Shown here one piece after another: positions 1 to 64,000 of a DNA stretch of 64,000 nucleotides (within the stretch, counting starts at the first letter, position 1; the number at the start of each line of letters is the position of its first letter). Source of the DNA: Octopus vulgaris (Eukaryota); the NCBI GenBank assembly GCA_951406725.2, contig OX597815.1, forward strand, positions 163,866,001-163,930,000. Direction: 5' to 3'. Under the pieces are notes generated by a model, which worked only from the letters and a program-made list of their open reading frames with translations, made no database searches and was not told where the DNA came from. The translations under genes were made by a program, and so were the position numbers.

Positions 1-617
1 CCTGTTGGATATTTCCCTATATCACAAGCATCTGTCATGTGTCCACATACTTTGTATACTGTGTATGCGTTTATCTCATTTCATCTTCTGTTCCCATTCT
101 TTCTTCTCATCTTTTAGCCAAATCCCTACACAAATTGTAGGCCGTCCGTGAGATGACCACCTCATTTATGCCCCTTTAGCAAATAAGAGAATTAATCATT
201 ATCAGCAGCAGCAGCATTCCAGACAAAATGCTTAGCAGCATTTCGTCCGTCTTTACGTCGTTAGCTCAAATTACACCGTGATCGACGTTGCCTTTCCTAC
301 TTTGGCGCCTGATAAAATACGGAGCTGTCATGTAATGGGGCCGATGTAATTAACCCTCACTCCCAATGCTTCAGGCCTTGTGCCTACAGTAGGGAAGATT
401 ATTATTATTACCTACTGGAGGTTAGTAGGGGTTCACTCCCCCTGCTAGCGTTATATTGTATATAAAGGATGCAGAACGTTGCATCGAAAACCAGCTGGCG
501 GACAGTCTGTCTGGGGTTAAACTAGTAGTATCATTCACTTGCTACTTTGATGTGACAAATCGCTCTACTATTATTATTATCATTATTTTTATTATCATTT
601 ATTATTTTTATCTATGT

Positions 618-1008
618 AAGGCAGTGAGTTGGCAGAATCGTTAGCACGCCGGGCGAAATGCTTAGCGGTATTTCGTCTGCTGTCACGTTCTGAGTTCAAA
701 TTCTGCCGAGGTCGACTTTGCCTTTCCTTCTTTCGGGGTCGATAAATTAAGTACCAGTTACGCACTGGGGTCGATGTAATCGACTTAATCCGTTTGTCTG
801 TCCTTGTTTGTCCCTTCTGTGTTTAGCCCCTTGTAGGTAGTAAAGAAATAGGTATTTCGCTTGTTCTGGGTTCAAGTTCCGCCGATGTCGACTTAGCCTT
901 TCATCCTTTCGGGGTCGATAAATTAAATACCAGTTGCGTACTGGGATCAATCTAATTGACTTGCCTCCTCCCCCAAATTTTCCGGCATTGTGCCTATAAT
1001 AGAAAATA
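618..1008 (+). mobile_element. tRNA-derived SINE family A, dimeric copy
   Basis: Head AAGGCAGTGAGTTGGCAGAATCG (A-box-like), B box GTTCAAATTC, central GTCGACTTTGCCTTTC..TTTCGGGGTCGATAAATTAAGTACCAG. A second partial unit restarts at GGTATTTCG (851). Many homologous copies in the window. Confidence 0.85.
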
Positions 1009-1453
1009 TAATATGTTTGTCGTTTTAGAAGAGATAAAAAAAAAACCTGTACTGACGAGTGCCACGGTTAGCATATATATATATATGTGTGTGTGTGAAT
1101 GTATTGGGAAACAAAGCAAGCTTCTTAACTACACAGCCACACCTTTTCTTACACACACATACACACACATAAACGCCCGCACAAACACAATCACACCGAC
1201 ACATTCGTGTGTGCACATATCACTCAGGCACATTCGCGTGCGAACATACGAACTATTGATTTTAACTTTGGCACAAGGCCAAGTATTGGCGAACAAGAAT
1301 TATAGTCGCAGGAATCGACCACAGTGCGTGATTGACACTTATTTTATCGATAGTAAATAAGCTGGAAAATAATTCCTGTAATCCAAGAAATCTCTTAAGG
1401 ACGACTGCAACTTTATCCTGGGCCTGGATTGGAATGCCGTCGATTGCAGTTAA

Positions 1454-1544
<91 letters not shown>

Positions 1545-1569
1545 TGTGCTATTTTTTTTAATTCTTTTA

Positions 1570-1850
1570 CATTTTTCAGTCATTTTACTGTTGTCAAGCT
1601 GGACCACCGCCTTGAATGGTTTCATTCGAACAAATCGACTCCAGGAACTATTCTTTGTTAGCTTAGTAAGTATTCCATCGGAATCTTTTGCCGAACTGCT
1701 AAGTTACGTCTACCAAATCCCCTCTCAAGAGTTTGATCGGCTCGAGGCTATAGTAGAAGACACTTGACCAAGGTGCCATACAGTGAGACTGAACCTGGAT
1801 CTGTGCTGTTGGGGAGCAAGCTTCTTAGCATGCAACCACGCCTACGCCTA
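1570..1850 (-). mobile_element. tRNA-derived SINE family B (CORE-like), degenerate copy
   Basis: Reverse complement matches the family B head (GGCGTAGG..TGG..., GGTTCAGTC, CCTTGG.CAAGTGTCTTCTACTATAGCC) and tail seen at 57419-57815. Confidence 0.7.
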
Positions 1851-1886
1851 GCTTCTTATTGTATACCGTGTATACTCTTTACAATT

Positions 1887-1937
<51 letters not shown>

Positions 1938-2958
1938 AAATCCTTCTATGCAAACACCCACACTTAGTATATATAATCGAATTTTCGCCTTCCTCAAATT
2001 TGAGGCCTTGTAAGAAATCATTATTTTTGTTAGTAAAAAGAAGAAACAGTCGTGGCATATGAGACCGATTTTGAAGATATTCTCGGATTGATGAATTCGA
2101 TGGATTCGATGTTGGGATTAACTGTTTGTAGAGAAAAACCTGGGTAGGATATCAAGCCAACAGAAGAGCGTCTACAAGTTCAATCGATCTACCAGATATA
2201 GCAATGAAATAGCGATCAAACCATACCGTTAAAGAAGAAACATATCGGTTAACATAGTACACGATATATTCAAGAGTGGGACGATCATTACAAGAACGCC
2301 TTTGGTTACAGATTGACTTCGATTAAATATGATTGTTCATTGACTTCTTCCGTTTGGTCAGTGCTGACACTGAACATCATAGGCTGGAAGGTACTCGGGA
2401 GCAGTATGGTTTTTTGTCGGAAGGATTGGGTAAATAGTGTAGCAGTCATAAAAGGTCAGTAGAAAAGAAGTCCTGAAATAGTAGTAGAAAAAAAAACAGT
2501 AAGAAAATAGCTATATATGAATTATTTAATTGTACTGTTCTAACAGAAACTAACTAGCAAGCCAATAGGTCGTTTTTGAAACTATGGAGAAGTGTTCAAG
2601 ATAAGCTGATAGCGACTTCTTAAAAGATACGAAAGAACACAAAAATATAAGATTCAGTTATAAGGAACGAGGGATAAATAGTGAAAGTGAGTAAATTCAT
2701 AGCATCGATAAACAGGGATTTAAAGATTAATAATTAAGAAACAGTTAAATAATGAATTATTGCATAGATCTAGGTATTTAAGGAGTAGAACGCACAATTT
2801 CTTGTATGACAGACTGCCTCGAGCTCAAAGCAGAGACAATGGAAATAGCTCTTGCGCAGGAGGATTGCGAGAGAGATGCACAGGAACTGCCACCCTGACG
2901 CACGGGGCTCACACTTGCGGACAGCAATCTCCGCCCCGATAGCGGGTCGGAGAGGGAC

Positions 2959-3351
2959 GTTTTTTTTCTTTGTTGGCACTCCGTCGGCTACGACGACGAG
3001 CGTTCCAATTGATCCGTTCAACGGAACAACTTGCTCGTGAAATTAACGTGCAAGTGGCTGAGCATTCCACAGACACGTGTACCCTTAAAGATGTTCTCGG
3101 GGGAGATTCAGCGTGATACAGAGTGTGTCAAGGCTGGCGCTTTGAAATACAGGTACAACAGAAACAGGAAAATAGAGTGAGAGAAAGTTGTGGTGAAAGA
3201 GTACAGCAAGGTTCGCTACCACCCCTTGCCGGAGCGTCGTAGAGCTTTAGGTGTTTTCGCTCAATAACCACAACGCCTAGTCTGGGAATCGAAACCGCGA
3301 TCCTACAACTGCGAGTCCGCTGCCCTAACCACTGGGCCATTGCGCCTCCAC
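2959..3351 (-). mobile_element. tRNA-derived SINE family C, full length with TSD
   Basis: Minus strand starts GGAGGCGCAATGGCCCAGTGGTTAGGGCAGCGGAC (A box), B-box-like GGTTTCGATTCCC, A-rich tail. Flanked by CG(G/T)AGAGGGAC at 2948-2958 and 3352-3362. A fragment of the same family lies at ~53925-54052. Confidence 0.85.
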
Positions 3352-4328
3352 CGTAGAGGGACTGATACCTTGACAACTTGCTTTTAGCCTGACAAGCAAC
3401 GGAGCCTGAGCTGGTAGCTGACCAGTGCGAGCAAATTCTCAACGCGAAGAGAATTTCATGCTTATGTATCTTCTGACCGTGAGTATAAATCCTGTTCTCC
3501 GCGATGCAGATAAAGCAATGTTAAATGTGAGACGTCTTGGTTGTCATCAGGAATTTTGGGTCCTCGTATTTTAATTGACTTTGAACGTTTCGTATGATGC
3601 TCTCTGATAAAGAACAGGCGGTGATACAAGACAGACCCTTGATATGAATGATCGCTGCTTTTCTATGATTTGGGGGACAAGATTCAGTTTTGGCAGTCAT
3701 TTAGTTGTATGTTGCAGTATTTGGTAATGCTAAAACAATGTTGCTTAACTAGTGTTTGAGAATAGTAAGAACAAACTACAGACTAATGAAGCGAACTTTC
3801 TCTATAGATCAGTGCGCGCGTCTTTTGATATGATAGTTTCGACTGTGGCGTGACCAGTGAAAACAGTTGACAGTCCCTGGTATCGAGGTTGATGCTATTG
3901 CCTGCTTTCAGAAAACAGACCAATAGCTGCATTCGAATAGAGCGCACGCTATTAATAAGCGTTCTGTTTGACTGCTTCTGAATACGCTCGTGCGTGTGCA
4001 CACGAGCATTCGCGAACATGAGCACTTGTACTTACCACACACACGCACACGCACGCATGCACGCACGCACAGATATGCGAACGCATTCCAATATATATAT
4101 ATATATGGATTCCCTTCCGCCCTTCTCTCTTCTTGTTTTTGTCTCTTCTCCTCTCTATATGGACCTCATACACTTATCGCGGATATAGGCATGCTTGTGA
4201 TTGAGTGTAACAAGTATTCAAATGCACGTGTTCAAACGGAGAAACACGAACGTGTGTGTGTGTGTACGTGTGAGTGTATATGCGTGTGTGTGTGTGCGTG
4301 TGTGCAAGCGTTTGTATGTATACATATA

Positions 4329-4359
<31 letters not shown>

Positions 4360-5105
4360 TTCTGTACCTTTATGCATGTAAGTATATGTATGAACACGTA
4401 TGTATATATTTGTATGTATGTGTGCGTGTGTATTTAAACGTATGTATATGCGTATTAGTGTGTATGCGCACGTATGTGTGTGTATGTGTGTATGTATGTA
4501 TGTATGCATTATATTGGTATTAACTGAACATTGGATACTGAAGAAATTCTAATAGACACATGGAGGTGACATTTCGAATGACTGAGACACAAGACGTGTG
4601 TGCGTGGCACAGGCAAGCGCCTGTGCTTGTGTGTGTGTCTGTGTGTGTATGTGTGAGTATGAAAGAAAGGGAAAGAGAGAGAAGGAACAGTTAAACAAAG
4701 ACTGAAGAAATATAAATCGCTTAGAGATAACTAGAAAGTGAGAGGGAGTAATTGAAACAGGAGGAGAAAGCCGGAAACAAAATTAAAAAAAAAAACACAT
4801 CGGAAAAGGCACAACGAAAAAAAAAAGACAAAGAAAAGCAAACAGATAGAAAGAAGAAAAAAATGGCAGTTAAAGTGTAATAGGAGGGACATGAATAGTA
4901 AGAGACAATCAATAGGCTGTCATTTGGAAATCGATTTTTACTTTTGTATTAGTATCTTTCTCTTTTATTTTTCTTTCATTCCGACTTTTCCCTCCACTCC
5001 CTTGAAGTCAATGAATGAAAAGCGAACAGTTTCAATGAAAACGCTTTTGTAAACTATAACCGCCATATCTACAATACCGTAACCTATTATCTATCTATCT
5101 ATCTG

Positions 5106-5143
<38 letters not shown>

Positions 5144-5247
5144 CGTCTGCCTGTCCGTCCGTCCGTTCAACCAGCCAACCAGCCGAGTATAAGTCCAAGT
5201 GTTTCACATAGGGAGATTGTGCCTCTGAGGATTATAAAATGAGAATT

Positions 5248-5618
5248 TTTATTACCTCCACCTTCGTGAAGGTGGAGGTATTGTTTTCTGTCGTGTTTGT
5301 TTGTTTGTCCGTGGACAAAATATCTCAAGAACCACTGGATGGATTCGATTGAAAGTTTCAGGGATGTTTCTTTGGCCTTATGACTGACACGAACTGATTA
5401 CATTTTGAGATCGATCCGGTACCGGAGAAGGATTCTGCATTATTTTTCCTGTTTTTGTTCCTTAATTTTTCAGAGTGGTCGGGTTCAATTTTAGTATTCT
5501 CGGAGAGCAGTCAAGTTTATTTCAGATATTCTCATTTTAAAAATCCTCTCTGACTAATCGTTGAGAAAACTTTAGTGTTGCCTTAACGGAGGTTTGCGCT
5601 CTCTGAGCGCTCTTGTTT
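5248..5618 (+). mobile_element. Helentron-associated non-autonomous element (HINE/DINE-1-like)
   Basis: 5' hairpin TACCTCCACCTTC-GT-GAAGGTGGAGGTA (5253-5280), then (GTTT)n, a subterminal inverted copy CGGAGGT (5587-5593), a 3' stem-loop GCGCTC-TCT-GAGCGC (5596-5610), and T-rich flanks. This is the known HINE architecture. Confidence 0.75.
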
Positions 5619-5647
5619 TTATTTTATTACTATTGTCATTATTATCC

Positions 5648-6042
5648 GAATCGAGACAACGTTATGCTTAATGGTATTTCGTGTGTCTTTATATTCTGAG
5701 TTCAAATTCCACCAAGGTCGACTTTGCTTCTCATCCTTTCGGGGTCTATAAAAGAAGTACTAGCTGATCATTGGGATCGATGTAATCGACTTACCCCTCC
5801 CTTAAATTTCAGGCAGTGTGCCTATAGTAGAAAGGACTATTACTATTATTATAATTATTATCAGGATAGTTAGCATAGCAGACAAAATGCTGTCTGTAAA
5901 TTCTGAGTTCAAATTCCGCCGAGGTCAACTTTGCCTTTCATCATTTCGGGGTCGATAAATTAAGTACCATTCGAGCACCGGGGTTGATATAATCAACTGA
6001 GCCTTACCCCTGAACTTGCTGGCCTAGTGCCCAAATTTGAAA

Positions 6043-6045
<3 letters not shown>
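5648..6045 (+). mobile_element. Two degenerate SINE family A copies in tandem
   Basis: Two occurrences of GAGTTCAAATTCC..GGTC(G/A)ACTTTGC..TCAT..TTTCGGGGTC, each ending in (TTA)n. Confidence 0.75.
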
Positions 6046-6074
<29 letters not shown>

Positions 6075-6376
6075 TTTATCCAAGGCGGTGCCTCAGCATG
6101 GCCGCAGACACTGGGGTAAAATACACATCATGACTACACGTCTGATAAGGGTACACTAGGCACATGCATCACAACCATATGTGCACGACATAGTCATCTC
6201 CTATCAAGATAAACAGCGCATGACCTTGCAGGTGAGACCCAATTAGAATTTTCTTCAGGTCGAGTAGCCCATCCCACTCAAAAGGTCCCTGAATAAGGGT
6301 TGCTTAAGGATGGTGAACAAAACACCCATGTTTCCAAAGGTGAATTATCCAAACCCCAAAGAATTCCTCACAACAC

Positions 6377-6506
6377 TATTATTATTATTATTGTTGTTGT
6401 TGTTGTTATGATTATTGTTGTTGTTGTTATGATTATTGTTGTTGTTGTTATGATTATTATTGTTATTGCTATTGTTATTATTGTTATTATTATTATTATT
6501 ATTATT
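6377..6506. repeat. (TTA/TTG)n trinucleotide microsatellite
   Basis: Directly visible; source of the poly-I/V and poly-N ORFs. Confidence 0.95.
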
Positions 6507-7170
6507 AAGGCGGCGAGCTGGCTGAAACGTTAGCACGCCAGGCGAAATGCGTAACCGTATTTCGTCTGTCCTTGTTTGTCTCCTCTGTGTGTAGCCCCTT
6601 GTGGGCAGTAAAGAAATAGGTATTTCGTCTGTCTTTACGTTCTGGGTTCAAATTCCGCCGAGGTCGACTTTGCCTTTCATCCTTTCGGGGTTGATAAATT
6701 AAGTACCAGTTATATAATCGACTTAATCCGTCTGTCTGTTCTTGTTTGTTTCTTCTGTGTTTAGACCTTTGTGGGTAGTAAATAAATAGGTATTTCGTTT
6801 ATCTTTATGTTTCGAGTTCAAATTCCGCCGAGGTCGACTTTGCCTTTCATCCTTCCACTATCATCTAATTAAGTAATAATTGCGTACTAGAGTCGATCTA
6901 ATCGACTGGGCCCCTCCCCAAAAATTTCGGACCTTGTGCCTAGTGTAGAAAAGATTATTAAGGTGGCGAACTAGTAGAATCGGTAACATGCCGGGCGAAA
7001 TGCTTGGCGGTATTTCGTGCATCTTTACGTACGGAGTTCAAATTTTGTCAAGGTTGACTTTGCCCTTCATATTTTCGAAATCGATAAATTAAGTCCCAGT
7101 GAAACACTGGGGTTCATTTTATCGGCTAATCCCCTCCCGCAAAATTTTATGCTTTATGTAAAAAGAATTA
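6507..7170 (+). mobile_element. SINE family A multimer (6507-6960) plus adjacent monomer (6961-7170)
   Basis: Heads AAGGCGGCGAGCTGGC at 6507 and AGGTGGCGAACTAG at 6961; internal restarts at GGTATTTCG (6619, 6789). Confidence 0.85.
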
Positions 7171-7231
7171 CTATTGTTGTTGTTGCTGCTGCTCCTATCA
7201 TTGTCTTTTGTTGTTGTTTTATATTTTTCTA

Positions 7232-7478
7232 GCAGTGTGATAAGAAGTTTGCTTCTCATCCACATGGTTTCGATTTCAATCTCTCTGCGTGACACCGTAG
7301 GCAAGTGTATTTTACTGTCACCGCGGATCGACCAAAGCATTGTGAGTGGATTTCGTTGACCGGTAACTGAAAGAAGCCCTCGTGTATACATATACAGACC
7401 AAGTCCAATCTAAAGAATATAAAAAGTGGAAATTCGTATATATGCATTTTATGTACATGTGTGATAAGGTATGTGTGC

Positions 7479-7518
<40 letters not shown>

Positions 7519-8070
7519 CAACAGATGTCATTTTATTTACGTCCCTGCAACTTAGCTATTCGGCAAAAGTGACCGATGGAATAAGTACCAGACTGTAAAA
7601 AAATTAGCACTGGGGTCCATTTATTTCATCTAAAACTCTTCACTCCGGTGCTCCAACGTAGAAACCATGTATGTGTGCGTGTATGTATTCATGTATAACG
7701 CCCACAAGGTAGTGCCCCAGCATAGCCACAGTCCAATGATTGAAATGATTAGGAGAATAAAAGAAAACATGGGTGTGTGTGTGTGATGAACCGACAGAAT
7801 CGTTAGCACGCCGGTCATTTGGTACATCTTTACGTTTCGAGTTTAAATAACACATAGGTTAACTATGACATCATTCTTTCTGCGTTGATAAAATAAGTAG
7901 CAGTTGAGTACTAGGGTCAATGTAATCGACTCAGCCACTACTCCAAAATATTTCCGTCTACCAGATCCACTCACAAGGTCGGTCCGAGGCTATAGTAGAA
8001 GACACTTGCCCAAAGTAAAACTGAACCTGGAACCATGTGGTTCAGAAGCAAGCTTCTTATCACCCCGCCA
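7232..8070. mobile_element. Cluster of degenerate SINEs (B on +, A on +, B fragment on -)
   Basis: Family B head and tail at 7232-7750, family A core at 7793-7950, reverse family B fragment at 7950-8070. Confidence 0.65.
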
Positions 8071-10019
8071 CACAGGAAATGCTGGATGGTTGGGGGTTCC
8101 GGAAAAAACAAAGCAATCTGATTTGCGATCTTTCAATATAATCGATAAGCAGTATGCGAAAATATGCATGTCGTTCAAGGATTCTTCATCTGAAGTTCCT
8201 GGGCCGAACACATACACACAGTCACATGCACATATGAAATACACACACACAAATATAGACACGTACAAAACATATACAGTAATGAAGTACATACGCACAT
8301 ACGCACACTCACATCTAAAGAATGCTAACCCAATTTATGAGCCCAAGTTTATGTACACATACATACATATATACATACATACTTACATACACACATACAC
8401 ACACACACATACATACATACCTACATACATACATACATACATACATACATACATACATACATACATACATACATACATACATACATACATACATAGACAC
8501 ACGCGTGCGCGGACACACATACACTAACCAATTTACATAAGCAGAAACCTCAAGAGCTGTCTTCTAAGATTGAAACACTGCTATGTGTAACGAAACTTCA
8601 ATAAATATGCTCTACATTTCAATGTTTTAATAGTAGCAAACTAGTGATCCTACAAGCCTTTCATATATATGTGTGTAGGTGTGTAAGGAAGGAGAAGGAG
8701 AGAGAGAGAGAGAGAGAGAGAGAAAAGAAAGAGTGAGTATTTACAGAACAAGAAGGAGCAAGGAAGACAGGCGGTAAAGGTGGGGAGGTCAATCTATTGT
8801 ATAAACAGTCCAAGTCCAAACTAAAGAACACAAAGAAGTGGAAATTCACCTTGTATAGTCGATTGAAATGTCTGTTCCATTTTCCTCGCCAAAATTGGCA
8901 TTGTGCCACGAGAGGAAATTATTATGCGTGAGTGTGAACGTGTGTAGGCGCATGTGTGCGTATTTGTGCGTATATGTGTTGTGCGTACTTGAGTTTGTGT
9001 ATTGCCTTAGACTAGGCTGCTTATACTGTCCGTACTTGTGTGAATAGAATAAATAAGTAGAGAGAAATTTACAACAGAGATGAAAGGACTCTCAGGAATA
9101 TCTTAAAAGAGACTAGCTCACGCTTTACCGACAATGATAAACTGATTCGAAGTCATCGTATACTGTACAAAACTACGAACTACAAGAAGAACAGGTACTA
9201 ACACATAATAACAACATTAATACAAACATAACAGTGAACATACACAAATACATATATACGTACATACATACGTACATACATACATACTCACTCACACACG
9301 CACAGAGGTTTACCTCAACTTAGTTCGTTTCGAGTTCCGTCGTCTTCGACTTCGTGTTGTTTTGTTGTCAGAAATAAATTGAAATAAAAAATACAGATCT
9401 CAAATTTAGTCGATTTTTCCGATTTTACGTCGGTCTCAGCGAACTTATTTAAAAGCAAAAAAATTTCTGAAGAGAAGAAAAAGAAAAACAAATACTTAAA
9501 TGTCAGTTTTGAAGCGAAAATTCAAATGAAATTCCTATAAAAAAAGATGTGCAATCGTGGCTGTGAGGTAAAAAGCTTGCTTCGAAACCACATTGTTTCG
9601 GGTTCAGTCCCACTCTGCGGCACCTTGGGCAAGTGTCTTATTTAGCCTTGGGCTGACCAAAGACTTGTGAGTAGATTTGGTAGACGAAATGAATGTTTGT
9701 GTGTGTGTGTGTGTGTGTGCCTGTGTGTGTTTGCTTGTGTGAGTGTGTGCGTGTATGTGTGTGTATGTATATGTATATACATGTTGTTATTTAGAAATGC
9801 GTTTAGGTTTCCCAAGAGCAGAGGAGACTCCCGTTATTTCGACAAAGCCGTGGGGAACGAAGTTCTTGGAGGTGAAAGATACTCAGACATAAAGCTTGCA
9901 GCGAAAATAATACAGGTGATCTTGCAATGCCTGTCATTGGAACAAACTATGGCAACTAGGAAAGCGACAGAAGCGTTGTACAAGCTTATGTCATTTAAAC
10001 CCATTGACACACACGTCTT

Positions 10020-10312
10020 ATTACCTGGGGCCATACTAGAGCACCCTTTTCAATCTATCAATCTAACTTACGGGACGTAAACACACCAACAACAGTTGTC
10101 AAGCGATAGTGGGGGCAAACACAGAGACAAAGATACACATACATATATACATATAAATATGACGAGCTTCTTTCAGTTTCCGTCTACCAAATCCACTCAC
10201 AACCCGAGGCTATAGCAGACCACACTTGTCCAAAGTGCCATGCAGTGGGACTGAACCCGGAATCGCGTGATTGAGAACCAAGCTTCTTACCACGCAGCCA
10301 CTCCTGTGGCTA
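10020..10312 (-). mobile_element. SINE family B, degenerate
   Basis: Contains CTTTCAGTTTCCGTCTACCAAATCCACTCAC and GTGGGACTGAACCCGG, the reverse complements of family B motifs. Confidence 0.75.
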
Positions 10313-10316
10313 TATG

Positions 10317-10388
<72 letters not shown>

Positions 10389-10673
10389 CCTACATTATGT
10401 ATACACAGAGACAAACGGATAGACAGGAAGACAGACAGACAGACACAGAGACAGAGATTTCTACAGCCAGCCAATCGGATAACTTCTACGTCATCGATCA
10501 ACCAGCGGATATGCCTACATAACATCCGCAAATGGCATTGGAAGTTGTTTAAAAAGTAACAAAAGACATACTGGATACAACAAAGTAAACGGATCTTCGT
10601 CGGTTTCTATGACCACTTCGATAAACTGAACAATTTTCTCATTTTGCTAGTAAATATAGTAGATATAGAAAAG

Positions 10674-10922
10674 AGTAAAGGTAAAGTTGCCTTCTCGTGT
10701 CAAACCGATTCATTAGTGCCGGTTTCCTGATTTCATGGCGTATAAATTCCTCACCTGGACAGGATACCGGCCTGTCGCAGGATTACTCCTTTTTGCCAGC
10801 TGAGTAGATTCGAACAACGTGAAATGAAGTGCTTTGTTGAAGAACACCACGCGCCGCCAAGTCTAGGAATCGAAACCACATTCCTCCGATCATGAGTCCA
10901 ATACCCTAACCACTAAGCCACG
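10674..10922 (-). mobile_element. tRNA-derived SINE family D
   Basis: Minus strand TGGCTTAGTGGTTAGGGT (A box), GGTTTCGATTCC (B-box-like), 3' tail ...AACTTTACCTTTAC. Confidence 0.7.
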
Positions 10923-11192
10923 TAGTAGATGTTGTAGCACGATCTCTCTCAAATGCAACTATTGTTTTCAAATAGTAGCAACAAGGGCAACGTCGACGAC
11001 AACGACCACGACAACTGCTCTCGGTCATTTTGCGCGTAGTATAATTTTAATTTACGGAGATGTACTTGCATAGCAAGTGACCTGATCTGAGATCGTGCGC
11101 TGGAACGAAAATAATTGCAGCGTGGAAGGTGTTTATAAGCCATTTAAGTAACACACAAAATTCGTTAGATTCACTTCGACATTTAAATTTAA

Positions 11193-11243
11193 TTTGTCGA
11201 AATATTTTCGTCGTTTTTTGGCCGCGAACTGTTCACTGACAAA
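11193..11243 (-). ncRNA. Candidate minimal type I hammerhead ribozyme, G3:C8 core variant
   Basis: Minus strand tttgtca-GTGAACA-gttcgcggccaaaaaacgac-GAA-AATATT-t-cgacaaa. Stem I tttgtc/gacaaa, stem II closed by G-C and T-A, palindromic stem III AATATT. One defect at the base of stem I. Confidence 0.55.
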
Positions 11244-11378
11244 ATACTGTGCTACATAATTTTAATTAAGTAGTCACAAAGATTTCGATATTAAATAAAA
11301 CAATGGTTATTTTGCATAGTGGACCTGAAAGTAAGATGTCTGATCGACGACAAAACATAAAGAAATATACGCACGCAT

Positions 11379-12931
11379 GCGCATGTGTTAGAATGTGTAT
11401 GTGTGTAAGAGAAAGAGAGAGAGAAAGGGAATGAGTTGTATAAATGCGTTTGTTGTTGAAAGGTATTATTTTAAAGTACTCTCGACCTCGTCTATACTAA
11501 ATTAGCAGTATCCGTGGAAATCCCAAGACCCGTTTTGTGGTGCTCTATCAACTATAAACAACTTCCCACTCGGTGATAATATCCTGTCATTTTCATGATA
11601 ATCCTTTAATTAATTTCTGGGAAGTCTTGTCTATTTTCTTCGGTATTGTTTTCTCTTGTAGCTTTTCTTATTATTATGGCTAATGCATAATATTCTTGCC
11701 GATCATCAACGTTTGTACTTTGCTTTCTTTTATGATCAACAACTCTTATTCTTTCCTTATTATCTTCAGCTTCGTCGTTCGTCATACAACAGCTTCTAGC
11801 TCCTATTTTGGCAATAATTTCATTCTTTTCCTTCTCAGGCAATGCTTCACATCATTCCTGATTTTCTTCTCTTCATCCCTAATTCTTATTTCTTTCTGTC
11901 TTCTTTCAATTTTTCACTGTACTTTCTCTGCCTTTCTTGAATCACTTCTCGATGTCTTATGATCGTTATTCGCCGTAACACACTAAAAAAAAAAGAAAAA
12001 GAAAAAAAGAAACTCTGCTTTGGTGATAAAATAATTCATGAACAACTTCATATTATATCGTTGGTAACATCCAATAAACACAATATCTCGTCACACATAT
12101 TTTACGAAGAAAGTTGTGAACATGGTTATCTTATAATTATTCTACTTCATCACTCCGCGCATGTGTTAGAGTGAGTATGTGTGTAAGAGAAAGAGAGAGA
12201 GAAAGGGAATGAGTTGTATAAATGCGTTTGTTGTTGAAAGGTATTATTTTAAAGTACTCTCGACCTCGTCTATACTAAATTAGCAGTATCCGTGGAAATC
12301 CCCAGACCCGTTTTGTGGTGCTCTATCAACTATAAACAACTTCCCACTCGGTGATAATATCCTGTCATTTTCATGATAATCCTTTGATTAATTTCTGGGA
12401 AGTCTTGTCTATTTTCTTCGGTATTGCTTTCTCTTGTAGCTTTTCTTATTATTATGGCTAATGCATAATATTCTTGCCGATCATCAACGTTTGTACTTTG
12501 CTTTCTTTTATGATCAACAACTCTTATTCTTTCCTTATTATCTTCAGCTTCGTCGTTCGTCATACAACCGCATCTAGCTCCTATTTTGGCAATAATTTCA
12601 TTCTTTTCCTTCTCAGGCAATGCTTCACATCATTCCTGATTTTCTTCTCTTCATCCCTAATTCTTATTTCTTTCTGTCTTCTTTCAATTTTTCACTGTAC
12701 TTTCTCTGCCTTTCTTGAATCACTTCTCGATGTCTTATGATCGTTATTCGCCGTAACACACTAAAAAAAACGAAAAGAAAAAAAGAAACTCCGCTTTGGT
12801 GATAAAATAATTCATGATCAACTTCATATTATATCGTTGGTAACATCCATAAACACAATATCTCGTCACACATATTTTACGAAGAAAGTTGTGAACATGG
12901 TTATCTTATAATTATTCTGCTTATCACTCCG
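11379..12931. repeat. Near-identical tandem duplication with 778-bp period (11379-12156, 12157-12931)
   Basis: ORFs 11696-11962 and 12474-12740 give the same translation, offset by 778. Only scattered substitutions and small indels between copies. Confidence 0.95.
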
Positions 12932-13200
12932 TCACTTAGCCCATCCGTAACGCTTCCATGAGATTAGTTTGAGCGGAAGGGAAAGAATGCGGAGTGGGGT
13001 AGAGAAATTGGAGAATGGAGGAGGGTAGGAGAGGTGGTGATGAGTGAAATATGTAATTTTTTTTAACTGTTACTTTTCCTCCGTTACTTAGCCCGTCTGT
13101 AACGCTTTCACGTGATTATTTGAAGGAAAAGGTGAAGAATGAAAGAAAAAGAGGGTAAGGTGAAGAGTGAGGGAGAAAGAGGGACAATTAAGACTATAAA
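11502..13200 (-). mobile_element. Probable decayed Helitron-derived element, partly duplicated
   Basis: Minus strand ends ...TGGGATTTCCACGGATACTGCTAAT, an imperfect hairpin plus a GATACTGCTA(A)T terminus like GATACTGCTAGT at 46534-46545. Charged E/R/K-rich ORF remnants resemble Helitron N-terminal repeats. ~152-bp internal repeats at 12927 and 13079. The 5' boundary is uncertain. Confidence 0.4.
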
Positions 13201-13590
13201 ATTCTGCATAAAGTATATAAAGTGTATACATTAAGTGCATTAAGTAATCATCGTATTTCAATTTCCTTCACTTTTCAATGATAAGCAGATGAGCGGCTAT
13301 CTTTTGATACAGGCACAACACATGCTACGCTTTCTAGATTTTTGGATGAAGTTTTCAGAAATAATCCAATAAGTTTATCCTTAATTCTGAGAAATATTCA
13401 CGAGCCTCACTAGTTGATATAAAGATAGTTGAGGAATCTCCATATCTGGTATATACCGTTACACACATTTTTTGGAGAAATTTATGAATTCATTTATTGA
13501 TACACAGTTGGTTAGAAGAATTCCATTTCCAGGTCAAAGTGTTATGCACATTTTTTGAAATAATTTAGGAACACGGTTATTAATACAGAC

Positions 13591-13918
13591 CAGTGGTTCT
13601 CAATCATTTTTTTTTGCCTATGGACCCTTTGATTCCTACATTACTTAGGTGAACCTCCCTCCATAACCATTCAATTTTTTCTTTTTAAATCCTATATTTT
13701 TATAACTAAATATTGTTTGAAATTGTATAAACAAAATTGTTCAAATATTTTGTGCACTGTAGAAGTACAACCAATTTATTGCACATAGATTTTAACGGCA
13801 AAATATTGTATGGACCCCCAGGGGCCACAGGAACCACCAACGGCCACATACACCCCCCCCACACACACACACACACAACAACAACAACCACCACATGGAC
13901 CCCGGTCGAGAACCACTG
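13591..13918. mobile_element. hAT-type MITE
   Basis: TIRs CAGTGGTTCTC / GAGAACCACTG; degenerate 8-bp TSD ATACAGAC / ATATACAC. Confidence 0.75.
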
Positions 13919-13933
13919 ATATACACAATAGAA

Positions 13934-14443
13934 AAGGCGGCGAGCTGGCAGAAACGTTAGCACGGCGGGCGAAATGCTTACTGCGTTACGTTGTGAGTTC
14001 AAATTCCGCCGAGGTCGACTTTGCCTTTCATCCTTTCGGGGTCGATAAATTAAGTACCATTTCGTCTGCCGCTACGACTTAATACCTATGTTCTGAGTTC
14101 AAATTCCGCCGCACGTTCTGAGGCCGAGGTCGACTTTGCCTCTCATTCTTTCGGGGTCGATAAATTTAGTACCAGTTACGCACTGGGGTCGATATAATCG
14201 ACTTAATCCGTTTGTCTGTCCTTGTTTGTCCTCTCTGTGTTTAGCCCCTTGTGGATAGTAAAGAAATAGGTATTTCGTCTGGCGCTACGTTCTGAGTTCA
14301 AATTCCGCCGAGGTCGACTTAGCCTTTCATCCTTTCGGGGTCGATTAAATAAGTACCAGTTACGCACTGGGATCGATATAATCGACTTAACCTGTCCTTG
14401 TTTGTCCTCTTTGTGTTTAGCCCCTTGTGGGTAGTAAGGAAAT
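13934..14443 (+). mobile_element. SINE family A multimer with 17-bp TSD
   Basis: Three copies of the core. TSD TGATATA(C/G)ACAATAGAA at 13917-13933 and 14444-14460. Confidence 0.9.
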
Positions 14444-15221
14444 TGATATAGACAATAGAATAAATTGATAGCTGTTCAATCATCACGACAATGACGTATG
14501 TGCTAAATCGTCAGGTGAAAAGTGAGAAACAAAGAAAGAAAGAAAGAAATATTACTGGCTCATGTATACAGATACATACATCCGAACGCTAATGGTGAAC
14601 GCACATATACACATAACCTCAGAAAGAGAGATTATTTATGTGTTTAGCATATGAGTGGAATGTTTTAAAAATTGTAGGGTAACATTAGGCAATGAGAAAA
14701 TGAAAAACGAATGAAGTAGGTCCAATTTTTCCAGTAATTAATCTTTTGCTATTACAAAGAGGGACTCGCAAGGCAATTAAAAGATATGGATTACGGAGGC
14801 GTGGATAGTTTTGATGATAATGGGGAGAATATTTGACGCAAACTAATATAAGCAAAGAAATTAATTGAAAAATTCATGAAAAGGATATTTTTCTTAAAAA
14901 AAAACAAAAACTGTATTACATCTGCAAATGAAATTTTTTTATCGCTTCGTTTTTGGTTTCTAGGTAATCACTTAATTATTTCGTTTACTTAAAGAAATAA
15001 TTATGTTTTAATGTTCGCCTACCACGATTTAGGCAACGTCGAAAATTGGAAACATGAGTATATTACTGAAGGTGTAAATTACAAAGTTAGATTAAAAACT
15101 ATACACGCCTGTCCAACATAAAACATTTTCATTCAATTGGCATCCCAACGAGGAGGAGGCCTCCTCCTTATAGAGATGTCAAGCACAACCTCTTCCTCTA
15201 GACAATACCAAAACAAAATAA

Positions 15222-15442
15222 GGCGGCGAGCTGGCAGAAACGTTAGCACACCGGGCGAAATGCTTAGCAGTATTTCGTCTGCCGCTACGTTCTGAGTTCA
15301 AAATCCGCCGAGGTCGACTTTGCCTTTCATCCTTTCGGGGTCGATTAAATAAGTATCAGTTACGCTTTGGCGTCGATGTAATCGACTTAGTTCCTTTGTT
15401 TCTCCCCTCTATGTTTAGTCCCTTGTGGGCAATAAAGAATTA
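15222..15442 (+). mobile_element. SINE family A monomer with perfect 18-bp TSD
   Basis: TSD AATACCAAAACAAAATAA at 15204-15221 and 15443-15460. Confidence 0.92.
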
Positions 15443-16597
15443 AATACCAAAACAAAATAAAATATTTGACAAACTATATTGTTATTGTAAACACTCTCCA
15501 TCTAAAATCTTTAATAATGAGCTTGTCTATATTACAAGATGTTCAATTTCCTTATTGTGCATAAAATGCAAACGCGATTTGTTTACAAAAAGAAAATATC
15601 TTCATTTTTTTCTTTTAAATATTTGTAAATATTTGTCTTTCTTTTTTCATCTAATCTATATGAACGATGTGTTTGGATATTACTGTTTTACACAGTCAGC
15701 CGTGTCGGACAGAAAACTAATGTCTATATAATTACTACATTAATGGAGTTTCGTATCGGACTAATGTTGTTTATGCAAAAATTGTTATGCAAGTTCGAGC
15801 GGTCGTTATACAATTACATGTCTATAGTTTGCTTTATTTACGTTTTTTTGTCCGATTTGGAAGTAAACTAATGTCATGTAGTTATTTCTATTAAGACCTT
15901 TGTTGTTGACTTGTCATAGACTAACGAAAGTAATAAACACCCTTAAAAGGATATTAAGCTGTAATCATATTTATTTGTGGTTAAGGAAGATATAATTTTT
16001 ACCAGTGGGGTTGATGTGCACGAAGTAAATAATCCTATTACTGGAGAATTCTAAAAAGGGATGGTTTGTTATTGTGTCTTATTTATGTACACTTTGTAAA
16101 AGAACCACTTGACTTTTGTAGCGAACACTTAAATAACATTCACGAAGATGGCGACATCTATTAAACTAACGATCAATATCTCTAACTTAGACATTTTCTC
16201 TTTAGAATATTTGCCACTAATATCAGATTTGCGAAAAAGCCAATACAATAGAGGTCAGCAAACTCGACTGTCAAAGTTTTAAAAACACACTTATACACTC
16301 TATCTGACTCACCCATTCGCTTTCTTATTTTCTTACGTTCTGACATAAGCGTATGTCAGACAGAACATTTGTACTTGTGGTTCACAAGCTGAAAGCATCA
16401 TCGATCTTATATTGACGTTCAAGAATGCAATACCAGAACAAACAAGACGAATGTATTTCTGGGAATTCAGCATTTGCATGAGCTTGTCCTCTCTGATTTT
16501 CTTTGTTGGATTTCTGTGACCCATGTGTCACAGAAATCTACATTCATGCTCAACATCAGGGGAGGAATGTAGAGCTTAATTTCTTGCTTCGGTTACA

Positions 16598-16598
<1 letters not shown>

Positions 16599-16685
<87 letters not shown>

Positions 16686-16702
16686 GTATCTATCTATTTA
16701 TG

Positions 16703-16761
<59 letters not shown>

Positions 16762-16770
16762 TTATCTACA
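16599..16770. repeat. (TATC)n microsatellite
   Basis: Directly visible. Confidence 0.95.
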
Positions 16771-17021
16771 TATCTGTGTGTGTGTTTGTGTGTGTGTGTT
16801 TGTGTGTGTGTATTCCCAAAATTCAGTTTGTTGGGGAGTTCTAAGAAGTACTACAGTTGTCAAGAACTCAACTGTCAATTAAATGCATTTTGGAATCTGA
16901 TGATTACTACGAACGTGCGTAAGCGCTAATTGAACTTTATGAACATTACAAAATGTTTTTTTAATGCTAAAATATCATAATAAGAAACGTGAAAACCAGA
17001 TCATGCCATAACTTCATTCAG

Positions 17022-17069
<48 letters not shown>

Positions 17070-17078
<9 letters not shown>

Positions 17079-17737
17079 GAAATGTGTGTGTATTGTCTTT
17101 ACACGCGAAAACGGTTTCACCAATTGCTCCCATACTTATGATGCATGAATAATTTGAACTCGGACACATGGTAGGCTCTTCATTTGATTGTTTTATTAAA
17201 AAATAAATAATATTGCGTTCTATATATGATTCACTTCTTTAAAATGTTTCTTAATATCAACTTCTGTTATTGACGTAGCAACGGCGAATTTTCCGTTTTC
17301 ATCTGCAATATATTTCACTCTATATTTTAATGCTTTCATTTCAAGTTTTAATTCGCTATTTGCAAATAACTACGACAAATTACAGAAAGAAATATTTAAA
17401 TATTCAATACAAGATGGTTTTTAACGAGCTGTTATTTATACGATTTTTTTATATCATGTTTATTACATTCACTTTTTGCAGTGTTCTCTCTCCTCCACTT
17501 TCTCTCTCACACACACACACAAGTCAGTCGCACACGCAACGTGTGTTTTTGTATGTTTGTATACAGTTATGTATGCATATGCTTGTGAGTAAGAGAGTGA
17601 GAGAGAGTGTGTGTGTGATTTCTAAGTGGCGCTCACTCACTGTAAATCTGTCTCACTCTCTCACACATATTTTGCTTTTTTCTTCCAATATATAAGGGAC
17701 AATTTCATCCCCGAGCAACGCTGGGTACCTCTGCTAG
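17070..17737 (+). mobile_element. Non-autonomous Helitron
   Basis: 3' hairpin CCCGAGCAACGCTGGG followed by CTAG|T (17734-17738), nearly identical to the terminus at 46517-46545. The 5' end is buried in (TA)n and no 5' TC is visible. Confidence 0.65.
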
Positions 17738-17774
<37 letters not shown>

Positions 17775-17776
17775 TT

Positions 17777-18075
17777 GAAGGCGCATGGCATAGTTGTTAG
17801 GGTATCACACGATTGCGATGTCGTGGTTTCAATTCCCGTACCGGGCATTGCGTTATGTTCTTGAACAAAGCATTTCATTTCACGTTGCTCAGCGTTCGTT
17901 TCGACATCTAACATGTGGCATGTCGTGCACCCATACAGATAATATGTAATATTGATTTGACGGAGGGTGTGAACTTATGTGAACACAAACATTTGATCAC
18001 TATAAACAAAACATCTGTATTGTTGTTCAACAATAAATTTCAGAACCTTCATACCATCGTCTAACGACGGAAGCG
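17777..18075 (+). mobile_element. Degenerate tRNA-derived SINE with a head related to family D
   Basis: GGCGCATGGCATAGTTGTTAGGGT...GGTTTCAATTCCC; shares CATTTCATTTCACGTTG with family D. A related minus-strand copy lies at ~50050-50300. Confidence 0.6.
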
Positions 18076-18119
18076 TTCATGATATATACGTACATATGGC
18101 TGTACTCTTTTCCCTTTTA

Positions 18120-18516
18120 CTTATTTACTTGTTTCAGTCATTTGACTGCGGCCATGCTGGAGCACCGCCTTTAGTCGAGAAAATCGACCCCGGGACTTAT
18201 TCTTTGTAAGCCTAGTACTTATTCTATCGGTGTCTTTTGCCGAACCGCTAAGTGACGGGGACGTAAACACACCAGCATCGGTTGTCAAGCAATGCTAAGG
18301 GGACAAACACAGACACACAAACACACACACACACATATATATATACATATATACGACAGGCTTCTTTCAGTTTCCGTCTACCAAATCCACTCACAAGGCA
18401 TTGGTCGGCCCGGGGCTGTAGCAGGAGACACTTGCCCAAGGTGCCACGCAGTGGGACTGAACCCGGAACCGTGTGGTTGGTTAGCAAGCTACTTACCACA
18501 CAGCCACTCCTGCGCC
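18120..18516 (-). mobile_element. SINE family B, full length and well conserved
   Basis: Head GGCGCAGGAGTGGCTGTGTGGTAAG, B box GGTTCAGTCCC, CORE-like CCTTGGGCAAGTGTCT, internal (TA/TG)n, tail GGCGGTGCTCCAGCATGGCCGCAGTCAAATGACTGAAAC. Confidence 0.9.
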
Positions 18517-18555
18517 TGTATATCTTTATGTATATCTTTAATCTTAAAAAAAATG

Positions 18556-18879
18556 TTTAATTGTTGCAGATTCAAAGCCGCGGTCATGCTTGGGCATCAA
18601 CATTGACACCATTATTTGAAACCTCTTCTGATATATGGCATTTGGTGAATAAGGGAGTTTGATGCTGCTGACCTCGTCTGTATTTTCTGCTGGGAGGTGG
18701 GCTCATGTTGAACCCTTCAAAAAAGGAGATCCAGTTTTGTTTTGAAAACACTTACATCCACAGCATGCAGCTCTCTCATGCATTTTGGAAGGATATCGAA
18801 GAGCTGTGGGCCCGTGAAACCCAAGCTGTTTCAGTATCTGATCCTGTATTTTGATCAAGATGCTGGGATCTTTGGCACT
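18556..18879 (-). pseudogene. Older CR1-group LINE 3' fragment (ORF2 C-terminus and 3' UTR)
   Basis: Manual translation NSLGFTGPQLFDILPKCMRELHAVDVSVFKTKLD...EPT...SNSLIHQ, with stops, aligns to [19 protein letters not shown]...FKKSLD...KPPT...NNSLLEW of the LINE at 21638-23218. Confidence 0.75.
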
Positions 18880-18917
18880 ATATGAATATTTATTTATATG
18901 TATATGCAATTATAGTT

Positions 18918-18939
18918 ATACATATATATATACACACAT

Positions 18940-19014
<75 letters not shown>

Positions 19015-19015
19015 C

Positions 19016-19064
<49 letters not shown>

Positions 19065-19304
19065 TCCATATATATATACGAACATATATATATGCACATA
19101 TAGTTATACATACATACACATATATATATATATATATATCCATATATATATACGAACATATATATATGCACATATAGTTATACATACATACACATATATA
19201 TATATATATCCATATATATATATACGAACATATATATATGCACATATAGTTATACATACATACATATATATATATACATATATACATACGTACATATATA
19301 TACA

Positions 19305-19336
<32 letters not shown>

Positions 19337-19510
19337 CACATATATACATAGTACATATATATATACACATATATGCATATATATATACATATATATATAC
19401 ACATATATACATGGTACATATGTATACACAGACACATATCTACATACATACATATCAATCTCCCTCTCTGTGTGTGAATATATATACAAACATATATATA
19501 TATATATATC
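18918..19510. repeat. Complex (TA/CA) microsatellite with a higher-order unit (TCCATATATATATACGAACATATATATATGCACATATAGTTATACATAC, 3 copies)
   Basis: Directly visible. Confidence 0.9.
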
Positions 19511-20199
19511 TCACCCACTCTGTGTGTATGTATGCGCGCGCGCGCATATAATATCACAGCGTATGATACGTATCATACATTAAATCAAATACATTGAATG
19601 CTTTCGCAAACAATGTCCAAAATCTTCTGTTATTCTTCGTTAAATCTCATTGATTATTATCCTTTACAGCTTCATCTGTTTTATCATTTTAACTTGAGAT
19701 TTCTTGCCAGCTTCTCGCATGATATTCTTTATCGTTTTCTGTTACGTTTCACCATTTCTTTCATTTCCTTTATAAAATTCTCATTTTGTTTCCCGATTCC
19801 AGGTAGCTTTCTTCGTTGAATTCCGTCTCTAGGTCACTCGCTTCCTCTTCGCTTAGATATTGTGATTGATACATCTGAAGTCGGCTTGCTGCCGCAAACA
19901 TTCTCAGACAGTTGATTGTTAATTTAGATCCTATCTTTTAGAGAACAAATTGAAATTTGAAGAATTAATTGATTTTCATTACTGTTCTAGATAGCTTTTA
20001 TTGTTGTTATCGTTGTTATTATTATAATTATTATTATTATTATTGACGTTTATTCTGCTTTCATTTGTTTTATTTTGCGTCTAGTGTTGCATGGTGTTAT
20101 TATTTGTTTTTGTTTTTCCAGCCTGAGATCGGTATATATCATATTTGCACACGCGTGCACAAACGCGTATGTGTGTGTATGCATGTAGTGTGTGTGCAT

Positions 20200-21546
<1,347 letters not shown>

Positions 21547-23210
21547 ACTTTGATACTTTGATACTTTGATAGGTTTCGGCCATTATTGGCCCAGGCCATG
21601 TCTAACTTAATAGCACCACCTGGTGAAGTCTTTCAAGTCAGAATTTGGGCACTATGGCCCACTCAAGTAGAGAGTTATTGTTTACAGAGACATATCCGGG
21701 TGTAGGGGGTTTATCCGGGATTTCTTGAAGGAATCTGTCCAAAGACTTCTTGAAACCTATAGGGTCAGTTTCTGTTTTAATGTGTTTTGGTGTAATGTTA
21801 AAGAGAGCGGGGCCAATTGAGGTGAAATAATTGTGCCGTATTGTTGTTATGAGATGAGAGTGCGATTTTTGTTTTGGGCGGATGGCACGGGGCCCAAGCC
21901 TTGGATGTACCTTAAAGGTGATGCCAACATCATTTGGGCAATGCTGATGGAATATTTTCCACATCATGCAGATGATGTAGCGCTCACGACGACGTTGGAG
22001 AGAATAGAGTTTTAGCTTTTCTAGTCGACCCCAATAGTCGAGGCCTGTCATGCCATCTATCTTTTTTGTGATTGCCCTTTGAGGTGCTTCGACTTTTTTG
22101 ATACCTTGTATTGTGTGGGGAGACCACAGTGGACAACAGTATTCAAGGTGGGGTCGGGCAAAAGTGGAGAAGAGAAGGATAATGGTGTGGATATCTCTCG
22201 ACTGGAAAGTTCTGAGAATCCAGGAACACATTCTGCGGGCCATGTCAACTTTGGTGTTTATATGAGTGGCCCAGCTTACGTTGTTGTCCACAATTACTCC
22301 CAAGTCTCTGATGTTGTTGGACGCCGCGAGAGTTTCACCTGAAGGAAGGGAGTATGGGAGTTTCAGGGCATCCTCTTTTCCAAAGTGGATTAGCTCAAAT
22401 TTATCCTCGTTCAGCAGCATATTGTTTTTTTCTGCCCATTGGATAACAGCCAGTAGATCTGACTGAAGGCATGTCCGGTCACTCGCCTCATTTATGACCT
22501 TCTGTATCTTGGAGTCATCTGCAAAGATTTTTATGTTGCTGTGCTTGATGATGTCATTAATGTCATTAATGTAAATGATGAAAAGAAGTGGGCCCAGCAC
22601 AGTGCCTTGCGGAACGCCACTACTGACTTTGGCTGGGCTTGATTTTACCCCTTCAACTACAACATGTTGAGATCTGTCTGTCAGGAAACACTTAATCCAT
22701 TTCAGTAACTTTCCAGAGACACCAATGTTGGATAGTTTTTTCAATAGGATCTTGTGATCGACCCTGTCGAAGGCCTTACTGAAATCAAGGTAGATGACAT
22801 CGGTGTTGGAGCCCTCTCCTAAAGCTCTCAAAATGTCCTCAAAGTGATGCAGGAGCTGCGTTAGGCAGTCCCTTCCATTACGGAACCCATGTTGGTTGGA
22901 GATCAGCCGTCTGTTGCTTTCCAGAAATTGGGTTATTTGAGATCTCACCACCCTCTCAAATACCTTGATGATATGAGAGGTGAGTGAGATCGGACGGTAA
23001 TTCACTGCAAGGGACTTGTTTCCCTTTTTGAAAACTGGGACAACAGACTGGGACAGAAGGTTTTTTGGAATATAGCCAGCATCCAGTGAGTTTCTCCACA
23101 GATTAGCAAGGGGAGATGCAAGTTGGTGTCGACACACCTTCAGGACACAAGCAGGGAACCTATCGGGGCCTACTGCTGAATTGTGTTTTATTTCGTTTAT
23201 CGCCGCTAAG
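21547..23210 (-). mobile_element. 5'-truncated CR1-group (CR1/L2-like) non-LTR retrotransposon
   Basis: RT ORF, short 3' UTR with stem-loop GGCCA-ATAA-TGGCC (21578-21591), and a 3' tail of three ATCAAAGT repeats (21547-21570). The 5' end abuts the microsatellite. Confidence 0.92.
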
Positions 23211-23218
23211 ACATACAT
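21638..23218 (-). CDS. Reverse transcriptase (ORF2, N-terminally truncated, no endonuclease domain)
   Basis: Motifs [60 protein letters not shown]; no stops over 526 codons. The initiating Met comes from flanking microsatellite. Confidence 0.93.
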
Positions 23219-23251
23219 ATATATATATGTATGTATATATATATATGTATG

Positions 23252-23315
<64 letters not shown>

Positions 23316-23397
23316 TGTATGTATATATATATATATGTATGTATATATATATATATGTATGTATATATATATATGTATGTATATATATATATGTATG

Positions 23398-23428
<31 letters not shown>

Positions 23429-23785
23429 GTATGTATATATATATATATGTATGTATATATATATATATATGTATGTATATATATATATGTATGTATATAT
23501 ATATATGTATGTATATATATATATGTATGTATATATATATATGTATGTATATATATATATGTATGTATATATATATATGTATATATATATGTGTATATAT
23601 ATATATGTATATATATATATATGTATGTATATATATATATGTATGTATATATATATATGTATGTATATATATATATATATGTATATATATATGTGTATAT
23701 ATATATGTGTATATATATATGTGTATATATATATGTGTATATATATATATATATGTATGTATATATATATATGTGTGTGTGTGCA
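23211..23785. repeat. (TA)n/(TATG)n microsatellite, right flank of the LINE
   Basis: Directly visible. Confidence 0.95.
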
Positions 23786-24395
23786 TCTATGTATATACCT
23801 ATATTAACCTACATCACACATAAACACACACACGCACACACGCATACACTCACACACAATTACATACACTCATAAGTTCACATACGCGTGCATTTGCGCA
23901 CATCCATTTATACCCTGTTGAAATAAAACCTATTCATTCACGTCTAATTAGATTGCTATCACTAATTATCAAACGTGTTGCCGACATGCAGGGATTTAGA
24001 ATATGCGGATAGCTGTTCACTCCTTCAATTTATATCTGACGTTACGATCGTTGGTGTAACGTCTTCAAAATATCATGATGCTTGTAGAAGCAAGCAACGG
24101 CTGAACAATCTGTCAATTGTACGGTTGTATGTATACATGCGCGCGTATGTGTGCATATATGGGCGCGCATGCGTGCCTGTATGTACGTCTGTGTTTGTGT
24201 CTGTGTGTGCGCGCGCATGCTTGTATAATTACCAAGTATATATATAATTTATTTATACTATGTATCAAATACATATATGCTATATATATATACATATATA
24301 TATACATACATGGACACTCCGATCCACGCACACGTACGTACACATACACACACACACAAACATACAAACACACTCAGACACATGCACTCTTTATC

Positions 24396-24436
<41 letters not shown>

Positions 24437-24529
24437 ATATATGAGTATGTGTGTGTGTATATATATATATACATATATCATAATGTATATGTCATATATA
24501 TATATATATATATATATATGAATATATAT

Positions 24530-24563
<34 letters not shown>

Positions 24564-24860
24564 GGCGCAGGAGTGGCTGTGTGGTAAGCAAGCTACATAC
24601 CACACAGAGAGGAAACTGAAAGAAGTCCGTCGTTTGTATGCATATGTACATATATATGTGTGTGTTTGTGTTTGTCCCCCCAACATCGCTTGGCAAACCG
24701 ATGGTGGTGTGTTTACGTCCTCGTAACTTTGCGGTTCGGTAAAGGAGACCGATAGAATAAGTACTAGGCTTACAAAGAATAAGTCCCGGGGTCGATTTGA
24801 TCGACTAAAGGTGGTGCTCCAGCATGGCCGCAGTCAAATGACTGAAACAAGTAAAAGAGC
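24564..24860 (+). mobile_element. SINE family B with internal deletion
   Basis: Head and complete tail present; the B-box/CORE segment is missing. Confidence 0.85.
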
Positions 24861-24889
24861 TGAAAAGGAAAACGAAACAAATCCTGTAA

Positions 24890-24976
<87 letters not shown>

Positions 24977-25601
24977 CGCGTGTGTAGCAGCCTTGCGATG
25001 AGAGATGCCCCATCTTTGACCATCCTATAGTTGTTTTAGACATGCTCTACCTAGAAAAGTACGCCATCCAATAAGCTATATTAATTAGTTATTTTTGTTG
25101 TTTGGCCCCAAGTCATCAATGATCGAAAAACCACAATGATGAAAAGTATTTCAGAATTGATCATCTCATCATTTTCCATTAGTCTGAGTCCCTAAGGCCA
25201 CAATTTTCAATACGCCTTTTTTTTTAAATTACAGGGTGAGATTTGAGATATTTTAGGTTTTTATATCTAGCATATCAAGCAACAATATGGAGCTCTTACT
25301 TTCTCTTGCTTGATATTGATTATATTTCATATACTTTATTTTTCTTTACACTGCTCATTAACCCTTAGTCTCTTATTTTGACACACGCACTCTCTCTCTC
25401 TCCCTCTCTCTCTCTCTCTCACTCACTGTCTCACTCACTCCCCTCTCTCTCTCTCTCTCTCTTTCTCTCTCTTTTCTTTCTCACTCGCTCTCGTTAACTT
25501 ATGCTCTTTATGTTTGTAATACATTATGTGCTGGTTGTATTTTAATGGCTAAAGTCCAAAATTTGAAAAGTGAGAAACAAAATAAAAACTAAATAATACA
25601 T

Positions 25602-25695
25602 AGGCGTGGCTGTGTGGTAAGAAGCTTGCTTCTCAACCACATGGTCCCGGGTTCAGTTCCACTGCGTGGTATCTTGGACAAGTGTCTTCTACAGC
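25602..25695 (+). mobile_element. SINE family B head fragment
   Basis: GGCGTGGCTGTGTGGTAAGAAGCTTGC...GGTTCAGTTCC...CTTGGACAAGTGTCTTC. Confidence 0.75.
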
Positions 25696-27289
25696 TATTC
25701 TCCGTTCGAAAATATATCATCTTATTTGTATCGTAAAAATACACATTTTGACGATTATACAAAAACCAACCAAGAAAGATAAACGGTAAAAATGATCTTC
25801 CACGGCATTTGAACTCAGAAAGTAGAAAGCAATCCACCACCCTAAGTGCGATGCCGGACACTGTCAGGTGTTAAAAAGAGGAGTAGGATGAAATACTAAA
25901 TTGCTGGTTTTCAAACAGTACACATTAAGGATTATATAAATACGCCACCTATGTTTTTCAAACACATAATTAAAGGCTTTAGAAAGTCCATACAATACTC
26001 GAGCTTCTTAAAATATTTATTATTGATAACTTTTCTGTATTCATAATTTAATATGATTTATTTAGGCAGTAATAGTCCTCTCTCTCCCTCTCTCTCTCCC
26101 TCTCTTTTTTTAAAACAAACTTTCCATACAAAAATTCCAGTCATTTTCTTTTATCCCCAGCGAATCACAAAGTGAAAAATACTGTGAACTACTGTATTAG
26201 GCTTGCTATTCCTTACGGCAATTCATTTTTATTTGAGTCTCCACAAAGTCTTCTTTGTAGTCTAATAGGTTTTATTCAGTAAATATTCTGGAGCGGTAGA
26301 GTAGCTGTTTCTTCCAGACCACTCCTTAACTCATCTGTTGTTCTGGATATTATGCTCCAACTTGTTTTCCGAAATTTGTTTTTGGTCTCTTTTGTGTCTC
26401 GTTTTATCTTGGTTTATTTCTAGACGTTCGCTCACGCTGCGTTTACTACTTATTCAAACTTCCATGTTGAGTGAATGTTCCCCTGAAGGTAACATTCCTT
26501 GTCCAAAATATACATGCAGCAGTGTTCCACATAAGTAATATAGTGAGTTGATAAACTTCAATTACGCTAGATTATCCACGTCATTAATAGAAAAAAAAAA
26601 TCTCCCTAGGGGGTGTTTAAAATTTAAAATCAACAACCTGAGGAGATGTCGTTAATGCAATCAACTAGTCGAAACTTTTGAGAAATACGAAGTGATGTAG
26701 TTACGAATGGATCTTACCTTTAGAGTCAAATGGTAACAGCAAGAAAGAAGTTTCAAACTCATGAGATCTTATCAGCGAAATAAATCTATCTCAGTAGGCA
26801 AGATTTGGATTTGTTGAGCATATATAGGAATCGGTGGAATGTAATGGCGTAGTAATTTCTTACTTAAACAGGTTTTAAGGCAAGTGAATATTAGATTAAA
26901 TCACTCCAATATTTGACTGGGACTTTATTATGTCATCCTTGGGCGATTAAAAGACAAATTCAGTTTCGACGAGATTTGAACTGATAACAGAAATAGACCT
27001 AAGTATCGCTCTCTAACGATTTTACCAATCCACCACCATTTTTTATACTCCAATATTAAACATTTTGCCAGCAGTTTATAGATATCTACAACAGTTTATA
27101 CTCTACTTATATTTTTAACCAAGCCACATTTATAATTTGTCTGGATCATCAAGCTTTTAAGACTCTATAAATAGCCTAATATAGTTTTTTGTTTTAACCC
27201 TACAAATCGACCGCTGTTCTTCATGTCAGCGTCATAATTAGACTCATCTAATTACCTCCACTCTCTTCTCACTTCATTACTCAAATCGT

Positions 27290-27385
27290 GCGTTCCCGCC
27301 AGATTACGTTGTAACTGCCACATCCACTCCTTCCTCCCTATACATCAAATCTCTGGAATTTCTTCGCTGGTCATGTTTTTGAATC
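27290..27385 (+). pseudogene. Possible very old LINE ORF2 C-terminal remnant
   Basis: Frameshifted translation HSFLP/TSNLWNFFAGHVF resembles the SFFPxTxxLWNxLP motif at CR1-group ORF2 ends. Confidence 0.3.
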
Positions 27386-29747
27386 GCAGATCGTCGTCCA
27401 AGTAGAATATTAACTACATACATCTCCTATGTCTCGGAAAGTCTACAAAGTATATAGTCTCAATTCCGTCTTTTTATAAGCCAAAAAAGCAACAAATAAA
27501 AGTACGATGTATATTAGTGCCGAAGTAGTTTTAGATATATAAACAACAGTAAAAAAAATTGTTATTGTATAGCTCAAGTAGGCTAGCGTGATCACATTTA
27601 TGATCATAGGTACTTCAGTTTTTTACTCACATATACTGTATCCTAAAATTACATCATCAAATGTTAAGGTTATCGCTGCAATTTTCAATAGAAAATTATT
27701 ACGACGCTTCGTATCCAAGACGCTTGCTCTAAATAAAATCAGTGCAGGCTATAGTTACTGTAGAAAATCTGTATAGTTAACGTTAACGAGTGATGTAGTA
27801 GCACTGGTAACACAGTAGAACCCTGATTTATAAAAAACGTTTAATATACTTTGCAGTATATCATGGTTGCATAGCGAAATACGATGGCCCTATAGGTCTT
27901 TAATCATCAAATGTGTATGTCTGATTTTTAAGAGGACGTAATTTTATTGAGACCTTGCTACTATTTCTAGCATACGGATTGACTGCGTAATATATTTATT
28001 TTCCCTTAATTGGCTTATATAATAAAGGTAAAATAGTATGTTAATACAGTAAATGTCATGTCAGTGGGACGTATCAGTGTACCTTTTAGTGATACAAACC
28101 CACTGCGAAATAAGGTTGTTATTGTCGTTGTCTGAGTCCTAGGTCATGTACATCTCGTTTCCTTTTTATTTGGTTTTTTTTTTCTTCTTCTGAAAACTTC
28201 AACATTGAATCTTTCGGTTCTATTGATATAATATCCACACTGAGGCTATCGATCGATCCGTCATGTTTGTTCAACGCATGTTAATAAAGTAAAGTTAAAG
28301 GTTTTCTTCCTTTCCATGTTGCTATTTCAATACACCTCAAACCTTTCATTTATGCTTCAGGCTGTCTTCTCTTATTAGCAGATTCACTGAGATTTGCACA
28401 GGAACTTTCCTAACATTGTATATATGTAGTATACGAGCTATTTGTTCTTGCAATTGATATGTAGGTTTGTCCTTCACAAATGTAATCTTTTCTCAACAAA
28501 TATGCTTGTCAAAGGAGTAAGATTTACGAATGATAGATGTGATTAAACTACCTATTTTCCTCAGGACTTCCATAAATTTGTTGACTATTTCACCACTGGG
28601 CATGACATCTACGGAAATTGCATTATCGAGTATCCTATTGACATGTTACCAACTAATCTTAGACACTATATTTTTGTCTCTAATTACTGTATTTTGAATC
28701 TTGTTATGTTGTAAACACTATTATCATAACAAGACTACTGAGGACGTACAGCATGTACACATCGTTTCTTAGTATATTTATTCTCAAGTCATTTCTTGCC
28801 TCCTTAAAAACTCTTTCTATTTCTGTGTGTGTATGTGTGTGTGAGTGTGTGCGCATGTGCATGCCTGTATGTATGTATATCTACAAGTGTAAATATGTAT
28901 GTATGCGTTGAGAGTTGAATAAGTTTTTTTTCTTTCTGAATTTGAAACAAGTGTCTACTTTAAAAGATGTTGATTTAACCATCTTTAAGCACAAGTTCGT
29001 ATTTTAGAATCAAGTGTGAGTTGATCATGGGTTTTACGTTATGTGTCTTGGAGTATCGTTGAGGATTATGCGCTTTGTCCAAATTTTGAGATGCCTGTAA
29101 CAGTGAAAACGGTTTATTTTATGCTTTTGTGGGTAGTCATACCTAACTGTTTTAAGGTAAATTACAGTGTTCCCAATTCAATTGACCATGACAACGGAAT
29201 GATCTTTTTATTCTTTTTTTATTTATTTTTGACATCAAGGTGAATGTCGTCAATAAAACAGCTGCAGTTAAAATGCAAAAACGCTAGTTTTCATCATATA
29301 ATTGACCACCGAACTACGCATAAAGATATTGGAGATAGCCCATAGAATTTCCAACTTCAATAAGTGTTATTTTTCTTTCATTTGAATAGCTTGTCATTGA
29401 ATATAAAGACATGAACCTTCAGTGTGATGTTTAACTGACACAAACATATGCTCAATCATCGTTCTTATGTTATAATTACCTGAAGATATTTAATTACATT
29501 CAGACAACATTTCCCAGCGTTTATCGTTTTTCTAACTGCTATTGTTTTTCTAATTATAATAGTGACAGTGAATCTGGTTCTTCATTGTTTGCAATATGTA
29601 GGATTAAAAGCATGCATACATTCCATAAATTGTCACTTGGAATTTACCCGTTACGTATGTCACTAACAAAATACTCATAAGTTTTACCTTCTACAAATTA
29701 GGTTGTGTTATATTACTCAATATCATCAATCAAAAACATTGCACATT

Positions 29748-29794
<47 letters not shown>

Positions 29795-29902
29795 TGATAT
29801 ATATATATATATAAAATTAATTAAGGGTAGAAATTGATATTTATCAATTAAGACCAGTGGTCTAGCATATTAAAAAAGAATCCGAAGATTAAAATATTTA
29901 TA

Positions 29903-30160
29903 TATACCAATTAAAGACTGAACACGAAAAGTGGACAGTCAACATGCTAGATATAGACGTCAAATCGCCATTCTCCACAAAAGATTATGTTTTCAGAATG
30001 GCGATTTGACGTCTATATCTAGCATGTTGACTGTCCACTTTTCGTGTTCAGTCCTTAATTGGTATAGCCATTCTCCACAAAATATTATGTTCTCAGAATG
30101 GCGATTTGACGTCTATATCTAGCATGTTGACTGTCCACTTTTCGTGTTCAGTCCTTAATT

Positions 30161-30166
<6 letters not shown>
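29903..30166. repeat. 72-bp-arm inverted repeat (29903-29974 / 29995-30066) followed by a 100-bp direct duplication (30067-30166)
   Basis: Arms differ at one position; 30067-30166 repeats 29967-30066 almost exactly. Confidence 0.95.
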
Positions 30167-30195
<29 letters not shown>

Positions 30196-30210
30196 ACACA
30201 CACACATACA

Positions 30211-30345
30211 CAGGGGTTGGACAAAATAATTGGAACACGTGTTAAATTCAATGAATATTTATTTAATATGGACTTGGTCTTCATTTAGCTTTCGGAACAG
30301 CTTCGATGCGTCTAGAAATTGATTTATACGGCTTCCTGGCTTCAT
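30211..30345 (+). mobile_element. Tc1-like DNA transposon terminal fragment
   Basis: CAGGGGTTGGACAAAATAATTGGAACAC resembles Tc1-family TIR starts; no partner TIR seen. Confidence 0.45.
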
Positions 30346-31492
30346 CTTAAACTTCAAAGTAGGAACACAGCACTTTCTATATTATATCTGTTAAGATCAA
30401 CAATTGGATGAGTGACTCCCGAAAAAAATTTGAATTCACTTCACACACACACACGTAAAAGCACACACAAATTGACTTACGTATACTGCAACGTTCAACA
30501 AATCAGATGTGAAGATATTATACCAATTATTATTGTAATTATAATGGACAGGAAATACCTGAGCATACAGACATACACACAAGCATATATAAGCGCACAT
30601 TTGGAGGTAGCTTCAAATATTTTGAGGCGACATACTTAACTTGAAGAAAATACGCCATTTTGAATTATTGTCAAAGATACCCTGGGCTGAAAATGATAGG
30701 ATCACCCTACCTCTGCGTGTGTGTGTTTGTGTGTGTGCGTGTGCGTGTGCGTGTGTGTGTGTGTGTGGCTGAGTGACAGTACGTGTGCAGGGACTTCTTG
30801 ACAGTTATCGTCCGAGCCTCCAAACAAAGCAATACACATGGCCCCTGCTTACTCAATAACAACACACACGGGTTAGTTTAAGTTAGGATCTAGTCCCTAG
30901 ACCCATAGAACCACTGACCAACTTAGTGGGGTAATCATGCATTTAGACCAGATCTCTGTGTATATATTTGTGTGCGTGTGCGTGTGTACATGTATATATG
31001 CATTTATGTGTTTGTGTGTATGTGTATACACGTGTACGCTCGTCATTCATTTTATTCACTAAACTACCTGTATACCTGTCTGACTGCCTGTTCTCATATT
31101 TCTTCCCACTTCCTTCACATTTAAATCGTCTATGATTCCTGCCATTATTTCTTCATTCATTCATACTGTCAGCTACTCTGTTACCAATTCCTTATCTCTT
31201 TGTCTCTTGCTCTTCTTTACTTTCTTCCACACACTATATGTACATCTTTCTATATATCTATATATCTATAGATCTATTTATCATTCTATACATTGTACAT
31301 CTATATTTTCTATACTTGTACATCTTTCTATATATAAATCTATATATCTTACTTCCACATATTTGTACATCTCTCTATATATCTACTTACTACACATGCC
31401 TCTATTGACTTATGTTATCAATCCCTCTTTCTGTCTCCTATATCGCTATATCTCCATATAAATGTGTGTGTGTGTGTATTTGTGTGTGTGTA

Positions 31493-31532
<40 letters not shown>

Positions 31533-31702
31533 GGTGACCGTTTGTACCTAGGAATAGGGAAAAAAATATACTTAGCGCCTAAAGTGGAGTGTGTGTATTT
31601 GTGTGTGTGTTTTGCATATATATTAAATTATACATACACATTCACCCAGGCACATATATACATGCATACATACAAACATTCATGCATATATATGTACATA
31701 TG

Positions 31703-31767
<65 letters not shown>

Positions 31768-31974
31768 TTGTGTGTCTGTGTATGCACACTTATTCTACAC
31801 ACACACTAAGATAACTATCTATATCTCTGTGTGTGTATAATGGGGGTGGCTTATTCGTAATTTTACAACCGAAAGGCAGAAATATAGACGTCACTATGAA
31901 ATCAGCGTGTCATTTCTATAGTAGTCTTATAAACTGACAAGGCGAGTTGAGCTTATCCCTAGGCGCTGGGTGAG

Positions 31975-32023
31975 AACCACTGACGAGCATTAATAAAAAT
32001 GCGAAATCACTGGTGGTCTGGCT
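31975..32023 (+). ncRNA. Type I hammerhead ribozyme motif with canonical core
   Basis: aacca-CTGACGA-gcatt-aataaa-aatgc-GAA-Atcac-tg-gtggT-C^tggct. All conserved core bases present, perfect 5-bp stem II, 5-bp stem III with one GU pair, GUC triplet, short stem I. Confidence 0.75.
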
Positions 32024-32217
32024 ATGCCAGGACGCTGTAAGGAGCTTGCCTCCCTTGTCTGTCATGTGGCTATGAGTTGCTTTGAGTCTTATTTCTAGCA
32101 ATATTGGTACTGACTAGTGCCCTCAGCCACTTTAGTGATATATATATATATATATGTATATGTTTATATACATACACATAGATATACATATAAATATACA
32201 TACATACATACACACAC

Positions 32218-32248
<31 letters not shown>

Positions 32249-32359
32249 TACGCACATATACCACATTGAAACAAGGTGGGTAAAACTAGTATTCGAATAC
32301 AGGAGGTAGAGTGATATGCTTTATTATTAAAGCTGCAAAATCATCACAAAAAACTTATA

Positions 32360-32704
32360 TTTATATATATATATATATGTATAATATATATATATGTATG
32401 ATATATATATGTATGCTATATATATGTATGTATGATATATATATGTATGTATGATATATATATGTATGTATGATATATATATGTATGTATGATATATATA
32501 TGTATGTATGATATATATATGTATGTATGAAATATATATGTATGTATGATATATATATATATGTATGTATGATATATATATGTATGTATGATATATATAT
32601 ATATATGTATGTATGTATGATATATATATATATATGTATGTATGTATGATATATATATATATATGTATGTATGTATGATATATATATATATGTATGTATG
32701 TATG

Positions 32705-32737
<33 letters not shown>

Positions 32738-32810
32738 ATATATATATATATATGTATGTATGATATATATGTATATATATAAAACATATATATATATATA
32801 TATATATATG
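32360..32810. repeat. Compound minisatellite [(TA)n-TGTATGTATGA]n
   Basis: Directly visible. Confidence 0.9.
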
Positions 32811-33225
32811 CATAGACACACATACACATAGAGAGATAGATAGATAGACAAACATATGTGTATATATGTTTAAATATTAAATATATATACGTATGTATGT
32901 ATGTATACACACACACACAATATGTATCGATCGATCGATTGAGTCTCCCCATTCAGCCCTCCTGTCTCCGCAACAAAGCCACAGAAGGTATATCTGAGAT
33001 TGATGGCATGTCTAAGGAATAGTAAATAAGGGAATATATCTAAAATGTAAGTAGTCTACACTGTCTACTACTGTGAAAAACCATCCTGTTGCAACCACCA
33101 CCACTAACACAGCCAACAACACCAGCACCACCACTGTCATTTCCCCCGCAATACTACCAGCGTGACCACCCCCATCATCATCATCGTCATCGTCATCATC
33201 ATCAGCAGTAGTAGTATTGGTTGTG

Positions 33226-33277
<52 letters not shown>

Positions 33278-33524
33278 GGCAGAGAACTGAGTGGCGGAGT
33301 GTTGTTCAATAGCCAACTGTTTATTGATTAAAGCGGCTTAAGAGGAGAACAAAAACATTAAATATCAAAAGAATAAAAGTCGGCTAAATATCACTGCAGA
33401 TATCCACACGTTCATATACAACAATATCGTCGTGGAAGTCAGAAGCAGGGTTGATAGCCTCGTGGAGATAACGAAGTGTGTTTCTGCGTGCGTGTGTGTA
33501 TGTGTGTGTGTGTGACATGGTTTA

Positions 33525-33941
33525 ATATTTTGGAACAAGGTCTATAATTTCGGCAGAGCGGGTAAGTGGATTAAATTTTCTCCACCGTGTGCAACTGGTA
33601 CTTATTTTATCGGAAATCGAAGGGATGGAAGGCAAAGTCGGCCTCACCGGAATTTGAACTCAAAACATGAAGACGGATGAAATTCCGTTAAACATTTTGT
33701 CCGGTATGCTAACGATGCTGCCAGTTCGCCGCCTTAATAATAATGATTTCAAATTTTGACACAATGCCAACAACTTCGGGAGAGGGATTGATTCGATTAC
33801 AGCGACTAACTGTGTTCAACCCCCGAAAGGATCAAAGACGAAGTAGTACTTGGTGGAATTTGAACTCAGAACGTGTAGACGGACGAAATGCCACTAAGCC
33901 TTTTGCCCGGAGTACTAACGATTTTGCCAGCTCACCGCCTT
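33525..33941 (-). mobile_element. Two SINE family A copies in tandem
   Basis: Reverse-complement heads TGCCAG(T/C)TC(G/A)CCGCCTT near 33736 and 33941, each with GAATTTGAACTC (B box). Confidence 0.75.
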
Positions 33942-34619
33942 ACACGCATGTATGAAATATGAATGTACGTTAACTCTTCCCGATTGTTGTATTAGAGTAT
34001 ACCAGCTACACGAGTGGAAAAGTTTCACTTTATATCTGTACTTCTTTCTGGGGTGAATCTGGAAGTAGATGCAGGCATAATTGAAAGCATGTTATATATT
34101 AGGTTCAAAAACCCTTTATTAGAAGGAAAGTCAAAGCTACAGACAGCGTACGAACCGGCATCTTCCTATTTCCGTTTGAGTAGATAATTTTATAGATCGT
34201 CATAACGTTGTTTTGACATGTTTCTACAACGATTAGGACTATGACTTATGTTTAGTACCATAGTAAAGGTTATTTACAGCGAAACAAACTTGTTTCGTTA
34301 TGTTACAAATTGCGATTAAGTTTTCGATTTCATTTTATGGTTAAGGTTGTCAAGAACGTGATACTCTTTCACACGTCATAATTTTGGCGGGTTAACGGCT
34401 GGATAGGAAAGTTATAAAGAACAGACATCAAATTAAATTATTTTTAACTAAGAAAAACAAGAAAACGTCTTTTTTATCGTCTTGCGTGCAACGATTCACC
34501 CTTTTAAGTCTTGAAGATTCTTATTGTCCCAGATGTCATGGCCACTACTGTTCTTTTAAGTATCCGAGTGCAACCATACTTTGATCTAGACGAGATAGTA
34601 TATATATTTCTATCCAATA

Positions 34620-34810
34620 ATGGTTTCCAATTATGGCACACGTCCAGCAAGTTCGACGGAGGGGGTTAAACAATTACATTGAACCCTTTGCTCAACTGGC
34701 ACTTATTCTATCGTTCCCGAAAGGATGAAACGCAAATTCGACTCCAGCGGGATTTGAACTTAGAACATTAGGACGGACGAAATAGCGCTAAGAATTTTGC
34801 CCGACGTACT
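34620..34810 (-). mobile_element. SINE family A, degenerate
   Basis: CCCGAAAGGATGAAA..CAAA.TCGAC...ATTTGAACT. Confidence 0.7.
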
Positions 34811-35120
34811 TACCACATCAATATAAAAAACAGGCTGTCGTACTTACCACACCCATATAAAAAAAAACAGGCTGACTGTTATTTGTGACCCCAAATAACA
34901 ATAGTTGCATTGTATATACGAAGTTCGATTTGCAAGCATGAGCTCATAGGTTCGATCTCCCACCTTGTCAACTTGTGATTATCTTCTTTTCATAGCCTCT
35001 TGTCGACCCATTTATTATAGAAGAATAATGTACAGAAGTCTGTCAGCCGCCTACACAGGATTGAACGCATAAGTATATTACAGTATATTACATACACGGG
35101 AACATTTCAGGTAATTCGCA

Positions 35121-35176
35121 AGCTCAGTCAATGTGACACAGCGTGGTGTTCCACGCTGTGTCACATTGACTGAGCT
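35121..35176. repeat. Perfect 26-bp-arm hairpin
   Basis: AGCTCAGTCAATGTGACACAGCGTGG-TGTT-CCACGCTGTGTCACATTGACTGAGCT. Confidence 0.95.
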
Positions 35177-36788
35177 GTCTGTAATATACTTACAACAGAA
35201 GTAGGCTCTACTAAAATCATCAAACTATCAAGTGATTAAAGTTACACAGGATGGCAGAGTATGATCAGCATCCAAGGACGATTACAATGCGTTCGACTGA
35301 CCTCCAAACAGTTTTCGTTATCAAATATTACTACTGTCAGCTTAGAGCAATTGCTTCACTCCTTATTTGCGTACTTCCTTGCGTGTAGTTTTGTATTTAA
35401 ATATTTAAATGTTTAAACCTGTGTTTAAATGTTTATGTACGTCTCTGTGTAACTGAGCTTATATCTGTTTAAACAGTATATGTGTAAATACTTAAATGCC
35501 TCACTTAATACGCTTTCGCTCACAAAGCTTGAGTCGAATCAAGGCCATGGTAGACGACACAGGCCTAAAGTTCAAAGTTTTGGGATTGAAACTGGAATTA
35601 GGTGATTGTGGGTAGTTGTTCATTATTTGTGCATTCCCTTTTAGAAGCAGAAACGTTGTGAAGTAGAGGCACGTAAAGTTGTGAAGTAGAGTATAAGTAA
35701 AATGAATTCATACAGCTAACGAGACTTTGCTATATGGCCAGCTATAATCAGTTATACATTTCGCTCAGAAAGATTATCCCTGTATCATTCAGATGAGATG
35801 AAGCACTTTAAATTGTTGGTATTGGCTACTATAATAACTGACTTTCATATTTCCACCGTCGTTGTACAGAAATTGTCCTTCAGACGAGAAAAGACGGAAT
35901 TCACATAAGACTAAACCGGATAATCAAGTTAACGTGATTTATGAATCGTTATTGGATGGTTGCAATTGTATATAAACTTTTCCAATACAAAACATATAAT
36001 CATGAGCACTATCTGCCAGAAATGTATTCGTTGAACTTTGTAATAATAATAACTTCATGCTTTAACACTTGGTCGCAAAGATATTCAGAAAAGGAGATAT
36101 ACCTGGTGTTTATGGGGAGATCTTTCCGGTTTCATAGTGATCAAAGGCGAAGTCGATCTGAACACAAATTGTAACATAATTGTAATATAAAGCATTGCAG
36201 AACTGAGGAATTTTCTTGTATCTTCCACTCCGTGTGTACAACATCAGTTGTAGAGTTACAGTTTCTTATTTCTAATATGAAAAATGCGTTTAGTTTGGTT
36301 AGTTTCTGTTACCACACCAAGGACATACTGGTGCACCAGCTTTTTGTCCTTTTTTTTTTTGGCAGTGTGCAATTCTAAGGATTTTGTATTTTCATCAGTG
36401 AGTGTGATAGTTTTCGGTCACAGGACCTCCTTCAGTGGAATCATCTTCTTTAATGTTGACTATTCACGGCAATGAGATTTTCTCTTGTATTAAACAGTCA
36501 ATACCAGCACAGAAATTAGTTTTTGAAGTTTCGATTTCGATTTCCGCTTCAAACAAAAATACTTACTGTGTAAATTTGAAATAACGGGTAAATCTCCCTG
36601 AAATCATACACTATTGTCTATGAGGAGGTCAAGACTGGAACTGCCATTGATCATTGACCTGTTCGATTAGGGTTGACATAAAACCTAATTAACAATAAGA
36701 ACAGCCATCAACATCATCAAAAGCTATTATCATTGCCAACATCATTGACATGACACTAACAATACTCTCATTTCTTCTTCTTCTTCTC

Positions 36789-36831
<43 letters not shown>

Positions 36832-36957
36832 CGAGTTCAGTCCTATAGTTCCATCACGTGGCACCTCAGGCAAGTGTCTCTTACTATAGCCGCGGGGCAG
36901 CCAAAGCATTGTCAGCGGATTTGTCAGAGGGAAACTGAATGACAGAAACAAGTAAAT

Positions 36958-36991
<34 letters not shown>

Positions 36992-37009
36992 TAAATAAAA
37001 TAAAACATA

Positions 37010-37058
<49 letters not shown>

Positions 37059-37750
37059 GAGCGCGTATATATGTATGTTTTATGCATGTGTGTATATCTA
37101 TATGGTTGTGTTTGTGTATATAGACATATATCTATACATAATGTGAAAAGCAATGCGATGATGTAACAAACATGCAAACGCACACACACACACACTCTGA
37201 CACACACGCTCACACACACACACACACATTTTTATATAATATTCTTATGAAGAGGAGAACGGTGGTCAGTACTGTCAGCCATCAATCACTGCATCAGCCC
37301 AGGAACAGTACGTTTCATACTTTAGTACAATACATAAAAATAAACCACATTACTTCACTGGTGATTGAAATATCAGCCGGTTTGAATTTAGATTTCATTG
37401 CTACATACTCCATAAAATATGCAATAAATAATAGAAGAACGACAATTCAATCGTCATCACATTCTCACCTGCAAAATTTGTCCCTTTGCCGAGACAAAAG
37501 AAATCAATAGTTCTATGTACATACACTGTATCATGTAATCTCTTCTCTTGCAGCTTTAGAAAGCATTTATATCGAGGAAATAGTACTAAAACACTCCACA
37601 CAGCAGTTTGGTTCACTATCTGTCTGTCTGTGAGTTCATCTGTCTATCCATCTGTGTATCTATCTGATAATCTATCCGACTGTCTGTCTGTCTGTTAGTT
37701 TGTCTGCTTGCTGTGACTTTGATCTTGTCTTTGTTCCTGCAATTCTGCAC

Positions 37751-37795
<45 letters not shown>

Positions 37796-37856
37796 ATGTA
37801 CTATTATTCACAGACTCAGAAACACATACACACGCAAACGCCTTTATGTACATACA

Positions 37857-37905
<49 letters not shown>

Positions 37906-37925
37906 AGAGAGAGAGAGAGAGAGAA

Positions 37926-38290
37926 ACGTAGGAGTGGCTGTGTGGTAAGTAACTTACTAACCAACCACATGGTTTCGGTTTCAGTCCCTGGGCAAGTATC
38001 TTCTACTATAGCCTTGTGCCGACCAAAGCCTTGTGAGTGAATTTGGTAGACGGAAACTGAAAGAAGCCCGTTGTATATATGTATATGTGTGTCTGTATGT
38101 ATGTTTGTGTATGTGTGTGTATGTATGTTTGTGTTTGTCCCCACAATATCGCTGACAACATATACTGGTGTGTTTACGTCCCTGTAACTTAGCGGTTCGG
38201 CAAAAGATACCGATAGAATACGTACTATTCGACTAAAGGCGTTGCTCCCGTGTGGCCGCCGCAGTCAAATGACTGAAACAAATAAAATAA
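37926..38290 (+). mobile_element. SINE family B
   Basis: Head CGTAGGAGTGGCTGTGTGGTAAG, tail GCAGTCAAATGACTGAAAC. A further partial copy follows at 38360-38575. Confidence 0.8.
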
Positions 38291-38811
38291 TAAAAGAATA
38301 TGTATATATATATATTTCTTTGTATATTTCTATATGTATATATATTCTATATATATGTATGTGCACATGGGTGTGTGTGTTTGTGCTTGTATTTTCTTCA
38401 CCAAGTTTTGACAACCGGTATTGATTTATTTACTTCCTTGTAAATTAGCGTCCAGCAAAGTGAGTCAGATAGAATAAAAAAATAAGTAATGGAGTTGATG
38501 TGTTTGACTAAACCCTTCAAGGTGCTGCCTTAGCATGACCACCGTCCAAGAAGCAAGTAAAAGTTAAACGATAAAAAGATATATATATATATATATAAGG
38601 TCCTAGTATGGTGTAAATTTAGAGTATTTCCAGAGAAGCTCTCAACCCGAATAATGGGCTATCAGCTTTATGGGATTCCAGGCCAAAGCCGGAATTCTTT
38701 AGGTGTAGAAAATCCATGTTACACGGCAATCACGTCGTAGACTGGATTTGGCGAAATGTAAATAATCCAAATAATAAAAAGTCAAAGAAAATTCTTTAAC
38801 GCTTCTTTAAT

Positions 38812-38927
38812 GATTCGTTACAATTGTTTCTGCACCAACTCTACAGTTTACGCACAAATTCGAAGTGAAAACTTATGTAATATTTGATGATTTAGACATA
38901 AGAGAGACGCTTCATCAGACTTGCATC
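38812..38927 (-). ncRNA. Degenerate hammerhead-like motif with a long stem II loop
   Basis: Minus strand agt-CTGATGA-agcgtc...(~70 nt)...ggtgca-GAA-ACAATTGT-A^acg. Palindromic stem III and GUA triplet; stem I weak. Confidence 0.4.
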
Positions 38928-40390
38928 AAAGGTGTGTTGTTACATTTTGCGTCTTCCAAAAAATACGTAGGATATATATGCCACGTAGTATATATATGCC
39001 AAAACTAGACACCAATACCCAAGCGCTAAACCGAATAAGATTAATTATGAAGAAGATCTAACCAGTACCAATGTAAGTGATTGTCACAAACTATGAATCC
39101 TCAAACACTTTCCACTTAACAAAAACGAAGGACAACTCAGAATAGCGAGACTAAGATATAAGAACTTCACAATTAAGCGTAACAAATTTGTATTTCCTTC
39201 ATCAACTGCCAAACGGATATCACTGTGATTTCGACACCAGAACAAGACCATTCAGTCCGGCGATATAAAACAACTTTTAAAAAATATAATAAGTGAACAA
39301 TTATTTTTTTTTTATTGTTTCAGCTCAGAGCTGCGGCCATGCTGATGCAACGCCGTTAAAATTATTATTAACTTATATATGCAAAATAATTTTTATAAAA
39401 CAAAAAGCTTATTTCAAAACGGACAATGAGACAATGCAACGGACATAGACTACTAGATGCATTGTTTTTCATTCTACATCACATCAGAAATACGATATCA
39501 CCCCAAAAGCATAAACAATGTCTTCGAACAATGTACAAGGAAAAAGACTAGCTTAGATCAATATCTATGAAATGAGTTCAATACTATAAAATATATTGAC
39601 CAAATGAATTGCTTATCAAACCTAAAATATAAAACCTAAAAATATAAAAACGAATTAGACTTCAATTATACACGCACACACACTCATATAATGAGAGAGA
39701 GAGAGAGGGGGAAATGCATACATACATATAAACATACATACATAAAATAGAGTGATATCAACATATCGATAGAGACATAGGGAAAGGTGAATGATTGCAT
39801 ATGTACTGATACGTGTCTGTTTTATACACACACAACATAAATATATGTATATACATACACACATATATGTGTGTGAGTGTGTTTGTGTATCAGTGTGCAT
39901 GCATGCCAATGTGTGTGTGTGCGTGTGAGTGTTTCCTAATACAATCAATCCAGCCAGATATATCTGCTTTGTCCGCAGGCGCATTAGAGAGAGTCTCTGA
40001 TATGCCTGCGGACGAAACAGAATATCTATTGCGTTAGACTCATTGTCTTTAATAAACATATTGAATAAAACTCAAACTTCTGACCTGGAGTTCTTTATTC
40101 AAAATCATCTGATCAATGACCTCATCATGTTGCTGTACACTGGTAACACCAGCTTTCGCGCGCGCGCGCGCGCGTGTGTGTGTATTTGGGCGTGTGTAAT
40201 AATGAACTCAAATAAAATTATATTCGTTTCAAATTTTGGCACAAGGCCAGCAATTTCGGTGGAGTGAGTAAGTCGGTTACATCAACCTCATTACACAACT
40301 GATGCTTATTTTATCAACCCGGAAAGGATGAAAAGCAAATTCCACCTCGGTGGAATACGAAATCAGAACGTGAATACACATACACACAAG

Positions 40391-40433
<43 letters not shown>

Positions 40434-40435
40434 TA

Positions 40436-40643
40436 GTGAGTAGACAAACGAAAGAAGTGCACTCAACACATTTATTGGGAGTTACATGCATGGATCAAGC
40501 CAATTTGATTCAGAATCTTTGGTATTCGGAGTTTCAAGCGTGTCGCTAGTCTTCCGCCATTGGATTCTGAATCCAATGGCCGAAAACTAGCGACACACTT
40601 GAAACTCAGAGTACCAAGGAGTTTGAATTAAACTGTTCTGATC
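40436..40643. mobile_element. Palindromic (foldback/MITE-like) element
   Basis: 75-bp imperfect arms symmetric about 40568. The left terminus GTGAGTAGACAAA reappears as its reverse complement at the end of a second copy (60817-60970). Confidence 0.75.
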
Positions 40644-40657
40644 TCTCTCTCTCTCTC

Positions 40658-40736
<79 letters not shown>

Positions 40737-41223
40737 CTATGTGTGCGTGTTTGTGCTTGTCAGTTTTCGTATATTGTATTTGATAACGGCCGAAAATCAA
40801 TATTGATTTGTTCACGTCTCCACAGCCTGACTATTCGGGAAGTATTTAGAACTCTTCTAATAAGTACCAGACCTTAAACAGTATATGTTTCCTGGGCACA
40901 AATTTATTCTTGCAATATAACGAACGTGATGCGATCAGCAGCAGATAGAAGAGAGACAGAATCTATTTTATCCTCAATATAGAAAGCTAGTGTAGGAATT
41001 AGCACTGTAATATAACAGCTTATCCATCCATCAATCCCTCCATCCATCCATTTATCTATCTAATTATTTGTCTATTTACTTATCTATCTATCATCACGGT
41101 TCTTCTCCTCTTTCCCTCCTCTTTATATGTATATGTATTACAATATATATACATACATATGTGTATGTGTGTGTGATTAGATAGGTAGTTAGATAAACTG
41201 AGACGCACATACATACAAACCTA

Positions 41224-41272
<49 letters not shown>

Positions 41273-42059
41273 TTAGATTCATGTATAGCTAGAGAAATAA
41301 TCTGTTTTGCTCGTCTCTCGCTCGCGTATATATATGTATATATATATATATATTACATATTTCGCAGGCATACATGAGTATGTATATACAGATATACATG
41401 GATAGGCACATAGATGCACACACACACACACATACACAGACGCACGCATACATATGCATGCATACATACATACATACTTATGTAAAACTCGGCACATTTG
41501 CTCTCTCTTTTCCTGTTTCTGTCTCGTAGTGTCTTTAAGGTAGATTCTAACTCACGCTGAATGTTTTCAGTCATATAGTCGTGACTTAGCAAGACTAAAT
41601 TTAGAAACACTCAGAATGATATAGATTTATAGGATCAAAATATAATTACACACACTTAAATGCGAATTTATAGCTGAAAATACTTACGCTCACTGACGTA
41701 TATTCGAACAGATATACGTCTGCATACGTATTTATTAAGTTAATGTTAAGCGCGAATTATTAACCTTGAACTTAATTTCGTTACATATATATATGCGCTC
41801 AGGTGAACATATTAATGCACACGCAAACTTACAAAAACGCTCAGATATTCATATGTATACACTGAAACTTACAAACATGAACAAATTAATACATTCACAC
41901 ATATCTTTATAGCGGCAAATTATTACACATAGAGAAATAGAGAGAAAGAATAAGCAATCAACCATGAACCAATCTACTGCAATTTTTGGTTCTTCCGAAA
42001 GAAATATGTAATCACTGACAGTGCACAACAACTCAACATATATATATATATATATATGT

Positions 42060-42090
42060 ATATTTTAACGATACACACATACACATACAT

Positions 42091-42146
<56 letters not shown>

Positions 42147-42395
42147 TAACGATACACACATACACATACATTATATATATATATGTATATATATATGTAT
42201 ATATTAACGATACACACATACACATACATTATATATATATATGTATATATATATGTATATATTAACGATACACACATACACATACATTATATATATATGT
42301 ATATGTATATATATATGTATATATTAACGATACACACATGCACATACATTATATATATATATATGTATGTATATATTCACGATACACACATACAC

Positions 42396-42448
<53 letters not shown>

Positions 42449-42621
42449 TGAATAGATCGTGATTGGCAGGCAGATAGATAGATAGATAGATAGATAGATA
42501 CCATGCTTCACGCTTATTTAATTCGCATACACAAATAGTCATCGCCCCGACTACTTGTTGAGTTGTTGTGCACTGTCAGTGATTATATATATATATATTC
42601 ACGATACACACATACACACAC

Positions 42622-42625
<4 letters not shown>
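42060..42625. repeat. Minisatellite of TATTAACGATACACACATACACATACATT units separated by (TA)n, about 7 copies
   Basis: Units start near 42061, 42144, 42201, 42260, 42321, 42374 and 42596. Confidence 0.85.
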
Positions 42626-42703
<78 letters not shown>

Positions 42704-43485
42704 ATAATATTTATATATTTGCATATATATATGTATATATAATTTATGTTTACCTGTATATATATATATATGGGGGTGTTTTATGTGCTTTCGAGTGATT
42801 GCGAAATATTTCTTTTTCGGTATAATAGTTCTCGAAACACATTATAAAGAGCTATAAAGTACAGCATATAAAATTCAGGGTTAGAAAAACCCTTTTGGAC
42901 AGAAAAAAGCCAAATACATACATACATACATACATACATACATACATACATACAAAAAACAACCGCACATATACACACGCTTACACAAACACATACATTC
43001 ACACATATTTATGCCTATGCCACAAATATACCACGCAGGACTTCTAAATGTTTTGTTCGGTGTTCAGCTGTCAGCCGCTGTTAAACTGAACACATTTTTA
43101 ACTTAGCCACGTAATACCCTGTGCTCATTTGTTGATATTTCTGGTTGATGGTATATAAATCAGCCAGAAACAAACACAATAGTCATATTACTAAACAATA
43201 TTTATTGTCTAAGGAAAGTAGAGGGAAAAAAAATCTCTTCAGAGAATTTTTCTTATAGTATCTTGTAAGTTAGAACGATGAAATATTTAACAGGCGCTGT
43301 ACATTAAATAGTCGCACACAAGGCTCGGAAGTGCAATCTTAAATCATTAAAAGTAGATGGTTATTTACTAAGAGTGTTCAATGAATCAATGAGTAGCCGG
43401 TGCGTTGGCTTGTTAGCTATGCGAAGTAGACAAAGATGGACCTTAATGATATCTCGTGAAGAAAATATGAAATACACGACAGAGG

Positions 43486-43523
<38 letters not shown>

Positions 43524-43596
43524 GAGAGACATAGAGAGAGAGAGAGAGACAGAGAGAGAGAGTGTGTGTGTGTGTGTGTATAATATTACATAATAT

Positions 43597-43960
43597 GAGG
43601 TGTGGCTGTGTTGTAAGAAGCAAATTTCCCGATGGTTCCGGGTTCGGTCCACTGTGTTGCACCACGGGCAAGTACTTTCTACTGTAACCCCGAGTCGACC
43701 GAAGCCTTGTGAGTGGATTTGATTGACGGAAACTGAAAGAAGCCCGTCGGGTATGTATATGTATGTGAGTGTGGGTTTTTGTGCGTGTCTTGCGTTTGTC
43801 CCCAACTAGCACTTCATAACCAGTGTTGGTTTGTTTAAGTCCCCGTGATTTAGTGGTTCGACAGGAAGATCCCGACAGATTCAGTACCAGGCTTAAAATG
43901 AAATAAGTCGATTTCTTTGATTTAACACTTGAAGTCGATGCCACAACATGCCTGCACCAT
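43597..43960 (+). mobile_element. SINE family B, degenerate
   Basis: GTGGCTGTGTTGTAAGAAGC...GGTTCGGTCC...GCCTTGTGAGTGGATTTG..GACGGAAACTGAAAGAAGCCCGTC. Confidence 0.75.
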
Positions 43961-43974
43961 GCATATCTATGTTA

Positions 43975-44498
43975 CTCATGTATGTATGTATGTATGTATG
44001 TATGTATGTATGTATGTATGTATGTATGTATGTACATGTATATATATATGTATGTATATATGTGTATATATATGTGTATGTGTATGTATATATGTATGTA
44101 TATATGTGTATGTGTATGTATATATGTGTATGTGTATGTATATATGTGTATGTATGTATATATATGTGTATGTATGTATATATATATGTGTATGTATATA
44201 TGTGTATGTATGTATATATGTGTATGTATATATGTGTATGTATGTATATATATATGTATGTATATATGTGTATGTATGTATATATATATGTGTATGTATA
44301 TATGTGTATGTATGTATATATATATGTATATATGTGTATGTATGTATATATATATGTATATATGTGTATGTATGTATATATATATATGTATGTATATATG
44401 TGTATTATGTATATATATGTATATGTATGTATATATGTATATGTATGTATATATATATATGTATGTATATATGTGTATTATGTATATATATGTATATG

Positions 44499-44547
<49 letters not shown>

Positions 44548-44548
44548 A
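43975..44548. repeat. (TATG/TA/TG)n compound microsatellite
   Basis: Directly visible. Confidence 0.95.
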
Positions 44549-45631
44549 TCTCTTATTATAAAAGGCAGATTTTAGCTGCCTCCCTTTGGGAGTTATACAA
44601 ATCTACAATATAGGATTTCTTCAATTACAATTTACCTGGCATTTTTAAGAGTACAATGCATCGCGTCATGCCAGGTCCAGTTTTTAAAATTTAAACTCCA
44701 ATTAAGCAAAATTTACAGAAAACTCACATTCTGGTGTGTGTGTCAAATGCTTTTCTTAGTCTGGTTTACACCACACGCAAACGCACACACACAGTGTGCA
44801 ACCAATAAAGTGAAACTAGATGTAATATTTGTTTCTCTCTATCACGCTGATAGATACATGAGTAAAATGTATGGGAAGCTAACACATAACAGTGAGTGAA
44901 AATGTTCTTGGAAGAGAGTAAATAGCCAGAGATAGTGATTTGAGGTACATTAAATAACCGTAGTGGCTTGTGTTAGTAATAAAGTAAACATACACTCATA
45001 CATACATACACATACATACATACATACATACATACATACATACATACATACATACATACATACATACATACATACATACATACATACATACATACATACA
45101 CACACATACACACACATACATACATACATACATACACACACACATACATACATACACACATACATACATACATACATATACATACATACACACACATACA
45201 CATACACACAGTATTGAAGCTTGAGAACAATCAGATACATTTGCAACACATCTGTTGAAAATATTATTGTTCACACACATACATATACATATATACATAC
45301 AGACAGACAGACAGATAGACACACACACACACACACATGATCCAGCATGGCCACAACCTCAAGGCTGAAACATATAAAAGAATAACAGAATATAAATGTG
45401 TGCATGTGTGTGAGAGAGAGAGTGTGTGTATATATGTATGTATGTATATATATATAATAATGCGGTTTTTTCAACAGCTTGAACTAAAAGTCAGAGGGGA
45501 ATGGGATAAACTACTTATATTAACTTGCTATAAAAGCAGGTAGTAATTTTATCTTGTACTTATTCATAGTGCAAGTTTTGAAGAGTGCATTTCGATTTTA
45601 ACAGCTATTTTTTTCAAAGCTATATTGGAAC

Positions 45632-45883
45632 AGCCTAGAAGACGAGCCTCATCCTGAAAGATCTGTAGAACTCGACAAGGACATCCTGAAAACCCTGGTG
45701 GAACAAAATCTCATCGTAACTGTTGAGGAACTAGCAGAGAAGCTTGGATTTGGTCATTCAACCATTCATTGAGACCTGTGTGCTATCGGAAAAGTCAGCA
45801 AATTGGGTCAATGGGTTCCTCACGAACTTTCCGAGTCTAATTGCATGCAGAGAGTGAATGTATGCTTTTCTTTGCTGTCACAT
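45632..45883 (+). pseudogene. mariner transposase fragment (HTH and linker region)
   Basis: Manual translation SLEDEPHPERSVELDKDILKTLVEQNLIVTVEELAEKLGFGHSTIH*DLCAIGKVSKLGQWVPHELSESNCMQRVNVCFSLL. Contains the diagnostic mariner WVPHEL motif (45812-45829); one in-frame stop at 45770. Confidence 0.9.
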
Positions 45884-45907
45884 CTCACCACTACTGCGCT
45901 ATGTATA

Positions 45908-46544
45908 TCTATATATATAAAACTGTAGTTGTGTGAGTGTCTGTCCCCTCCGATTTAGATTCCTAACTACTCCCACATTTTGCGGTGCAGTTTAACCAAA
46001 TTCGGGTAGCTTATAGTCGTGATTCATATCGAGCCCGTCTGAGTATTAGCGCGCGTCTACGATGAGTCTACGATTTTAAAAATAATTTAACATCATTTTT
46101 TATTCCATTTTAATGCATAATTTTTCGTGTGTCGATGGCGGCGGAGTTGGCGTCCACGCTCACACCTGCACCTGTGGGGAAGGGAGTGTAAGGAAATCAA
46201 CGTCGTAATGCGTTGTCAAGGAGACCAGCGTTCTTTTAGAACAACGACTTCATGGCTTGAAGACACCAACACAGAAATGGCTAAGAAAGCGTCTACATGA
46301 GTCTACGATTTAAAAAAAATTTACCATCGTTTTTTTTTCCATTTTAATGCATTTTTTCGCTATTATATAAGGGAAGTAACTCTCTAAAAATGTCTACGAT
46401 GAGTCAACGATTTAAAAAAAAATTTACCATCATGTTTTTTCCATTTTTAATGCATTTTTTGCTATTTTTTGGCTATAACTCTCTAAAAATGTTTATATAG
46501 TTATTTCCCTTACAAACCCGAGCAACGCCGGGCGATACTGCTAG
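45908..46544 (+). mobile_element. Complete non-autonomous Helitron (637 bp)
   Basis: A|TCTATATATATAAAA 5' end, 3' hairpin CCCGAGCAACGCCGGG (46517-46532), CTAG|T end, no TSD. Three internal repeats of GTCTACGATGAGTCTACGATTT.AAAA. Confidence 0.88.
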
Positions 46545-46576
<32 letters not shown>

Positions 46577-46582
46577 TGTATG

Positions 46583-46613
<31 letters not shown>

Positions 46614-46635
46614 ATATATGTATATATGTATATAT

Positions 46636-46710
<75 letters not shown>

Positions 46711-47490
46711 ATTGGGTAACAGAAACTGTGCAGAATCCTATTCAATGGATTGTATTTGTATTTTAAGTCCCAATGGGTTACGCTGGTTCGGCCAGAGAAT
46801 TACATTACTTATACACTTGTTGGTGAAAAGATTCAGTTGCATAGACGTTTATTTAAAGAGCCTGGTCTATCAGATGATCGAACAAGTGAAAGTTAATAGC
46901 CGGAAATTCTGACCGAGATCCATATTTAGAAAGAGTATTGGATTGCGTAGTCTTACAATATTGAAGTCCACAATGTCTGGTAAAAGGCAGGAAAGACACA
47001 GCTGGAACTCTTCTGATTACAAGTTTTCTCGATTAGTTTTAACCAAGACTAAATAAGAACAACTACAACGAGGTGGACTGAAGCTATGCGAATTAATGCG
47101 TTGAGACAAAAACAGCAAGATAATGTTCATGGAGGATTTGAACTCAAGAGCGCTGATGTTATCCACCCGATTAGTAATTCTGTTATTGTGTTGAACATCA
47201 CACTCGTACACGTGTATGTCACTGCCTATATTCCTAAGTTTTACGTGTAATTTAGAGCTGTGATCAAAAATGTTCCAGGTGAGACTGTCAATCCATTTTT
47301 TTTTTCAAAGTGAAAATGGTCAACTATATGCGCTGGCGTAAGAAGTTTGCTTCCCAACCACATAGTTTGGGTTGAGTCTCACTGCGTGGCACCTTGAGCG
47401 CAGGTGTCATCTACTATAGTAGCCTCAGACCAACCAAAGCCTTCCGAGTGGATTTGGTAGACGAAAATTGAAAAACTGAAAAAGCCAGTC

Positions 47491-47524
<34 letters not shown>

Positions 47525-47529
<5 letters not shown>

Positions 47530-47794
47530 TAAGCAAGGGGTACAAATTAGTACTGGCATTGCTAGAAATAAGTGTCAAAAACGACACGAATAGCTACACA
47601 AAGTACTAACCTCATAATTTCATGAAAAGCGATATATCTGTTCATTCTGTGAGTTTATCTCATCATAGAAAGGTACTTTATCTCGCTCCCTCGCTTTTCG
47701 TCAGCTCATGAGGTTAGTGCTTTGTGTGGTCCCTCAAGTCGTTTTTGACTTATTTCTAGCAATGTCGGTCTAATTTATGTCCTTGTTTATTAAT
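47525..47794. repeat. Long imperfect inverted repeat 1
   Basis: ATTAATAAGCAAGG...CATTGCTAGAAATAAG...CACAAAGTACTAACCTCAT versus ATGAGGTTAGTGCTTTGTG...CTTATTTCTAGCAATG...CCTTGTTTATTAAT. Confidence 0.85.
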
Positions 47795-47850
47795 TTGCCT
47801 TTAGGTTATAATTGCTAACGAGCCACCTGTATTATGAATTTATTATAATT

Positions 47851-48282
47851 ATAAAGTGGTGGTATGTTGTCAACTTAATGTGACAGTGCCATGAAAGGGA
47901 AGAAAACTATTGCTATTTAGCCCTAGAAAGCGCCGCTTCTTGTTGGCCTTGACACCTTTCCTGTGTCCTTATGTTTACAAAGGGGGAGATAAGCACCTTC
48001 ATCCAGCAAAGCCAGCGACCAGAGACTAGTTTCTGAGTTATTGCTCGTCATCAGTAGGAGTAGCATGGCTGGCTATCTGTCGATGCCTATAATTCAAGTG
48101 ATAATTCCAGACTGATGACGTCACTGAGTGCTGGCTTTGCTGGGTGGAGGTGCTTATATCCCCCTTTGTAAACATAAGGACACAGGAAATGCGTCAAGGC
48201 CGACCGGAAGTGTTGCTTCCTAGGGCTAAATGGCAGTAGTATTCTTCCCTTTCATTAAGTTGACAACATACTACCATTTTAT
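47851..48282. repeat. Long inverted repeat 2 with hammerhead remnants in the spacer
   Basis: Arms of ~150 bp, e.g. TTTCCTGTGTCCTTATGTTTACAAAGGGG / CCCCTTTGTAAACATAAGGACACAGGAAA. Minus strand CTGATGA-cgagcaataactca-GAA-ACTAGT-C at 48024-48054. Confidence 0.9.
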
Positions 48283-48370
48283 TGTGTTACTACTGTATAA
48301 ATCTCTCTAAGAGATTTAGAAATGTATTATTTCTATTTAATATATTACAGTGTTTTATATATATATATAT

Positions 48371-48749
48371 ATATTCAAAGAAAGAAAATGGAGAAATGTT
48401 GATGTATGAATAATTTATTTGTATAATATAAAGATGTTGAATTTTTTTAAAAGTAGCAATAAAAATGAATTTATAAGTTGTAAAGCTCAAAAAGAAACGG
48501 GTGATGCGAAAAACCTACATATATGTTTCGGTGCTAACCCCTAGTTGATATCTAATATATAAAAACCAACATATTTGTTTCAGCTAGCAGCGAAACATAT
48601 ATGTAGCTTTTTCACATCGCCCATTTCATTTTGAGCTTTACAACTTATAATTTATTTTATTGCTATTTATTAAAACATTTCAACATCTTTATATGATACG
48701 AAAAAATTATTCATAGATCCATCTTTCTCCATTTTCTTTCTTTCAATAT
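48371..48749. repeat. Long inverted repeat 3
   Basis: Arms of ~165 bp, e.g. TTATAAGTTGTAAAGCTCAAAA / TTTTGAGCTTTACAACTTATAA. Both inner ends carry CGAAACATATATGTA. Confidence 0.9.
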
Positions 48750-48878
48750 TAATAATATGTATAACTACAATAACCCCTAACGTATCGCCGATACTTTCTC
48801 ATTCTATGATAGTGATTAACGAGTGGAAAAATTTGGATTATATAATCCCTAATGTGGATCAAACATCCCCGAATTGGC

Positions 48879-48915
<37 letters not shown>

Positions 48916-49417
48916 TTTTACCTCCGCCATCGCTTCACAACCGATACTGGTGTCTTTATGTCCCTGTAAGCAGAAGTAATACAGTGACTCAAAGTCTCTG
49001 AGTTTTGCCCGTTGGCACGTATCAAACGTGTGTGTATGTGTGTTTATATTGCGTGTGTGTGTGTCTTTGTGTCTGTGTTTGTCGCCCACCATCGCTTTAC
49101 AACTGGTGTTGGTGTGTTTGCATCCCCTTAACTTAGCTATCCTGAGAAAGAGACCTATAGAATAAGTCCTAGGCTTTAAAGGGTAAGTCCCTTCAAGGTG
49201 GTACTCCAGCATGTCTGTTGTGAAATGACCGAAACAATTAACAGAAAAGATAACATTATTTAAGGTTAACATCATAAGAATTTATAAAATTTTGTGAGAA
49301 CCTAAAATAATTTTTTTTTTTGGAACAGTGGATCTCGAAGTACATAACGTTATAAATAATAGCAACCGTCAATTTCTTCCGAAAAAGGTTTTTTCAAACT
49401 AACGTTTACACGCTACA

Positions 49418-49632
49418 GGCCGGCGCGCTGGCAGAATCGTTATAATGTCGGGGAAAATGCTTAGTGGCATTTCATCCGTCTTTACGGATTTTAACTTTAA
49501 GTTAAAATTCCGCTGAGATCGACTTTGCCTTTCATCTTTCGGGGTCGATAAAATAAGTACTAGTTGAGTAATGGGTTCGATGTAATCGACTTAGCCTCCA
49601 CCTCAAAATTGCTGGCCTTGTACCAAAATTTG
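49418..49632 (+). mobile_element. SINE family A inserted into a palindromic element
   Basis: TSD AAACTAA(C/T)GTTTACA at 49396-49410 and 49633-49647; inverted arms TTTGGAACAGTGGATCTCGAA / TTCGAGATTCACTGTTCCAAA on either side. Confidence 0.75.
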
Positions 49633-51199
49633 AAACTAATGTTTACATACTATTATTCATTATTTGCTGTGTTTCGAGATTCACTGTTCCAAAAAAGAAA
49701 TATTTAAGGTATTTCTTGTAGACAGCACTCACTAGGAATCGAACCTCAGTATACTTCGCTTTCTTTCTATCTCTTTAGAAATAAAGCGTATTATATGGAA
49801 GGGCTAAAGTGATATCTTCTTACAGGGTGCTTACAGGTCGCCCTAACAGTCTGCAAGAAATAGATGTTGAATTGCATTCTTACTATTTTGAACAGTTACA
49901 TCATATTGGATCATTGGTTAATAACATAATTCCTCTTTCGATTTTTATTTTATTACATTTTATTTATTTATTTTGTATACTGCTCTCAGTAACTGGACTG
50001 CAGCCACGCTAGGCTATCATCGCCCAGGTCGATGATGACGGTGGTGTCATAGTCCGAGAAAGACGGTTTTGCAATTTGCTGCTGAATTTCCTACACACAA
50101 ATGATTTGTTTGTAATGATCAAATATTTGTGCTGTATATTAGCTCTCTGAATATGTACCTGGCGCGCCACACGTCGTTGTATTCGTGAGATAACCTGTGT
50201 TACTCACGAATACAACGTACTGACCAGTCCATTAAATGAAACCACAACCACGATCACGCAATCATGAATACAACGCTCTAACCACTGGGATATGCAACCT
50301 CACCGTCATCTACAGTACATCGTTTATTATATGGTGTTTATCTTTTCGTTCTCTCCCTTTTATTATAAAAACTATATGGTTTAAAAGAGGTTTAGCAGCT
50401 ATTTCCCGTATGCAGAGCGACCATCACAGATGCTCCCTCGTTTGCTCGTTCCATTAATTTTGTTAATGAAGGTAACGACGACTAAACTAATTAAGCTTTA
50501 CCAAAATGAGCGACAACTAACTAATCAGGCTTGTACTGAGCCAAGATATGTTATTTTGGCACCATTGCATCCAATATATGTTATCGTTTACTATTTGGTA
50601 TCCATTCAGTAGGCAGCCTTGTGTATCCACTTCCGCGTCGAATCATTCTTCTAATTAGACTTCAGTATTAGTTACAATTTAATTGAAGTCTTACTTAGTA
50701 ATTAATTACCTAAAACCATTAAGTTTTACTTTCCCCCATTAACTAGGCTGTTATCACTATCTATTTATCTTGACTCTATTAACTTACTGACACATTCACT
50801 TTCAGAAGTCATTTGATTTCTTGTGATTATTGATCAATTCAAAAATACCTCAGATTTTAAAGGAGCCAGTAAAATCGATTATACATACATGCAGACGTAC
50901 ATACATACACACACACACATATATACGCCTTATTTTGTTTGTAAAATGTATATTTATTTTATTTTGTTTGTATGTTCATATCTCTGCCGTGTTTGTTTTC
51001 GACACTGTTCCCTTCCCAGCGTTCGTTTGCTATTCCGAGCAGCTTCTCACTGTCGACGCCTACATAAGTGACCAATATTATCGTTAAAGGCGTAAAATTG
51101 TAAGAATTTTGGGGACGATAACTGACGAAGCATTAGCAAAGTCTCGTCTCGGGTGTGAATTTCCCGTTTGTTCCTTTGTCGTGTTTCTATTTAAATTTT

Positions 51200-51263
<64 letters not shown>

Positions 51264-52283
51264 CACACTCTTCAATTCTTGAACCGTATGTTATTTATCG
51301 CTTCATAGTGGGAGATGAACACAAAACGCAAAGAATCATTCATAAACCGCAAGGCATATCACCCGACATTCTATAAAAATCCTGCCAATTCGCCTCCTAA
51401 GTAGACTAAAAGCTTATCAACACCACCCCACCTTAGACTAAACATATGGCCATGCTGAGCCACCTCATTGAAGGATTCTAACCAAAGTATCTATTTTTAA
51501 AAGCTGGTTTTCGTCCTATCGGCCTCTTTTGCCAAACCGTAAAGTCACAGAAACGTAAACAAATTGACATTGACTATCAAGCGATAGGGAAATATTTTCC
51601 CAAGGTGCTGCGGATCAGAATTGAATCGGAAGCCACATAGGTAAAAAACAAAACCTTAACCACAAAATTATGTCGTTGTTTGGTTCAAGGTTAATTCAGA
51701 TTTTTCCAGCCATCCCTATTTTTGGTCTATCAGCAACTAACTACACTAACTTATGTGTCTTCATTTTTGAGAGTGGTTTGTGATTTAAAGGAAATTTGAC
51801 AGCTATTTCAAGCAGGTACAGATTTTTTTTTAGGTTGTACATGCTTATTCAACGCGACATGGGAATATAACAACCAAAGTCAACCTAGTTGTTGTGAAAC
51901 CATGTGTCTTCTAGATTGAGATAATGGACTTATGATTTCTAGGTCCATGGTTCAATTGTCGGAACGGACATTGCCTTTGCGCAAGACACTTCATTTTACG
52001 TTGCTCAAGTTCACTCGTTTGAATATGAGTAGAAGTGGCGGTTAAGAGTTAATCCGACGATGGACTTAAATACTATTCACTAAGAAGTCTTATATTTTAA
52101 GTTGTCAAAACAGCTCGATTCTCGGCAGCTTATCAAAGTGTTTAGACGACTGAAGTTAGTCTTTAGCTTGTAGTATCTTGATCATGCAGGTTTGAGTTGG
52201 ACTTCATTTACTTGGTGGTGGGGGATGCTATTTCTATTAGTCAAAATAAACACAGAAACTCGCTGATAAACTGATGCGCAGAG

Positions 52284-52622
52284 GCAAGGATACATTGGGA
52301 TACAAGGATACATATGTGGCTTGAAAACAATAGAAAAGTGGTATGAACATGAACCAGAAGCTGTGATAGATAACGAGAATTACAAGATCTTGAGGGATTT
52401 CCTCATAAAAACTGGCCATAGAATTGAAGCAAGAAGACTACATATGATCACAGAGAGCAAAATAAACAGTGTAAGATCATAGATTTTGCAATAAGAGATA
52501 GTAGAGTCGATACCAAAGAAATTTTTTTGAAAAACTGAGAAATATCAGGATCTAGCCAGATGATCTCTGAATGCTGTGGAAGACCAAGACAACAGTTGTT
52601 CTTGTAGTAACTGATGCACTTG
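52284..52622 (+). pseudogene. R4/Dong-like non-LTR retrotransposon fragment (restriction-like endonuclease region)
   Basis: Frameshifted translation ARIHWD...KWYEHEPEAVIDNENYKILRDFLIKTGHRIEARRLHMI...CKIIDFA...EKYQDLAR...LWKTKTTVVLVVTDAL matches the WYEHxPExVxEN..KILWDF..(R)RPDI..IID..EKYxDLA..W..VP(V/I)V.GALG pattern of R4-clade elements. Confidence 0.8.

Positions 52623-64000: not shown

What the first reader, a model, noticed from the sequence alone, without database searches (positions are those of the whole stretch)
11041..11267. Candidate ~215-nt retrozyme carrying a G3:C8 covariant hammerhead ribozyme
Seen: the minus strand of 11193-11243 has full type I hammerhead topology (stem I tttgtc/gacaaa, a stem II, GAA, palindromic stem III AATATT), but the core reads GTGAACA instead of CTGANGA. 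The motif lies in a unit bounded by the direct repeat ATAATTTTAATT (11041-11052 and 11256-11267), giving a 215-bp period. Established: C3-G8 is a Watson-Crick tertiary pair in hammerheads and a G3:C8 swap restores activity. Short palindromic stem III is typical of the minimal, dimer-cleaving hammerheads of Penelope-like elements. Metazoan retrozymes are short non-coding hammerhead repeats that make circular RNA. Inference: this is a monomer of a non-coding retrozyme-like family that CUGANGA motif searches would miss. This copy has one defect at the base of stem I, so it may be inactive even if the family is active. The direct repeat could instead be a TSD.
Basis: partly seen in the sequence, partly recalled or inferred. 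Interest (0 to 1): 0.82.

Follow-up and report, generated by a model that had tools for sequence, protein, structure and literature searches.

The report
Swapped-core hammerhead in Penelope-like retrotransposon
This 205-base stretch is a decayed end-fragment of a Penelope-like jumping gene whose thousands of copies carry a predicted self-cutting RNA (hammerhead) with the two partners of a key core base pair swapped, a change my literature searches found only as a laboratory mutant; whether it cuts is untested.

Summary
The motif is real; the retrozyme-monomer reading is not. Window 11053-11257 (minus) is the terminal pLTR-plus-tail fragment of a Neptune/Nematis-type Penelope-like element (PLE). 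ATAATTTTAATT is its target-site duplication (TSD). The family has thousands of dispersed copies (3,175 and 6,736 exact motif hits), variable TSDs, inverted arms and near-full-length RT+GIY-YIG copies; the unit encodes the ORF's first 30 codons. G3:C8 is family-wide (95 of 107 arms). It is a true covariation: 11 of 11 position-homologous hammerheads in related PLEs pair positions 3 and 8 (C:G 5, U:A 4, G:C 1, A:U 1), although the scan did not require it. The window copy has three helix defects and is predicted to misfold. Cleavage is not shown: 95 of 98 sampled copies read through the cut site, so integration uses uncut RNA. A small 166-190-bp tandem, retrozyme-like offshoot of this pLTR exists at 23 other places, with mostly perfect hammerheads. 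Natural U3:A8 cores are published; I found no natural G3:C8, but could not read Lünse 2017. Verdict: new variant of a known kind.

The parts
11053..11257 (-). 205-bp terminal fragment (pLTR + tail) of a Neptune/Nematis-type Penelope-like element, family A
   Evidence: Boundaries fixed by alignment of 30 copies; 86% identical to both pLTRs of the near-full-length element in L418
11041..11052 (.). 12-bp target-site duplication, copy abutting the element's 3' end
   Evidence: other copies carry their own 6-14-bp duplications
11256..11267 (.). 12-bp target-site duplication, copy at the element's 5' end (2-bp microhomology with the element)
11193..11243 (-). Type I minimal hammerhead motif; decayed in this copy (A2.1.C1.1, U10.1.C11.1, C10.5.A11.5)
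11229..11236 (-). Core G3-U4-G5-A6-A7-C8-A9 plus the extra G between positions 9 and 10.1
   Evidence: G3:C8 in 95 of 107 family arms; extra nucleotide is a PLE min-HHR feature (PMC4209133); 3-8 pair Watson-Crick in 11 of 11 related families
11210..11228 (-). Stem II (5 bp in the family, 3 of 5 here) and 9-nt loop II
   Evidence: subfamily variation is concentrated in loop II
11199..11209 (-). G12-A13-A14, palindromic stem III AAUAUU (11206-11201), U17 (11200); predicted cut between 11200 and 11199
   Evidence: cleavage untested
11053..11143 (-). First 30 codons of the PLE ORF (ATG at 11143, MAYKHLPRC...)
   Evidence: in L418/L390 the same frame runs on into the RT-EN ORF; 25 of 30 hits to the next ORF segment directly follow the unit's 3' end
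11053..11110 (-). About 58-nt 'tail' between the two preferred 3' ends of family copies (inferred: two reverse-transcription start sites)
   Evidence: 3' ends cluster at unit positions 143-153 and 199-205; 54 of 64 inverted pairs join one long and one short arm

Best explanation
The stretch is a retrotransposed terminal fragment (pLTR plus tail) of a Penelope-like element, and its family carries a conserved hammerhead fold with a natural G3:C8 core pair that is predicted to cut slowly, as a dimer or with help from the element's protein. Shown: the full element is a ~4.3-kb unit with an RT and C-terminal GIY-YIG ORF; the hammerhead lies about 1 kb after the stop codon and about 55 nt before the next ATG; insertions have variable TSDs, favour AT-rich and (TA)n sites, and often have an inverted arm. 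Inferred, by analogy with Poseidon of Anolis (PMC11167929): transcription starts just upstream of the hammerhead, the protein nicks the target and starts reverse transcription inside the RNA at one of two sites about 30 and 90 nt into the ORF. Starting at the site near the RNA's 5' end would give the very abundant 147- or 205-nt solo copies such as this one; starting at the repeated site in a read-through transcript would give long copies. The template is uncut RNA (shown by read-through of the cut site). Cleavage, if it happens, would act at another step, such as trimming tandem transcripts or down-regulating the mRNA. The window copy has decayed after insertion and is most likely inactive.
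For: Copy number: 3,175 exact hits of a 22-mer across the core and 6,736 of a 30-mer 3' of the cut site, controls 0. TSDs: 17 of 30 loci have a locus-specific 6-14-bp duplication, 8 sit in (TA)n, 5 unclear (my tally). Autonomous partner: L163 has 1,000 stop-free codons with DKS, YVDD, CxxxCxxC, C-x4-C and YIGET motifs and Pfam GIY-YIG at E 1.8e-5. L418 shows inverted arm / partial upstream copy / pLTR-ORF / pLTR. Hammerhead: G3:C8 in 95 of 107 arms not picked by the core pattern; 0 of 13 core positions and 6 of 10 loop positions vary in more than 10% of arms; the core is also visible in an older subfamily. The sister family B (55% aa identity; sister at SH-aLRT 100 in a quick tree; 3,302 exact motif hits) has C3:G8 with compensatory changes in stems I, II and III. 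Across 11 families the 3-8 pair is Watson-Crick in 11 of 11; covariation score 0.848, 0 of 500 shuffles as high, slid controls 0.04-0.16. U4, G5, A6, the extra G, G10.1, C11.1, G12, A13, A14 and A15.1 are invariant. The C3G/G8C double mutant partly restores cleavage in a PLE hammerhead (PMC11167929).
Against: No cleavage is shown. Only 1 of 98 sampled arms begins at the cut site and 95 run at least 9 nt past it. G3:C8 rescue is only partial in the laboratory. The predicted fold of an intact copy pairs G3 with U17, an inactive register. Sister family B and L204 have C at the conserved A9, so the core is not strictly held. 12 of 21 relatives gave no motif in the stretch held (3 of the 12 have under 250 bases of it), and two related loci gave an antisense C3.U8 look-alike outside that stretch. 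Stem II and III pairing was required by my scanner, so only the 3-8 pair and stem I are unselected evidence; two of 11 rows are out of register in stem I. The A3:U8 case (L217) has only one stem I pair. The tree is the quick one, without bootstrap. The transcription start and the two RT start sites are inferred from copy ends only.
Confidence: 0.82

Rival explanations
1. The hammerhead fold is kept as a structural or protein-binding element of the PLE RNA and does not cut at a useful rate in this family.
For: 95 of 98 arms read through the cut site; in PAc, hammerhead mutants do not affect insertion and no RNA-seq reads end at the cut site (PMC11167929); metazoan min-HHRs cut poorly in vitro (PMC4209133); C9 in family B and L204; Naiads prosper without canonical hammerheads (PMC8557442).
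Against: All catalytic-core letters except 3, 7, 8 and 9 are invariant over families at 28-55% aa identity, and 3-8 always pairs. That pair belongs to the catalytic conformation (established knowledge; PMC3088659 section 8). The palindromic stem III covaries as the dimer model needs.
Confidence: 0.3
2. The 215-bp unit is the monomer of a non-coding tandem retrozyme that makes circular RNA.
For: Size and type I hammerhead fit; a tandem derivative of the same pLTR does exist.
Against: The direct repeat is locus-specific; 0 exact head-to-tail junctions of the 205-nt unit; the unit codes for the ORF start and continues into the PLE body; the real tandem unit is 166-190 bp and has a junction sequence absent from the window copy.
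Confidence: 0.04
3. The short copies are an independent non-autonomous SINE-like family with its own source genes, rather than short products of the autonomous element's RNA.
For: 42 of 98 arms start within 5 nt of one position; short copies greatly outnumber body copies (6,736 hits for the terminal 30-mer against 200 first-look candidates for an ORF segment); one loop II type dominates the short copies closest to the window and another the ORF-linked copies.
Against: Both loop II types occur with the upstream body attached; internal RT initiation near the RNA 5' end explains short copies without extra source genes (PMC11167929).
Confidence: 0.12
4. The G3...C8 motif is a chance look-alike in a repeat.
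For: Rfam gives no hammerhead hit in the window stretch.
Against: Rfam also misses the canonical C3:G8 motifs of L205 and L207; position-homologous motifs in 10 related families; shuffle and antisense controls.
Confidence: 0.02

Closest known systems
Minimal type I hammerheads (min-HHR) in pLTRs of metazoan Penelope-like elements (Cervera & De la Pena 2014, PMC4209133)
   Same: Type I fold, extra nucleotide between 9 and 10.1, G10.1-C11.1, short palindromic stem III, mostly dispersed single or inverted copies from truncated PLEs; natural 3-8 covariation (U3:A8 in Schistosoma PLEs).
   Different: The pair is G3:C8. The text and supplement file 2 passages I saw list only C3:G8, U3:A8 and one U3.G8.
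Neptune/Nematis clades of endonuclease-bearing PLEs (Craig et al. 2021, PMC8557442)
   Same: [quoted passage not shown]
   Different: Tail of about 58 nt rather than 30-40; DKS rather than DKG; no reference elements were on hand to choose between Neptune and Nematis.
Poseidon of Anolis carolinensis, PAc (Frangieh et al. 2024, PMC11167929)
   Same: Hammerhead at the ORF start; two RT start sites inside the ORF that bound the tail; uncut RNA as template; C3G/G8C partly active.
   Different: In PAc G3:C8 is an engineered mutant; here it is the wild type. Different PLE clade; ATG lies downstream of the hammerhead, not in stem II.
Animal non-LTR retrozymes (Cervera & De la Pena 2020, PMC7229834; Li, Clavereau & Pollet 2026, bioRxiv 10.64898/2026.07.22.740005)
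   Same: The 166-190-bp tandem offshoot at 23 places has a type I hammerhead in every unit, low GC, and a pLTR origin as Li et al. propose.
   Different: The window copy is a solo, TSD-flanked PLE end. For the offshoot no RNA, cleavage or circle is shown, and its arrays mostly begin and end at PLE ends, which points to linear templates.

Membership tests
Penelope-like element (EN+) | Single ORF with RT and C-terminal GIY-YIG endonuclease | tested here: met
   L163: 1,000 stop-free codons, YVDD, YIGET, Pfam PF01541 E 1.8e-5 above cut-off. Pfam RVT_1 did not hit family A; it hit sister family B below cut-off.
Penelope-like element (EN+) | Pseudo-LTRs from partial tandem insertion, inverted 5'-truncated arm, tail at one end | tested here: met
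   L418 and L421 direct pLTR-ORF-pLTR; 54 of 64 inverted pairs long/short, 1 long/long, 0 short/short, 9 with an unclassed arm
Penelope-like element (EN+) | Variable TSD, AT-rich or (TA)n targets | tested here: met
   17 of 30 with locus-specific TSD, 8 of 30 in (TA)n
Penelope-like element (EN+) | Retained spliceosomal intron in the 5' UTR (some PLEs) | tested here: inconclusive
   A branch-point/acceptor-like sequence precedes the unit in 422 exact hits; no GT..AG joint ending there among the joints shown for four runs' contigs
Neptune or Nematis clade | CX2-5CxxC linker between RT and EN | tested here: met
   CQSNCAVC at residue 871 of the L163 frame
Neptune or Nematis clade | RT phylogeny with named reference elements | not testable with these tools
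   No Repbase references available; the tree holds only unnamed relatives
Type I minimal hammerhead (PLE min-HHR) | Conserved U4 G5 A6, G12 A13 A14, A15.1-U16.1, H17, G10.1-C11.1, extra nucleotide after 9 | tested here: met
   Met for the family; G10.1-C11.1 not met in the window copy
Type I minimal hammerhead (PLE min-HHR) | Watson-Crick pair between positions 3 and 8 | tested here: met
   G3:C8 in 95 of 107 arms; 11 of 11 families pair, four pair types
Type I minimal hammerhead (PLE min-HHR) | Literal C3 and G8 (CUGANGA) | tested here: not met
   Core is GUGAACA
Type I minimal hammerhead (PLE min-HHR) | Self-cleavage 3' of N17 | not testable with these tools
   Needs biochemistry; genomic copies show no pile-up at the cut site
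Non-LTR retrozyme (window unit) | Tandem repeats with a hammerhead in at least two consecutive units | tested here: not met
   Solo copy in the window; 0 exact 205-nt head-to-tail junctions
Non-LTR retrozyme (window unit) | Non-coding, not part of an autonomous element | tested here: not met
   Holds the first 30 codons of the PLE ORF
Non-LTR retrozyme (tandem offshoot elsewhere) | Tandem repeats with a hammerhead in consecutive units, at several loci | tested here: met
   84 exact junctions at 23 places on C2, C15, C22, C28, up to 29 in one array; 76 of 77 units G3:C8, 54 of 77 perfect
Non-LTR retrozyme (tandem offshoot elsewhere) | Expressed as linear and circular monomer RNA | not testable with these tools
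   No run on record as RNA and no raw reads were offered

The most novel reading that the evidence does not exclude
This PLE clade has tried all four Watson-Crick pairs at hammerhead positions 3-8, and family A is a natural, catalytically active G3:C8 hammerhead; its 166-190-nt tandem offshoot is a newborn retrozyme that uses this core to cut itself as a dimer and make circles, so the birth of a retrozyme from a pLTR can be traced junction by junction in one genome.
Probability: 0.3. Interest if true: 0.72.

Novelty: new variant of a known kind. Interest (0 to 1): 0.5.

Why it matters
Whether PLE hammerheads cut in vivo, and why, is open (PMC8557442, PMC11167929). Repeated compensatory swaps at 3-8, a pair of the catalytic conformation, argue that this conformation is under selection even though integration uses uncut RNA. 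A wild-type G3:C8 core in thousands of copies gives a natural test case for a mutant known from rescue experiments. Two very abundant families in this one genome (G3:C8, and C3:G8 with C9) escape CUGANGA and, as far as tested, Rfam searches, so hammerhead counts in animals are likely too low. The tandem offshoot offers a ready dimer substrate and a young example for the proposed pLTR origin of animal retrozymes. The window copy itself is an ordinary dead fragment.

Tried and rejected
Rfam scans: no hammerhead hit in window 9000-13500 or in six loci that include canonical C3:G8 motifs, so uninformative. 215-bp tandem array: rejected. Genomic trace of cleavage: no excess of copies starting at the cut site, 1 of 98. 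Cap signature at the 5' end: the G before AG is mostly explained by the TSD or the inverted arm, so not claimed. Sequencing runs: no RNA holder listed; only contigs. Four runs were laid on L163:6500-8330; they cover unit and body, but their kind is a guess, and the joints shown include no GT..AG joint; nothing is concluded on expression, splicing or circles. The L121 3.4-kb tandem looked like a full-length PLE but has no PLE ORF. First cross-family alignment failed through wrong coordinates and was redone. One of four folds (L018) was of the antisense strand by mistake and is ignored. The careful tree did not finish; the quick tree was used. A decayed PLE endonuclease fragment at window 28197-28714 matched only itself in its 3' part. 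Earlier findings of this scan: none on this sequence. Literature searches for a natural G3:C8 core found none; forms written with a colon could not be searched, most subscription papers are not held, Lünse et al. 2017 (PMC5785218) was not held, supplement file 1 of PMC4209133 was not searched, and bioRxiv supplements are closed.

Full report
Observation. The core is G3-U4-G5-A6-A7-C8-A9, followed by one extra G. In the family register this copy has three broken pairs (A2.1.C1.1, U10.1.C11.1, C10.5.A11.5). Its predicted fold is no better than shuffles (z -0.64) and buries G12-A14, while an intact copy (L163) folds stems I and II (z -2.98).

The unit is a dispersed repeat with TSDs. A genome search gave 2,720 first-look candidates, 40 scored, at 89-94% identity on many contigs. 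A 22-mer across the core has 3,175 exact hits and a 30-mer 3' of the cut site 6,736; reversed controls gave 0. Thirty copies align over about 205 bp with unrelated flanks. By my tally, 17 of 30 have their own 6-14-bp duplication, 8 lie in (TA)n and 5 are unclear. ATAATTTTAATT is therefore the TSD of this insertion. An exact pattern for head-to-tail 205-nt units with a 0-25-base gap found nothing.

It is the end of a Penelope-like element. 422 exact hits extend upstream into a common body. Following it led to L163, with 1,000 stop-free codons holding DKS, YVDD, a CxxxCxxC linker and YIGET and a Pfam GIY-YIG hit above cut-off. The hammerhead lies about 1 kb after the stop. The unit's 3' end continues into the ORF in 25 of 30 hits to the next segment; the ATG is at window 11143. 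L418 shows the textbook layout: inverted truncated arm, partial upstream copy, pLTR-ORF, pLTR; its ORF has a stop and two frameshifts. Among 190 distinct arms, 3' ends cluster at unit positions 143-153 and 199-205 (44 duplicate or secondarily amplified arms of 234 were dropped). 54 of 64 inverted pairs join one long and one short arm. This matches the PLE tail at one end (PMC8557442, passages) and the two internal RT start sites of Poseidon (PMC11167929, parts 1-2 of 4). The linker motif places it with Neptune or Nematis; I could not choose between them. The host is inferred to be an octopus, because a neighbouring PLE family is 92% identical to a protein that its source names Octopus vulgaris.

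G3:C8 is the family state. Among 107 arms that cover the motif and were not picked by the core pattern, 95 have G3:C8, 10 a single change and 2 a gap. Variation above 10% falls on 0 of 13 core, 3 of 26 stem, 6 of 10 loop and 9 of 85 outside positions. The three stem positions are a CpG site, a change that keeps a U.G pair, and U1.1 to C (11 of 107, including the window). An older subfamily shows the same core.

G3:C8 is a real covariation. Sister family B (55% aa identity; sister in a quick tree, SH-aLRT 100) has a homologous motif with C3:G8, C9, and compensatory changes in stems I, II and III. A metagenome scan with a 40-protein alignment returned 78 loci; 21 had the ORF's end. A scan that left positions 3, 8 and 9 free found a motif 97-397 nt after the ORF in 9 of 21: four C3:G8, four U3:A8, one A3:U8. 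Shuffles gave 0.097 hits per round, 34% of them Watson-Crick, and the antisense strand none. On the 11-row alignment the 3-8 pair forms in 11 of 11 with four types; covariation score 0.848 against 0.213 in shuffles (0 of 500) and at most 0.156 in slid controls. Caveats: stems II and III were required by the scanner; rows are related; the A3:U8 row has a weak stem I; outside the 3' stretches the scan also gave a few non-pairing look-alikes.

Cleavage is not shown. Of 98 arms picked just 3' of the cut site (the first 100 listed on C1; 9 are one secondarily amplified copy), 95 run at least 9 nt past it and 1 starts exactly there; 42 start within 5 nt of the unit's 5' end. Integration therefore copies uncut RNA, as in PAc, where hammerhead mutants do not affect insertion and cleavage needs the protein. 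Sequencing runs gave no usable RNA evidence. One inference: a G3:C8 mutant is reported to work better with G17 than with C17 (PMC3884650, passage, 'data not shown'); family A has U17 where its C3 sister has C17, which would avoid a G3-C17 trap. This rests on one case.

A retrozyme-like offshoot exists elsewhere. L393 showed a tandem of the short arm with (TA)n and a fixed junction. That junction has 84 exact hits, which I group into 23 places on four contigs. All 23 were examined: up to 29 junctions per array, 76 of 77 units G3:C8, 54 of 77 perfect, 9 of 23 places with a non-microsatellite TSD. Arrays mostly begin and end at normal PLE ends, so they moved as linear PLE-type templates; circles are neither shown nor excluded. 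This fits the pLTR origin of retrozymes proposed by Li et al. (bioRxiv 10.64898/2026.07.22.740005; part 1 of 5, passages and section 14) and their two-unit criterion. The window copy lacks the junction and is solo.

Comparison with what is known. PLE min-HHRs with an extra nucleotide after position 9, palindromic stem III and a natural U3:A8 variant are described (PMC4209133, parts 1-2 of 4 and passages of supplement file 2). Natural U3:A8 is also in PMC3088659 (passages and section 8). G3:C8 appears as a partial laboratory rescue (PMC11167929; PMC8495972, passage). Retrozyme features are from PMC7229834 (passages) and the dimer model from PMC6765202 (passages). Four searches found no natural G3:C8, and one no description of this octopus family. 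Lünse et al. 2017, the largest survey of PLE hammerhead variants (recalled; not held), may contain it, as may supplements I could not see.

Verdict. Observation partly confirmed; interpretation partly supported. The window copy is an ordinary decayed PLE end. The family's natural G3:C8 hammerhead, backed by covariation across 11 families, is a new variant of a known kind. Interest 0.5; most novel reading (active G3:C8 core and a newborn circle-making retrozyme) probability 0.3, interest 0.72 if true.

Noticed in passing
G000:C2:17908240-17912916 (L458) and 22 other places, 19 of the 23 on C28: Tandem 166-190-bp offshoot of the family-A pLTR (short arm + (TA)n + a fixed 10-nt junction); arrays of 1-29 junctions, 9 of 23 with a non-microsatellite TSD, many with inverted arms; 54 of 77 units have a perfect hammerhead.
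   Followed up: partly
L425 (G000:C26:25543603-25546654): A second, independent tandem array of short arms with a different junction.
   Followed up: no
L125:8300-10000 minus; L173-L202: Sister PLE family B, 92% identical to a protein named Octopus vulgaris by its source, has a C3:G8 hammerhead with C instead of A at position 9 as the family state (3,302 exact hits).
   Followed up: partly
L217:2810-2839 (metagenome contig Ga0115011_10042781): Possible A3:U8 hammerhead core 3' of a related PLE ORF; stem I is only one pair.
   Followed up: no
L101, L162, L099, L122: Other hammerhead-like motifs with U3:A8 cores and palindromic stem III in G000 repeats; L037 holds a canonical C3:G8 min-HHR pair in inverted orientation.
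   Followed up: no
L077, L037, L110: A third, B-like hammerhead family in older copies.
   Followed up: no
L038, L040, L058, L059, L061, L062, L064, L075, L081, L084-L087, L089: 14 of 60 loci share one inverted family-A insertion with near-identical flanks: it was amplified secondarily inside another, larger repeat.
   Followed up: no
G000:C28: 8 of the 30 best ORF-segment hits and 19 of 23 tandem-offshoot places lie on this 29-Mb contig, about 1% of the assembly; unexplained.
   Followed up: no
Upstream of the unit in L060, L123, L163 and others: A branch-point/acceptor-like sequence directly precedes the sharp 5' end of short copies (422 exact hits); it may be an intron end, a transcription start, or both.
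   Followed up: partly
window 28197-28714, minus: Decayed fragment of another PLE endonuclease region, 32-43% identical to family A.
   Followed up: partly
L121 (G000:C2:171238000-171247999): A 3.4-kb tandem duplication that carries a family-A end but no PLE ORF.
   Followed up: no
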